Source: an uncultured cyanobacterium
Lineage (GTDB): Bacteria > Cyanobacteriota > Cyanobacteriia > Cyanobacteriales > CAWUOF01
Length of the DNA stretch: 64,000 nt
Direction: 5' to 3'
NCBI GenBank assembly: GCA_963744145.1
Contig: CAVUSO010000001.1
Location: forward strand, 5,888,001-5,952,000
Shown here: positions 1-64,000 of the stretch, one piece after another
How the letters are laid out: every line of letters begins with the position of its first letter
Position numbering within the stretch: position 1 is the first letter of the stretch
The notes under the pieces: model-generated
The model's database searches: none
Seen by the model: only the letters and a program-made list of their open reading frames with translations
Told to the model about the DNA's origin: nothing
Program-made: the position numbers and the translations under genes

Positions 1-665
1 ACCTTGAAGTTGGGTTTTTCAAAATCATGCTTGGGTACTTTACTAAATCGACTAATATCAAAATTGCTAGCCCGTAATCGAGCTTCACCGACATAGATTT
101 TATCAAAACGTTCTGATTCTGTGCTAATAAATTGGTTAAGATTTGGATAAAAACTTTGACCATCTCTGAGGGAAAGATTCACCGTCCAGATTTCTGCTAC
201 ACCATCGGGCACCATACATTTGAGGAATTTTTGGACTAGGACTATCACCCCATATTCTGGGTATTTATCTAAATATTCCTGAACTGTAAAAAGTTTTAGG
301 AGTGCATCACCATACAGATAATCTATACAACTGATGATGATCACATTTTGGCAATCTTTAAAAACTTCTTTAGAAATTTTTACTGCTTCAGTTTTAGGGT
401 TTTGAATTGATTGGAGAAACGGATTTCCCCACCACATTTTGCCAGCTTCATCACCAAACACTTTACCTTTGACTGGATCAATTGTATAGGGCCAAAACTT
501 AAAGTGACCGACTCTTAAATCATCGACAATTTCTGCTTGACACTGGTCGCATTTCGCTTGAGCGCAAACGTGCATTCCTTGCCATAATATCTGTTCAGTT
601 TTTAGTAATTTGTGACAATAAGGACAAGTCGGTTGATGTTGAATATTTGGTTTGATTTCGATCAT
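1..665 (-). CDS. Hypothetical protein, partial (runs off window start), probably polysaccharide-related
   Basis: Manual translation: ATG at 665 overlaps the flippase stop (ATGA); MIEIKPNIQHQPTCPYCHKLLKTEQILWQGMHVCAQAKCDQCQAE... stays open to base 1. Confidence 0.8.
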   Translation of the reverse strand, partial: MIEIKPNIQHQPTCPYCHKLLKTEQILWQGMHVCAQAKCDQCQAEIVDDLRVGHFKFWPYTIDPVKGKVFGDEAGKMWWGNPFLQSIQNPKTEAVKISKEVFKDCQNVIIISCIDYLYGDALLKLFTVQEYLDKYPEYGVIVLVQKFLKCMVPDGVAEIWTVNLSLRDGQSFYPNLNQFISTESERFDKIYVGEARLRASNFDISRFSKVPKHDFEKPNFK

Positions 666-2002
666 TTTACTAATCCTCTAATTCTGATTGCACTTTGGAA
701 AAAATTGAGGGAACGTAATATTAACATTCCCACAGGTCTCAATTCTGGAAACGCAAAATTTAGGGCGATATTGACGATAAAATAAGTAATTAGGGTGGCG
801 ATCGTTGCCCCCATTGCCCCATGAGTAGGAATCAAGAAATAGTTGAGAACTATATTCAGAATTGCCCCAATTGAATTTAAGTAAATTCCGTATGGTAATT
901 TACCCTCGATCACTAAGTAAGTATGTCTAGCTACACCATAATTAGCGCCAAATTGTGACCAGATATAGACGGTTAATATATTTGCTGAATCCACAAATGA
1001 GTGTCCCCAAGGGAGGACTATATAGGGAGCCAAAAATGTAATGGGAATAGCTACTAAGATCCATAACCATGACATAATATCAAAGTAGATTTGGAATCGT
1101 TCCATATATTCTTGTCTACTTTTTTCTTTCAACGCTGTGAGTTTAGGTAGAACTGATGGAGCGATGACCATGGGAAATAAGCCAAAAATCTCAGATATTT
1201 TGACAGCTACTGCATAAATACCAACTTCAGTTAAGTCTGTTCGCAAAGATCCCAACATAATTTGATCGATATAAGCATAAATATAATTAGCTAATCCTGC
1301 TAAGATTAACGGCACACTTTCCCGCAATAATACTATCGCTCTTGCCAGACTGAAAGACCAATCTTGAAAACTATTGCCTTTTTTTCGATAAACAAAAATT
1401 AATCCACAGGAGCTACAAACTACTTCTGCTGATCTTACCCAAGCAAAGGCTCTGACTTTGGCTTTAATCGCAATCAATCCAATTCGGACAAAAGCATTGA
1501 AGAAATAACCAACGTTTTTGGCAAAAACTGTATATTTGGCTTGGAGCTGGGATTGAAACCAATAGTCAACTACATTAAAAGCTTGAAAGATACTACCCCC
1601 AGCGATAATTGCGACTAGCCAGATTAATTCCTGCTCATCCGGTTTGAGCAAAGAAATTATCGAAATAGTTAAAAATACTGTTAAAAGTCCACCCAGAATT
1701 TGGAGTGCAAAAGCTGTACCGAGAGTTTCATTTTTGCAATTAGGATCACGGGAAATATCACGGATTACTAGGACATCTATTCCTCCTAACCCGGTAATTC
1801 CGGTGAATAGAGATACAAAAGTCAAGGCATAATTAAGCTTACCGAATTCTGCTGCTTTCAGATGACGCGCAACAGCAATCCCAATGAATAAGCCTAGAGC
1901 TAGCTGTAACATTTTGTCAGTAAACAGCCAAGCTGAATTAGCCATTACTTGGCGTAATCCAGGACCAATCCTTTCCCTGAGCGCAGCTAGTTTTTTAAAC
2001 AT
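662..2002 (-). CDS. wzx: Wzx-type polysaccharide flippase (MOP family)
   Basis: 446 aa multi-TM protein, NSAWLF..ARHL..EFG and VGIYAVA..ISE motifs, EPS context. Confidence 0.88.
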   Translation of the reverse strand: MFKKLAALRERIGPGLRQVMANSAWLFTDKMLQLALGLFIGIAVARHLKAAEFGKLNYALTFVSLFTGITGLGGIDVLVIRDISRDPNCKNETLGTAFALQILGGLLTVFLTISIISLLKPDEQELIWLVAIIAGGSIFQAFNVVDYWFQSQLQAKYTVFAKNVGYFFNAFVRIGLIAIKAKVRAFAWVRSAEVVCSSCGLIFVYRKKGNSFQDWSFSLARAIVLLRESVPLILAGLANYIYAYIDQIMLGSLRTDLTEVGIYAVAVKISEIFGLFPMVIAPSVLPKLTALKEKSRQEYMERFQIYFDIMSWLWILVAIPITFLAPYIVLPWGHSFVDSANILTVYIWSQFGANYGVARHTYLVIEGKLPYGIYLNSIGAILNIVLNYFLIPTHGAMGATIATLITYFIVNIALNFAFPELRPVGMLILRSLNFFQSAIRIRGLVK

Positions 2003-2206
2003 TAGCAGGATTTAATTTTTTCATAAAGCTGTTCCCTTTTTAACCCAGTTAGTAGCTAAGATCAACCTGATTCACTAAACTTCATCTATATATCTTTGCA
2101 TAACTCATCATCAAGCCAGACTTTTCCGGAAACTACAACGGTATTTTTTGATTTTCCTGGCTCTTGATGATTAGCTGGCCAAAAACAGGCCCGTGATCAC
2201 TGTGAA

Positions 2207-3637
2207 TTAATCGCGCCATTGCGATCGCATATCTTGTAAGGTTTGGAGTGAATTGACTGGTGGTGGTTTGGGTTTTTGATTTTGCTCATCAAATTTTTCT
2301 CCTTCCAAGCATAATCGGGCTTTGAGCATAGCATAAAAAATCCAATAGTTGGTGAGGTTACTGAGTCCAGTTTCAGTGATATTTGTGAGAACACTCCAGA
2401 CTAAAACAACTATGGGTAAGACTGCTTCTGGGTTATTGTTCCGAATCAAACACTGGGTAGCTTGATAAACACTAATTACCATGGAAATAATATATAAACT
2501 TAATCCTAGCCAACCTAGATCTAGAGATAGATCTAAAAAACCATTATGAGAGTGCATCGGAATAAATTTGCCGAGTTTTGGTACTCTAATTGGTGCTGCT
2601 GGATTATCTGGACCTAGCCATGGTTGCCAAAATCCGTGATATCCATATCCTAGCACTGGTTCCCGATTGATCTCATTGACAATTAGTGGCCAGAATAATG
2701 TGCGTCCAGTTAATGTCATATCTTTGCCGAGTTTTTCGACAATAATATATTCGGCATTATTGACAATTACAATGGTTAAACTAACTCCAATTGCTAGGAA
2801 AAATGCCATCGCTGCAAACGCCCATCTCGGACTAAAACGTTTCACAAATTGGATAAATATTAATAGAGCAATCATCACCAATAATAATACTCTTCCCATC
2901 CCGCTACTAGCTTTAGTGATTGAAGCGGCTGCGATCAAAGCTATCATTAGGAAAAAGAATTTTTGTTGTGGTTTTCGCACTGATTGAATGTAGGCTAATG
3001 TGGCACCTAAACCCATCTCAAAAGCGAAGGCGTTTTTATGCCCAAATACCCCATTCCAAGGTCCAGCGATCGCTCCGATTGATGGTTTGGCAACTGCATA
3101 AAATAAACTCCCTAAAATCATCACTGCGTGAATACAGAAAAATAAATCAAACAGTTGATCTAATTTATATTGCTTTCCCACATAAATATAAAATATTGTT
3201 GTTAATAATAAAACTATTCCACCTTTGAGAGCTAGTTCCAAGTCGGTAGCCCACATAAAAGATAAGGTATATTCTAAAATCAATAGAAAATAAAAAGGAT
3301 CTTTTTTAATAATTAATGAGATCGTATATATTAATCCTTTCATGCTAGAGCGCAGTCGGGAATAGGTAAATAAAATGCAGAGTGCATATACCCCTAATTG
3401 CATGACGAGCGATGGCAATTTTTTCGCCCGATCATAAATAACTTCTGGATCGAATTTAGGTAAGGACCAGACCAAAACATGACTGATTGCTAGACTTAAC
3501 AGCACTACATATATGAATTCTAATAAGGCTGACATTTTACTATTTTTATTAAAAGTATGAAAAAATAGTAAAAAATAAATGACCCCAAACGAGATCAGGA
3601 ACATTAGTATAAAAGGATTAGCCAGTAATTCTTGCAT
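2207..3637 (-). CDS. O-antigen ligase / Wzy polymerase family protein
   Basis: Multi-TM; GVFGHKN, LTGRT.FW, GYG, HSHNGFLD motifs. Confidence 0.85.
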   Translation of the reverse strand: MQELLANPFILMFLISFGVIYFLLFFHTFNKNSKMSALLEFIYVVLLSLAISHVLVWSLPKFDPEVIYDRAKKLPSLVMQLGVYALCILFTYSRLRSSMKGLIYTISLIIKKDPFYFLLILEYTLSFMWATDLELALKGGIVLLLTTIFYIYVGKQYKLDQLFDLFFCIHAVMILGSLFYAVAKPSIGAIAGPWNGVFGHKNAFAFEMGLGATLAYIQSVRKPQQKFFFLMIALIAAASITKASSGMGRVLLLVMIALLIFIQFVKRFSPRWAFAAMAFFLAIGVSLTIVIVNNAEYIIVEKLGKDMTLTGRTLFWPLIVNEINREPVLGYGYHGFWQPWLGPDNPAAPIRVPKLGKFIPMHSHNGFLDLSLDLGWLGLSLYIISMVISVYQATQCLIRNNNPEAVLPIVVLVWSVLTNITETGLSNLTNYWIFYAMLKARLCLEGEKFDEQNQKPKPPPVNSLQTLQDMRSQWRD

Positions 3638-3946
3638 ATCAGGTTTAAATCAAGGATATTTGGAAAAAATTAGCTCATTAAATTATGTTATGATAAATTT
3701 AACAGCTAGCGCCGCACGGTGGACGAATGCTGGTACTCCTCTATTTGTTCAATATAGCAGCAAATAAATTTACCAAATTGGCAGATTGTAAAGATTTGAT
3801 AAAGTTAACGAAAAAAAAATTAAAAAAGCGGGCAAAAATGGCGCTAAACCAATATTAATCTAAAATCTAGATCCAGGTTAAACTGCTAGTGACAATCAGT
3901 GATCAGCCAGCTTAAATTAAAAGTAGATTAAGAAATTAGGGAAGCC

Positions 3947-5470
3947 ATGAAACTGACCGTTTGCTTGGGAAAAAGTAATCAGCTAGTCAGAGCGATCGCC
4001 ATAGCATGGACAATAGTGATTACTTGTCCATCAGTTATGCAAGCGCAGCAATCCAGTGAAGGGTTGCTACCTCCACCCTTACCACCAGGACTATCACCCG
4101 CATCGACACCAATCACCCAACCGCTCACACCAGTGGATTCATCAGCAACAGCCTATGCTTTAGGAGGGGGAGATAATATTCGGATCGATATTTTAGAAGT
4201 ACCTCAATATAGTGGAGCTTATCTAATTCCCGCTGATGGGGCAATATCTTTACCCTTAGTTGGTCGGATTCAACTCCAAGGGCTAACCATCGAGCAAGCA
4301 TCCCAAACTATTTCTAATGCTTATAAGGAATTTCTCAACTATCCGGTAGTAACCGTAACTTTAGTTACACCGCGTCCGATTAATATTTTAGTGGCTGGAG
4401 AAGTAAATCGTCCTGGTTCTTACGCGATCGCTTTGAATCCAGGGGTCGGAAACGCTCCTGGGGTTCAGTATCCGACGATTACACAAGCGATCGAAAAAGC
4501 TGGAGGAATTACCCTGACAGCAGAGATGAGAAAAATTGAACTTCGACGACAGAGATTATCAGGGACGCTGATCATCAAGGTTGACTTAAGGAAAATGCTA
4601 GAGACAGGCGATCGCACTCAAGACGTTTTACTCCAAGATGGAGACTCGATCTTCATTCCCACTTTAACTAACGTCAACATCGCCGAAACCCGCAAAGTAG
4701 CAACCTCTAGTTTTTCAGCCGGACCCGATACACCCAGGACCGTAGCTGTAGTGGGAGAGGTTACTCATCCAGGTTCCTATGTGATCGTAGGAGGTAATAC
4801 CGGAAACGATCAAAGTAGGGCTGGTTTACCAACCGTAACCCGAGCGCTACAACTAGCGGGAGGAGTCAAACCATTAGCAAATCTGCGCCAAATTCAAGTG
4901 CGTCGCATCAATAAAGCTAATACTGAACAAATTATTACCGTAAATCTCTGGCAACTATTGCAAATCGGAGATTTCAGTCAAGATGCAGTATTACAAGATG
5001 GGGATACCATCATCGTTCCTACGATTAAAGAAATCAACCCAGTTGAAGCAGCGACCACCGCAGCATCAACTTTTGCTTCAGGTAAGATGACAGTTTATGT
5101 AGTCGGAGAAGCGGGCCGAGCTGCCTATGCCCAGATATCCTTAGATGTACCGACTAATACTCCCCTCAACCAAGTTTTACTAGCATCAGGGGGTTTTAAC
5201 ACTCGCGCTGACCGAGAAGAGGTAGAACTAATTAGGCTTAACCCCAATGGGACAGTGGCTAGACGCAAGGTAAAAGTTGATTTTAGCCAAGGAATTAATG
5301 AGAAAACCAATCCGATCATGCAAAGTAACGACATTATCCTCGTTTCCCGTTCCACTCAAGCTGCTTTTTATGATCAAGCATCACTAACCATTAATGGGAT
5401 TGGTCTATATCGTCCCTTACTCCAAGGTGTAGAGGATATTTTTACCATTTTTGGCCTGATTTTTCCTTAA
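3947..5470 (+). CDS. Wza-like polysaccharide export protein with SLBB repeats
   Basis: Signal peptide, Pro-rich linker, Y.LGGGD.I..DG.ISLPLVG domain, repeated V.GEV..PG and LQDGD motifs. Confidence 0.9.
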   Translation: MKLTVCLGKSNQLVRAIAIAWTIVITCPSVMQAQQSSEGLLPPPLPPGLSPASTPITQPLTPVDSSATAYALGGGDNIRIDILEVPQYSGAYLIPADGAISLPLVGRIQLQGLTIEQASQTISNAYKEFLNYPVVTVTLVTPRPINILVAGEVNRPGSYAIALNPGVGNAPGVQYPTITQAIEKAGGITLTAEMRKIELRRQRLSGTLIIKVDLRKMLETGDRTQDVLLQDGDSIFIPTLTNVNIAETRKVATSSFSAGPDTPRTVAVVGEVTHPGSYVIVGGNTGNDQSRAGLPTVTRALQLAGGVKPLANLRQIQVRRINKANTEQIITVNLWQLLQIGDFSQDAVLQDGDTIIVPTIKEINPVEAATTAASTFASGKMTVYVVGEAGRAAYAQISLDVPTNTPLNQVLLASGGFNTRADREEVELIRLNPNGTVARRKVKVDFSQGINEKTNPIMQSNDIILVSRSTQAAFYDQASLTINGIGLYRPLLQGVEDIFTIFGLIFP

Positions 5471-5700
5471 AACCATTAACCTATTACTGATGCAATCTCA
5501 GGAAAATACGATTAAAATTATAAGGAAATCTGCCAATATCCCAATTAAAGAAGTCAAGTTGCTCATCTGAGTCTTCCATGACCCAAATTATTAGTAAACA
5601 CTTGGAGACTTTACCAATACCGATCAACACCTAGCTAAGATGGAAAATTTGACCAGTATTTCTGGGAAACAAGTCAACTACAAAAATCTTCTGAACTAAA

Positions 5701-7953
5701 ATGGATACTGAATACGATTTTCAATCATTTTCCAATAAAAATAGCGGCAAATTATCCCAGACTCTACCTGCTACCTACCAAGGGGGCACAGATGAAAATG
5801 CTGGACAGACCGTCGATATTGCTTGGGTCTTTGCTGTTTTTCGCCGTCGGATCTTAGTGATGCTAGGAGTGATGATCGGGATCTTGGTGTCATCAGGAGC
5901 GATCATCATCTGGAGTGCTAGTCGCATTAAACCAGAATATGAAGGTTTTTTTGGCCTATTAGTTGAACCTGTAACTGCTGATAATTTAGCCGCCAAACAA
6001 TTTGTTAATGCTCAAAGTCAAGGAATAGACATTCAAAAAATTGATGTAGAAAGATCAAGTTCGTTAGACTATGAAACTCAAATTCGAGTTTTACAAAGTC
6101 CGCAGCAAATGGAACCAATATTTAATCAAATAAAAGCTAAATATCCAACTGTTACCTATGATATGATGATGGCATCTTTAAATATTCAGCGCGTTACATT
6201 TACTAAAGATGCTGCTACAATTGGGACAAAAATTTTAGAAGTTTCTTACCGAGATAAAGACCCAGATATGATCGAGTATGTTTTGAAAATTATTGCCAAT
6301 GCTTATCTAGACTATAGTTTTCAAGAACGTCTAAAAAATTTAAAAAATGGGATTGATTTTATTGATGAGCAATTGCCAACCCTTCAGCAAAAAGTAGATA
6401 CACTACAAAGGGAATTGCAGATATTAAGAGAACAATATCATATAGATGATCCATCAGTAGCATGGCGCGTTCTGGCTGATGGAGTGATGTCAATTAAAGA
6501 GAAAGGCTTAGAGGTAAAAGGAGAGATTGACCAAAATAAAAATCTCTATGATTATATGCAAAAAGAATTACAAGCTGGAAATACTTACTCAATTTTTTCC
6601 ACAGATGTAATGAAACTTAATGAAACAACTTTGGGAGAAATTCAGCGACTAGATACTCAAATTGCAGCTACAGCAGCGCAATTCCGGGAAAGTAGTCCTC
6701 CCATGCAAGTTCTGCGGGCTAAACAAGAAAAGATGAAAAAATTGCTTGATCTACAAGCAGAAAGTTCTCTCAAAAATTTGGATGGCAGAATTAAATCGCT
6801 ACAAGAGCGTTATCAAACAATTGAGCAAAGCGAAAATAAACTGAATCAACAACTAGAAGACTTACCCCTAGTGACTCGAAAATATACAGATATCCAACGA
6901 GAATTAGGTGTTGCTACCGATAACTTAAAAGAATTTTTAACCAAGAAATCAGCGTTGAGACTCGATTCAGCTCAACAGCTAGCACCTTGGGAATTAATTG
7001 AAAAACCAAGTCTGAGAAGAGATTTACATGGTAAGTTAATTCCTACTACCCAAACTCAAACGAAGAAAAATTTAGCGATCGTCGCGGTATTAAGCATACT
7101 ATTGGGAATAGGAGTAGGATTCTTAGTGGAAGTTCTCAACACCGTATTCCACACTCCAGAAGAGGTGAAAAATACCACGAAATTGCCGTTGTTAGGAGTA
7201 ATTCCCTTTGCGAAAGAACTCAGAAAATATCAATCCCGTCAAAAAGCTACTTCAGTCCCAGCAGTAACCGGATTACCGAAATTAAGTAGTCGGACAATGG
7301 TACAGGAAAATGCAATTAGTAATCCCCCCCCCAGTCATAAACCATCATTTTGGGAAGCTTTCCGCTCGCTCCATACCAATATCCGATTATTAAGTCCAGA
7401 TCGTCCTTTCCAATCCTTGGTGATTGGTTCAGCTGGTCCGGAAGATGGTAAAACCACGATCGCCATTTATTTGGCTCTCACCGCAGCCGCGATTGGTCAG
7501 CGGGTATTATTGGTAGACTCAGACTTGCGTCATCCCAAAGTCCATCAAAAATTAGGTTTACCCAATAATCAAGGACTAAGTGATGCGATCGCGACAGATT
7601 TAAGTCTTAATGATGCCATCCAGCGATCGACCTGGGAAGATAATCTCTTTGTCTTAACTTCTGGAACTGTTCCTTCCGATCCAGTGAAACTACTTTCATC
7701 AAAAAAGATGCTCTATCTGATGGAACAGTTTCAAGCCTTTTTCGACTTGGTAATTTACGACACCCCTCCCCTAGCAGCTTTAGCTGATGGTAGTATTTTA
7801 GCTGCCCATACCAATGGGATTATTCTGACCGTAGGACTCGAAGCTACAGATCGTTCCATGTTAATTAGTGCTTTAGAGGGATTAAAAATTTCTGGTGCCA
7901 CAGTTTTAGGTATAGTAGCTAATGGCGTTAAGGGGTATAACCCTAATGCCTAG
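5701..7953 (+). CDS. Wzc/GumC-like polysaccharide co-polymerase with tyrosine autokinase domain
   Basis: Two TM segments around a coiled coil; EAFRSL, GPEDGKTT Walker A, VDSDLR, YDTPP. Confidence 0.9.
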   Translation: MDTEYDFQSFSNKNSGKLSQTLPATYQGGTDENAGQTVDIAWVFAVFRRRILVMLGVMIGILVSSGAIIIWSASRIKPEYEGFFGLLVEPVTADNLAAKQFVNAQSQGIDIQKIDVERSSSLDYETQIRVLQSPQQMEPIFNQIKAKYPTVTYDMMMASLNIQRVTFTKDAATIGTKILEVSYRDKDPDMIEYVLKIIANAYLDYSFQERLKNLKNGIDFIDEQLPTLQQKVDTLQRELQILREQYHIDDPSVAWRVLADGVMSIKEKGLEVKGEIDQNKNLYDYMQKELQAGNTYSIFSTDVMKLNETTLGEIQRLDTQIAATAAQFRESSPPMQVLRAKQEKMKKLLDLQAESSLKNLDGRIKSLQERYQTIEQSENKLNQQLEDLPLVTRKYTDIQRELGVATDNLKEFLTKKSALRLDSAQQLAPWELIEKPSLRRDLHGKLIPTTQTQTKKNLAIVAVLSILLGIGVGFLVEVLNTVFHTPEEVKNTTKLPLLGVIPFAKELRKYQSRQKATSVPAVTGLPKLSSRTMVQENAISNPPPSHKPSFWEAFRSLHTNIRLLSPDRPFQSLVIGSAGPEDGKTTIAIYLALTAAAIGQRVLLVDSDLRHPKVHQKLGLPNNQGLSDAIATDLSLNDAIQRSTWEDNLFVLTSGTVPSDPVKLLSSKKMLYLMEQFQAFFDLVIYDTPPLAALADGSILAAHTNGIILTVGLEATDRSMLISALEGLKISGATVLGIVANGVKGYNPNA

Positions 7954-9709
7954 ATATCAAAGAGGATTACCGCAATGGCGATCGCTAAGACAGGTGCTCT
8001 TAATCATGACGCTGGGGAGTGCGATCTTATCCTCAGCACCAGTCTTAGCTGCTCAAAAATTGATCTTGCGGGTGGGTTTTTTAGAACAGTCGGTCTCGAT
8101 TAGCGATTTAGAAGATTTTGTTTTAACTGGTAAAATTTCCCGTGAACTCAAACCCTACTCATCTCTACTCACCCCACAAGTGCGCCAAATGTTGGGAGGA
8201 AAATTACAACTAGACCCAAAACGCACTAACCAACTGGTTGCTGATTTACTCCATTCTCCTACAGGCGATCGCCTAGTGAAAACTCTCGGTGTGGTAATTC
8301 CTAATAGCACCATAGAGCAAATCCAAGCAGGGATATCCCTAGCAATGCGCCAAGCTAATGGTCTGAACGCGATTAACTTTTTCAAAGCTTATCCAGCAGA
8401 AAATATTACTATTGATATCTCTTCAGCGATCGCTGTTGGTTCTCGACTCAACCTTCCTTACTGGCAAACCCAAGCACTTAGTCCCTTACTCCAGCGCGAG
8501 CTGGTTGAATCTAGTCCTCCTTTTCATCCCACCTTTGACCCCGCTGCCCCTGGTCCAATGGTAGTCCAGCAACAAACACTGATTTTGTCAGATCAAAAAC
8601 GTCACCGATCGCTTCCGGTTGATATCTACTGGGGTAGTGATCGTCAAGCACTCAAAGCAGAACCGTCCCGGGAAAACACTCAACCTTTAATTGTGATCTC
8701 CCATGGATTTGCTGCCGATCGAAAATTTCTGAGCTATTTAGCAGTTCATTTAGCTTCCTATGGATTTACCGTAGCAGCAATTGAACATCCCGGTAGTAAT
8801 GGTTCTTGGTTATCTTCCGCAGGAATTAGCGGTAAACCAACTGATTTCGTCCCCACCAATGAATTTATTGATCGACCCAAAGATATTAGCTGGTTATTAG
8901 ATGAACTGGCAAAATTAAATCAACAACCAGGTGAATTACAAGGAAAACTTCATACTGAACAAGTCAGCGTGATCGGTCATTCTTTGGGTGGTTATACAGC
9001 TTTAGCTTTAGCTGGAGCTGAGTTAGATCTCAAGGAATTACGACAGTTTTGTCAAAAGCCCTTACCCATCGGACAAGCAGTCGGAGATTGGATTCAATGT
9101 GCAGCAGCTCAATTACCAGAAGAGAAAGTTAATCTTAGAGATGAACGAATTGTTAGTGCGATCGCACTTAATCCGCTCATTGGAAACTTATTTGGTGCCC
9201 ATGGCATGGCCCAGATTAATATCCCAATTTTAATTTTATCAGGAACTGAAGATGTAGTTACACCAGCATTAAACCATCAACTACGACCTTTTGCTCAATT
9301 GAAAGCTAATAAATACCTATTAACAGCGATCGGTAGCACCCATTTGAGTGTGGGTACACCCTTAAAACCGGATCATCAAATTACAGATAACAATCAGATT
9401 GCTGTGGTGGAAAATATGGTTCTCAATGAACGTAGAGGACAAGAAACTGAACCATTACGTCAACTACTCAGAGGTGTGAGTTTAGCATTTATCAAACAAT
9501 TAACTCCAGAAGCAAAAATTTATCAACCATTTTTAACCTCTGCTTATGCTCAATCTCTATCAACCCCAGAAATACCGCTACGTTTAAATTCAGAATTACC
9601 ACAAGGTCTGAATAATTGGCTCCAAATTACTGCTGGTTTTCCACTACTATCCTTAGTTCAAACTAACCAGTTGACCCTATTACTGAGGAAAAACCAGCCT
9701 CGATTATAA
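7946..9709 (+). CDS. DUF1400 + alpha/beta hydrolase
   Basis: ISHG, IEHPGS and GHSLGG nucleophile elbow; start chosen at ATG 7946 (ORF open from 7922). Confidence 0.8.
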   Translation: MPRYQRGLPQWRSLRQVLLIMTLGSAILSSAPVLAAQKLILRVGFLEQSVSISDLEDFVLTGKISRELKPYSSLLTPQVRQMLGGKLQLDPKRTNQLVADLLHSPTGDRLVKTLGVVIPNSTIEQIQAGISLAMRQANGLNAINFFKAYPAENITIDISSAIAVGSRLNLPYWQTQALSPLLQRELVESSPPFHPTFDPAAPGPMVVQQQTLILSDQKRHRSLPVDIYWGSDRQALKAEPSRENTQPLIVISHGFAADRKFLSYLAVHLASYGFTVAAIEHPGSNGSWLSSAGISGKPTDFVPTNEFIDRPKDISWLLDELAKLNQQPGELQGKLHTEQVSVIGHSLGGYTALALAGAELDLKELRQFCQKPLPIGQAVGDWIQCAAAQLPEEKVNLRDERIVSAIALNPLIGNLFGAHGMAQINIPILILSGTEDVVTPALNHQLRPFAQLKANKYLLTAIGSTHLSVGTPLKPDHQITDNNQIAVVENMVLNERRGQETEPLRQLLRGVSLAFIKQLTPEAKIYQPFLTSAYAQSLSTPEIPLRLNSELPQGLNNWLQITAGFPLLSLVQTNQLTLLLRKNQPRL

Positions 9710-9714
9710 AAATT

Positions 9715-10548
9715 ATGGAGTTAATTCTAGCAGTATTTTTGATTTTATTAACGATGAGCATAATTTTTGGCAGTACTAGTGCTGTGAAAATTATTAACGA
9801 AGGTAATGAAGCTATAGTAGAACGTTTCCATCGATATAACCGTACCCTAAAACCAGGAATTCATTTAGTTATTCCGCTGGTTGAAAAAATCGTCTTTCAA
9901 GATACCTTACGGGAAATAATATTAGAAATTAAACCCCAGCATTTTATCACTAATGATAATGTTTATGTAGAAATAGAATCAATAGCCTATTGGCGGATTT
10001 TCAATATTGAAAGAGCTTATTATGATATTCCTGATATTGAAGAAACTTTGGGAACAGCAATTTTAACAATGCTTCGTCCTGTAATCAACCAAAAGAAACT
10101 AGCGGAGATATTAGCAGATACAGATAAAATCAATAAAGAGCTTTTAAAAATATTAGACCCCGTGACCAGTAATTGGGGAATTAAAGTATTGAGAGTAGAA
10201 TTTCGGAATATTAAACCACCCCCTGGTATTTTGGAATCAATCAAGCAAGCTAGATTAGCGGATATTAAAAAACAAGCTGAAATTTTAGCAGCTGAAAGCA
10301 CTGTTAAATCATTGGAACTGATTTCTAAAGCTCTGATGAATCAACCAAATGGAAAAGAAGTATTACAATATCTTCTTGCTCAAAAATATTTAGAAGCAAC
10401 TCAAAAATTAGGTGAGAGCCCTAATGCAAAAATTCTTTTTATGGACCCGAAAATGTGGTCAGAAACCCTAGATTCCTTAATCCATTCTATCCCCAAGGAA
10501 ACACCTGAACCACCATCAAATCCTCCACCTAATCCAGAATCAAAGTGA
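9715..10548 (+). CDS. SPFH/band 7 (stomatin-like) protein
   Basis: N-terminal TM, IVERF..Y.RTL.PG, WGIKV.RVE. Confidence 0.88.
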   Translation: MELILAVFLILLTMSIIFGSTSAVKIINEGNEAIVERFHRYNRTLKPGIHLVIPLVEKIVFQDTLREIILEIKPQHFITNDNVYVEIESIAYWRIFNIERAYYDIPDIEETLGTAILTMLRPVINQKKLAEILADTDKINKELLKILDPVTSNWGIKVLRVEFRNIKPPPGILESIKQARLADIKKQAEILAAESTVKSLELISKALMNQPNGKEVLQYLLAQKYLEATQKLGESPNAKILFMDPKMWSETLDSLIHSIPKETPEPPSNPPPNPESK

Positions 10549-11400
10549 TTAATCCCGCAAAATTAGATCAGCAACCAGACAAACTTCTTGCATTTGTTGG
10601 ACATCATGAACTCGCAAAATATCTGCACCTTTAGCGATCGCAGCACTAGTAGCACCAGCAGTTCCCCAAATTCTTAATTTCGGATCAGGTTGGTTTAAAA
10701 TCTGACCAATAAAACTCTTACGAGATACTCCAATTAAAATTGGACAATTAAGAGCGCGAAAAATCGGTAATTTCTGCAAAATCTCTAGATTCTGAGCATA
10801 AGTCTTGGCAAAACCAATCCCAGGATCAATAATAATTTTAGCCGGATCAATACCTAGGGCGATCGCCGCTTGAATCCGAGTTGCTAAAAACTGATAAATT
10901 TCCCCGACTAAATCCTGATAATCAATGAATTGTTGCATTGTTTCAGGAGTACCGCGGATGTGCATTAAGGCGATCGGTACTCCTAATGATGCCACAACCG
11001 ACAACATATTTGGATCAAAAATTCCTCCAGAAATATCATTCACCAGATCAGCTCCAGCTTCCACTGCGGCTTGTGCTACTATTGAACGAGTAGTATCCAC
11101 CGAAATGGGTACATTTAAACCTAAATTCTGTCGTAATTTGGTAATCAGTGGTACTACCCGATTAATTTCTTCAACAACAGAAATAGGTTTAGCCCCAGGA
11201 CGAGTTGATTGACCACCAATATCCAGGATATCAGCCCCAGCAGCAACTAGAGCTTGAGCTTGAGTCAAAGCAGCATCGAGACTAGAGAAGTCACCCCCAT
11301 CGCTAAAGCTATCAGGGGTGACATTCAAAATACCCATTAAATAAGTGCGAACACCCCAAACAAAAGAGCGATCGCGAAGAGTCAATGGATGAGCAGTCAT
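10549..11400 (-). CDS. folP: Dihydropteroate synthase
   Basis: MGILNVTPDSFSDGG, DIGGQSTRPG, DPGIGF, SRK, LRVHDV; start taken at MTAHPL (ORF open from 11430). Confidence 0.96.
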   Translation of the reverse strand: MTAHPLTLRDRSFVWGVRTYLMGILNVTPDSFSDGGDFSSLDAALTQAQALVAAGADILDIGGQSTRPGAKPISVVEEINRVVPLITKLRQNLGLNVPISVDTTRSIVAQAAVEAGADLVNDISGGIFDPNMLSVVASLGVPIALMHIRGTPETMQQFIDYQDLVGEIYQFLATRIQAAIALGIDPAKIIIDPGIGFAKTYAQNLEILQKLPIFRALNCPILIGVSRKSFIGQILNQPDPKLRIWGTAGATSAAIAKGADILRVHDVQQMQEVCLVADLILRD

Positions 11401-11404
11401 GATG

Positions 11405-12130
11405 CTATTTATAGTTGACAATCCGAGCAAAGCTAGCAGATTCTAGACTTGCTCCACCAACAAGAGCCCCATCGATTTCTGGTTGAGCCATAATTTCATC
11501 AATATTATCCGGTTTAACCGAACCACCGTATTGAATGGGCACATCAGGATTAGTCAATTGCTCACGAATTAAACCAATCACGCGATTAGCTTCTTTAGTT
11601 TCGCAAGTATCACCCGTACCAATAGCCCAGATTGGTTCATAAGCGATAATTAGCTGTGTTTGATCAACATCCACCAAATCTTTGGCTAATTGATGACTAA
11701 TGATCGCTTCCGTTTCACCTTTGTCCCTTTGTTGCTTGGTTTCACCCACACAAAGAATCGGTGTCAGGTGGTGCCGTTGGGCTGCTTTTAGTCGGCGATT
11801 AACGGTATCATCAGTTTCCCCAAAATATTGCCGTCGTTCGCTATGTCCAATAATCACATAACGTACACCAAGTTCCGTCAGCATCGGACCAGAAATTTCA
11901 CCAGTGTAGGCACCAGCATCTTCCCAGTGAATATTTTGGGCACCCAGTCGCACCAGACCACCATGCAAATTGTTAGACATGATGCCCAAAGCAGTGAAAG
12001 GAACACACAAAATTACTTCCCTCGCGTTGGGAGTTTCTTCCAGACTGGGTGTAAATCCCCTTAAAAACTCCAGTGCATCTGACTGGGTTTTGTACATTTT
12101 CCAGTTACCAGCAATAACAATTTTCCGCAC
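11405..12130 (-). CDS. tpiA: Triosephosphate isomerase
   Basis: [39 protein letters not shown] start. Confidence 0.98.
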
Positions 12131-12427
12131 AGGTGACTCAGTTAAACTTCAGAACAGAAAGCACTTTTTAGTTTAAGGCTTGCAGGGGACAATTTTTAGT
12201 GTAGATTTGAGATTTTGGTTTGATTTTAACTTGCCAAAAAGATCAGATCGCTTTTTTTCTGGCAGGAAGGGATTGAGGACTACTTTCCAGCGAGCCAATT
12301 TTACCTAAATCCTGGTGATCCAGATTGAGCTAGAAATATCTTTTGTCCCATTTCCGTAATTTAGTCCAGGATCGGTGCGTTAATTCATTTGGCGATCGCC
12401 CCGTTACCACCTAGTATAGAGAATTTA

Positions 12428-13552
12428 CTATTGTTTGATAAATTCTAAATACTGATTTACAATTTTATCTATATAAAAATCAGCTGCTCGCTTTTGTAAT
12501 AAATTTCTATCTAGGGGCTCTTTGAGCGTGGTTAAAATTGCTTGAGCTAACTCGTATTCATTACCGATCGGGACTAGTTTCCCATATTTTCCATATTCTA
12601 AAAGTTCCGCTGAACCACTTGGACAATCTGTAGAAACAATCGGTATTCCTACTGCTAAGGATTCTAGGATAACATTAGATAATCCTTCCCATCTAGAACT
12701 TAAAACGAAAATGTCAGATTTTTTAATATAGATAAATGGATTAGGGACAAAACCTGTGAGGGAAACCTGATTTTTTACACCTAATTCATCGATTAACTGT
12801 TCCAGTTCTTTTCGCTGTGATCCTTCTCCCAGAATAATTAAACGAGACTTCAATGACTGATTGACAATCACAAAAGCTTTGATTAGAGTCACAAAATCTT
12901 TTTCATATTCAAGTCTCCCAATCCCTAAAATCACCGGTAAATTTTTATTAATTAACCAGGGATGATTGATTGGTTCTTCTAGCTTAGTTGCTATTTCTTC
13001 AGGGATGATCGGATTATAGATCGCTTTGATCTTTGAGGAAGATATACCCGTAAGTTTGATGACATCATCAGCAACTCCTTGAGAAACTGCAATAATTTTA
13101 TCACTCCAGGGATAGGTAAAGCGCAATAGATTAGTTTCCAGCTTTCCCTTAATCCCTTTTTTCTGGAAATCTTGAGATAAATTGACTCTTACGGAAATAA
13201 TAATTTGACAATTAACTCCTGAAATAAATCTAGCCAAAGATGCTAAATTAATACTATCATAAATGGTAATCAAAGTTTGAGGGCGTGAACTTTTTAAATA
13301 ATTAGCGATCGCGAATAATTTTTGGAAAATAAATTGAGTTTCTTGGTTTTCAATTCCTAAGGTAACTACTTTAACTCCAGCCGGAATTTCTGGTGCATTT
13401 TCCTTCACTGAACCAATCAATACTAGTTCTACTTCGATCCCATGTGCAATTAATCCTTTTGCTATTCTCAGAGTAGATCGCTCACAACCATAACCAGCTA
13501 AAGCAGGTAGTAAAAAACTAATTCTTGATAAATCCACGATCCAATACCTCAT
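12428..13552 (-). CDS. Glycosyltransferase family 4
   Basis: GRL..EK and FVLSSRWEGLSNVILE GT-B motif. Confidence 0.9.
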   Translation of the reverse strand: MRYWIVDLSRISFLLPALAGYGCERSTLRIAKGLIAHGIEVELVLIGSVKENAPEIPAGVKVVTLGIENQETQFIFQKLFAIANYLKSSRPQTLITIYDSINLASLARFISGVNCQIIISVRVNLSQDFQKKGIKGKLETNLLRFTYPWSDKIIAVSQGVADDVIKLTGISSSKIKAIYNPIIPEEIATKLEEPINHPWLINKNLPVILGIGRLEYEKDFVTLIKAFVIVNQSLKSRLIILGEGSQRKELEQLIDELGVKNQVSLTGFVPNPFIYIKKSDIFVLSSRWEGLSNVILESLAVGIPIVSTDCPSGSAELLEYGKYGKLVPIGNEYELAQAILTTLKEPLDRNLLQKRAADFYIDKIVNQYLEFIKQ

Positions 13553-13625
13553 TCAATCAGTTTGATGGACTAGACAAAGCTGAAAAAAATACCCTCAACC
13601 CTTATTTGAAGAATTAGGCTATTAA

Positions 13626-14582
13626 TTAGATTTTTAATTTTGAAATTACTTGGTTTAAAACGTAGGTAGGACGTAGTAATAATGCTCCTAGCAAATTCGG
13701 TAATAGCCAATGATATTCATGTCTAGAAACATTAGTAACAGCAGCTTTATATAAAACATAACTCAAATCTTTTCGTTTTTGATCTAATTTTTCCCACCAA
13801 GGTTTTTGCGATTGAATCACTAAAAATTCTGACCAGGTTGGTTCTGGCTTTCCTTGACAACGTCTAATCATACATTCTGTAACCCAATTAACTTTTTCGA
13901 TCCCTTGTTTGGCATTAGTTACCGAAATTGAAGTAGAATGGATTCTGTATTTTACCAAAAATTCTGGCTGAACTAAAATCGGATAACCCTGTTCAGCAAC
14001 TCTGTTCCATAAATCTAAATCTTCAGCATAGCTAAAATTCCGATAACCTCCAACTGCTTGAATTACCGATTTTTTCATAATTACCGCTGGTTGATGGAAT
14101 CCGATGAGTTGATTTTTACGGACATACTCTTCCACCACAGCTCTATTGGTGAACTTTGCTCGAAATTGACCAATAATTTTGCCATCTTCACCAATATTAT
14201 AAACATAGCTGCTCGCTACAGCAAGATCGGGGTTTTCGGCAATAAAAGCTAATTGTCTTTCAATTCGGTTGGGCATCATCAGATCATCTGCGTCCATCCG
14301 GCAAATCCATTCATTTTTGCTCAATTCTATTCCTTTATTCAAAGTATTAGGTATGCCACTATTGGCTTGAGTAATTACCTTGATTCGTTGATCTTTTTCG
14401 GCATAAGATTTGATAATAGCTAGGGTATTGTCGGTAGAACCATCATCAATGATCAGTAATTCAAAATTTGGGTATGTTTGAACTAAGATACTCTCAATGG
14501 TTTCTGCAATGTAACGCTCGGCATTGTAAGCTGGTATAAGGATGGATACCTGCATAAATTTACCCTCCTGATTCATTGGCAA
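13626..14582 (-). CDS. Glycosyltransferase family 2
   Basis: VSILIPAYNAE, IDDGSTD, RMDADD; start may be MQVSIL at 14555. Confidence 0.9.
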   Translation of the reverse strand: MPMNQEGKFMQVSILIPAYNAERYIAETIESILVQTYPNFELLIIDDGSTDNTLAIIKSYAEKDQRIKVITQANSGIPNTLNKGIELSKNEWICRMDADDLMMPNRIERQLAFIAENPDLAVASSYVYNIGEDGKIIGQFRAKFTNRAVVEEYVRKNQLIGFHQPAVIMKKSVIQAVGGYRNFSYAEDLDLWNRVAEQGYPILVQPEFLVKYRIHSTSISVTNAKQGIEKVNWVTECMIRRCQGKPEPTWSEFLVIQSQKPWWEKLDQKRKDLSYVLYKAAVTNVSRHEYHWLLPNLLGALLLRPTYVLNQVISKLKI

Positions 14583-14658
14583 TCATTATATTCTAGTGGA
14601 AAAAACCACATTACCTCCAAAAAATTTTAGGCGTTACTGATTTACGGGATGAAAGACT

Positions 14659-14780
14659 AGACCTCTTGCAAAAGTCCTTATTGATCAATTTATTGACAGG
14701 CAAGATGCCTGTCCCACTAGAAAAAATCACCTTTGTGGGACGGGCATCTTGCCTGTCCTATTTATTTTTGCAAGAAGTCT
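14659..14780. mobile_element. 122-bp MITE, AGACYTCTTGCA family, copy 1
   Basis: TIRs AGACCTCTTGCAAAA / TTTTGCAAGAAGTCT, ACT on both sides, internal hairpin ACAGGCAAGATGCCTGTCCCAC...GTGGGACGGGCATCTTGCCTGT. Confidence 0.85.
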
Positions 14781-14816
14781 ACTGAATCTGTCAGAACCCA
14801 AATTAGTAGGGGTGAT

Positions 14817-14841
14817 AGGGGCGTATAGCAATACGCCCCTA
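14817..14841. repeat. Short REP-like palindrome AGGGGCGTATAGCAATACGCCCCT
   Basis: Near-perfect hairpin; relatives at about 24834-24860 and 32198-32225. Confidence 0.75.
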
Positions 14842-14909
14842 AATTTTCAAGTTATCTATTTTCATCCCTTAATTAAACAACACCAACTTGACTATACTTA
14901 ATTTAATAT

Positions 14910-16841
14910 TTATGCTTGATTTCGCCCCTTGATTACACCATATACTTCTACCGTCTCGACACGACCTTTAACATGGAGCGGTCCGAGAGGTTTGAGGATA
15001 ATTTCATCATGTTGGTCATGGTTTTTAATCGCTTCAGCCGTGGTATGATTAATTAATATGGGATACTCAGGATATTCTTTGGTTAAACTTTCTAATCTCG
15101 CAGCGACATTAACTGCATCTCCGATCACTGTATATAACAAACGTTCCATTGAACCAATTTGACCTGCGACTACTTCTCCTGTACTAATCCCAATTCCGCT
15201 TCTAATTGGTACTTCACCACGAGTAATTCGTCTTTGGTTGAGTGCTTCTAGTCGATCGCGCATTGCTAAAGCAGCTGAAACAGCACACCATTCTTGATCT
15301 GGTTGGACGATCGGCGCACCAAAGATGACAATAATTGCATCACCAATAAAGTTATTAATATAACCTCCCCACGGACGGACAGCCGCAGTCATTTCGGTCA
15401 AATATTCATTTAATAAAGACATTACTGCTTGCGGAACCATTTGTTCAGAAATTGTTGAAAATCCCCGAATATCCGAAAATAATACGGTGCAGATTCGCGT
15501 TTCTCCTCCTAATTCTAAGTTACCATTAAGTAATTTTTCCCGGACTTCTGGTGATACCACTCTCCCAAAAATATCTCTTTCTTTTTGTCGATCGCGTAAT
15601 CCTCCAATCATGGTATTAAAAGCTTGAGCTAATACCCCTAACTCATCATGATGATAAACTTTTATATGGAGACCCTCTAGCTCTCCCTTTTCAATTTTGT
15701 GAGCTGCTTTTGTCAAAGCTTGGATTGGTTTTACAATGGTGCGAGCAAATAGCAAGGCTAAAATAGTCACGATCGCTCCAACGATAAAAACACTGCGATC
15801 GGTCTGTTTCGCTAACTGATTTAAGGAACTAGCAAACTGTTCTTCTGACTCTTTCACACCAACTACCCAAGGTTTATTTCTCAAAGGTGCAAAACCCACA
15901 ATTTGTGATATTTCTGATTTGGGGTCAAGATAGCTAGTATGTCCTGGATTTTTGGCTTTGATCATGACATTAGCTAACTGAAAAAGATTTAAACTCGTGG
16001 GTTTATAAATATCGATTTTGGCAAACCGATCAACAAAATTACTTTCCTTTATCGCTGCTGGTGATAAAGGAGCTAAACTACTGTATAATAAATCTTTATT
16101 GCGATCATTGATAATAATTCCATATTGATCAATTAAAAAAGCATCGCCTTTTTCACCTACCTGTAAATGATCGACAATTTTGCTAATTCTTGCTCCTTGA
16201 AGTTTCAGAACAGCAATACCCACAATTTGTTTGTCCTCGGATTTTACTGGTACGGAAAAATATAATCCAGCTTGCTCTGTGGTTGAGCCAATTAAGAGAT
16301 CAGAAATATAACTTTTTCCTTTGATTGCACCCTTGTAGTAATCTCGAAAAGCATAACTTTTATTAACATTTTTGGGATTGGTAGACATCAGACAAAGACC
16401 AGTCGGATCTAAAAGAAAAACACTAGCATAATCCGAATTAGATTTTCTAATACTGTCTAAAGCTTGATAAGCTAATGCGTGCAAAGCTTGTTGATGTTTA
16501 GCCGAGGTGTAACTAGAGAGAAAAGCCACTACCTGACTATTTTCAGCTACTAAACCAGCAACTTTATTTGTATCGATAATTAATTGATCTAGACGACTAG
16601 CCGTAATAGTAGCTAATAGCTCTAAATTACGGTATTCAGTCATTTGTAAACTTACTAAACTTTTGTGTAAGTTAAAATAGGCAATACTGGTCATCGGAAC
16701 TAAGGCTGCAATTAGCAATATAGTGGAAACTTTAACCGCTATTGGCCATTCCAGTACACAAAACCTGATCAGAATAGGTTTTAATTTATAGGGAATGGGC
16801 ATCATTAATAAACGGATCAGGCGATCGCAAATCTGCTTCAT
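14910..16841 (-). CDS. Membrane class III nucleotide cyclase (TM-Cache-TM-HAMP-cyclase)
   Basis: FSDIRGFS, FIGDA, GIGISTG, YTVIGDAVNVAARLES, VKGR; HAMP DELG.LA.AFN.M; start codon uncertain. Confidence 0.9.
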   Translation of the reverse strand: MKQICDRLIRLLMMPIPYKLKPILIRFCVLEWPIAVKVSTILLIAALVPMTSIAYFNLHKSLVSLQMTEYRNLELLATITASRLDQLIIDTNKVAGLVAENSQVVAFLSSYTSAKHQQALHALAYQALDSIRKSNSDYASVFLLDPTGLCLMSTNPKNVNKSYAFRDYYKGAIKGKSYISDLLIGSTTEQAGLYFSVPVKSEDKQIVGIAVLKLQGARISKIVDHLQVGEKGDAFLIDQYGIIINDRNKDLLYSSLAPLSPAAIKESNFVDRFAKIDIYKPTSLNLFQLANVMIKAKNPGHTSYLDPKSEISQIVGFAPLRNKPWVVGVKESEEQFASSLNQLAKQTDRSVFIVGAIVTILALLFARTIVKPIQALTKAAHKIEKGELEGLHIKVYHHDELGVLAQAFNTMIGGLRDRQKERDIFGRVVSPEVREKLLNGNLELGGETRICTVLFSDIRGFSTISEQMVPQAVMSLLNEYLTEMTAAVRPWGGYINNFIGDAIIVIFGAPIVQPDQEWCAVSAALAMRDRLEALNQRRITRGEVPIRSGIGISTGEVVAGQIGSMERLLYTVIGDAVNVAARLESLTKEYPEYPILINHTTAEAIKNHDQHDEIILKPLGPLHVKGRVETVEVYGVIKGRNQA

Positions 16842-16996
16842 AAAACAATCAACCTAAAATTTAGCAAATGAAAGCAATTTGCCGTTAACAATTACTTTGA
16901 TTGAAAAGCTAGTATAGTTGATCTAAACAATCCGGATTTAGTTCAGCAGTTTGTGGGACTTTACTTAAATCAAGTTCCATGTTTAAATATAGCATT

Positions 16997-17842
16997 TTAG
17001 GTATCTTTTGCCATGGCTGATAGTACCGCTTGCTGACTAACATTGGTATAAACTTTATTTAAGTATTCCATTATCGTTGCGATCGAAGCCGACTTAGTCC
17101 CTGCTTCTAAATCAACTGCTAAAGGAATTGCTCCTAAAACATCTAAAACAGTACCGTTACTCGGTGGGGGCACAATCACAACTAGCCCCGGTTCTAGTTG
17201 TTGATTATATTGCCAAAATTTTTTCCCTCTTAAAGAATAACAGGAAATTTCTGCTTGTAAATCCTGTTTTTCTAATTTCGTTCGTTTGCTTGTCTGTTCT
17301 CCTGTTCCCGTACTTCTAATTTGACGTAATGCTGTCAAGATTTGCTCTTTACTACGTCCTCGGAGTTGAAATAGGACAAAAGGATCTTCACTAAAGCGAT
17401 CGCCTAATAAATAATAAATTGCGCCAATATGTTTGCAAGGATTAACTTTATCGGGACAACTACAGCGACTGTGGATTTCTTCTAAGGTATAGGGAAATAA
17501 GGTCACCCCATTCTTGACAAAAACTTCTTCTAAATTTGCGGGCATTTCTCCAGATAATAATCTGGCTGAAAAACTCGCTTTTTGTGCCATACTTTCAATG
17601 ATATAGTGCCACTGTTCATCACTAAATGGTGCCATGAACAGTGAAACTTGATAGGGTTCTGGTTCTGTACCTTGCACTTGGGCAATAACTTTTTCCCCGG
17701 CAAAATCAATACTTAGAACATTTCCTTGTCTAGCATAGTTGCGGGCACGTTCGAGTCTTTTTTTAAATCGATATTTATCTAATAACTCTAACCATCTTTC
17801 TACCCACCATTCTCGTTTAATTTGCGCTGGTTCATTCACCAT
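16997..17842 (-). CDS. SWIM zinc-finger protein
   Basis: CSCPD..NPCKH motif; directly downstream of the SNF2 gene, a known pairing. Confidence 0.9.
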   Translation of the reverse strand: MVNEPAQIKREWWVERWLELLDKYRFKKRLERARNYARQGNVLSIDFAGEKVIAQVQGTEPEPYQVSLFMAPFSDEQWHYIIESMAQKASFSARLLSGEMPANLEEVFVKNGVTLFPYTLEEIHSRCSCPDKVNPCKHIGAIYYLLGDRFSEDPFVLFQLRGRSKEQILTALRQIRSTGTGEQTSKRTKLEKQDLQAEISCYSLRGKKFWQYNQQLEPGLVVIVPPPSNGTVLDVLGAIPLAVDLEAGTKSASIATIMEYLNKVYTNVSQQAVLSAMAKDT

Positions 17843-17866
17843 GATTTAATTTCCTTCATTAGTAAT

Positions 17867-20800
17867 TTATTCAACTATAACTGCATCGCGGTCTAATAAC
17901 AATAAGTCCCGCAGCTGATTGGTATCTAATTCGGTTAACCAGTTTTCTCCAGCACCTACTACTTGTTCAGCTAAAGCTTTTTTGCTTTCCATTAAGTCAT
18001 GGATTTTTTCCTCTAATGTACCTGTACAGACAAATTTATGGACTTGAACATTACGACTTTGCCCAATTCTAAATACTCGGTCTGTAGCTTGATTTTCCAC
18101 TGCGGGATTCCACCATCGATCAAAGTGAAATACATGATTAGCACGAGTTAAATTCAGTCCGGTTCCCCCAGCTTTGAGAGAGAATCATAATTGGTGGACC
18201 TTGGGGATCATTTTGAAAGCGATCGATCATTTCTTCCCGTTGAGCTTTAGAAGTGCTACCATATAAAAAGAATATTTCTTGTTTTAGTTGCTTTTCTAAA
18301 TAGGGTTTAAGTAATTTTCCCCATTCGGCAAATTGGGTAAAAATTAAAGCCCGATCACCTTCTGCTAAAACTTCTTCGAGCATTTCTTCTAACCGCTGGA
18401 GTTTACCCGAATCTTTAGTGCTAATGCTAGTTTGTTTACTTTTACCCTCTTCTTTTAAAAGTACCGGATGATTACAAATTTGCTTTAATTTTACCAGTAA
18501 TGCTAAAATCATCCCCCGACGTTTAATTCCCTCAGATGATTCAATTTCTGTTAAGGATGTTTCTACCAACTTTTGGTATAAAGCAGCTTGTTCATTTGCG
18601 AGTCCACAAAATACAGCCATTTCCTGTTTTTCTGGTAAGTCTTGGATAATACTTTTATCACTTTTTAACCGACGCAAAATAAAAGGACGTACTAGCGATC
18701 GCAATATCTGTAAAGAATCTGTATCTCCATATTTTTCAATTGGAATAGCAAATCTTCTTTGGAAAAAATTCCGCGGTCCTAAATATCCAGGATTGAGAAA
18801 ATCTAAAATTGACCATAATTCTGATAGTCGGTTTTCCACAGGAGTACCAGTTAGAGCAATCCGAAATGATGCGTTTATTTGTCGAACTGCTTGGGATTGT
18901 TTTGCGTCTGAATTTTTAATATTTTGAGCTTCATCTAAAACTATTCCTTGCCAAGATATACTTTGAATATCCTTTAAATCTCGATAAATTAGGGGATAAC
19001 TGGTAATTAGTAAATCTTTCCCATTTATGGCTTTAATCAGTTCTTTTCCTTTAGCACGTTTATCTCCATGATGTACCATTAATTTTAAAGTGGGAGAAAA
19101 TTTCTTTACCTCTCTTTCCCAATTACCTAGTACGGAAGTTGGACAAATTAATAATACTGGTGCTTCTAACTCTCCTTTTTCTCTTAAATAGAGGAGAAAT
19201 GCGATTAGTTGGATAGTTTTACCTAATCCCATATCATCTGCTAAACAAGCACCTAAACTCCAACGTTGCAGAAAAGCTAACCAACTCACACCTCTTGCTT
19301 GATAAGGTCTTAACTCACCTCGGAAATTAGCTGGAGGTGTAATTTCTTCTAGTTGTTGATTTCCAGTTAAAGTTGACATTAATTCTTGCAACATTCCCGA
19401 TGATTCAAAACTGACTACTGGCAATTTTTCAATCATCTGGTTATCTCCTGTCGATAACCGAAGAGCATCTTCAAGAGAAAGGGATAATTGTTCTTTTCGA
19501 CTGGTAAAGAAATTTTGAGCTGCTCTCACATCTTGCGATCGCAACTCTACCCATTCTCCATTAATTTCCACTAAGGGAGAATTTAATGCTACTAATCGAT
19601 CGAATTCAGCTTTAGATATTTTTTGTCCACCAATAGATAATTCCCATTGAAAATTAAGTAAACTTTGTAGTCCCAAACGGTCATTTTTCTTTAATTTGGG
19701 AGTTTCAGCTCGAATGCTTAAACCCAAACGGGAAGCGATCGCATCTCGATTAGTTAAACTTGATGGTAAGATCACACCCAATCCACTATCTAAAAAACGC
19801 CAAGCAGCAGTTTTAATAAATTCATAAGCTTGGATCGGTGTTAAAACACAACAAGTCGGACAGGGTTGATCTAAACTAGATTCAATTGGGGTAAATAGTC
19901 TGGTCGCTAAACCTAAACCTTTCAGCAAAGTTTCCTGGGGTTGTTCAACTATTATTCCCCGAATCATTAGCTGTTCTCCCGGATTATTCCAGATGGTTTG
20001 AGCAGCAATTAAAAATTCGGAATCCGCGATTGACTGTAAAACATATTCTACCATCCACTCAGTTTTCCCAGGTAGGGGAGATTGGAGATAAAAACCAGCT
20101 CGAAATCGGTTTTGAGTATCTAGATATTGCTGTAATGGTGCTGTCCAAGTAGTTAAAGCAGTTGCTAAACTTTTTATTGCTACTGGTGCGATCGCTTTCA
20201 CTATTCCCGATGTCGATCCTAATCCTTGTAACCATTCTTTTACTTGGGGTGGTACAGATGTAGCTATTTTTGGATCTAAAGGATTTTCACTAACTACTTT
20301 TCTGACTCTTGTATCAATAACATGACTAAGAAAATTCCGTAATAATTCCTGGGGATTAGCGGGTAAATCTACCTTTAAATGGGAGATTTTTTCTGAAGTT
20401 TGACTAATTTCCTGATAAGTTTGACAAATGCTGGGCATTAATTTAGTAAAACGTTCAAACCGATTTTGATCTACAGCACTATCAAGTAAAATTTGCCAAT
20501 TCGCAACAGTTAAATCTTTAACGATTAGAGCTGGTAAAAATTTACATCTTGCTAGTAAATCTAAACTCCATCGGACTAGGTGTGACCAAAACCGTAAATC
20601 TGCACCGACAAAGGAATTTTCTGTGATGGTTCCTAAAGGTATAGATTGCAAAAAATTTATTGCTTCTGAAGGTGCTAAACTGATCCCCTCAACTTGCCAA
20701 GTGTAGAGATAAAAATCATCATTTTCTGTCAATTCAGCCGCAGAATGTTGAGGAATTAATTCATCTGCATTAGTGATAATTGTGGGGATAGCGATCGCAA

Positions 20801-21074
20801 CTGATTGCCACTGAGTTAAGCTGGAATTAGTGATTACTTTTGGTGATTTAAGTTGAGATTTGCCATTTTCTGGTAATTGCCAAGAAAAAGTTTCTGATTT
20901 TTGTAGAGATGCTAAAAAAGTGCTTAATTCTACTTGACTCATCGCCAAAGGATGAGATAAGATATTTCCTGATTGAGCAAATCCAGTCCCACTAATTCTG
21001 CGCCAAGTTTCTCCCCAAATAAAGAAAGAATTACCTTGATTTTGAGAAAGCCAACTTCCATGTAAAACTGCCAT
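17867..21074 (-). CDS. SNF2-family helicase/ATPase, split by a 2-nt frameshift at about 18176-18183
   Basis: [26 protein letters not shown]-(L)[26 protein letters not shown] continues in another frame across a (GA)4 tract. Confidence 0.9.
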
Positions 21075-21347
21075 CCGCTCAATTCCTATATTTCCCTAGC
21101 ACTTTAGATTTTGACAAAAATAGATGTTTTAGCGAGTTATTTAACATCTAAACAGAGATTCCTGAAGTCCTGAAAGGTTAATATTATAACACATAACCAA
21201 GAAAAAAAGGCATCAAGCTGGCTGTCCGGGAGCTGGGATGTGATGTCCATACCGCCCGAGCAAAAGGGAGTAAATGGCGAATTTTTTGGTAAATGCTAGG
21301 ATTGCCACAGAGAAAGAAAAGAATAACAGTGAAGGAAAAAGCCCTGA

Positions 21348-23507
21348 ATGACAGAGATAGACAAAGCAATATCATTTGATGGACGGGAAATTCGGTTGAA
21401 AGTTGGCCTGTTCGCTCCTCAAGCAGGTGGTTCAGTATTTATTCAATCGGGAGATACAGCAGTTTTAGTAACTGCAACCCGTTCGACAGGAAGAGAAGGG
21501 ATAGATTTTCTACCCTTATTGGTCGATTATGAAGAAAGACTGTATGCAGCTGGTCGAATTCCTGGTGGTTTTTTACGACGAGAAGGACGTCCCCCAGAAA
21601 AGGTGACTCTGACCAGTCGTTTAATTGATCGACCCCTACGTCCGTTATTTCCCAGTTGGTTGAGGGATGATATCCAAATCGTAGCCACGACATTATCAAT
21701 GGATGAGGAAGTACCACCAGATGTACTCGCAGTTACGGGTGCTTCGGTCGCGGTGCTATTGGCAAAAATTCCCTTTCATGGTCCAATGGCAGCAGTCCGG
21801 GTGGGATTGGTTGGAGATGATTTTGTGATTAATCCGACTTACTCCGAAGTCGAGTCTGGTGATTTAGATTTGGTGGTCGCCGGTTCACCCCAAGGAGTGA
21901 TCATGGTAGAAGCTCGTTCTAATCAATTGCCAGAACAAGATATTATCGAGGCGATCGACTTTGGCTATGAAGCAGTCTGTGACTTAATTAAAGCCCAAGC
22001 AGAAATGATGGCAGATTTAGGGATTGATCTGACGGTGGAAGATCCCGATCCAGTCGATCAGACCCTAGAAAACTTTATTCGCGATCGGGCTACAGCCCAG
22101 ATTAAAGAGGTTTTAACCAGATTTGAGCTGGACAAAACTAGTCGTGATGCTCTGTTAGACGAGATTAAAGCAACAGAAATAGTAACTGCGATCGCTGAAT
22201 TAGCCGAAGATGATCCAGTCCGAGTTGCCGCCACAGGTAATGATAAGACGATTAGCATGGTTTTCAAAGAAGTAACTAAGGAACTCATGCGTCGTCAAAT
22301 CATCGAAGATGGTGTACGAGTTGATGGTCGTAAACTCGATGAAGTACGTCCAGTTTCTTGTCGGGTTGGTCTTTTACCAGCAAGAGTGCATGGTAGTGGT
22401 TTATTTAACCGAGGTTTAACTCAGGTTTTATCAGTTGTCACCTTGGGAACTCCTGGAGATGCTCAGGATCTAGCTGATGACTTACATCCTGATGATGAAA
22501 AGCGTTATCTCCATCATTACAATTTCCCACCCTATTCCGTCGGTGAAACTAAACCTATGCGGGCTCCTGGTCGTCGGGAAATTGGTCATGGAGCTTTAGC
22601 AGAACGTGCTTTAGTACCAGTGTTACCACCCAAAGCAGAGTTTCCTTATGTGATTCGGGTAGTGTCAGAGGTACTTTCTTCCAATGGTTCTACTTCGATG
22701 GGTTCGGTATGTGGTTCTACTTTAGCTTTAATGGATGCGGGAGTACCAATTACCAAACCAGTTAGTGGTGCTGCAATGGGTTTGATCAAAGAAGGTGATG
22801 AAGTTCGGATTCTGACTGATATCCAAGGGATTGAAGATTTCTTGGGGGATATGGATTTTAAGGTCGCTGGGACTGATAGTGGGATTACCGCTTTACAGAT
22901 GGATATGAAGCTGACTGGTTTGTCGATGGATATAGTTGCTAAAGCGATCTATCAAGCTAAACCAGCGCGGTTACATATTCTCGAAAAAATGATGTTAGCG
23001 ATCGATAAACCCCGTACAGAAATGTCACCTTATGCTCCTCGATTGTTAATGTTGCGAGTTGATCCAGACTTTATTGGTATGATCATTGGACCTGGGGGTA
23101 AGATGATCAAGAGCATTACCGAAGAAACTGGTGCTAAAGTCGAAATCTCTGATGATGGTACAGTTACCGTTTCTGCTGTAGATTTGGATAAAGCTAAACG
23201 CGCTGTAACCATTATTCAAAACTTAGTCCGGAAACTAAGTGAAGGTGATGTCTATGCTGGTCGCGTCACTCGCATTATTCCCATTGGTGCTTTTGTCGAG
23301 GTGCTTCCTGGTAAGGAAGGGATGATTCATATTTCCCAATTAGCTGATTATCGAGTTGGTAAGGTAGAAGATGTTCTAGCTGTTGGGGATGAAGTGATTG
23401 TCAAAGTCCGGGAAATTGACCAAAAGGGTCGGATTAATTTGACTCGTTTGGGTATTCACCCCGATGAAGCAGCCGCAGCTCGTGCTGCTGCTTCGGCTAA
23501 TCGCTAA
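21348..23507 (+). CDS. pnp: Polyribonucleotide nucleotidyltransferase (PNPase)
   Basis: [32 protein letters not shown] and S1 domains. Confidence 0.98.
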
Positions 23508-23510
23508 AAT

Positions 23511-23578
23511 TGTTAATAGGTAATGGGTAGTTGGTTAGAGGTTAGTAACTTAACTTATTATCTGTTACCTATTATTAA
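23511..23578. repeat. Degenerate heptamer (STRR-like) repeats forming a loose hairpin after pnp, possible terminator
   Basis: TAATAGGTAATGGGTAGTTGG... pairs loosely with ...TGTTACCTATTA. Confidence 0.45.
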
Positions 23579-23641
23579 TTAGGGGTTGGCGATCGCCAAT
23601 ATATTTATCTCCTAAATTGATAAATTTTGATGAATGAAACT

Positions 23642-23763
23642 AGACTTCTTGCAAAAATAATTAAAACAGGCAAGATGCCTGTCCCACAAGAGTCTTTTTT
23701 TGTTGTGGGACAGGCATCTTGCCTGTCCAATAAATCGATCAACATGACTTTTGCAAGAGGTCT
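23642..23763. mobile_element. 122-bp MITE, AGACYTCTTGCA family, copy 2 (opposite orientation)
   Basis: Same TIRs, ACT duplication (23639-41, 23764-66), same 22-bp internal stem. Confidence 0.85.
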
Positions 23764-23810
23764 ACTGTAGATTAAAATCTATCCCTATCCTATAACTATG
23801 GAGTTTATTT

Positions 23811-24518
23811 TTGACACAAGTAAAAGGTAATTTTTTAGAACAAGCAGTCAACAAATTTATTGAGCTAGTGTTAGCAAGATTGGTTGATGCAGAACACTTA
23901 CAAGTTAAGATCAAAGCTAATCTCAAAGATTTACTCGCTGGAAAATTGGATGCTCTCACCATTCAAATGTTCGGCTTTCTGCTACGAAGTCATCTCCGCA
24001 TCACAGAATTTCAATTTCAGATTGGTGCTTCTGCTGTTAATTTGCAAAGCATAAGACATCGTAAAATTGAACTTTTGTATCCCGCAGAAGGCTCAATCCG
24101 GATGGTAATTACTCAAGCACAATTAACCACTTTTCTTAATCAAAAATTAGGATATTTATTTCGAGAGAATCAACAAGAATTTAAACTTGAACAGGTAAAG
24201 TGTGAATTTAGGGAAGATGGGGCGATCGCCTTTCATTTCTACTGGATGAATCCTAAATTAAATAACTCTGAAATTTGTATTATCCTCTGTCAAATTGAGA
24301 CTAGCAACAATCCAGTTACTCTCATTCCAGATAGTTTTAAAGCCCATGAATTACCAAATGAAGTTGTCAAAACTGCCCTCACCCAAGTAAGTGATATTTT
24401 AAGTTTAAATGATCTAGCTAATCAGGGTAGTACCTTTGGAAACAAACAATTTAATATGGAAGGAGGTACAATTATAGTACAAGCTCATGCCTATATCGAG
24501 CAATTTCCATCCAATTAA
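23811..24518 (+). CDS. DUF2993/LmeA-like protein
   Basis: LLAGKLDAL.I and S.R.VITQ.QL..FLN pattern; TTG start with GGAG 7 nt upstream. Confidence 0.6.
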   Translation: MTQVKGNFLEQAVNKFIELVLARLVDAEHLQVKIKANLKDLLAGKLDALTIQMFGFLLRSHLRITEFQFQIGASAVNLQSIRHRKIELLYPAEGSIRMVITQAQLTTFLNQKLGYLFRENQQEFKLEQVKCEFREDGAIAFHFYWMNPKLNNSEICIILCQIETSNNPVTLIPDSFKAHELPNEVVKTALTQVSDILSLNDLANQGSTFGNKQFNMEGGTIIVQAHAYIEQFPSN

Positions 24519-24814
24519 TACCAATTAACTATGAAATTGCACTTAATCTGAGGTTGATCTGTTAGGCCAGGGCAGGTTTATAATGGTGATCTGTTGGTGG
24601 CAAAATTGACTGGTGAACCTGCCCCTACCAATTTTATCCTCAATTTGCGGATTTCTGTAGTAGGGGCGGGTTCGCCCAGATTTTTGAAATTTACCAATTA
24701 ATTAGAAAAACCCGCCCCGGTTCACCGAGATGTTTGACATTTACCTACTAATCATCAAAACCCACCCTCACCCACAGATCAATCTTATCAATGTATCTTC
24801 ATGGTGAATTGGTA
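24519..24814. mobile_element. 296-bp MITE, TACCAATT family, copy 1
   Basis: TIRs TACCAATT.ACYATGAA / TTCATGGTGAATTGGTA, TAA on both sides; nearly identical to 45053-45295. Confidence 0.88.
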
Positions 24815-24870
24815 TAAATCAATTATTGCCCCTGTACGGGCGTATTTTCCATACACCCCTTCTCTAAACC

Positions 24871-25503
24871 ATGATCCAAACTTTATCAAAACTCCTAACT
24901 TTTACGGAATTTATCAATTGGCTACCTGAAAATTCTGATCAACGCTATGAACTGCACAACGGTAACATTATAGAAATGGCACAACCTCTAGGTGAACATG
25001 AGGAAGTTAAAGGATTTTTAACCATCAAACTTAGTGTGACGATTGACCGACTAAATCTCCCTTATTTTATTGCTAACCAATCTATTATTAAGCCGATTGG
25101 CAAAGATTCTGGGTATTTTCCAGATATTTTAGTAATCAATCGTGCTAATTTGGGCAATGAAAAACTTTGGCAAAAAGAATCCACTCTTAGTTTAGCTGCT
25201 TCTATACCTTTAGTAGTTGAAATAGTTTCAACTAATTGGAGAGATGATTACTATTTGAAATATGCTGATTATGAAGAGATGGGTATTCAAGAATACTGGA
25301 TCATCGATTATGGGGCATTAGGTGGACGTAAATTTGTTGGTAACCCTAAACAAAAGACTATCTCTATTTGTAACTTAGTTGAGGGAGAATATCAGATTAG
25401 TAAGTTTCAAAATCAAGATGTGATTGTTTCCCAAATTTTTCCAGAATTACATCTCACTGCTAATCAGATTTTTACCTGTGGTAATGAAGGAGCGATCGCT
25501 TAA
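24871..25503 (+). CDS. Uma2 family PD-(D/E)xK protein
   Basis: RYEL.NG, PD, LVVEIVS, K..DY..GI.EYWIID. Confidence 0.9.
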   Translation: MIQTLSKLLTFTEFINWLPENSDQRYELHNGNIIEMAQPLGEHEEVKGFLTIKLSVTIDRLNLPYFIANQSIIKPIGKDSGYFPDILVINRANLGNEKLWQKESTLSLAASIPLVVEIVSTNWRDDYYLKYADYEEMGIQEYWIIDYGALGGRKFVGNPKQKTISICNLVEGEYQISKFQNQDVIVSQIFPELHLTANQIFTCGNEGAIA

Positions 25504-25569
25504 AAATTTTTATGTTTATTTGGCGATCGGCACCACCTGATCAAGACAGACAAGATGGCTGTCCCACCA

Positions 25570-26475
25570 TCAGCTAGCATTTTTCTCTTTGATCCACCCT
25601 AATAAAATTGGATTGACAATTTCTGGAGCTTCATCATGGGGACAATGACCTAATCCCTCTAAAGGAAGGAACTTTTCTACAGAGGGAAAATTGGCTAATC
25701 GGGCACCTAATTCGATCGGTTCCCAAGGGTCTTCTGCTCCCCACAAAATCATTACTGGACAAGCTAAATTTGGCAATAAATCCTCTGGAAGCGGACCTTG
25801 GGAATAACGAGTAAATGCTAAAAATACATACACTGCACCAGGATCAAGTGCTGGTTCGATAATTAGATCAACCAGTTCATCAGTTACTGCTTCGGAACGT
25901 TTGTAAGCTTGTAAAAGAACCTTCCGGACTGTAGCTGGTCTAGCTAACTGGTGAAAAAATAACTGACCAATCCGTTTTACTGCTAATAATTGTTGCACCA
26001 TTGGTGTACCAATGCGGCGCATCCAGGAAAGTTGTTCTCGTCGGCGATCGTGTAATAGTCTTAGGGAACAATTAATGATCACTATTCCTAATACTAGATC
26101 GGGATAACTGACTGCGGTTTGCATAGCCGCAATACAACCAATCGAATTACCGACTAAAAAAGCAGGTCCACCGACCACTTCTCGACAAAAATCGGCGATT
26201 TGTTGTCCCCAGGTTTCAAAGGTATAGGAGATCTTACCAGGAAAGGGTTTAGCTGAAGCACCAAAACCAATCAAATCAATCGCAAAAACTCTAGTTTGTG
26301 CCGCTAAAATTGGGATATTATGACGCCAATGTCCAGATGAAGCGCCAAAGCCATGTACTAATATCACTGCTGGACCTTCATCACCCTGGTGTTGATAACC
26401 AATGGAGAAACCTTGCCAAATCCAAGTTTTATAGTTGAGTTTGGTTGATGTAGTTGCAGGTGTAGAACTGGTCAT
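25570..26475 (-). CDS. Alpha/beta fold hydrolase
   Basis: LVHGFGAS, DLIGFG, GNSIG, GHCPHDE. Confidence 0.9.
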   Translation of the reverse strand: MTSSTPATTSTKLNYKTWIWQGFSIGYQHQGDEGPAVILVHGFGASSGHWRHNIPILAAQTRVFAIDLIGFGASAKPFPGKISYTFETWGQQIADFCREVVGGPAFLVGNSIGCIAAMQTAVSYPDLVLGIVIINCSLRLLHDRRREQLSWMRRIGTPMVQQLLAVKRIGQLFFHQLARPATVRKVLLQAYKRSEAVTDELVDLIIEPALDPGAVYVFLAFTRYSQGPLPEDLLPNLACPVMILWGAEDPWEPIELGARLANFPSVEKFLPLEGLGHCPHDEAPEIVNPILLGWIKEKNAS

Positions 26476-26807
26476 AGTTGGGAATAGGTTAAATATCAGT
26501 AGCTGATCGCTTTGGCAACAATTAGTCAGTAAAACTAAACTTAATTCAACCGATCTACGCCCCAGATTAATTTATTTTTCCAGTAAAATATTACTTGAGA
26601 ACCTACATAACTCGCTTTAGAGATATTTTAGCATTGAGAAAGAGAAAATTTCAGATTAGCCAATTATTTTTCAGGCTTAACTTTAAATAGCTCTAGCCAA
26701 ATTTAACCAGCTTGGTTGATCAGGGATTTTTTGACTAGAATCGAAAAACGTGGAAATATTTCTTTATCCTGTCTAGTGCAGGCATTTTTGAGGGTAAGTG
26801 GTAAAAT

Positions 26808-28727
26808 ATGCAAACACAAGACCGCGTTGCTACATCGAAACTAGATGCGACTATTGCAGCTAGCCAGAACTATCTACTTTCTACCCAATATCCTGATGGC
26901 TATTGGTGGACAGAGCTAGAATCTAATGTGACAATGGTAGCAGAAGCTATTCTCCTCCACAAAATTTGGGGTACAGATGGAACGAGACCTCTAGCTAAAG
27001 CGGAAAATTATCTCCGTCGGGAACAGCGGAGTCATGGTGGTTGGGAACTTTTCTATGGTGATGGTGGACACCTAAGTACCTCGATCGAAGCATATATGGC
27101 TTTGAAGTTGCTGGGTGTATCGTCCACTGATCCGGCCATGATTAAGGCTAAAGATTTTATTTTAGCACAAGGCGGAATTAGCAAATCGCGCATTTTTACT
27201 AAGTTACACTTAGCATTAATTGGTTGCTACAGTTGGCAAGGGATTCCGGCTTTGCCACCTTGGATTATGCTGCTACCAGAGTCTTTCCCCTTCACAATTT
27301 ACGAAATGTCTAGCTGGGCCAGAGGTAGCACGGTTCCTTTGTTGATCGTTTTTGACCGCAAACCGATTTTTCGAGTTAATCCAGCGATTAGTCTAGATGA
27401 ACTTTATGTTGAAGCCGCTGGTAATGTCAAGTTTGAATTGCCCCGAAATAATGATTGGACAGATTTATTTCTAGTGCTTGATCAGGTTTTTAAATTTGCC
27501 GAAGATTTTAATTTAGTACCTTGGCGATCGGAAAGTATTGAAGCTGCGGAAAAATGGGTCTTAGAACGTCAGGAAGCAAGTGGAGATTGGGGTGGGATTA
27601 TTCCTGCGATGTTAAATTCTCTTTTGGGGTTACGTTGTCTTGATTATGATGTGGCTGATCCGATTATTGTGAGAGGGATGGAAGCGGTCGATCGTTTTGC
27701 GATCGAAACGATTGATAGTTACCGAATGCAACCTTGTGTTTCTCCAGTTTGGGATACCGCTTTGGTAATGCGATCGCTAGTTGATTCAGGTTTAGCCCCA
27801 GATCATCCCGCTTTAATTAGAGGTGGTGAATGGTTGCTTCGTAAACAAATTTTAGATTATGGAGATTGGGCAGTTAAAAATAAGCAAGGAAAACCAGGTG
27901 CTTGGGCTTTTGAATTTGAAAATCGGTTTTATCCCGATGTTGATGATTCTGCGGTAGTAGTAATGGCCTTATGTGGGATAAAATTACCAAATGAACAGTT
28001 AAAACAAGCTGCGATCGCCCGTACTGTTGCTTGGATTGGGACAATGCAATGTCAAGCAGGTGGTTGGGCTGCTTTTGATCTAAATAATAATCAAGCTTGG
28101 CTGAATGCGTTACCTTATGCTGACCTAAAAGCCATGATTGATCCTAACACAGCAGATGTAACTGCTCGAGTTTTAGAAATGTTAGGGAAAATTGAAAATG
28201 TGACGATGGAAAAGAGTCGGGTGACTCGTGCTTTAGATTATCTAGTCAAAGAACAAGAAATTGAAGGTTGTTGGTTTGGTCGTTGGGGAGTAAATTATAT
28301 TTATGGCACCAGTGGAGTTCTTGCCGCATTATCTTTAATTGCACCACAATCTCATCGTAGTAATATTGAGCGCGGTGCCAATTGGTTAATTAGTTGTCAA
28401 AATCCTGATGGTGGTTGGGGCGAAACCTGTTTAAGTTATAACGATCCTAGTTTAAAAGGAAAAGGAAACAGTACAGCATCTCAAACTGCTTGGGCTTTAA
28501 TTGGTTTAATAGCGGCTGGGGAAGCAACTGGCAATTTAGCAATGACTACAATTGAACAAGGAGTAAATTATCTGTTAGCAACCCAGCAATCAGATGGAAA
28601 ATGGGATGAGTCAGAATTTACTGGTACTGGTTTTCCTGGACATTTTTACCTAAAATACCACTTTTATCAACAACATTTTCCCCTGACGGCTTTAGGACGT
28701 TATCGGACACTATTAAATCAGGTTTGA
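26808..28727 (+). CDS. shc: Squalene-hopene cyclase
   Basis: YPDVDDSA (DXDD), SPVWDT, QW repeats, GRWGVNYIYGT, FTGTGFP. Confidence 0.97.
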   Translation: MQTQDRVATSKLDATIAASQNYLLSTQYPDGYWWTELESNVTMVAEAILLHKIWGTDGTRPLAKAENYLRREQRSHGGWELFYGDGGHLSTSIEAYMALKLLGVSSTDPAMIKAKDFILAQGGISKSRIFTKLHLALIGCYSWQGIPALPPWIMLLPESFPFTIYEMSSWARGSTVPLLIVFDRKPIFRVNPAISLDELYVEAAGNVKFELPRNNDWTDLFLVLDQVFKFAEDFNLVPWRSESIEAAEKWVLERQEASGDWGGIIPAMLNSLLGLRCLDYDVADPIIVRGMEAVDRFAIETIDSYRMQPCVSPVWDTALVMRSLVDSGLAPDHPALIRGGEWLLRKQILDYGDWAVKNKQGKPGAWAFEFENRFYPDVDDSAVVVMALCGIKLPNEQLKQAAIARTVAWIGTMQCQAGGWAAFDLNNNQAWLNALPYADLKAMIDPNTADVTARVLEMLGKIENVTMEKSRVTRALDYLVKEQEIEGCWFGRWGVNYIYGTSGVLAALSLIAPQSHRSNIERGANWLISCQNPDGGWGETCLSYNDPSLKGKGNSTASQTAWALIGLIAAGEATGNLAMTTIEQGVNYLLATQQSDGKWDESEFTGTGFPGHFYLKYHFYQQHFPLTALGRYRTLLNQV

Positions 28728-28816
28728 AAATTTAATTTGTCCTATTTCCTATTTCCATGATCCACAAGTCTTTTCGAGTTATCTCATAGACTTGCTCCAA
28801 ACCCCATCTTAAGTTC

Positions 28817-29581
28817 CTATAATTGTTCTAAATCAATACCCTTGGCTTGCAATAGTGCCAGCAAAGCTTGATAATTTTGTCTTTCTTGCTCAAGCTGGGT
28901 CATGGCGATCTCTGCACGTTGACGTTCTTGCTCAAGCTGGGTCATGGCGATCTCTGCGCGTTGATGTTCTTGTTCAGCACGTTGATGTTCTTGTTCAGCA
29001 CGAAGACGTTCTTGTTGAGTGAGTTGATCAAGTTCGATCGAGGTGAGAAATTTCTCTCCATCGGGACGATAAATCTCCAAGGTGTCTGGTTTAAGTTCAA
29101 ATCTGATCCCTAATCTAGGACTAACCCACCCTTGCATCTGGTCGATCGCTTCTAAGATATCTCCTCGACGCAAAAAGCCACTCAATTCCACTCGTTGGGG
29201 ATAATAAATGTAATATTCTTCCACCCCATATTGTTGATACAATAGGAATTTATTCGACATTTCGGTAGCGCTATTGCTGGGAGACAAAATTTCAAAGACG
29301 ACTTGAGGGTGAATATTTGCTTCGAGCCATTGTTGATAAGAACCGCGTTTACCTTTTGGTCTACCAAAGATGACCATAACATCGGGTGCCATTGATTGTA
29401 AACTTCCCTGGACTGGATACCAGAGCAGATTACCAGCGATAAAGACATTAGCTATTCCAGCAAATAAGCGTTCTAAATTCTCTTTAATAATGACAATCCA
29501 GTGAAATTGTTCAGTGTTATCAGCCATTGGTTGACCGTCGCTCTCCGGGTAAATAATTTCTGGTTGGAGTTGTTGAACCAT
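28817..29581 (-). CDS. Uma2 family protein with repetitive coiled-coil tail
   Basis: YPESDGQPMADNT, APDVMV, VVFEILSP, YGVEEYY; EQE(H/R)QRA repeats. Confidence 0.9.
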   Translation of the reverse strand: MVQQLQPEIIYPESDGQPMADNTEQFHWIVIIKENLERLFAGIANVFIAGNLLWYPVQGSLQSMAPDVMVIFGRPKGKRGSYQQWLEANIHPQVVFEILSPSNSATEMSNKFLLYQQYGVEEYYIYYPQRVELSGFLRRGDILEAIDQMQGWVSPRLGIRFELKPDTLEIYRPDGEKFLTSIELDQLTQQERLRAEQEHQRAEQEHQRAEIAMTQLEQERQRAEIAMTQLEQERQNYQALLALLQAKGIDLEQL

Positions 29582-29983
29582 GCTACTAATCCTGCTTGAT
29601 TTGGGGGCTAAATTGATGATTAACTCTCCCTATTCTATCAGTTCTGCACTGGCTCAAACACAATTTTGGTATAAGCAGTCATTTCAGCTAACAAATTGAC
29701 CATAAAATTGCCTTGTACGGGCGCTGCTGGAACAATTGAAACAGATTTCTGCTGGTAGTCTCTGAAAATTTTCTTTAATCTCTTAGTAGCATTTGCTAGT
29801 GCTCTTAACGGAAATTAAAGTATCAAGGGATCATAGAGAAGTTAAAAATCATGAAAAATGTTACAGATGCTACTTTAAACTATCTTCAACAAAAAAATAG
29901 CCTGATTTTGGACTATATATAAAAAATATGTTAAATAATAAGATATCCTAACCAAAATATCCATTGAAAAATAAAATTTCGCT

Positions 29984-32848
29984 ATGCCAACTAAGCAATC
30001 CCCTAAAGTAACTACATCAGAGCCAGCCTCAAAGCCAGTCAAACTAGAGCAACCAAAACTACAGCCCCCCAAACTACAACTTGGTCGCTCAATACCGCTA
30101 AGACTAATATTAATTGCCCCATTTATCATGCAAATATTTGCCGCTGTAGGATTGACAAGTTATTTATCTATTAGCAATGGGCAAAAAGCCGTCAATGACT
30201 TAGCTAAAGATTTGCGACAAGACGTTAGTGCTAGAGTTGCACAACATATAACTTCCTATCTAGAAAAACCTTGGATGGTTAACCAACTTATAGCAGATGC
30301 AGTTGATCGAAAACAGTTGAATCTCGATCTAGAGAACATCTATCTACAAAATGATAAATTTTTCTTACAAACGATGCGAATGTTCAATGAAATAGGGGGT
30401 GTTTTTATTGGAACTCCTGAACATGGTTCTATTTTAGGAGGAAGACGTGATAATAAAAAAGAAATACTTATTGCAATTGATAACCAAAGTACAGGATTTA
30501 AAAGCTGCCGATTTCGAGTCAATGAGCAAGATCAACGGACTGCATTAGTTTATGCTGGCACTGATAAATTTGATGCTCGTACTCGCCCTTGGTACAAAAA
30601 GGCAGTTCAAGCTAAAAAGCCTGTCTGGTCAGATATTTATCCTGATTTTAATAATTTTCTCCCAATAATTACTGCTAGTTCTCCAATATTTGATCGCCAG
30701 AATAATTTATTGGCTGTAAGTTCAGCAAATTTAAATATTGAAAATATCATTACTTTTCTCAAAAATGTTCATATCAGTAAAAAAAGTGAGATTTTTATTA
30801 TTGAGCGGAATGCCAATATTGTAGCTAGTTCTACTGATGAAAAACCCTTCATAATTAATGACCCTAAGCAACCAATACTACGTTTATCTGCTACCTCCAG
30901 TAACAATCCTGCCACTCAAGCAGCTACTAAATTCTTGCAAAACTATTATCAGCACCTCTCGGCAATTAATGTTTCTACTCAACACGAGTTTTATTTGGAA
31001 GGAGAGCGCCAATTTCTTCAAGTTACTCCTTTTAAGGACCAGTATGGATTAGATTGGCTGATTGTAGTAGTAGTCCCTGAATCTGATTTCATGGAGCAAA
31101 TTAATGCCAATACTCGCACTACAATCTTTCTATGTATTTTGGCTTTAATCCTAGCCATAATTTCTGGGATTTATACATCCCATTGGATTTTACAACCAAT
31201 TAATCGTTTAAATCAAGCATCTCAAGAAATTACTAGGGGCAATCTTAACCAAGAAATTCAACCAGAAAGTATTAAAGAATTAAATCAACTAGGAGAAATT
31301 TTCAATGAAATGAGTAACCAACTCCAAGCGTCTTTCTGTGCCTTATCCCAAACTAATACTGAATTAGAAAAACGGGTAGAAGAACGTACTATAGAGTTGA
31401 AACAATCTAAGGAAGAAGCAGAATTTGCAAAACAAATAGCAGATAACGCTAATCAAGCTAAAAGTGAGTTTCTAGCTAATATGAGCCATGAATTAAGAAC
31501 ACCTCTAAATGGTATTTTAGGTTATGCCCAAATTCTGGGACGTTCTAAAGCTATTCCTGAGAAAGAAAAACATGGAGTTAATATTATTCACCAATGTGGT
31601 TCTCATCTACTTACTCTAATTAATGATGTTCTAGATATTGCCAAAATTGAAGCTCGTAAACTTGAACTAGTCCCCAGTGCCATTCATTTACCATCATTAG
31701 TGCAAGGTGTTGTCGAAATATCCCAAATCCGGGCTCAACAAAAAGGAATTGATTTTTATTACACACCAGATCCTAATTTACCTAGTGGGGTGATCGCTGA
31801 TGAGAAACGATTGAGACAGGTATTAATTAATCTTTTAGGTAATGCAATTAAATTTACTGATCAGGGTAGTGTGACTCTGCAAGTCAAGCGATTAAACTCA
31901 AATATTGAGCCAAATTCCTTTATTTACCTACGTTTTTCTGTGATCGATACGGGAGTTGGTATTAGTGAAGAAAATATTCAGAAACTATTCCAGGCATTTC
32001 AACAAGTAGGCGATCGCTCTCGTCAAGCTGAAGGAACCGGATTAGGATTAGCCATTAGTCAGCAAATTGTCCAGTTAATGGGAGGAGAGATTAAAGTTGA
32101 GAGTACCTTGGGAGTAGGGAGTAAATTCTTTTTTGAAATCGAATTACCACTGAAGGTCGAATGGGTACAACAACAACAAAGTCAGGCTGGAAATATTGTA
32201 GGGGCGTATGGCAATACGCCCGTACTTAATGGTGATCAAAAGCAAATATTAGTTATAGACGATCGCTGGGAAAACAGAGCGGTAATTACAAATCTGTTAG
32301 AACCTATTGGTTTTGTAGTTAGGGTCGCGGAAAACGGAAAAGAAGGTTTAGAGAAAATGAGAGAAAATCATCCAGATTTAATAATCACAGATTTAGCAAT
32401 GCCCGTCATGGATGGGTTTGAATTTCTTAAAGAATTACGGAATGATCCGAAATTAAAACATTTGAAAGTATTAGTTTCTTCAGCTTCAGTAGCGCAACTA
32501 GATCAACAAATGAGTCTAGATGCAGGTGCGGATGATTTTCTCGCTAAACCAGTTAATGCCCCAGATTTATTTAATCTCTTAGCCCATCATTTACAACTGA
32601 CTTGGAACTATGAAGAAGTAGAAGCGATCAACGAGCAAGAAATGATATTTCCCCCAGCAACGGAACTAGAGCAAATCTATCAAGGTACTAAACTTGGTGA
32701 TATGGATATGGTTATAAATGAAGCTAATCGGTTAGAACAGTTGAACCCACAATATAAACCTTTTGTTACTCGCTTAATTGATTTGGCTGATGAATTTGAT
32801 GATGCTGGTATTCTGAAATTTATTGAACCGATTCGGCGATCGCTATAA
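29984..32848 (+). CDS. Hybrid sensor histidine kinase (Cache-HAMP-HisKA-HATPase-REC)
   Basis: FDARTRPWY, FLANMSHELRTPLN, GTGLGL, ITDLAMP. Confidence 0.93.
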   Translation: MPTKQSPKVTTSEPASKPVKLEQPKLQPPKLQLGRSIPLRLILIAPFIMQIFAAVGLTSYLSISNGQKAVNDLAKDLRQDVSARVAQHITSYLEKPWMVNQLIADAVDRKQLNLDLENIYLQNDKFFLQTMRMFNEIGGVFIGTPEHGSILGGRRDNKKEILIAIDNQSTGFKSCRFRVNEQDQRTALVYAGTDKFDARTRPWYKKAVQAKKPVWSDIYPDFNNFLPIITASSPIFDRQNNLLAVSSANLNIENIITFLKNVHISKKSEIFIIERNANIVASSTDEKPFIINDPKQPILRLSATSSNNPATQAATKFLQNYYQHLSAINVSTQHEFYLEGERQFLQVTPFKDQYGLDWLIVVVVPESDFMEQINANTRTTIFLCILALILAIISGIYTSHWILQPINRLNQASQEITRGNLNQEIQPESIKELNQLGEIFNEMSNQLQASFCALSQTNTELEKRVEERTIELKQSKEEAEFAKQIADNANQAKSEFLANMSHELRTPLNGILGYAQILGRSKAIPEKEKHGVNIIHQCGSHLLTLINDVLDIAKIEARKLELVPSAIHLPSLVQGVVEISQIRAQQKGIDFYYTPDPNLPSGVIADEKRLRQVLINLLGNAIKFTDQGSVTLQVKRLNSNIEPNSFIYLRFSVIDTGVGISEENIQKLFQAFQQVGDRSRQAEGTGLGLAISQQIVQLMGGEIKVESTLGVGSKFFFEIELPLKVEWVQQQQSQAGNIVGAYGNTPVLNGDQKQILVIDDRWENRAVITNLLEPIGFVVRVAENGKEGLEKMRENHPDLIITDLAMPVMDGFEFLKELRNDPKLKHLKVLVSSASVAQLDQQMSLDAGADDFLAKPVNAPDLFNLLAHHLQLTWNYEEVEAINEQEMIFPPATELEQIYQGTKLGDMDMVINEANRLEQLNPQYKPFVTRLIDLADEFDDAGILKFIEPIRRSL
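32198..32225. repeat. REP-like palindrome inside the kinase coding frame
   Basis: GTAGGGGCGTATGGCAATACGCCCGTAC, translated as VGAYGNTPVL. Confidence 0.8.
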
Positions 32849-32995
32849 ACTTATACCATAATTTAACCAATTTTTAACCTATCAAGTAATCTAATCAGGT
32901 TAGGATAGAGCGAAAAAAATCAAAATCTAATTATTAAAATTAGCTGATTAAGCTAAAACTTATGTAAATCCGATCTGGATACAGTCATAATTGAT

Positions 32996-33020
32996 CATTG
33001 TCAATTGTCAATTGTCAATT
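32996..33020. repeat. Heptamer tandem repeat (CAATTGT)n
   Basis: CATTGT-CAATTGT-CAATTGT-CAATT just upstream of the second kinase. Confidence 0.6.
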
Positions 33021-33034
33021 ATTATACTTTGCTT

Positions 33035-36000
33035 ATGAATACTTCACATAACCAGACTGACCACCCCCAAAAAAAAGTCCGAAAAATTACTCTAAGTCTA
33101 ATTTTAGTCATTCCATTTCTCTTGGAAATATTTGCTGCTGTTGGATTGACTGGCTGGTTATCATTACTCAACGGTCAAAAAACCGTCAAAGATTTAGCCA
33201 GTCAACTACGAAGTGAAGTTAGCAATCGCATTGAACAGCATCTAGAAAGTTTCTTGGCTTTTCCTGAAATCGTCAATAAAACCTTTATTGATGCGATCGA
33301 ATTTGGTTGGTTAGATGTGGAAAATCCTCGGAGCATGGAACGCTATTTTTGGAAACAACTGCATCTATTTCCAACTGTTAGTGATATGGTGTTTGGTAAT
33401 GAAAAAAGGAAATCTTTTGGTTTTGAAAGATTAGAAGATGGAATATTTAATATTAATATTGATGATGAGGATACCGATTATAGTTTTAATACTTATGATA
33501 CAGATAAAGAAGGCCACTTAACTACAAAATTATTGAAAACAACTCCCAACTATGATCCTCGGATTCGTCCTTGGTATACTCCCGCAGTTCGTAATGGTCG
33601 CTCGACCTGGGGGAACATCTTTAATTATTTTGGATATAGTAATAAAATAGCAGTTACCTATTCAACTCCAGTTTACGATAAAAATCACAAGCTGATTGGA
33701 GTTATTGGTACAAATATTCTTTTGTCAGATATCAGTAAATTTCTCAGAAACTTAAAGATTGGCAAAAACGGACAGACTTTCATTATGGAGCGTTCTGGTC
33801 TATTGGTAGCTAGTTCAGTTGTAGAAAATTTATCCTATTCCACCTCTGAGAAACTAGCCAAAAATAATCTCAGACTTGCAGCAAGGAAGAGCAGCAACAT
33901 CTTAACTCGCAGCACAGCAGAATATCTGAGCGATCGCTTTGGAGACCTTCAAAATATTCGCCAGAAGCAACAACTAGATTTTAGTCTTGCTGGTCAGCAA
34001 GAGTTTTTGCAAGTAGTCCCCTATCAAAATCATCTCGGTCTTGACTGGTTAATTGTGGTGGTTGTCCCTGAAGCTGACTTTATGGCAGAAATTGATGCCA
34101 ATACTCATACGACTATTCTCCTATGTTTGTTAGCTCTCGCAGTAGCTGCACTTTTGGGAGTTTTTACTGCTCGTTTAATCACCAGATCGATTCTCGATTT
34201 AGGACGTGCTAGCATTGCCATTGCCAACGGTGATTTAGATCAACAAGTTGGTGTAAAAAGAATTCAAGAACTCGATCTGCTTGCCAATGCTTTTAACCGC
34301 ATGGCATCTCAACTGAAAACATCATTTAATGCTTTGCAAAATATTAACAACGAGCTTGAACAGCGAGTAGAAGAAAGGACTACTCAAATTCAACAACAAC
34401 AAACCTTTCTCCGGACAATTATTGATACCGATCCTAACATGATTTTTGTTAAAGATTGGAGCGGTAAATATATTCTTGCCAATCAAGCCCACGCTAAACT
34501 ATTAGGAACAACCGTTGAGGAATTAATCGGTAAAACTGATGCTGACTTCAATGCCAATTCCGCAGAAGTCGCCCAATACCTCGCCGCTGATCAACAAGTA
34601 ATGCAAACAGGAGTTCCCAAAATCTCAGAATACACATTTACCAGTAAAATTGGAGAAATATCTTATCTCCAATCCATTAAAATCTTGCTCCCATCGGAAA
34701 CTCCGCAAGTTTTAGGGGTATGTATAAATATTACCGAACGTAAACAATTTGAAGCCCAACTCCAACAAGCTAAGGTCGCAGCTGAAGTAGCTAACCAAGC
34801 CAAAAGTGAATTTCTTGCTAATATGAGTCATGAATTAAGAACACCCCTTAATGGCATTCTAGGTTATGCTCAAATCCTCCAAAGAGCAGATAATCTGAAC
34901 TCAAAACATCGCAAAGGTATCGATACTATTGAACAAGCAGGTTCTCATTTACTTAATTTAATTAATGACATCCTCGACCTGTCAAAAATCGAGGCTGGAA
35001 AAATGGAATTAATTTCCAAAGATTTCCATCTACCCTCCTTCCTAAATGGGATTGCAGAAATTAACCGTATTAGGGCTGAAACCAAAGAAATTAACTTTTA
35101 TTATCTTCCAGACCCAGCACTACCAATGGGAGTAATAGCAGATGAAAAAAGATTGCGTCAAGTGTTAATCAACTTAGTAGGAAATGCGGTAAAATTTACT
35201 GATCGCGGTCATGTAACTTTAGAAATAAAAGTATTAAATCAACAAGAAAAAACTGTGATAATTCGCTTCAGCATTAGTGACACAGGGATTGGAATGACAC
35301 CAGAACAAATGGAAAAAATATTTCTACCCTTTGAGCAAGTAGGATCAGCATCTAAGCGGGCTGAAGGGACAGGATTAGGGCTAACAATTTGTACCAAAAT
35401 TATCGAAATGATGGATAGCAAAATCCAAGTTAAGAGTAATTTAGGCCAGGGTAGCACTTTTTGGTTTGATATAAAAGTACCGATTTCTGACGAATGGATT
35501 AGCGCCGCTAGTTATAGCAGTAGAGGTAAAATCATCGGACATAGTGGACAGGAAAGAAAACTATTAATAGTAGATGATAAAGAAGTAAATAGAGAGGTTT
35601 TAGTGGAAATATTAACCCCATTAGGATTTGCGATCGCCGAAGCAGAAAACGGGGCAGAAGGGTTAGCAAAAGCTTCATCTTTTGAACCAGACTTAATTAT
35701 TACTGATATTGCTATGCCTGTGATGGATGGCTATGAATTTGCCAGACAAATTCGCCAATCATATTCAGAAAAAATCCCCATGATTGCTTGTTCGGCGAGT
35801 GTTTCTTCCAGTGATCAAAGTTTGGCAATAGCAGCAGGTTGTAATAATTTTTTACCCAAACCAGTGGATTTAGAACAATTATTCATTACTTTACAAAAAT
35901 ATCTGGAATTAGAGTGGGTGTATCAGGAATCTGAAAATTTAACAGATCCCCAAAAATCGAGTCAGCAAGAATTTATCTTTCCCCCAGCAGCAGAACTTGA

Positions 36001-36178
36001 GCAAATCTATGAAGCTAGTAGAATTGGCGATATAGATATAGTGATAAATGAAGCTACTCGGTTAGAACAGTTAAACCCTAAATATAAATCTTTTGTTGCT
36101 CATCTAATCCAACTTGCTGATGAATTCAATGATGCTGGTATTATCAAAGTCCTTGAACCACTTATGCGATCGCGATGA
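33035..36178 (+). CDS. Hybrid sensor histidine kinase (Cache-HAMP-PAS-HisKA-HATPase-REC)
   Basis: YDPRIRPWY, IFVKD..GKY..AN PAS, SHELRTPLN, ITDIAMP; ATG at 33035 preferred over TTG at 33005. Confidence 0.93.
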   Translation: MNTSHNQTDHPQKKVRKITLSLILVIPFLLEIFAAVGLTGWLSLLNGQKTVKDLASQLRSEVSNRIEQHLESFLAFPEIVNKTFIDAIEFGWLDVENPRSMERYFWKQLHLFPTVSDMVFGNEKRKSFGFERLEDGIFNINIDDEDTDYSFNTYDTDKEGHLTTKLLKTTPNYDPRIRPWYTPAVRNGRSTWGNIFNYFGYSNKIAVTYSTPVYDKNHKLIGVIGTNILLSDISKFLRNLKIGKNGQTFIMERSGLLVASSVVENLSYSTSEKLAKNNLRLAARKSSNILTRSTAEYLSDRFGDLQNIRQKQQLDFSLAGQQEFLQVVPYQNHLGLDWLIVVVVPEADFMAEIDANTHTTILLCLLALAVAALLGVFTARLITRSILDLGRASIAIANGDLDQQVGVKRIQELDLLANAFNRMASQLKTSFNALQNINNELEQRVEERTTQIQQQQTFLRTIIDTDPNMIFVKDWSGKYILANQAHAKLLGTTVEELIGKTDADFNANSAEVAQYLAADQQVMQTGVPKISEYTFTSKIGEISYLQSIKILLPSETPQVLGVCINITERKQFEAQLQQAKVAAEVANQAKSEFLANMSHELRTPLNGILGYAQILQRADNLNSKHRKGIDTIEQAGSHLLNLINDILDLSKIEAGKMELISKDFHLPSFLNGIAEINRIRAETKEINFYYLPDPALPMGVIADEKRLRQVLINLVGNAVKFTDRGHVTLEIKVLNQQEKTVIIRFSISDTGIGMTPEQMEKIFLPFEQVGSASKRAEGTGLGLTICTKIIEMMDSKIQVKSNLGQGSTFWFDIKVPISDEWISAASYSSRGKIIGHSGQERKLLIVDDKEVNREVLVEILTPLGFAIAEAENGAEGLAKASSFEPDLIITDIAMPVMDGYEFARQIRQSYSEKIPMIACSASVSSSDQSLAIAAGCNNFLPKPVDLEQLFITLQKYLELEWVYQESENLTDPQKSSQQEFIFPPAAELEQIYEASRIGDIDIVINEATRLEQLNPKYKSFVAHLIQLADEFNDAGIIKVLEPLMRSR

Positions 36179-36344
36179 TTTAATCTGTAGAGAAAGTAAT
36201 TTTATCGGGAATCGGGGAAGCGATCGCTAGCGAGTATTGACAATAAAATTAATCTGACCAATAATAGAATTAAAACTAGCCTAAGTAGCAAGATTATGGG
36301 CGCATTCTACAGAAGCAGATAACTTGATTATATACTTGATATTA

Positions 36345-36422
36345 CAATCCAGTTCAGTTACCCAAACCATTGCTAGTAAAACATCCTAGGACTTAGTGGG
36401 AAAAGTCAGCTCAACTGTATTG
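36345..36422. mobile_element. Short degenerate MITE with CAATAC(A/G)GTTCAG-type ends
   Basis: CAATCCAGTTCAGTT ... AGCTCAACTGTATTG imperfect inverted ends resembling 58048 and 60175. Confidence 0.4.
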
Positions 36423-36454
36423 GCCCATAACCATCAAAATTTAATGAATCTGAT

Positions 36455-37630
36455 ATGATTGCAATTGGGTTAGCTCTGACAATTTTATCTTTAGTAATTT
36501 GGATCGTATTATTAGTTTTTTGGGGTCAATTTTGGCGCTCCGATCAATTTTTAGATGGAAAATTACCTCATCTAGAATTCTATCCTTCTGTTTGTGCTGT
36601 AGTTCCCGCTCGAAATGAAGCTGAATTATTACCAGTTACCTTGCGATCGCTTCTATTACAAAACTATCCTGGTGATTTTCATGTAATTTTAGTAGATGAT
36701 AATAGTACGGATGGGACAGCCGATTTTGCGCGAGGAGTTGCTTATGCTTTAGATAAATTTGACCAATTAGATATAATTTTTGGTGAGTCATTACCGACTG
36801 GATGGAGTGGTAAACTTTGGGCACTAGATCAGGGAATTAGTAAAGCTCAAACTCTCTCCCCACTACCAGATTATTTTCTCCTCACTGATGCAGATATTCA
36901 ACATGATCCCAGAAATTTACGTCAGTTAGTTACTAAAGCCGAGCAAGAAAGTTTAGATTTAGTTTCTTTAATGGTACTACTACGGTGTGAAAGTTTCTGG
37001 GAAAAACTCTTAATCCCAGCTTTTGTGTTTTTCTTTGCAAAACTTTATCCTTTTCGTTGGGTAAATGATCCGAAAAAATCCACTGCTGCGGCTGCGGGTG
37101 GTTGTATTTTAATTAAGAGAGAAGCTTTAAATCGTATTGGTGGAATTGAAGTAGTTAAAACTGCTTTAATTGATGATTGTGCTTTAGCTCAAGTAGTTAA
37201 GTCTCAAGGTAAAATTTGGCTAGGACTTAGTCAATTAACTCGGAGTTTACGTCCTTATCCATCCTTAACGACAATTTGGGATATGGTCGCAAGAACTGCT
37301 TTTACTCAATTAAATTATTCCCTTGGGCTTTTATTAGGTACTTTGGTGGGAATGAGTATTGTTTATTTAGCTAGTCCTGTCGGGTTAATAGTTGGTTTCA
37401 TCACTGGAAATTTGATCATGGCGATCGCGGGAATTATGGGATGGTTATTAATGTTTATTGCTTATTTACCAACCATCAGACTATATAAATGTTCTCCCTG
37501 GTTTGCGGTTTGTTTACCAGCGATCGCATTTCTCTATACCCTCATGACCATTGATTCAGCTTTACGTTATTGGCGCGGTCAAGGTGGAGCTTGGAAAGGC
37601 AGAGTTTATGCACCACCAAAAGCTAACTAA
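36455..37630 (+). CDS. hpnB: Hopene-associated glycosyltransferase (GT2)
   Basis: VPARNEA, GWSGKLWA, LTDADI, AAAAGGC, ALIDDCALA, MVARTAFTQL, GGAWKGR; shc nearby. Confidence 0.85.
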   Translation: MIAIGLALTILSLVIWIVLLVFWGQFWRSDQFLDGKLPHLEFYPSVCAVVPARNEAELLPVTLRSLLLQNYPGDFHVILVDDNSTDGTADFARGVAYALDKFDQLDIIFGESLPTGWSGKLWALDQGISKAQTLSPLPDYFLLTDADIQHDPRNLRQLVTKAEQESLDLVSLMVLLRCESFWEKLLIPAFVFFFAKLYPFRWVNDPKKSTAAAAGGCILIKREALNRIGGIEVVKTALIDDCALAQVVKSQGKIWLGLSQLTRSLRPYPSLTTIWDMVARTAFTQLNYSLGLLLGTLVGMSIVYLASPVGLIVGFITGNLIMAIAGIMGWLLMFIAYLPTIRLYKCSPWFAVCLPAIAFLYTLMTIDSALRYWRGQGGAWKGRVYAPPKAN

Positions 37631-40600
37631 TCTCTGACTACATTAGCATCGATCGGCTCAACCATATCAATCGTTTCAGGATGTATAATCTGTTCTTTTT
37701 TCTTTTTCTTTTGGGTTAATTTAGTCCGGAAAGCTTCCATATAAATATAAACCACGGGAGTAATATAAAGAGTCAGTAATTGGGAAAATAATAAACCTCC
37801 AACTACAGCTAAACCGAGAGGACGTCTTGCTTCTGCTCCAGCACCAAAACCTAAAGCGATCGGTAAAGCTCCCATCAGTGCAGCCATTGTGGTCATCATA
37901 ATCGGACGAAAACGTACTATGCAAGCTTCAAAAATTGCTGCTTGGGGATTCTTCCCTTCATTTTGTTGAGCATCTAGGGCAAAATCGATCATCATAATGC
38001 CGTTTTTCTTCACAATACCCACCAGCAAAATTAAACCGACAAAAGCATAAATATCTAATTCACAATGGAACATTAACAATGTTAATAAAGCACCACAACC
38101 AGCCGAAGGTAGACTAGAAAGAATCGTCAGAGGGTGAATAAAATCCTCATATAAAATTCCTAACACCAAATAAATGACTAAAATTGCCAATCCTAAGAGA
38201 AATCCTAAACCTTGTAAAGAAGCACCAAAAGCTTGAGCGCTACCTTGAAAATTGCTAGTAATAGTAGGTGGTAAGGTATTTCGAGCCAGGTCTTGAATCT
38301 TTTTCACCGCTTCACTTAAAGAAACTCCTGGTTTAAGGTTAAAGGAAATAGTGACAGCAGGTAATTGACCAGCATGAGTTACTGTTAAAGGTCCAACAGT
38401 TTGAGTTAATTTTGCTAAAGCTTCTAAAGGAATCTGTTGTCCACTACTCGATCGCACATAGAGCAATGATAAAGCTTCTGGATTTCCTTGATACTTAGGC
38501 TCTAATTCCATAATCACCTGATATTGGTTATTAGGTGTATAAATCGTGGAAATTTGCTCAGAAGCATAAGCACTGTTCAGAGCATTTTCAATTTGGCTAG
38601 CAGAAATTCCTAGAGCCGCAGCTTGATCGCGGTCAATATCAACTTTTACTTGCAGATTTTTAATTTGTAAATCACTGGTAACATCTTGCAATTCAGTTAA
38701 ACCTTTCATTTCACTTTCTAACTTTGTTGCTGCTGGATACAGATCGGCAGTATCTGGTCCTTGGAGAGTTAACTGATACAAACTTTTAGTTAGTTGTCCT
38801 CCTAAACGAATTGTTGGTGGATTTTGCAAGAAAATATTAATCCCTGGTACTTGAGCTAATTGAGGACGTAAATCTTGAATAATTTGATCTACATTTTGTT
38901 GACGTTCCGAACGGGGTTTTAATCTCATAAAGATCCGCCCCGCGTTAAAAGATGAGCTAGTTGCGCTTGCACCTACAGTTGAGGCATAAACTTCCACATT
39001 AGGATTCTTACTCACTATCTCTACTAATTTTTTCTGATGCACTACCATTTCATCAAACGAAATATCTTCAGGACCTTCGGTAGTACCAAATAATTGATTA
39101 GTATCTTCACTAGGAATAAATCCTTTGGGAGTAATACTAAATAGATATCCACTCAGGAAAATTAATAATATGGAAATAATTAAAGTAGTACGATGGAAAG
39201 ATAAAACATTTTTTAAGGTTGCTTGATAAGCATTTTGCATTCCATTAAAAAATGCTTCCGAAATCATATAAAGACGATTCTTTTGTTGTTCATGATGATC
39301 TGGAACCCGCAGAAAACGACTGCATAGCATTGGAGTTAAGGTTAAAGAAACAAATCCTGATACCAAAATCGAGGCGCTAATAGTGACAGCAAACTCATGG
39401 AATAATCTTCCTAAAATACCGCCTAAAAATAACATCGGGATAAATGCGGCAATCAAAGAAATCGTCATAGATAAAACAGTAAAGGCAATTTCCGCTGTAC
39501 CTTTAACTGCGGCAGAAAAAGATTTTTCTCCTGTTTCTATATAACGGACAATATTTTCTAAAACCACGATCGCGTCATCAACTACGAACCCCACGGAAAG
39601 AGTTAGTGCCATTAAAGACAGGTTATCTAAGGAATATCCCAATAGATACATTACTGAAAAAGTACCTAAGATGGAAATAGGCAGTGCTAGACTGGGAATA
39701 ATAGTAGCGGAAACATTACGCAGAAATAGAAAAATGACGAGAATAACTAATCCAATCGTTAATACCAGAGTAAATTGAACATCATTAACTGATTCCCGAA
39801 TTGTATCGGAGCGATCGAAGATCACTTCTAGATTTAGAGCTGGAGGTAATTGTTCACGAAAAGTTGGTAACAGTTTTTTAATTGCATCAGCTACTGCTAC
39901 TGTATTAGTGCCAGGTTGACGGAGAATCGCCAGAACAATTGATCTAGTTCCATTGAACCAACTAGCTAGTTTATTATTTTCAACATCATCGATCGCTTGA
40001 CCAATTTCTTCTAGTTTGACTGGCGCTCCATTGCGATAAGCAACTATACTTTGATTATAAGCAGCAGCATTAGTTAATTGACCGTTTGCTTGAATCGTAA
40101 AACTCCGTTTTTCTCCGGAAAGAGTACCTGTTGGTAAATTAACATTACTGTCACTAATGGCATTTTTAACTTCATCAATCCCAATTCCCTTAGTTGCCAT
40201 CGCTAAGGGATCTAGTTGAACTCGTACTGCATATTTTTGGGAACCATTAACCTGTACCTGAGCTACCCCATCAACCATTGAAAGTCTTTGAGCAACTAAA
40301 TTTTCCGCATATTCATCAACAACAGAAAGGGGTAAAGTCTCAGAAGTAAAAGCTAAATAAAGAATCGGCTGATCCGCAGGATTTACTTTTTGATAAGAAG
40401 GAGGACTAGGCAGATCAGGAGGTAACTGTTTTGCTGCTTTAGTAATAGCTGCTTGCACATCTTGAGCAGCGGCATCAAGTTCTCGACTTAGACTAAATTG
40501 TAATGTAATCGATGTATTTCCCAAAGAACTACTAGAGTTCATGGAATCTAAACCAGCAATAGTAGAAAATTGCTTTTCTAAAGGAGTTGCTACCGCAGAT

Positions 40601-40779
40601 GCCATGGTTTCTGGACTGGCTCCCGGTAGATTTGCTGAAACTTGAATAGTTGGAAAGTCTACATTAGGTAAATTACTGACAGGTAATAACCCATAAGTCA
40701 TTAAACCAAACAGCAAAATCCCCATCATAATCAAGGTAGTCATGACGGGACGGCGAATAAAAAGTTCCGATAACTTCAT
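37627..40779 (-). CDS. RND efflux permease (AcrB/MdtB-like)
   Basis: FIRRPV, VVDDAIVVLENI, GIVKKNGI, RFRPIMMTT. Confidence 0.95.
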   Translation of the reverse strand: MKLSELFIRRPVMTTLIMMGILLFGLMTYGLLPVSNLPNVDFPTIQVSANLPGASPETMASAVATPLEKQFSTIAGLDSMNSSSSLGNTSITLQFSLSRELDAAAQDVQAAITKAAKQLPPDLPSPPSYQKVNPADQPILYLAFTSETLPLSVVDEYAENLVAQRLSMVDGVAQVQVNGSQKYAVRVQLDPLAMATKGIGIDEVKNAISDSNVNLPTGTLSGEKRSFTIQANGQLTNAAAYNQSIVAYRNGAPVKLEEIGQAIDDVENNKLASWFNGTRSIVLAILRQPGTNTVAVADAIKKLLPTFREQLPPALNLEVIFDRSDTIRESVNDVQFTLVLTIGLVILVIFLFLRNVSATIIPSLALPISILGTFSVMYLLGYSLDNLSLMALTLSVGFVVDDAIVVLENIVRYIETGEKSFSAAVKGTAEIAFTVLSMTISLIAAFIPMLFLGGILGRLFHEFAVTISASILVSGFVSLTLTPMLCSRFLRVPDHHEQQKNRLYMISEAFFNGMQNAYQATLKNVLSFHRTTLIISILLIFLSGYLFSITPKGFIPSEDTNQLFGTTEGPEDISFDEMVVHQKKLVEIVSKNPNVEVYASTVGASATSSSFNAGRIFMRLKPRSERQQNVDQIIQDLRPQLAQVPGINIFLQNPPTIRLGGQLTKSLYQLTLQGPDTADLYPAATKLESEMKGLTELQDVTSDLQIKNLQVKVDIDRDQAAALGISASQIENALNSAYASEQISTIYTPNNQYQVIMELEPKYQGNPEALSLLYVRSSSGQQIPLEALAKLTQTVGPLTVTHAGQLPAVTISFNLKPGVSLSEAVKKIQDLARNTLPPTITSNFQGSAQAFGASLQGLGFLLGLAILVIYLVLGILYEDFIHPLTILSSLPSAGCGALLTLLMFHCELDIYAFVGLILLVGIVKKNGIMMIDFALDAQQNEGKNPQAAIFEACIVRFRPIMMTTMAALMGALPIALGFGAGAEARRPLGLAVVGGLLFSQLLTLYITPVVYIYMEAFRTKLTQKKKKKEQIIHPETIDMVEPIDANVVRD

Positions 40780-42224
40780 GATTGATCACCACCTGTTTGT
40801 TCTTTAATTTTTACCGTTGAACCTGGTTTCAGTCTCAGCTGTCCATCTATAACTATTTTCTCTCCTGGTTCAATTCCTTTTTCGATCACCGCTTCTCCGG
40901 CTACAGTTCTGCTAACAACTACAGAGCGATTTTCTACACTTAAATCTGGTTTAACTACAAAAACATACTGACCTTTTTGTCCAGTTTGAATTGCTTGACT
41001 TGGCACTACCAAAGTATTACGTTCTTGACTTAAATCAAGGATAACATTCACAAATAATCCCGGCCAAAGTTTAGAGTTTAAATTATCAAAAGTCGCTTTC
41101 AATTTGACTGTTCCGGTGGAACTATCTACGGCATTATCAATAAAAGTGAGAGTTCCTTCTAAGGGATTCTTTTCACTTTTAGGGATAATTGCTTTGACTT
41201 TTAAGTTGCCGCTATCCATATATTGTCTAATTAATGGCAACTGTTGTTGAGGCACAGGAAAAGTCACATAAATTGGATTAATTTGTTTGAGTTCGACCAG
41301 AGGTGTTTTATTAGCTTCAACCACATTACCTGAATTAGTTAAAATGCTACCAGCTCTGCCATCATCAGGAGCATAAATAGAAGTATAACTCAGGTTTACT
41401 TTCGCATTTTCTACTAACGCCAAATCTGCTTGAACTACTGCTTCGGCATTTTCCACCGCAGCCGCACTTGCTTCTACCGCAGCTTTAGCATTTTCCACTG
41501 CTGCTGAACTTTGTCCCACCACAGCTTTAGCATTTTCCACTGCTGCTGAACTTTGTCCTACTGTCGCTTTAGCATTTTCTAGACCAGCCTCTCCTGCTAA
41601 ACTAGAAGCATTTAAAGCTTCCGAATTCGATTGATATTGGTCATATTGATTTTTACTAATTACTCCCTGTGTAACGAGTTCTGCATAACGACGCGCTTCT
41701 GATTCTGCTTGAGCAGATTGGGCTTTATTCCTGATTAAATTAGCTTCTGATTGTTTAACCTGAGCCATATCTGCGGTTACTTTGGCTTGAGCCTGTTTAA
41801 TTTGGGCCATATCTGCGGTTACTTTGGCTTCAGCCTGATTTACTTGGGCTTTATCCGCAGCTAATTTAGCTTTTGCTTGATTGACTTGAGCCAAATCTTT
41901 AGCTAGAGTGGCTTGGGCTTGACTCAAAGCCGCTTCAAACGGTCGCGCATCCATCTTAAACAGCAAATCTCCTTTTTTGACATCATCCCCTTGGGTGAAA
42001 TAAATGCTTTTTATTTCCCCATCTACTCGAGATTTCACTGATACAGTAGAATAAGCTTCGACTGTGCCCATTCCCTGCACCTGCAATGGCACCGTTTTTT
42101 GACTAGCCGTGACCACAACTACAGGTACAGCCTCTTTTGGTGCTATGGGTTTGGTATTGGCGATCGATGTGCCACAAGCGGAGAGAAAGGTCAAACCAAT
42201 AATGGCTAAACTGCGAGGTTTCAT
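40776..42224 (-). CDS. RND periplasmic adaptor (MFP) with extended alpha-hairpin
   Basis: V.SRVDG, G.DVKKG, IYAP.DG, DNAVD..TGT; likely start MKPRSL with lipobox-like LSAC (ORF open from 42296). Confidence 0.9.
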   Translation of the reverse strand: MKPRSLAIIGLTFLSACGTSIANTKPIAPKEAVPVVVVTASQKTVPLQVQGMGTVEAYSTVSVKSRVDGEIKSIYFTQGDDVKKGDLLFKMDARPFEAALSQAQATLAKDLAQVNQAKAKLAADKAQVNQAEAKVTADMAQIKQAQAKVTADMAQVKQSEANLIRNKAQSAQAESEARRYAELVTQGVISKNQYDQYQSNSEALNASSLAGEAGLENAKATVGQSSAAVENAKAVVGQSSAAVENAKAAVEASAAAVENAEAVVQADLALVENAKVNLSYTSIYAPDDGRAGSILTNSGNVVEANKTPLVELKQINPIYVTFPVPQQQLPLIRQYMDSGNLKVKAIIPKSEKNPLEGTLTFIDNAVDSSTGTVKLKATFDNLNSKLWPGLFVNVILDLSQERNTLVVPSQAIQTGQKGQYVFVVKPDLSVENRSVVVSRTVAGEAVIEKGIEPGEKIVIDGQLRLKPGSTVKIKEQTGGDQS

Positions 42225-42371
42225 GAAAAAAAATGGCTGATGGGAAATACCCCAGTTGATTTGCTTAAACATAAACAAGGTTTCCTTAAGATGCAAAAGC
42301 TTGATCAGACAAGGTTTTGGCGATTAGTGAGCAGTGCTTACTGACGTTAAGGAAAGCATGAATCGAGATAT

Positions 42372-42386
42372 GTTAGATATACTAAC
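42372..42386. promoter_or_regulatory. Candidate MarR operator GTTAG-N5-CTAAC
   Basis: Palindrome between divergent marR and efflux genes; weaker half-match TTAG-N4-CCAA follows. Confidence 0.4.
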
Positions 42387-42423
42387 TATTAGCATACCAA
42401 ATTTTGACGAAGAGAGTGCACAA

Positions 42424-42876
42424 ATGCAAAGAATTGCTTCGGAAGTAACTCCCGAAGAATGTGCTGGAGAGATTTTAGAAGTGGTTCCCCTAATTATGCG
42501 TTTTATCCGCGCTGAGATGAGGAGTCAGGGACAATCAGTGCTATCAGTGCCCCAATTACGCGCCATGTTTTTTTTAAACAGGTTTCCTGGTTCTTGTTTA
42601 TCTAATGTTGCAGAGCATTTGGGTGTGACTAAAGCAACTGCTTCAACTTTAGTAGATAAGTTGGTGCATAAAGATTTGATTCATCGGATTGAAAATCCTC
42701 AAGAGCGTCGTCGTCATATTTTAACCTTGACTGATTCTGGTAATTTAATTGTTCAGCAAGCCCGACAAGCGACCCGATCGCGCATTGCTAGTGCTTTAAC
42801 TCATCTTTCAGAAAATCAACTGGCTCAAATTAAGAAAGGGCTAATTTTATTAGGAGACATATTTCAAGATAAATAA
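42424..42876 (+). CDS. MarR family transcriptional regulator
   Basis: LS.PQ, VAEHLGVTKATAS..VD.LV, ERR..LTLT..G; start at MQRIAS preferred. Confidence 0.9.
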   Translation: MQRIASEVTPEECAGEILEVVPLIMRFIRAEMRSQGQSVLSVPQLRAMFFLNRFPGSCLSNVAEHLGVTKATASTLVDKLVHKDLIHRIENPQERRRHILTLTDSGNLIVQQARQATRSRIASALTHLSENQLAQIKKGLILLGDIFQDK

Positions 42877-43000
42877 TATAACTTGTGACCTTTCAGCGTG
42901 CAGCATGTGGTTTGAAAAAATGGACTTTAACTTCCTGAGCAGCTAAGGATTTAGCAAAGAAATAGTTATAATAAAAACAATAGTTACCAGAACAAATTCT

Positions 43001-43429
43001 ATGAATATCCAGTCTTTACTTAATAAATCAGGTGATTTGGATCAGTTAAATTACTTAGTCCTGATTGAAGAAAAAGCCGGATTGTATAGTGCGACAGTGT
43101 GGGGCTTACCTGATTGTAAAGCTAGTGGTGTGACTCGTGAGGAAGCGTTGAAAAATATTCATCAGCTTTTAATAGTGCGTTTAGAAAAAACGGAAATAGT
43201 TTCTTTAGAAATCGAACTACCAAAACCTGAACATCCTTGGATGAAATTTGCTGGTAAATATAAAGACGATCCGTATTTCGATGAAATGCTAGAAGATATC
43301 AAAGTCCTTCGTCAAGAACGGGATGCAGAATTGGCAGCTTATTACCGTCAACTTGATACCCAGGCAGGGTTAGCGCATCTAATTTTGTCACCGAGGATAC
43401 AGAATATTTTCATCAAATATGAAATATAG
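43001..43429 (+). CDS. HicB-like antitoxin, 3' end altered by ISAs1 insertion
   Basis: Y.ATV.GLPDC.A.G.TREEAL.N, HPWMKFAG..KDDP.F; last about 21 codons are read from the IS end. Confidence 0.75.
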   Translation: MNIQSLLNKSGDLDQLNYLVLIEEKAGLYSATVWGLPDCKASGVTREEALKNIHQLLIVRLEKTEIVSLEIELPKPEHPWMKFAGKYKDDPYFDEMLEDIKVLRQERDAELAAYYRQLDTQAGLAHLILSPRIQNIFIKYEI

Positions 43430-44821
43430 CCATCGAGATCAGAACATCACAAATCTGGTAGAGAAAATAGTTGACAAAAGAGCATAGAGAGTGGTAGGTG
43501 AAAAACTATACCGTCCAACTCATAATCTCCAGGAATATTCAAATGTCTCAAGGGTTCGATATCAATATAGCTAATGCTAAACAAAACTCCCATTCTGCTA
43601 GGAAAAACCAAGTAGTAGCTGACTTGATGGAAATACAACAGAGTTTAGTCAAGCATTTTGAAGATGTTGAAGACCCGAGAGTAAACCGAACAAAAAAACA
43701 CTTATTGATAGACATTTTAGTGATGGCAATTCTGGCCATAATAGCTGGAGCACAAGGCTGGGAAGACATTGAGAATTATGGGATTAGTAAACAAATTTGG
43801 CTAGAAGAGTTTTTAGAATTACCCAATGGTATTCCCTCAGATGATACCTTTCGTCGAGTATTTGAAAGTATTAACCCCAACCAATTGGAGCAATGTTTTC
43901 AAGCTTGGGTAAACACCTTAGTTACTCAAATGGGAGGAGAAGTAATTGCCATAGATGGGAAGACTGTCAGAGGTTCCTATGACCGAAATCAAGGACAATC
44001 AGCATTACATTTGATTAGTGCGTGGGCTAGTGAACAACGATTAGTTTTAGCACAAATGAAAGTCCAAGATAAATCCAATGAAATTACAGCTATTCCAGCA
44101 TTACTAGAGTTACTTGATATCGCTGGCTCAATTATTACTATTGATGCGATGGGGACCCAAACCGAAATTGCTCAAAAGATTATTGATAAAAAAGCTGATT
44201 ATATTCTGACACTTAAAGCCAATCATCCAACTTTACATAATCAGGTACAACAATTCTTCCAAACTGCACAGAAAAATAATTTTTCAGGAATTGATTTCAC
44301 TCATGACAAACGGATTGAGAAAGGGCATCATCGGGTGGAAATTCGTGAAGTTTGGGTGCTCCCTATTACGGCCATTCCTGACCTTTACCAACCCAAATTA
44401 TGGGCAGGTTTAAAAAGTATTGTCATCATTCATCGTATCCGTCATCTTTGGAACAAAACTACTTGCGAGACTCAATACTATCTTACTTCTTTAGACAACA
44501 ATGCTGAATTCATAGGTCGAGCTATTCGTCAACATTGGGAAATCGAAAATTCTGCACACTGGACTTTAGATTGTACTTTTTTTGAAGATAGCTGTCGCAT
44601 TCGTTCTTTTCACAGTCCTCGTAACTTTTCTCTGCTCAGACGATTAGCTCTCAACGCTCTTAATCGCGAGTCAACTTACAAACGCAGTTTACGCCAGAAA
44701 AGTAAACGCGCTGCTATGGATAATAATTATATGCTCCAAATCCTCCTTTCTTGTTTCTCTGAGTCTACATTAGATCCTTCTTAATCCTTGTGTCAAGCCT
44801 AATTGAGATGCTCTTACCCTG
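43365..44821 (+). mobile_element. Complete ISAs1-family insertion sequence (1457 bp)
   Basis: TIRs CAGGGTTAGCGCATCT / AGATGCTCTTACCCTG; perfect 10-bp duplication GATACCCAGG at 43355-64 and 44822-31. Confidence 0.95.
43543..44784 (+). CDS. ISAs1 family transposase
   Basis: DPR, GIPSDDT, IAIDGKT.RGS, KSNEITAIP, TIDAMG, HWEIEN..HW.LD..F.ED. Confidence 0.96.
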   Translation: MSQGFDINIANAKQNSHSARKNQVVADLMEIQQSLVKHFEDVEDPRVNRTKKHLLIDILVMAILAIIAGAQGWEDIENYGISKQIWLEEFLELPNGIPSDDTFRRVFESINPNQLEQCFQAWVNTLVTQMGGEVIAIDGKTVRGSYDRNQGQSALHLISAWASEQRLVLAQMKVQDKSNEITAIPALLELLDIAGSIITIDAMGTQTEIAQKIIDKKADYILTLKANHPTLHNQVQQFFQTAQKNNFSGIDFTHDKRIEKGHHRVEIREVWVLPITAIPDLYQPKLWAGLKSIVIIHRIRHLWNKTTCETQYYLTSLDNNAEFIGRAIRQHWEIENSAHWTLDCTFFEDSCRIRSFHSPRNFSLLRRLALNALNRESTYKRSLRQKSKRAAMDNNYMLQILLSCFSESTLDPS

Positions 44822-44845
44822 GATACCCAGGGGATGTAAAGTGAG

Positions 44846-44907
44846 TCTTCGCTAGTAGCTTCGTGGATGTAGAAGGGAGCTATAAAGCTGGTATCTAAGT
44901 AAATCAA
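44846..44907 (-). pseudogene. N-terminal remnant of a VapC/PIN toxin
   Basis: TTG start overlapping the antitoxin stop; MIYLDTSFIAPFYIHEATSE matches the PIN N-terminus, rest absent. Confidence 0.7.
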
Positions 44908-45419
44908 TACCTAGCCTCACTGCGTAGAGTTTGCAAAGTTTCTAGGCTACTGGTAGCAGCTATTGGTTGGTTTCTCCTTAGATGAGAGCGGGATTTCAGC
45001 TTTCCCTTAATTTGATCGTTAATGGTTGAACGATCGATTAATTCTTGCCTAATACCAATTAACTATGAAATTGCACTTAATCTGAGGTTGATCTGTTAGG
45101 TCAGGGCAGGTTTATAATGGTGATCTGTTGGTGGCAAAATTGACTGGTGAACCTGCCCCTACCAATTTTATCCTCAATTTGCGGATTTCTGTAGGGGTGG
45201 GTTCACCGAGATGTTTGACATTTACCTACTAATCATCAAAACCCACCCTCACCCACAGATCAATCTTATCAATGTATCTTCATAGTGAATTGGTATAATA
45301 GTGGATAATTTAGCGATCGCCTTTCCTTGACGAGTAATAATCACTTCTTCTCCCCGTTCCACCTGATTGAGAATTTGATTCATCCTAGCCTGAAAATCAG
45401 TAACACTTAATTCTATCAT
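44904..45419 (-). pseudogene. Phd/YefM antitoxin interrupted by a MITE
   Basis: AAGGAG RBS; MIELSVTDFQARMNQILNQVERGEEVIITRQGKAIAKL; removing the MITE and one TAA restores an 89-aa ORF ending LRSEARY. Confidence 0.85.
45053..45295. mobile_element. 243-bp MITE, TACCAATT family, copy 2
   Basis: TIRs as copy 1; TAA at 45050-52 and 45296-98. Confidence 0.9.
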
Positions 45420-45484
45420 AACAGGATCTCCTTAAAAGCTAAATTAGCTGGCAGCATTTAGGCTTGCTATTTGCACGATCTCTT

Positions 45485-45541
45485 TTAAATTATCCTATCA
45501 CGAGGTTCGTCATCAACAATCAAAATGCAAGGTAAATTCAT
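45485..45541 (-). pseudogene. Truncated response-regulator N-terminus
   Basis: MNLPCILIVDDEP then stop after five more codons; near copy of the start of 45606-46748. Confidence 0.65.
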
Positions 45542-45605
45542 TTTTGATCCTTAGTATTATAAATTATGATACTTTTTCATGTCTCATTTGAAAACGCTGT
45601 ATGAT

Positions 45606-46748
45606 CTAGTCCACTAATGGTAATTTAATCTCAACAGTAGTTCCTTGTTGATCAAGATTTGAAATTGATAATATACCTCCATATATTTTTAGTATAGTCG
45701 CCACTATTTTTAAACCTAAGCCAATGCCCTGTTGTTCATATAGTTTACGTTTAAATTGTCTAAAAGCTCCGATGTTAGCAATTTCTTCATCAGTCATCGT
45801 TCTACCTTGATTGCTAACTGTCAGATAAAAGCTATGATCAATAGCTTTACTGATTATTGTCACTGGAGTTCCTGGTTGAGAAAATTTGAAGGCATTTTCA
45901 ATGATTTCATTGAGGATATTCTGGAAATCTTTTTGATTGATAGCTGGTTCACCATTGTCTAAATCAAAGATCAAATCATCTAGACGACCAGATTGTTTGG
46001 CTTTATTTTCAATCAGATCGACAATGAATATTTTGTTAGGAATTTCCAGCAGTTTAATCTCCTTACTGTCAGGAGTATTGATTTGTTGAGTTTTGATTTC
46101 TAACTGGGTATAGGTTAGGAATTTTTGAGTTAACTTGTGGAGTCTGATGGCTGATTTATAGGATAATTGTAAGAACTCATAGACTTCTTCTGCGTCCATA
46201 TTCTTATGGTCTTCGATTAAGAATTCTAGACCGCCTAAAATTCCATTGAGAGGAGTATTGAATTCATGGGGGACACTAGAGGCTATATTACCGCTTAACT
46301 CTTGTAAATTCCTTTCTAAAATATTAATGGTATCTCTTTGCAATTCGGAAAATTTCTGAATTTCGTCATATTGTTGCTTAATGCGTAGCATGGACTTAAC
46401 TCTAGCACGAAGTTCCAGCCCATTGACAGGTTTACTGAGAAAATCGGTTGCACCTGCATTGAGACATCGGGCTAACTCTTCTTTTGCGGTTAGTGCTGTC
46501 ACTATGACAATGGGAATTGTTTGCCATTTGAGGTTAGCTTTAATCTTAGAACAGACTTCAATCCCATCCATTTCTGGCATCATGACATCTAATAAGATGA
46601 GATCAATTGGTATAACTTCTAGGGATTCAAAAGCTTCTTGTCCACTGGAAGCGTATTGTAATTCGTAATCTTCCTCGTTTAAAAGGGCTTCGATGACATC
46701 AAAATTAGCAGTCTCATCATCAACAACTAAAATACAGGGTAAATTCAT
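45606..46748 (-). CDS. REC-HisKA-HATPase hybrid protein
   Basis: ILVVDD, LLDVMMP, FLSKP, HEFNTPL, NAFKFS, GIGLGL. Confidence 0.9.
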   Translation of the reverse strand: MNLPCILVVDDETANFDVIEALLNEEDYELQYASSGQEAFESLEVIPIDLILLDVMMPEMDGIEVCSKIKANLKWQTIPIVIVTALTAKEELARCLNAGATDFLSKPVNGLELRARVKSMLRIKQQYDEIQKFSELQRDTINILERNLQELSGNIASSVPHEFNTPLNGILGGLEFLIEDHKNMDAEEVYEFLQLSYKSAIRLHKLTQKFLTYTQLEIKTQQINTPDSKEIKLLEIPNKIFIVDLIENKAKQSGRLDDLIFDLDNGEPAINQKDFQNILNEIIENAFKFSQPGTPVTIISKAIDHSFYLTVSNQGRTMTDEEIANIGAFRQFKRKLYEQQGIGLGLKIVATILKIYGGILSISNLDQQGTTVEIKLPLVD

Positions 46749-49700
46749 GATTTTTTCGATTTTGCTAAGATTTCCTGAATTACAACTACAAGCTGACTCA
46801 GTTTGAGCGGTTTACTGAGATAGTCGTTTGCTCCTGCTTCTAAGCATTTTTCTTTGTCACCTTTCATTGCCAGGGCTGTTAGGGCAATAATTGGAATATT
46901 CGCTACTTGGCGATCGCTGTCTTGACGAAGCCGTTTAATCGCTTCTAAACCATCCATACCGGGCATCTGAATATCCATTAAAATTAAGTCTAGACTCTGT
47001 GATTTGGCGATCTCAATAGCCTCTTGACCATCTTTAGCTAAGATAATTTCATATCCTTTTGCCTTCAGATAACGAGAAATGGTAATAAGATTGGCTTGAT
47101 TATCTTCGGCTAACAGAATCAGAGTAGGTTCTGTGGATGAGGTGAGGGAATTTTGGTCATAATAGGTTGTGGGATAGTCAGAGTTAAGATTTTGTCCGAG
47201 AAAATCTTTATATGGTAAACTGAAGGCAAAGCAACTCCCGACACCAAATTCACTATTAACTTTAATCTGACCACCGTGCATTTCGACAATCTGTTTAACA
47301 AGGATCAGACCTAAGCCTGTACCTGCATATTGACGATTTAATGCGCTGTCAATTTGGACAAAGGGTTGAAAGAGTTTAGCAAGATTTTCTTGGGTAATTC
47401 CAATACCATTATCGGTGATGGCAAAGCAAACTTGGCTAGTGGGTACAGAGGAATCTAGTTTGTTTGATTCAATCCGGACTTTTAAGGATATTCTACCGCA
47501 TTCTTGAGTAAATTTAACAGCATTTGTGAGCAAGTTAATTAAGACTTGACGGATACGCCGTTCATCTACGAGTAAATCGGGCAAATAAGGGGGAATGTCG
47601 GTGTGAACCTTAATCTGCTTTTGCATTGCCTGTTGTTTGATAAAGACCAGACTAGAATCGCATAAATTTTTAATAGAAACATGGGTGTAATCGAGTTCGA
47701 TCTTTCCTGATTCAATTTTGGCCAGATCGAGAATATCATTAATTAAGGACAGGAGATGAGTGCCACTACTTTCAATGGTTTGGACTGAATTATGTTGTTT
47801 TTCGTTAAGTGTGCCAAAAACTTCCTCTTGAAGCGCTTCGGACATCCCTAAAATGGCATTGAGAGGAGTTCGCAATTCATGGCTCATATTGGCGAGAAAT
47901 TTGTCTTTAAGGCGGGTGGCATGGGCAAGTTCTTGATTGGTTTTTTCCAATTGTTCTTCATATTTTTTGCTCTTGCTAATATCCCGGAGGATTGTCGATA
48001 TCTCAATGATCTTGCCATATTTGTCTTTAATGGGAGAAACAGAAATCGAAACATAGATTAGGCTACCGTCTTTTCGCCGCCTGATTGTCTCGTAGTCTTT
48101 AATGGGTTTTCCTGCTCGAATTTGGGACAGAATATGATTTTCCTCGTCCCTATGATTGGGCGGGAAAAGTGTCGTTATATCTTGTCCTACTATTTCTTCA
48201 CTAGTGTAGCCAAATATTTTTTCTGCGCCTAAGTTCCAAGTGTTAATAATTCCATCTAAGGTTTTACTAATAATAGCATCCTCTGAGGATGCTACAATTG
48301 ATGCTAACCTAGCGCTGGATTCTTCTGCCTGTTTACGTTCAGTAATATCAGCCACAACGCCAATTATTTCTTGCTTTCCCATGTATAAATGGGGGGACAT
48401 CATGCCCCAGTATGTGACCCAGCGTATTTCACCATCTAATCTGTAAATTCGATATTCAGTCTGAAAAACTTTTCCTGCTTTTATACTATCGGCGATCGCC
48501 TGGATGACTTGCTCTCGATCTTCTGGATGGATCATTGCTATAAATGTAGCGCGATCGCTCGGACAATTACCCTGCACAAAACCAAATATTTCTTGAGTGC
48601 GATCGGATAAAATCAGTTCATCTGTGGTCAGATTATCAATCACAGTTCCCATCTTCGCCGCCGCCAAAGCTACTTGTAGCCTTACTTTTTCTGTGTTTAA
48701 TTTTTCCTGTGTCTGTTTGAGTTGGGTAATATCAAAATTAACCCCAAGCATACTTTCAGGATTACCCTGAGTATCCTTTACCAATAATCCGAACGCTTTG
48801 ATAAAGTGAATGCTGCCATCAGGATGCACCACCCGAAACTCGGTATTGTATTCTGCTTGTTCTAAGACGGCTTGCTGAAGTAGGGTTTCCGTAGGGATGC
48901 GGTCATCGGGATGGACTCCATTTGCCCAAACGTCATAGACAACAAGAGTTTCAGCTTGTTTAGGGAGTCCATAAAGTTCATACATCTGTTCATCCCAAAT
49001 AATTATATTGGTTCTAATATCCCATTCCCAATAACCCATCTTTCCAGATTTGAGTGCCAAGGTGAGACTATGGGATAATTGCTGGAGTTTCGCTTCGGTT
49101 TGTTTGCGTTGGCTAATATCTTTAGCGATACCTAAAAAACCGATAGTTTGTTGATTGATATCCTTAAGGGGGGAGATTGATAGCAATACGGGAAAGCGCG
49201 AGCCATCTTTACGGATGTAAGTCCATTCTTGCTCATAGATGATTCCTTCTCGACAAGGTGCAACAAAGACTTCAAATCCCGGTTCAATAGTGCGATTAAA
49301 CTGTTGGGAGAGGATTTGAGCTTGGTTGGCTACTTCTGTGCGATCGTGGATAATTTCTGGAGTGACTTTACCAATCATTTCTTCAGAACTATAACCGAGG
49401 AGCTTAGTTGCACCCAGATTAAAACTCTGAATGATGCCGTTAAGATCGGTGGAAATGATTGAATAATCAGCCCCATCCAGAATCGCTTTTTGGATAATAT
49501 TAAGTTTTAGGACTTCCTGGGTTTTTTGTCGCACCATATCTTCAAGGGATTGGTTAAATTCCTCTAGTGCCGATTTTGCTTGGGATAACTCTTGATTTCG
49601 TTGTTGTAAAGTTTCAGTTGCTCTGATTCTTTCTATTTCTACTTCGGCTCTTGAGGCAAAAACCCGTAAAATATCAGTAATATTGATTATTTGATTTGAA

Positions 49701-51902
49701 GTGCTGACATTTTCATACCAGAGCGCAATGTAACCTAAAGACTTTCCTGCTTGATTTTGGAGGGCTATACCTATATCACTTTTGGCATAAAGATAATCTA
49801 AATCTTCATCGATCGGATCGGTTTGAAATTGATTATTAGACAAATCAACTATTTTACAAAATACTCCATGATTAAATTCTGTAATCACAATCCGGTCTAG
49901 GTCAAAGGCGTTTTTAATATGTTCAGCCAGGGATAGGAAAAAGTCTTTTTCGGTGACGCTGGATGTTCCTGCAATCAGGTTTTCCAGAATTTTATAACTT
50001 TGTTTCTTTTCAGTAATATCGTTGATAGAGCCAATATAACCGATAAATTCACCGTTAGTATTATATTCTGGGATCGCTTGCATAAACACCCAAATTATTG
50101 AACCATCGGGGCGTTGATGGCGATATTCTGACTGAAAAAGACGATTTTCTTGAACCGCAAGATCCCATTCAAAAACAAATTTGTCTCGATCGTCAAAATG
50201 GATGGTTTGAATCCAACCTTTACCGAGGGCTTCTTCTTGGGTAAATTCTGTGAGCAAACACCAATATTCATTCACATAAATACTGTCGCCCTGTGGATCG
50301 ACGCGGAAAATACCAACGGGGACGGAATTGACTAGGGTGGCATAGAGATTTTGGCTCTCGCTCAGGGCTGCTTCGATTTTGCGTCTTTCTGCTAGTTCGG
50401 TTTCAATTTGTTGGTAAGCTGTTGCTTGTTTAATAGCGATCGCTAGTTGGGTGGAAATTTGTTGTAAAAAGTTTATTTCTTCAGGTTGCCATTGGCGTGG
50501 GCTATGGGTTTGGGAAGTACATAACAAGCCCCAAAGGGTTTGACCTTGTAGAATGGGAACGATAATTTTTGCCCGAATTCCCAAGTTTTCGAGTAACTCC
50601 CGATGACAATCGCTCATTTCAATGGTGTAGATGTCAGACACAACTCGAGCGTATCCATCTTGATATTTAATATGATCACTCCAGAAAACAAGGATCTTCA
50701 ACCCGTGTAAATATCTGTTCGGTGATGGCTTGTGCACAAATAACGAAACTATGATCTGACTGTAACTGCCAAATTACAGCGTGATCGCATTTAAGGCATG
50801 ATTGTAATTCTTCTACTGTTATCTTCAGAATTTCGTCTAAATTAAGGGATGAGCGAATCTGGGTAGCGATATTCTTGATTAATCGCTCTTGTTCAGCTTT
50901 AGCTTTGAGGGTAGCGGTTCGCTCCTCCACTTGCCTTTCTAGTTTCTGCGCCCGACTTTCCAGTAATTCTATTTTTTCGACTTCTAATTGTGCTACTTTT
51001 TCTTGTAAAGTTATGGCTAATTTATATAATTCTAGTGAGTTGAGTGACTGTAAAATGCTGGTCTGAGTAATAATTCCTTGTAGTTCACCTCGCTCCCCTG
51101 TTACGACCAAGTGCCGAGTCAATTGCTGCTGCATAATCTGCTGTGCGCTCAAGAGAGAATCATCCTTTCTCACTGAGACAGTCCACTTATTCATTACAAC
51201 ATGGGCTTGACAGGTTTCTACATTGAGGTCTAATGCGTGAAATTGAACGATATCTCGCTCTGTTACAAAGCCGATGGGAATCAATAAACCTTCTTGTGCT
51301 TCTACAATCACGACTGAACTGATCCGATGCTTCGCCATCAACTCAGCGATCGCTAAGATTGAAGTATGGGAAGACACTGTTACCACATCAGCAATCATCA
51401 CTTCTTTGACCATGCGTAACCCTAATAAATCTACCGGACGCAATGTTTGTCTTAAGGTTTCGTGGGTTAGCAGTCCGACAATGCGATCTTGCTCATTAAG
51501 CAGGGGTAAATGGCGAATTTTAAGTTGTTTGAGCAGGTTAATCGCCACAAACAAATCAGTAAAATCAGATTCATAGAGGGTGACAATCGGATGAGTCATT
51601 ACCTCACTGATGGGCAGACTATCTAAATGACGTTTCTGGCTACAGATTCGTACTATATCCCTTTCCGTAAAAATGCCTAATAATTGCTGATTTTTGACAA
51701 TTAAGACGCAACTTGATCGAGCTTCTATATGTAATTCTTCTAGTTGGTTATTGTTTATGCTAGAAGTCGAACACATAGAATGTACTGAACTCATTAGCGC
51801 GATCGCATCTCTCACTGTTGTATTGGGTGCAACAATTAGAGGATTATGGACAATGGCAGATTGTAATTCAGTTTGGGTAAGAGTAGTCGATGATATTAAC
51901 AT
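46745..51902 (-). CDS. Large hybrid kinase (CBS-GAF-multi-PAS-HisKA-HATPase-REC), split by a frameshift at about 50685-50688
   Basis: CBS motifs GIFTERD, GFVTERD; GAF EDPCF continues as WSDHIKYQDG..VVSDI in the next frame; SHELRTPLN; ILMDIQMP. Confidence 0.88.
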
Positions 51903-52191
51903 AATCTAAAATTATCTAATCTGTCCCTAGGGAGTTCACGGGGTCACAAGAGGGATAAAAGCCATACTCTGTTTAATATATGATGCCCACATTCCGCACT
52001 TCTTAACATTTAATTAATAATTTTTACTAAAATCGCTTGTGATCTTTTGACTGTAAGCATTTTTTTAGAGTATAACTATATATAAAAGTCTTAATATATA
52101 AGAAAACCTCTATTCCACATGATGATAAAGATCGCAATTCCATTGATATGATTTAATGGCATAAGTAAAGACCTAATATTTGGAGATAAAT

Positions 52192-52521
52192 ATGCAACCC
52201 GTGGCAACACCAGAACTAACGATCGAGCGAGTAAATCAAGCCATTGATGCAATTCTTAATGTTTTAGGTAATCCGGAAAATGATTTACATATCCAAGCCC
52301 ATACAGCGTTTAGTCATGGTGATCATCAGACCGTGAAGCGACTAGCCTCAACTAATTTATCCGATCACTATTGTAGAGCGTTGGGATATCTAGGAGGTGC
52401 CCTAAAATTGACACCTAATACCGATACTATTTTAGCAGAATCTGCACGAGCAGCAGCAGATTTTGCCAGAGAAAAAGTATTGCTAGAACTAGGGGATGCG
52501 ATCGCTAAGGCACTTAATTAG
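52192..52521 (+). CDS. Small hypothetical helical protein
   Basis: 109-aa ORF with GGAG RBS ahead of ATG 52192; no family recognised. Confidence 0.75.
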   Translation: MQPVATPELTIERVNQAIDAILNVLGNPENDLHIQAHTAFSHGDHQTVKRLASTNLSDHYCRALGYLGGALKLTPNTDTILAESARAAADFAREKVLLELGDAIAKALN

Positions 52522-52734
52522 ACACCAGCTGTAAAGTAGCATCCATTTAATTAATAGGATGGTGAGAATTATGTCTCTTCATTTCTGATGAAAATATTTA
52601 GGTTTTAGATGCGATCGCAATTTCTGGACAATTAGCCCAATAATGCAATATATTCTCAATAGTCTCAGATTGTTGATAATTGGCATCAAGAAAGACTATC
52701 ATTTTCAATAAAGAGTCTTTTTGAGAAAATGATT

Positions 52735-53253
52735 ATGGCTCTCTATACAGCCGATTCGCTGAAAGCTGAACTGAATTCAAGGGGCTGGCGGATGACCCCC
52801 CAACGGGAAACTATTTTACAGGTTTTCCAAAATCTTCCCAAGGGTAATCATCTGAGTGCGGAGGATCTACATCAGGTCCTAGAACGTCGTGGGGAAGGGA
52901 TCAGCTTGTCTACCATTTACCGGAGTCTCAAGTTGATGGCAAGAATGGGTATTCTGCGAGAATTGGAACTAGCAGAAGGTCATAAACATTATGAACTTAA
53001 TCAACCTTATCCCCATCACCACCATCATTTAGTTTGCATTCAGTGCAATAAAACCGTAGAATTTAATAATGATTCTATTTTAAAAATGGGTCTGAAACAG
53101 GCAGAAAAGAGCGGTTTACAATTGCTTGATTGTCAATTGACCATCCATACTATCTGCCCAGAGGCGATTCGCATGGGCTGGCCCGCTTTATTACCTAATA
53201 ATTGGTCTTGTCCCCGATCGCAGTTTTCTGCCCATGTGGAAAATTGTGACTGA
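52735..53253 (+). CDS. fur: Ferric uptake regulator (cyanobacterial FurA type)
   Basis: YTADSLKAELN.RGWR.TPQR, HLSAE, STIYR, HHHHLVC..C; start 52729 or 52735. Confidence 0.88.
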   Translation: MALYTADSLKAELNSRGWRMTPQRETILQVFQNLPKGNHLSAEDLHQVLERRGEGISLSTIYRSLKLMARMGILRELELAEGHKHYELNQPYPHHHHHLVCIQCNKTVEFNNDSILKMGLKQAEKSGLQLLDCQLTIHTICPEAIRMGWPALLPNNWSCPRSQFSAHVENCD

Positions 53254-53284
53254 TCTCCAAAAAAATTCAGTCAAAAATTCTATT

Positions 53285-53321
53285 TTGACACTCCCCGTAT
53301 CTTTAGACCGGGGAGGATCAA
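53285..53321 (+). mobile_element. Collapsed IS200/IS605-type end scar; may also act as terminator
   Basis: TTGAC followed by CTCCCCG-TATCTTTAGAC-CGGGGAG hairpin and terminal TCAA. Confidence 0.5.
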
Positions 53322-54530
53322 TTAGAAAAATTATAATTACGACCGCGCCATTGTCTAGGTTGTTGCCAAGTTGAAAGTAATATACGCCAGAAAGCTAAAG
53401 GATCAGCTAAAGGAGACAGCCAAAATAACCAAGCACCACTAGCTTGAGATCGATCATAAGCACCAGCGATCGCGAAATTCAAAGCAAAACGAACAATTAC
53501 CAAAAATAAATTCAATCCCCATAAACAGGAAGCAAAAAAACTCGTTCCCGGAAAACCCAACCAAAAACCGAGTAAAATCGGTATTGGTAAACCTTGAAGA
53601 GCGAACAAAAACCCCAGATCACCCCATAATTGGGCTAAATTAGAAGCATCTTTCAGATCAAGCGATCGACCCCATTCCTGCCAAGTTTGCATTGCCCCTT
53701 CATACATTCTGACCTTTAATACCTTGGTTCCATCTAGAAAACCGACCTTAAATCCTAACTTGGCTGCGGCTCTTGCTAGGGTTACATCATCACAAAAAGA
53801 ACTTTTTGCCAAACTATACCCATTTAATTGTTGCAAAACTTGGCGACGAGTAAGAAAACATTGACCATTAGCCATGACTCGTTCTGGTGTTGGGGCTGTA
53901 CTTCCAGTTGGACCAAATCGGTACACCAAAGTCATCAATAATGCTGGTTGTAGCCACATTTCCCCCGGATATTTCAAAATAAATTGGGGAGAAAGTGATA
54001 CCAGATCATAGCCTTCCGACTTAGCTGTAGTAACTAAACTAGCTACTAATCCCGGATCAGGTATAGTATCAGCATCAATACCTAATATCCATTCACTCTG
54101 ATCAGCAGAGTGTAAAAAACCTGTATGTAAAGCCCAAGGAACGTCCTACCCAATCACTTGGTAAGGGGTCATCAGTAATTAAGTGGATACGTGGGTCTTT
54201 AGCACCAGTTGTCTTGACTAATTCCTGTGTTCCATCTTGAGAATTACTATCGACAACTATAATTTCACGTACTTCATAACTTTGACGACTCAAACCAGTT
54301 AAACAAGGTTCAATTCGTTCAGCTTCATTCAAAGTTGGTACAATCACACTCACACTACCCAAGATTTCTACTGTCGGAGATTGAGGTTCTAAAGGAGGAC
54401 GACGACTTGGACCTTCTTTCAGTCTAGATAGCAGAATTGCTGTAGCTGGGACTTGAAGTAGTAGCATTCCTAGACAGACTAAATCTGCTAATAAATTAGA
54501 GTCAAGAGGATAGGGAATCTGTATGGTCAC
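53318..54530 (-). CDS. cruG: Carotenoid 2'-O-glycosyltransferase, frameshifted at about 54140
   Basis: QVPAT.ILLSRL..G..R.PP, VPTLNEA, WVGR/PWAL, ERVMANGQ, SFCDDVTLAR, EWGRSLDLKDA; one extra base splits the ORF. Confidence 0.85.
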
Positions 54531-54710
54531 AATTAGATGTCAAAATTAACGAGCATTTTCATCTTATCAGTTAAAATGAGCGCAAAAAATACTTGATCAT
54601 CTGAGCTGATTTTTATTGATAAATCAATCTAGTTAGCTGTTAAAATAAGTACCAATAACACAAACGTAGCTTTAGATGATTTAAAAAAGATATCCCCAAA
54701 AATGATGGTA

Positions 54711-55697
54711 ACTGAATGGATTTTAAGATTTAGTTGATCTGTTGGTTGCATAGATGGTAAGGGCAAAGCATTTCGGTCATATTATGCTGCGTTTGTGCCA
54801 TGATTTATGCGCCGAAATGCTTTGCCCCTACAAGGAACTGAACTGGATTGGTATTTAATTAGCGATCGCTTGCCGATCAATCGGGTGTAGGGGCGAAGCA
54901 TTCGGGCGACAATTGAACAATCAAACCAGTAATATTAGATCCGAATGCTTCGCCCTTCTTCTGTGCCGAGTTCCCCAAAAATTCTTAACTGAATGGATTT
55001 TAAGGTCTAGTTGATCTGTTGGTTGCAGAGATGGTAAGGGCAAAGCATTTCGGTCATATTATGCTGCGTTTGTGCCATGATTTATGCGCCGAAATGCTTT
55101 GCCCCTACAAGGAACTGAACTGGATTGGTATTTAATTAGTGATCGCTTGCCGATCAATCGGGTGTAGGGGCGAAGCATTCGGGCGACAATTGAACAATCA
55201 AACCAGTAATATTAGATCCGAATGCTTCGCCCTTCTTCTGTGCCGAGTTCCCCAAAAATTCTTAACTGAATGGATTTTAAGGTCTAGTTGATCTGTTGGT
55301 TGCAGAGATGGTAAGGGCAAAGCATTTCGGTCATATTATGCTGCGTTTGTGCCATGATTTATGCGCCGAAATGCTTTGCCCCTACAAGGAACTGAACTGG
55401 ATTGGTATTTAATTAGCGATCGCTTGCCGATCAATCGGGTGTAGGGGCGAAGCATTCGGGCGATAATTTACCGCTTAAACCAGCAATATTAGATCCGAAT
55501 GCTTCGCCCTTCTTCTGTGCCGAGCTCCCCAAAAATTCTTAACTGAATGTATTGTAATATCTAGTTGATCTGTTGGTTGCATAGATGGTGAGGGCAAAGC
55601 ATTTCGGTAATATTATCCTTCGCTTCAGCAATTATTTATTCGCCGAAATGCTTTGCCCCTACGAGGAACTGAACTGGATTGGTATTTAATCAGCGAT
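54711..55697. repeat. Tandem array of a 277-bp unit (about 3.5 copies), two long-loop REP-like hairpins per unit
   Basis: ACTGAATG anchors at 54711, 54988, 55265, 55542. Confidence 0.95.
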
Positions 55698-55745
55698 AAG
55701 CCTACGGCTCGCTGCCACGATAAGCCTACGGCTCGCTTCCGCGAT
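55698..55745. repeat. Two tandem 24-nt units inserted in a HIP1 site (SDR5-like)
   Basis: GCGAT-[AAGCCTACGGCTCGCTGCCACGAT][AAGCCTACGGCTCGCTTCCGCGAT]-CGC. Confidence 0.75.
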
Positions 55746-55941
55746 CGCGCCAGCACATTTTTGTCCCACCACCCTGGCAAAACTTAGATTGAGGGGGGTT
55801 TTCCTAGGGACAATTAGGGTTAAGACATTTAATAAGGTTACTCATAATTTTAAAGACCTGATGTGGTAAGACCAATTAGGTACTTCTATCATATAATCAT
55901 CATATTCAAGGATAGTAAAAGCCGATCGCGTTTCCATACCA

Positions 55942-57192
55942 ATGACTTATTATATTTCTCCACGTTTTCTGGACAAAGTTGCTGTTCATATCACCAAAAA
56001 TTTTCTTGACCTTCCCAATGTGCGCGTACCCTTAATTTTAGGAGTTCATGGACGGAAAGGAGAAGGTAAATCTTTTCAATGTGAACTAATCTTCAAAAGC
56101 ATGGGGATTGAAGTGATCCATATGTCAGCAGGAGAATTAGAAAGTCCAGACGCGGGTGATCCAGCGCGACTAATTCGTCTTCGTTATCGGGAAGCAGCAG
56201 AATTAATTCGGGTACGTGGAACCATGGTCGTACTAATGATTAATGATTTAGATGCTGGAGCTGGACGTTTTGATAGTGGTACTCAATATACTGTTAATAC
56301 TCAGTTGGTAAATGGCACATTAATGAATATTGCCGATCATCCCACTGATGTGCAACTTCCTGGTAGTTATGACTCTACCCCGCTCCATCGTGTTCCTATT
56401 ATTGTCACTGGTAATGATCTTTCTACTCTTTATGCACCATTAATTCGTGATGGTCGGATGGATAAATTTTATTGGGAACCCGATCGCGATGATAAAATTG
56501 GCATTGTGGGCGGAATTTTTGCAACTGATGGACTAACTAGAAATACAATTGAGCAGTTAGTTGATACTTTTGCTAATCAAGCCATTGATTTTTTTGGAGC
56601 TTTGCGATCGCGTCTTTATGATGAACAAGTACGTGAATTTATCCACGAAGTTGGGATTGACAAAATATCCTTGCGTGTGGTAAATAGCACTGAGGCACCG
56701 CCAGAGTTTAAAAAACCAGATTTCCATCTATCTCATTTAGTAGAAGTAGGAAATTTTATGGTTCAAGAACAAAATCGAGTTCAAGATATGCGACTGGTGG
56801 CAGAATATAATACATTACGAAAATTTGAGCATCCCAATCCAGTAAATGCTGCTAGTAATACCCCAACTCGCGATCGCAGCGAATCGATTAGTATCAATCC
56901 TATTCCCCCTAAACCAGAATTAAATTCAGATGTGCTTCAACAAGTACAACAATTGTTGAATGGAGGTTATCGGGTTGGAATAGAATATGTAGACAAGCGA
57001 CGTTTTTCGATGAATTCTTGGAACTGTTATGCAGTGATTACCGCAAAAGAGCAATCTGAAGCGATCGCTACCCTGAAACTCTGTTTGAATGAACATAGTG
57101 ATAAATATGTCCGTTTAGTCGGGATTGAGCCTAGTAATAAAAAACGAGTCATGGAAAAGATAATTCACCGTCCAGATTTAAGCTCAAATTAG
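55942..57192 (+). CDS. rca: Rubisco activase with C-terminal RbcS-like domain
   Basis: PLILG.HG.KG.GKSFQ, LMINDLDAG, QLVNGTLMN, LYAPLIRDGRM; GY..GIEYVDKRRF..NSW SSUL domain. Confidence 0.92.
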   Translation: MTYYISPRFLDKVAVHITKNFLDLPNVRVPLILGVHGRKGEGKSFQCELIFKSMGIEVIHMSAGELESPDAGDPARLIRLRYREAAELIRVRGTMVVLMINDLDAGAGRFDSGTQYTVNTQLVNGTLMNIADHPTDVQLPGSYDSTPLHRVPIIVTGNDLSTLYAPLIRDGRMDKFYWEPDRDDKIGIVGGIFATDGLTRNTIEQLVDTFANQAIDFFGALRSRLYDEQVREFIHEVGIDKISLRVVNSTEAPPEFKKPDFHLSHLVEVGNFMVQEQNRVQDMRLVAEYNTLRKFEHPNPVNAASNTPTRDRSESISINPIPPKPELNSDVLQQVQQLLNGGYRVGIEYVDKRRFSMNSWNCYAVITAKEQSEAIATLKLCLNEHSDKYVRLVGIEPSNKKRVMEKIIHRPDLSSN

Positions 57193-57193
57193 C

Positions 57194-57958
57194 ATGATCA
57201 AAAGTAGCGGGGGGAACTCGATCGCGATGATTCTGCTGGTTCTAAATTTGATCGGTTGTCAGCAGGAATCTCGATCTATTCAGTCATCTCCATCCCTATC
57301 TCCACCCTCACCTTTAGTTAAGACTACACCTTTATCTAAACCTGCTCCTCAAGCTCTAGCAGAAGCTAGTCAGAATCGTCAGCAAGGTTTAAAATATCGA
57401 GACGAGGGGAATTATGAACAAGCGATTGTCTTTTTCCAAAAAGCTGTCAGTCTTGACCCCCAAAATCTTTCCGGTCAAGTGCTATTAGGTTGGACTCTTC
57501 ATCTGGCTCGCAAAGAGGAAAATGCTGCTAAGGTGTTAGAACAAACACTAGCTCAAGATTTATCTTATGTTCCCGCTTTGAACGCTTTGGGTATTGTCTA
57601 CTTAGTCAGTAGTCAATTAGAGTTAGCTATCAAAACTCACACTCGTGCTGTATCTTTACAAACTGACGATGAGGTTGGTTACTATAACTTGAGTTTAGCT
57701 TACCAACGCTTGCAAAAATATGAGCTGGCGATCGTCAATGCGGAACGAGCAACTACTTTAGAACCGGACAATCCCCATCCTTGGGTAGCACTAGCGATCG
57801 CTTATTGGAGTAAATCAGATCCAACTAAAGCAAAACAAGCTTACCAACGGGCTGTTAGTTTAGATTCTCGTTATAGTGATTCCTCATCCGTAGATGATCT
57901 ACAACAAGCTGGATTTAGTCAAACACAAATTGAACTGACTAAAAAGATGTACAACTGA
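57194..57958 (+). CDS. TPR-repeat putative lipoprotein
   Basis: LIGC lipobox-like, Ser/Pro linker, several TPR units. Confidence 0.85.
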   Translation: MIKSSGGNSIAMILLVLNLIGCQQESRSIQSSPSLSPPSPLVKTTPLSKPAPQALAEASQNRQQGLKYRDEGNYEQAIVFFQKAVSLDPQNLSGQVLLGWTLHLARKEENAAKVLEQTLAQDLSYVPALNALGIVYLVSSQLELAIKTHTRAVSLQTDDEVGYYNLSLAYQRLQKYELAIVNAERATTLEPDNPHPWVALAIAYWSKSDPTKAKQAYQRAVSLDSRYSDSSSVDDLQQAGFSQTQIELTKKMYN

Positions 57959-58047
57959 GTAGCATTTAGAAAGCTAATTCTGTTACAAAACTAGTTTCAA
58001 TATTGAAATCTTCAATACCTAACTACCTCCGACTATGATTTATAATC

Positions 58048-58206
58048 CAATCCGATTCAGTTAAGTGTAGGGGTGAAGTATGTTTAGCGACAATCGAGCG
58101 CTCAAACCAGCAATATTAGATCCGAATGCTTCACCCTTCGACTACGCTCAGGGTAAACCCTTCTTCAGCCCAGATCCACAAAAACATCCTTAACTGAACC
58201 TTATTG
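58048..58206. mobile_element. MITE with CAATAC(G)GTTCAGTTAA-type ends carrying a long-loop REP
   Basis: CAATCCGATTCAGTTAAG / CTTAACTGAACCTTATTG; flanks ATTTATAATC and AATTATAATC (9 of 10 identical). Confidence 0.8.
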
Positions 58207-58329
58207 AATTATAATCTGCGATTGTTTAGGTAAGTTTTTTTTGGGTAATAAATTGTCCAGGAAATGTGGTTATGTATTGGTCATTGGGAAGAAAAATATT
58301 GAACCAAGTATTTTGTGATAGGAGTAGTC

Positions 58330-60084
58330 ATGGTTTTAAAAATACCAGCCAGATTCATTAAACCCCTAGTCATTTTCCATCTCATGGTTTTGTTTACAGT
58401 TGGTTGGGGAGTAATGGGTAGTTTAGCCCAAAAACCAACTACTGAAAATGCTAATTCAGTCTGTCTAAATTCACAACGGAAAGGTTCAGAAGACCCCGTG
58501 ATTCAAGGGATAAGTTTTCTGACAAAAGCTGATCAAGAGTGGCAGGATATATTTTCCTCCTTGGTTGGTACAATGCAAGCATATAGTCAGGCGAGTCCTT
58601 GGCCAGAAATCAATCAACGGGCTCGACAAGCAAAAGTCCCTGTCATGATGTATCACGATATTCTTAATGAAAAGCAGGTTTCCTGGGATGTTACACCCAC
58701 AGAATTGGAAGAACATTTTCAATTAATTCAAAAGAATGGCTTAACTCCCATTAGCATGGAGAAATTAATTATCCATTTACAAACAGGATTACCTTTACCA
58801 GAAAAGCCGATCGTTTTGACCTTTGATGATGGTTATGAAGGTCACTATCAGTATGTTTACCCATTGCTCAAAAAATATAATTATCCCGCTATTTTCTCTA
58901 TATATACCAACGGAGTTGGCATAAATAATGGAGACCCTTCTGCTCCTCTTCAGGGTAAAGGTCGTACCCATATTAGTTGGAAACAAATTAAAGAAATGAT
59001 CGCTAATCCGCTTGTGGAGATCGTTTCTCATTCGGTTACCCATCCCTTGGATCTGATTGGGATGACTGATAACCAGCTCAGGATTGAACTGGGTGAATCG
59101 AAGAAAATCCTGGAACAGGAGTTAGGTGTACCGATTAAATATTTTACTTATCCAGTGGGCAAAAATAATGATCATATTCGTCAGCTAGTTGCGGAAGCAG
59201 GTTATAAAGCAGCTTTGACTATGCACGAAGATCCAGCCGAAGAACAGTTAGCTGGTGAATCTGATAATCTGCTAGCGATCGGTCGCTGGGGACAATCTCG
59301 CTTAACCGAAGCGATTACTAAAGCTTGGGGCGGTCCACCTTTGCCGAAAATTGGTAATGGTAGTTTTAACTTTAGGTCTCCCATTCAACTGACTCGTCAA
59401 ACCTTTGACAATATTCCTTTAATTATAGTATCTGGCGGTCGGCCTATGACTATTCATGCCAACAGCCGTTATCAAGTTCAGGAGATTCTAGCTAATAATA
59501 AACCGATCGCTGGGGTAGCTGGGGGCTTTTTCTCCCTAGAATTTCTGGATTCTAACCAAATGATTGGTCCGGTCATGGGTAGCAATACAGGTAAATTTAT
59601 TCCTGGTAATAATGGGGACAATGTGCGTCTCCAAAACCGTCCTTTAGTGCTAATTAGTCCTAAAGAGGTTAAATTTATTCCCTTTGACTACAAAAAACAC
59701 AATACCCTGAGTGGTGTACAAGCAGAGATACCTGATGTGACTGATGCTTTTGTCGCAGCAGCATGGTTAGTCCGGGATGGTCAACCTCAACCGGCTAAAG
59801 CTTTCGGTAATTTGTTTGATTTTGATGCTGAACGTCATCGGACTTTCTGGGGAATAGGTAAAGACGGTCGTCCAATGATTGGGGTATCTACGGAAATGGT
59901 TGATTCTGTTAGATTAGGGAAAATTTTAGAACAGGCTGGCTATCAAGATGCTGTGATGTTAGATTCTGGAGCAAGCACTTCTTTAGCTTATCAGGGAGAG
60001 TCTTTAGTGGGTTATACTCCTCGCCCTGTTCCCCATGTGGTTGGTTTGGCACCACCAGAAACTGATCAATCTTTCTGTATGTAA
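58330..60084 (+). CDS. Polysaccharide deacetylase (NodB/CE4) fused to a phosphodiester-glycosidase-like domain
   Basis: PVMMYHD, LTFDDGY, SHSVTH, FTYPVG; C-terminal AVMLDSGASTSL; start 58315-58330. Confidence 0.85.
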   Translation: MVLKIPARFIKPLVIFHLMVLFTVGWGVMGSLAQKPTTENANSVCLNSQRKGSEDPVIQGISFLTKADQEWQDIFSSLVGTMQAYSQASPWPEINQRARQAKVPVMMYHDILNEKQVSWDVTPTELEEHFQLIQKNGLTPISMEKLIIHLQTGLPLPEKPIVLTFDDGYEGHYQYVYPLLKKYNYPAIFSIYTNGVGINNGDPSAPLQGKGRTHISWKQIKEMIANPLVEIVSHSVTHPLDLIGMTDNQLRIELGESKKILEQELGVPIKYFTYPVGKNNDHIRQLVAEAGYKAALTMHEDPAEEQLAGESDNLLAIGRWGQSRLTEAITKAWGGPPLPKIGNGSFNFRSPIQLTRQTFDNIPLIIVSGGRPMTIHANSRYQVQEILANNKPIAGVAGGFFSLEFLDSNQMIGPVMGSNTGKFIPGNNGDNVRLQNRPLVLISPKEVKFIPFDYKKHNTLSGVQAEIPDVTDAFVAAAWLVRDGQPQPAKAFGNLFDFDAERHRTFWGIGKDGRPMIGVSTEMVDSVRLGKILEQAGYQDAVMLDSGASTSLAYQGESLVGYTPRPVPHVVGLAPPETDQSFCM

Positions 60085-60531
60085 TACCAATTTAATGTGA
60101 AGTTGTATAAAATTGATCCCCCTAAATCCCCCTTAAAAAGGGGGACTTGAAATTCATGCTCCCCCTTTTTAAGGCAATACGGTTCAGTTAACTGTAGGGG
60201 CGAAGCATTCGGGCGATAAGTGATCACTTAAATCCGTTAATTTTAGATCCGAATGCTTCGCCCGGTTCTTCGCCGAGATATCCAAAAAAAAATTCTTAAC
60301 TGAACCGTATTGCTGGTTAAGGGACTTGAAATTCATGCTCCCCCTTTTTAAGGCAATACGGTTTGTTTAAGGGTATTTTGGGAGATATCGGCGGAAGTTG
60401 GGCGAAGCATTCGGGTATAATATTACTCGTTAGAGCGTTCAATTGTCGCCCGAATGCTTCGCCCCTACACTTAACCGAACCGTATTGCTGGTTAAGGGAC
60501 TAATTCTATGCACCCTCATCAAAAATTGGTA
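60085..60531. mobile_element. 447-bp composite MITE (TACCAATT ends) with two nested CAATACGG-type MITEs
   Basis: TAA at 60082-84 and 60532-34; inner elements 60175-60312 and 60354-60487 in opposite orientation; CCCCTAAATCCCCCTTAAAAAGGGGGACT hairpin. Confidence 0.85.
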
Positions 60532-60604
60532 TAAGAGATCGGAATAGGTTGAGTTTCCGTCCTATTGATACAGAATTAATTCCCTATGATGTCCTTTTTC
60601 CTAG

Positions 60605-61660
60605 ATGTCTAACCGTCGTCAGTTTCTCCAAACCTTTGTTGCTACTGCTTTGACTTGTGGAATGACTTCCGGTCTTGAGTCAGCAACAGCACAAGAAACC
60701 AAGCGATCGCCCATCAAACCTGCACGCTTAAAACCAGGCGATCGAATTGGACTGGTTGCTCCTGCTGGTGCTGTATTTATTAAAGAAGATATCCAGATTG
60801 TGCAAGATGCTGTGCGGGCTTTAGGACTTGTCCCTCAACTTGCTCCCCATCTTCTTGATCAATATGGTTATTTGGCAGGTAAAGATCGCGATCGGGCGGC
60901 AGACATTAATCTGTTTTTTGCTAATCCAGACATAGCAGCTATATTACCAATAACTGGTGGTTGGGGTTGTAGTCGCATGATCCCCTATCTGGATTACGAA
61001 CAAATTCGCCACCATCCGAAAATTATTGTTGGTTTTAGTGATTTAACTGCTTTAATCCTGGCAATTAATGCGAAAACTAATCTAGTCACATTTCACGGTC
61101 CCAATGGACTGACCTCCTGGAGAACAGTCCAAACCGACTATTTCCGTCGGGTTTTGTTCGCTGGTGATACCCCGACTTTTCAAAATCTCAAAGATGGGGA
61201 GGATGCAGATCGTTTGATGCAAGTCAAATATCGCATCCAAACCATCAATCCTGGTAAAGCACGCGGTAGACTTATTGGTGGGAATCTTTCGGTATTTTCT
61301 ACTCTGGTCGGTTCTCCCTATCTTCCTGATTTAAACGGTGCGATCCTGTTTTTAGAAGAAGTAAGAGAAAATGTTTACCGGATCGATCGCTGGATGACTC
61401 ATCTCAAACTAGCAGGTGTATTTGACCGACTCGCTGGTTTTATCTTTGGGCAATGTCCAGATTGTGCCCCGGATGCTGATTATGGCTCTCTGACCCTAGA
61501 GCAAGTGGTCTGGGATCATATCCAACCCCTTGGCATTCCCGCCTGGTCTGGTGCTATGATTGGTCATACTGAACCGATTCTGACCCTACCTATTGGTTTA
61601 GATGTAGAAGTAGATGCTAGTGTCGGCACAATTCGGATGCTCGAACCCGCAGTGGTTTAA
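60605..61660 (+). CDS. S66 family LD-carboxypeptidase with Tat signal
   Basis: NRRQFL, GGWG, GFSDLT, HGP, GGNL, LFLEE, IGH. Confidence 0.92.
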   Translation: MSNRRQFLQTFVATALTCGMTSGLESATAQETKRSPIKPARLKPGDRIGLVAPAGAVFIKEDIQIVQDAVRALGLVPQLAPHLLDQYGYLAGKDRDRAADINLFFANPDIAAILPITGGWGCSRMIPYLDYEQIRHHPKIIVGFSDLTALILAINAKTNLVTFHGPNGLTSWRTVQTDYFRRVLFAGDTPTFQNLKDGEDADRLMQVKYRIQTINPGKARGRLIGGNLSVFSTLVGSPYLPDLNGAILFLEEVRENVYRIDRWMTHLKLAGVFDRLAGFIFGQCPDCAPDADYGSLTLEQVVWDHIQPLGIPAWSGAMIGHTEPILTLPIGLDVEVDASVGTIRMLEPAVV

Positions 61661-61720
61661 GAGGATGGCAAAATAATTGTTTTGAATTTATTAATTCATT
61701 GTGTTAAAGAACCAAAGTCA

Positions 61721-61729
61721 TGTTATAGT
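61721..61729 (+). promoter_or_regulatory. Extended -10 box (TG-N-TATAGT) for ffs
   Basis: TGTTATAGT ends 6 nt before the RNA stem. Confidence 0.5.
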
Positions 61730-61735
61730 AAATGT

Positions 61736-61831
61736 TGATCTGGACCCATGCGATCGCAACGCCCAAACCTTGTCAGGACCGGAAGGTAGCAGCAATACGG
61801 GATGCTTGAGATAGGCGTGGTATCCGGGTCA
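61736..61831 (+). ncRNA. ffs: Signal recognition particle small RNA (4.5S)
   Basis: TCAGGACCGGAAGGTAGCAGC core, closing stem TGATCTGGA/TCCGGGTCA, followed by a T-tract. Confidence 0.95.
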
Positions 61832-61928
61832 CTTTTTTTCCGGGGATCAGTGAGTGGAAGTTTAGCTGATTTACCACATATCCTGGAATAATCAAAATAA
61901 TTTACCTGTTGAAGGAGCCTCGGTTGAT

Positions 61929-62304
61929 ATGCCTGGTTTCGGAGATATTGTACAAAAGGCGTTCTACCTAGGAGTAGGAATAGCATCTCTAGCTGGTGAA
62001 AAAGCAGGTACTACGATCGCGCAGTTACGCATCCAAGCTCAAAAACTAGCAGATGAACTCGTAGCAAGGGGAGAAATGAGCAGCCGAAGAAGCACGTCGG
62101 TTGGTTGAGGATATGGTTAATAAAGCACAACAACCACCAACTGAAGCATCTTCATCCCCATCTCAACCATCCGAACCGCGTCGAATTGAGATTCTTACCG
62201 ATGAAGAAGAACCAACTCAGCAAGAATCTCCCGATGATGTTGAAAAAATGCGTAGACAAGTAGAAGCTATGCAAGCAGAACTTCGTCGTCTTCAACGCGA
62301 TTAA
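61929..62304 (+). CDS. Phasin-like conserved protein, frameshifted at about 62082
   Basis: MPGFGDIVQKAFYLGVGIASLAGEKA...LVARGEMS then EEARRLVEDMV in the next frame; span is 376 nt. Confidence 0.75.
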
Positions 62305-62317
62305 ATGACAAGGTGAT

Positions 62318-62761
62318 ATGTTCCCAAACCCTATGGATGAGTGGTCAAAAGACTTTTTGGTGATGCTAGAAACAGCAGCTAATGAGGTGGAACAGTTTTT
62401 CCTAGAAGTCACTCAAGATGTGACCGTTATAGTAGAAACTCTATGGCAAGCTTCTGAAGAATTTACCGAAGAACTGCATCAGAATATTTTCCCCGAATTA
62501 GATTTGCGTCTGCAAGAGTTAATTGAACCACTTTTTGATGATGATCCCGGAAGTGAAGAACCGATCGATAATTTGCCTCAAATCGTTACCTATTTAGAAC
62601 CAACTCCACAAAAGCATCCTGCTTGTATAGGTTGTCAACACTACCACGGTCAAGTTTATGGGGGCAATTTGCTAGTTTGTGGAATGCACCCCTACGGTTG
62701 GGAAACCAACAACTGTCCGGATTGGGAAGCTGATGATTTTCACACAAATTATCCTGATTGA
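62318..62761 (+). CDS. Conserved hypothetical acidic protein with Cys/His-rich C-terminus
   Basis: PACIGCQHYHGQVYGGNLLVCGMHPYG...CPDW. Confidence 0.8.
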   Translation: MFPNPMDEWSKDFLVMLETAANEVEQFFLEVTQDVTVIVETLWQASEEFTEELHQNIFPELDLRLQELIEPLFDDDPGSEEPIDNLPQIVTYLEPTPQKHPACIGCQHYHGQVYGGNLLVCGMHPYGWETNNCPDWEADDFHTNYPD

Positions 62762-62842
62762 CAAATCAAACGGATATGAAGCTGAAAACGATTGCTAGTT
62801 AAACGGTAAGCGCGATCGAATTCGGGTGATTAATAATCGTAT

Positions 62843-63436
62843 CTATTGGTCTACAAGCATATCGTCAACACTAATTAGTAAATCTGGAAATGCCAGGGGT
62901 GAGATACTTTCACCGCGTCTAAATTGTTGGATACTTTCATAACCGTTCGGACCAGGATTGCGATAAACCTCTATCAATTCGGCATTAATGTCTACGATCC
63001 AAAGTTCAATAATTCCTGCTCTGGCATAGCACACTGACTTAACATTACGGTCATCATCAATGGTGGTATCCGCTACTTCAATTAGTAAATAAACATCTTG
63101 GATTTGGATATCTGATTCTATGTAATCATCTTTACAAGGTTTCAAAATTGATAGATCGGGTTCCGGTTGTAATCCCCCGTTTAATCTGACTGGGATTTGA
63201 ACTGCAACTAAGGCACGCTTTCTTAAATTTTCAGAAAAAATTCTATCCAGCCGAATTATGTACCCAGCGTGACGACGCCCCATTGGTGCCATATAAATAA
63301 TATCCCCATCAATTAGCTCTGTCCTACCATCTCCCAGCATCCCCAACTCACCTAGCTGGTAATATTCCTCTACCGTGAATTTCTTTCTTGTTGGTGTGGT
63401 TGCTACTGCGGTCATCTTTCTCACCATCTTATCCAC
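62843..63436 (-). CDS. Uma2 family protein
   Basis: FTVEEY, ELIDG, PEPD, LLIEVAD, K..YARAGI.E.WIVD; start may be 63415. Confidence 0.9.
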   Translation of the reverse strand: MDKMVRKMTAVATTPTRKKFTVEEYYQLGELGMLGDGRTELIDGDIIYMAPMGRRHAGYIIRLDRIFSENLRKRALVAVQIPVRLNGGLQPEPDLSILKPCKDDYIESDIQIQDVYLLIEVADTTIDDDRNVKSVCYARAGIIELWIVDINAELIEVYRNPGPNGYESIQQFRRGESISPLAFPDLLISVDDMLVDQ

Positions 63437-63475
63437 TAATTCTTATTCTAAATTGCGTTCAGGTAGTGTACCTTA

Positions 63476-64000
63476 TACCAATTCTTGCAACTTTGACTAC
63501 AGATAGTGTAGAGTATAATTTGAGTAGAGTTGAAGGAAAAATATGGCAGGAGTTTATCACCTAGACATTAAGGAAAGTGAAGCCGAGCTGAAGAAATTGC
63601 TCGCAGTGGAAAAAACTGGTCCAGGAAAAGAACGATTACAAGCATTATATCTACTCAAGATAAACAAAGCTAAAACAGTCACAGAAGTTGCTGAAATCTT
63701 GGGCAGAAATCGAGTTACCGTTCAAGATTGGTTAGCCAAATACCGTCAAGGAGGATTGGCCAAATATCTGGGGAAAAAAGTGGGTACAGGCCGACCGAGA
63801 AAAATTCCTGACTGGGCGGTAAAAAGTTTAGAAAAACGACTAAATGAAGAGGAAGGATTTAATAGTTATGGGGAAATTTGTCAATGGCTATCATCCACCC
63901 TTGGGATAGAAGCTAAATATAAAACCGTTCATCAATTAGTGCATTATAAACTAAAAGCCTCACCAAAAATCGCCAGGCCGAAAAGTACAGAACAGTCAAA
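63476..64000 (+). mobile_element. IS630-family element, left part (truncated by window end)
   Basis: Begins TACCAATTC after TTA; followed by a transposase ORF. Confidence 0.8.
63543..64000 (+). CDS. IS630 family transposase N-terminal HTH region (partial)
   Basis: Manual translation MAGVYHLDIKESEAELKKLL...ERLQALYLLK...TVQDWLAKYRQGGL...GRPRKI...YKTVHQLVHYKLKASPKIARP. Confidence 0.85.
   Translation, partial: MAGVYHLDIKESEAELKKLLAVEKTGPGKERLQALYLLKINKAKTVTEVAEILGRNRVTVQDWLAKYRQGGLAKYLGKKVGTGRPRKIPDWAVKSLEKRLNEEEGFNSYGEICQWLSSTLGIEAKYKTVHQLVHYKLKASPKIARPKSTEQS

Follow-up and report, generated by a model that had tools for sequence, protein, structure and literature searches.

The 1.4-kb spacer between the divergent genes cruG and rca, in the stretch of cyanobacterial DNA that we analysed (64,000 nucleotides; hereafter the window), contains a tandem array that is probably a BIME-like cluster of REP/REPIN-type hairpins. 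On this reading the array is selfish or neutral repeat DNA and not a gene; its hairpins belong to a RAYT-linked family, part of which has been captured in IS4-type MITEs, and its unit is a chimera that was amplified locally.

Tandem Repeats Finder, run on the window, gave a period of 277 with 3.6 copies, 95% matches and 0% indels, close to the 277-bp period and about 3.5 units claimed in the first-pass annotation. That annotation had also stated that no open reading frame of at least 60 aa lies in the array and had named the two flanking genes as divergent cruG and rca; the longest overlapping frames are 51 and 50 aa, and both names are borne out by model and domain matches (Table 1). At the left edge, approximately 5 nt beyond 54693 are a remnant of a B-element tail. 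The pair of 24-nt units at the right edge was considered as a dispersed small repeat and dropped, because no more than 4 copies exist in the genome when up to 4 mismatches are allowed.

Table 1. Features of the array and its surroundings, in window positions
Feature	Position	Strand	Description
cruG	53318..54530	-	Two ORFs (54102-54530 and 53318-53977), both matching CruG model NF045692; transcription away from array
Tandem array, 277-bp unit x 3.6	54693..55697	.	Units from 54693, 54970, 55247 and 55524
Hairpin A1	54761..54827	-	GGGCAAAGCATTTCGG, 35-nt loop, CCGAAATGCTTTGCCC; CTAC at 54828-54831
Head-to-head linker, 63 nt (CTAC...GTAG)	54828..54890	.	IS4-type inverted repeat of the A element (54834-54850) and HIP1 site
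Hairpin B1	54891..54955	+	GGGCGAAGCATTCGG, 35-nt loop, CCGAATGCTTCGCCC; GTAG at 54887-54890
Tail-to-tail linker, 82 nt	54956..55037	.	B tail, degenerate IS4-type right-end repeat (54985-55001) and reversed A tail
Hairpin A2	55038..55104	-	Same as A1
Hairpin B2	55168..55232	+	Same as B1
Hairpin A3	55315..55381	-	Same as A1
Hairpin B3	55445..55509	+	Stem unchanged; loop is another family variant, with 7 differences
Hairpin A4	55592..55658	-	Stem unchanged; loop of the older variant
24-nt unit x 2.2	55694..55745	.	Right edge of array; same pair at paralogous locus C1:2925935
Right flank	55698..55894	.	A dispersed repeat in its own right; copies with 89-91% identity at three further loci
rca-type gene	55942..57192	+	Rubisco activase AAA+ domain and RuBisCO small-chain-like domain; transcription away from array

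Repeat arrays are error-prone in assembly, and no read of one sequencing run, from a soil metagenome, bridges this one; short contigs from the soil metagenome cover the left flank exactly, and none of them bridges the array. The true locus might then hold a single unit, or some other number, that the assembler expanded. We consider this extremely unlikely, as the units are not identical: the first differs from the second and third at its left end, the second has a private T, and the B3-A4 variant is joined to unique flanking sequence. In addition, the chromosome is a single 7.63-Mb contig, and comparable arrays with variants of their own are found at many loci.

The array holds four A hairpins and three B hairpins. 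Each A hairpin has a perfect 16-bp stem and a 35-nt loop and is followed by CTAC (GTAG on the minus strand), while each B hairpin has a perfect 15-bp stem and a 35-nt loop with GTAG directly before it. The A and B stems differ by one A/G change and a 1-nt insertion, each mirrored on the opposite arm. The anatomy is thus as first described: hairpins in opposite orientations, with 35-nt loops and with stem differences that preserve pairing. In folding, the A-B doublet did not form a single long hairpin in REPIN style, and this arrangement was ruled out because A and B fold separately.

Along the array, a reverse-oriented A hairpin, the 63-nt linker, a forward B hairpin and a second linker of approximately 82 nt follow each other in an order that occurs 3.6 times. 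The 63-nt linker returns at 55105-55167 and 55382-55444, and the 82-nt linker at 55233-55314 and 55510-55591. The same linkers are present at other loci, with 39 copies of the 63-nt linker core at about 13 loci in the genome; a 28-nt linker core had 0 matches outside this genome when one genome per species was scanned. The BIME-like doublet array proposed earlier is supported in its main features, namely alternating hairpin types and conserved 63-nt and ~82-nt linkers, in tandem here and elsewhere.

The first-pass annotation had also reported one-ended MITE termini. These are real: they are degenerate copies of an IS4-type inverted repeat, in one orientation only, and no left end was found. 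Six right-end motifs (54834-54850, 54985-55001, 55111-55127, 55262-55278, 55388-55404 and 55665-55681), each differing from the 17-nt repeat consensus at 4-5 positions, share a single orientation, and no motif of the opposite orientation occurs in 54600-55800 at up to 5 mismatches. The ends of the array show no target duplication, and the array is without paired inverted repeats, points that weigh against our reading. In the 277-bp unit, an A-type and a B-type element are fused, head to head and tail to tail, into a chimera. Two of the four inverted repeats would have been lost in its formation, so that the remaining two point the same way.

Sequence identity separates the history of the last unit from that of the others. 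The pairs A1-B1, A2-B2 and A3-B3 are 96.6-99.5% identical to one another and reach no more than 93.5% identity with any other locus, and the identity of units is 97-100% within the array versus 82-92% between loci; the amplification is recent, as had been suggested, with the A-B pairs of the array closer to each other than to those of any other locus. The segment B3-A4 is 96.5% identical to C1:2925395-2925652, the right flank is also common to both, and the recent units give way to the older terminal unit within the left arm of B3 or immediately ahead of it. The array is a mosaic, in which an older terminal unit common to another locus adjoins a recent local amplification. This modifies what had been said about the loops. 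They are identical in the early copies and differ in B3 and A4 while the stems stay fixed, as observed at first, but the differences did not arise by change in place: they mark a segment of different ancestry, and diversification of the loops in place was dropped on the strength of the match to C1:2925395-2925652. The locus may first have held an older unit ending in B-A, with its right flank, paralogous to C1:2925395-2926131; a second unit variant would then have been amplified about three-fold in place, likely by unequal recombination or replication slippage between near-identical hairpin stems. Family hairpins are present in 30 of the 152 long-period tandem repeats in the genome.

A genome-wide search for the stems uncovered a high-copy extragenic family. 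We found 381 perfect-stem hairpins in a strict search, and 631 of the 749 matches in a profile search cover both arms. The pattern is not a product of chance: it matches 268 times on each strand, compared with 0 for a reversed control. GTAG is present on exactly one side in 373 of the 381 copies, on neither side in 8 and on both sides in none, and no strand bias was seen in its orientation along the chromosome. Only 6 of 373 hairpin midpoints fall in long open frames, which make up 79.6% of the chromosome. The hairpins measure 65-67 nt and their loops 33-37 nt, nearly all copies having loops of 35-37 nt. At the four positions of the stem that vary freely, the two arms agree in 323 of 327 copies from this genome (shuffle mean 98.6, maximum 121); of 135 copies at 119 loci in other genomes, 124 show the same agreement (shuffle mean 37.9, maximum 55). 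The stems fall into 7 types here and 9 in the other genomes. Both stem covariation and conservation of loop length therefore hold across genomic copies. Hairpins of the family occur in many cyanobacterial genera, among them Microcoleus, Microcystis, Planktothrix and Anabaena, and such hairpins have been mentioned in passing as unexplained "border repeats" (PMC7935541). We also observed a separate 24-nt unit with 75 exact copies in the genome, which is inserted in the loops of approximately 36 family hairpins and is absent from the array in the window.

Compensated stems with a fixed loop length might be expected of a functional array, consisting either of tandem small-RNA genes or of an element with a regulatory or topological effect on the divergent promoters of cruG and rca. 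Enterobacterial BIMEs are reported to bind gyrase or nucleoid proteins, and IHF, gyrase and Pol I are the proteins whose binding is associated with BIMEs; NsiR1 is an example of repeat-encoded sRNAs. The location in a spacer between two divergent genes would suit such a role, as would the strong fold, for which we computed -49.5 kcal/mol for one unit as ssDNA versus -30 +/- 3.5 for shuffles (z = -5.5). Nonetheless, we regard a function of this kind as highly improbable. A search of the array against Rfam 15 up to E 1 returned noise only: the matches were all to miRNA families with E of at least 0.1, and the best scored 21.8 bits where the gathering score is 117, which leaves the structured-RNA option of the first-pass annotation unsupported. 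A scan found no promoter-like or terminator-like site within the array. The 277-bp unit is present at about 13 unrelated loci, and the family lies beside many unrelated genes. Furthermore, the region upstream of rca is not conserved among the relatives examined; rca was found in 4 of 12, and its upstream DNA there has no similarity to the window. Nothing at cruG-rca points to the array being anything other than passenger DNA within a promoter region, and it presumably has no host function.

The hairpins are linked to an enzyme by a RAYT gene (191 aa) at G000:C1:4373022-4373594, whose ATG is preceded, at a distance of 42 bp, by a GTAG-tagged A hairpin; family hairpins are found on one side of the gene only. 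The protein matches the NCBIfam model REP_Tyr_transpos with E 3.4e-16 and a score of 59.4, below the curated cut-off of 80. Its residues H81, H83 and Y163, corresponding to the HUH histidines and the conserved tyrosine, are invariant in 10 homologues. A profile of the RAYT had a single match in PDB, 4ER8 ('TnpArep', E 1.4e-5), where Y163 falls opposite chain residue 115, while the single sequence found no match in PDB by phmmer. Searching the genome with Pfam Y1_Tnp gave 18 matches, and none of the 14 regions checked adjoins a family hairpin (the nearest is about 3 kb away); this search misses the RAYT described above, whose score of 20.1 bits falls short of the cut-off.

Orthologues with 55-59% identity in three other genomes (G036, G007 and G019) have hairpins of the same family within about 20-100 bp, on both sides in G019 and on one side in G036 and G007. 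Around RAYTs with 42-52% identity the hairpins are other GTAG types, and a second paralogue (RAYT-2) has its own, different long-loop GTAG hairpins on both sides. Against the link stand the one-sided flanking in G000, the NCBIfam score below the cut-off and two assemblies, both of them fragmented: G038 has 25 hairpins but no RAYT match, and G010 has 107 hairpins but only one full-length RAYT match, of 44% identity, besides a 58%-identical C-terminal RAYT fragment at a contig start. The expectation that a RAYT gene would be found beside the same hairpins, and with it the view of the GTAG hairpins as RAYT-linked REPs, is upheld by this gene with its adjoining A hairpin and by the similarly flanked orthologues, which support the REP/BIME reading of the array. 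Judging from sequence and gene neighborhood, the RAYT at C1:4373022-4373594 is most likely the cognate enzyme of the family, and it presumably acts on the family hairpins.

Many copies of the family sit inside MITEs of approximately 135 bp, which share their terminal inverted repeats and their 10-bp target duplications with an IS4-family element. This element is present in seven copies of 1472-1473 bp with the same inverted repeats as the MITEs and perfect 10-bp duplications, and it encodes an IS4 transposase (NF033592, 178 bits). Among 374 oriented hairpins, we found both inverted repeats in 45 cases, the left only in 108, the right only in 50 and neither in 171. A 10-nt duplication with at most 2 mismatches flanks 23 of the 45 two-ended copies, versus none of the 45 in a shifted control. 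In this genome a substantial part of the hairpin family appears to have been captured inside MITEs, which would have been spread by the DDE transposase of the IS4-family element, leaving 10-bp target duplications.

Could the whole family be a pure IS4-MITE composite, with GTAG incidental, the RAYT irrelevant, dispersal by the IS4 transposase alone and arrays formed by recombination? The complete single copies with repeats and duplications, the seven autonomous IS4 copies, and a 585-bp A-B-A-B composite (C1:5245938-5246522) that lies between paired inverted repeats with the duplication TCTCATAAGG all agree with this explanation. We nevertheless find it unlikely, for several reasons. Close to half of the hairpins, the 171 of 374 above, have no inverted repeat nearby. 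The repeat-GTAG junction has 0 matches in G007, G010, G019 and G038, all of which contain the hairpins, and just 13 in G036; the RAYT orthologues of four genomes adjoin family hairpins without inverted repeats; and the family spans many cyanobacterial genera. Finally, in 63 full MITE copies GTAG is conserved at 100% and the stems at 95-97%, compared with 89-90% for the inverted repeats, 84% for the tails and 82% for the loops, a contrast between stems and repeats that is partly biased because profile-based detection favours conserved columns.

Within the REP/BIME reading, we tentatively propose a more specific model, which we hold to be possible but somewhat short of an even chance: the REPIN family is a hybrid element served by two enzymes. 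A GTAG hairpin, the substrate of the RAYT, would have been captured between IS4 inverted repeats and spread by DDE cut-and-paste or copy transposition that left target duplications. RAYT-linked constraint would still act on the tag and stem, given that both are better conserved than the inverted repeats. The chimeric A-B units, having lost half of the inverted repeats, would no longer be able to transpose one by one; they would persist and multiply as tandem, BIME-like arrays and now and then be mobilised anew as a block bounded by outer inverted repeats, as at C1:5245938-5246522.

REPs and RAYTs are usually seen as a closed pair, in which one domesticated HUH transposase is matched with its own hairpins. 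Here, REP hairpins are also found inside MITEs of an unrelated DDE transposon, whose target duplications record real transposition events. The family therefore lends itself to asking what enzyme disperses REP-type repeats, what keeps their stems perfect and how BIME-like clusters come about, and it is relevant to annotation as the hairpins are widespread across cyanobacterial genera. In a literature search on RAYTs, MITEs and target site duplications, no account of REPs within MITEs turned up. The presence of REP-type hairpins inside IS4-type MITEs, the chimeric 277-bp unit and the mosaic array are what is new here; the kind of DNA is otherwise known.

Among known systems, the BIME-2-type REP clusters of Escherichia coli, studied by Gilson, Bachellier and Hofnung, reportedly have a unit of roughly 100 bp. 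The array resembles them in its alternating REP types, conserved head-to-head and tail-to-tail linkers, variable number of tandem doublets and extragenic location. It differs in its longer unit (277 bp versus roughly 100 bp), in its hairpins of 65-67 nt with 35-nt loops, and in its linkers, which hold remnants of IS4 inverted repeats. The 24-nt unit inserted in the loops of approximately 36 family hairpins recalls the small dispersed repeats (SDR) of Nostoc punctiforme, which Elhai and colleagues reportedly described in 2008, in a study that PMC3116915 cites. In the available text of Nunvar et al. (2010; PMC2817692), BIMEs are REPs that are regularly spaced and alternate in orientation.

The REPIN/RAYT system of Pseudomonas fluorescens SBW25, as presented in the accessible parts of Bertels and Rainey (2011; PMC3116915), includes tandem arrays of alternating GI and GIII sequences. 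REPINs there consist of two inverted copies of ~16 nt with a short stretch between them and form hairpins, and a single A or B hairpin fits this layout, with inverted arms of 15-16 nt and a 35-nt spacer. Further likenesses in those parts are a RAYT flanked by its own repeats, several RAYT/REP pairs per genome, tandem arrays that mix two REP classes, and near-identical arrays at different loci. Unlike in SBW25, many copies here are enclosed in MITEs that have target duplications and inverted repeats of the DDE type, an arrangement that the same parts of PMC3116915 do not describe, and the A-B doublet does not behave as a single REPIN in its fold.

The GTAG-tagged REP superfamily is found in filamentous and unicellular cyanobacteria and includes the cyanobacterial families GTAG-12, -15 and -16, according to the sections available of Di Nocera et al. 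(2013; PMC3733652). As described in those sections, its members share with ours an unpaired GTAG at one end of the stem-loop and complementary changes in the stem; they form HH, TT and HT dimers, and their clusters are reiterated in tandem together with flanking DNA. Compared by description, the stems of the superfamily are 6-13 bp and its loops mostly 2-15 nt (up to 27), versus 15-16 bp and 33-37 nt here, and our hairpins of 65-67 nt lie outside the usual REP size of 20-40 nt given there, which counts against the REP reading. The closest counterpart of the MITE forms is Nezha, a MITE of ~130-170 bp with the inverted repeats of ISNpu3 (Delihas 2011; PMC3184786, available text). By its description, it resembles our ~135-bp copies in sharing terminal inverted repeats with an IS of the same genome and in its direct target duplications, stable predicted fold and cyanobacterial host. 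Unlike Nezha as that text presents it, the MITEs of this genome enclose a GTAG-tagged, RAYT-type hairpin, and their copies form tandem arrays.

The 277-bp array between cruG and rca was recovered by Tandem Repeats Finder as a single array at 54693-55697, with 3.6 copies, 95% matches and no indels. An inverted-repeat search found four copies of its A hairpin, with 16-bp perfect stems, and three of its B hairpin, with 15-bp perfect stems; all seven have 35-nt loops, and the facing arms of A and B show 23-nt complementarity (87%) over a 53-nt gap. Because CTAC directly follows A and GTAG directly precedes B, the GTAG ends of the two hairpins face each other. No ORF overlapping the array is longer than 51 aa. 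As single-stranded DNA, one unit is predicted to fold into two separate hairpins at -49.5 kcal/mol, compared with -30 +/- 3.5 for shuffled sequences. The first-pass annotation had described this array of paired hairpins from the sequence alone, accurately in every point that could be tested.

Features located in the window and elsewhere in the genome (G000; C1 is its chromosome contig)
Feature	Coordinates	Strand	Remarks
cruG	window 53318-54530	-	NCBIfam NF045692 match, split over two ORFs
Small tandem repeat	window 55694-55745		24-nt x 2.2; Tandem Repeats Finder
rca-type gene	window 55942-57192	+	array neighbour
Full-length family MITE	window 58048-58207		about 24 nt longer than the other two
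Full-length family MITE	window 60175-60312
Full-length family MITE	window 60354-60487
1472-bp IS4-family IS	G000:C1:1537461-1538932 (locus L026, 101-1572)		six more copies; perfect 10-bp target duplications
24-nt repeat with family hairpins, example	C1:251666-251754
24-nt repeat with family hairpins, example	C1:327478-327568
RAYT-1 ORF	G000:C1:4373022-4373594		191 aa
Second RAYT	G000:C1:6661747-6662280		46% identical to RAYT-1

The window spans G000:C1:5888001-5952000. Across the genome (7.70 Mb, 39% G+C, four contigs), a hairpin pattern with independently varying arms gave 268 matches per strand, and its reversed control gave none. Anchoring on 7-nt arm cores yielded 396 pairs, with the cores 41-43 nt apart in 340 and 65-67 nt apart in 41; stems of at least 12 bp form in 381. 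In every main stem type (GGGCAAAGCATTTCGG, GGGCGAAGCATTCGG, GGGTGAAGCATTCGG, the ...CATTCCGG forms and ...CATTCCCCA), a change on one arm is matched on the other. Of the 381 copies, 373 carry GTAG on one side only, none carries it on both sides, and 8 lack it altogether. A family profile built from 61 single copies found 749 matches, 631 of them spanning both arms. In 621 of these 631 the pair at stem position 4 is C-G or T-A, and in 618 the pair at position 5 is G-C or A-T; about 10 copies are discordant at each position. Long open frames (stop-to-stop, at least 150 codons) span 79.6% of the chromosome and contain only 6 of 373 hairpin midpoints. No bias in GTAG orientation was seen along the chromosome. 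Loops of 57-60 nt occur in about 36 copies, which owe the additional 24 nt to an inserted small dispersed repeat, CCCTTCGACTACGCTCAGGGTAAA, that is also found beside other family hairpins. The genome has 75 exact copies of it, and allowing up to 4 mismatches brings the count to 232 (control 0). This repeat resembles the 'small dispersed repeats' reported from Nostoc.

REP hairpins are linked to RAYTs, Y1 HUH transposases, and a Pfam Y1_Tnp search of the genome gave 18 matches; in the 14 hit regions checked for distance, no family hairpin lies within about 3 kb of a match. The ORF we call RAYT-1 is absent from these matches because it scores just 20.1 bits on that model. On NCBIfam REP_Tyr_transpos it scores 59.4 bits (E 3.4e-16), below the model cut-off of 80. 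It carries the motifs PNHLHG and WQRNYYE...YIQENP. All 10 homologues in an alignment share H81, H83 and Y163, and the sole PDB match of that alignment is 4ER8 chain A ('TnpArep', E 1.4e-5). Y163 aligns with residue 115 of that chain, which we take to be the catalytic tyrosine. An A-type hairpin with GTAG begins 42 bp upstream of the RAYT-1 ATG and is the first of an array alternating A and ...CATTCCCCA hairpins.

Among 41 genomes (this one and 40 relatives), the hairpin pattern is present in 10, with 336 matches in G000, 107 in G010, 89 in G036, 25 in G038, 16 in G007 and 1-4 in each of five others. Only G036, G007 and G019, all hairpin-bearing, have full-length RAYT-1 matches of at least 55% identity, and each of these orthologues has a same-family hairpin within about 20-100 bp, on both sides in G019. 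Hairpin-bearing G038 gave no RAYT match, and the only matches in G010 are a full-length one at 44% and a C-terminal fragment at 58%, located where a contig begins; the assemblies of these two genomes comprise hundreds of contigs. The G007 orthologue (ORF 1495-2091 of locus L016, G007:C1) carries an in-frame family hairpin within its own coding sequence, at 1743-1807; this hairpin occupies the variable linker that separates the HUH motif from the tyrosine motif, and the ORF is open over 199 aa.

RAYTs that are 42-52% identical to RAYT-1 have other GTAG hairpins at their flanks, including some whose loops are 36-39 nt long (L021 and L022). In G000, a second RAYT has GTAG-GGGCGGGTTC-34 nt-GAACCCGCCC hairpins on both sides, in tandem copies, and with this different long-loop hairpin it constitutes a second REP/RAYT pair. 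Every RAYT thus has a hairpin of its own, and long-loop hairpins characterise this cyanobacterial group. At C1:6349176-6349433, a 1237-codon open frame contains a weak RAYT/Y1-like stretch, which could reflect either a fusion or a fortuitous match.

Orienting the single copies by their GTAG tag reveals conserved flanks, in the order CAATACGGTTCAGTTAA, nT, GTAG, hairpin, a tail of about 28 nt and TTAACTGAACCGTATTG, with an identical 10 nt bounding both ends. Scoring the inverted repeats around 374 oriented hairpins at up to 4 mismatches, we found both repeats in 45, the left only in 108, the right only in 50 and neither in 171. A 10-nt duplication (up to 2 mismatches) accompanies 23 of the 45 two-repeat copies, 13 of them perfectly; a control displaced by 12 nt gave 0 of 45. 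Of the 45 elements, 35 are 130-139 bp long. Seven elements of 1472-1473 bp are bounded by MITE-type inverted repeats and perfect 10-bp duplications. Each has one 461-aa ORF with Nterm_IS4 and DDE_Tnp_1 domains, scoring 178 bits on NCBIfam transpos_IS4_1 (cut-off 115). This IS4-family element is the parent of the MITE forms: given the common inverted repeats and 10-bp duplications, many family members are non-autonomous derivatives of it, with the GTAG hairpin as their interior.

Identity to consensus over 63 full-length copies is 100% for GTAG, 94.6% and 97.4% for the left and right stem arms, 88.8% and 90.2% for the left and right inverted repeats, 84.3% for the tail and 81.7% for the loop; thus, the tag and stem are more tightly held than the parts needed by the DDE transposase, a contrast to which the preference of profile detection for conserved columns contributes. 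The repeat-GTAG junction is absent from the hairpins of G007, G010, G019 and G038 and has 13 matches in G036. The hairpin is therefore an entity separate from the MITE, and its capture looks secondary. Near C1:1569219, a family MITE lies inside a short palindromic GTAGGGGCG...CGCCCCTAC repeat, with duplication CGCCCCTACT; this short GTAG palindrome, which gives 59 pattern matches, represents another repeat family. C-type hairpins (the ...CATTCCGG subfamily, for example C1:5579339-5581021) have TCCGGATT right before GTAG in place of the IS4 inverted repeat. We take the TCCGGA at this position to resemble the heterocyst-specific DIF motif.

The genome contains 172 hairpin clusters, of which 103 are single copies and 69 hold 2-14 hairpins, mostly at fixed spacings and in alternating orientation; family hairpins occur in 30 of its 152 tandem repeats with a period of at least 90 and at least 2 copies. 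The window's 63-nt head-to-head linker is conserved at other loci, its core occurring 39 times at about 13 loci that are not all independent, a longer right flank being common to three arrays. In the tail-to-tail linker, the B tail, which carries a degenerate right-end repeat, runs straight into the reversed A tail. The repeat beside GTAG is kept by the A element and lost by B, so only 'right-end' copies are visible on the + strand; the one-ended MITE termini in the first-pass annotation are explained by this IS4-MITE layer. At C1:5245938-5246522, A-B-A-B lies between paired inverted repeats with duplication TCTCATAAGG, indicating that the composite can move as a block. The 277-bp unit is chimeric, and it is spread over multiple loci.

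Units are 97-100% identical within the window's array, and 82-92% identical to units at other loci. The second and third units match except at one base as far as the left arm of B3, the last B hairpin; from the B3 loop onwards, the sequence switches to another variant. Specifically, 55440-55697 is 96.5% identical to C1:2925395-2925652, no other window unit is among its best 12 matches, and the DNA after that distant array matches the flank at 55698-55894 with 91% identity. The array is a mosaic, and the loop divergence of the last B and last A copies, which had been noticed at the outset, was inherited. What happened recently is that one variant was amplified locally, approximately three-fold, next to an older unit; recombination or slippage between identical stems would be the simplest mechanism. 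The initial reading of a recently amplified, BIME-like cluster of RAYT-type hairpins was therefore right in kind.

To the right of the array and upstream of rca, 55698-55894 is a dispersed repeat of about 155-197 nt, with copies at C1:2925935, C1:2924406 and C1:7461730 that are 89-91% identical and lie beside unrelated genes. On the other side, the cruG ORFs at 54102-54530 and 53318-53977 (both - strand) span NF045692 model positions 2-121 and 168-386, and the middle of the gene sits in another frame, which implies a frameshift, a pseudogene or a sequence error. There is no sign that the array influences cruG or rca expression: we found no Rfam family and no promoter or terminator signal within it, and no conserved DNA upstream of rca in relatives.

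In a scan of one genome per species, the GTAG hairpin was found at 119 or more loci, and the 277-bp unit's linker core had no match in any genome other than G000. The matches listed include Microcoleus, Microcystis, Tychonema, Planktothrix, Oscillatoria, Anabaena, Sphaerospermopsis, Hormoscilla, Symploca and other genera; among them, the arms agree in 124 of 135 copies (shuffle mean 37.9), and 122 of the 135 have loops of 35-37 nt. Di Nocera et al. 2013 (PMC3733652) describe cyanobacterial GTAG-tagged REPs, dimers and clusters reiterated in tandem, with 6-13-bp stems and loops of up to 27 nt. In Bertels and Rainey 2011 (PMC3116915), a REPIN is a hairpin formed by two inverted REP sequences, and alternating GI and GIII tandem arrays are reported, with near-identical arrays at two loci. 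Klemencic et al. 2021 (PMC7935541) present a 152-bp Microcystis border repeat with inverted repeat GGGCGAAGCATTCGGA, left unclassified. The literature searched, whose coverage was partial, yielded no description of REP-type hairpins inside MITEs. To the initial reading, the present analysis adds the IS4-MITE layer, the chimeric, multi-locus character of the unit and the mosaic history of the array.
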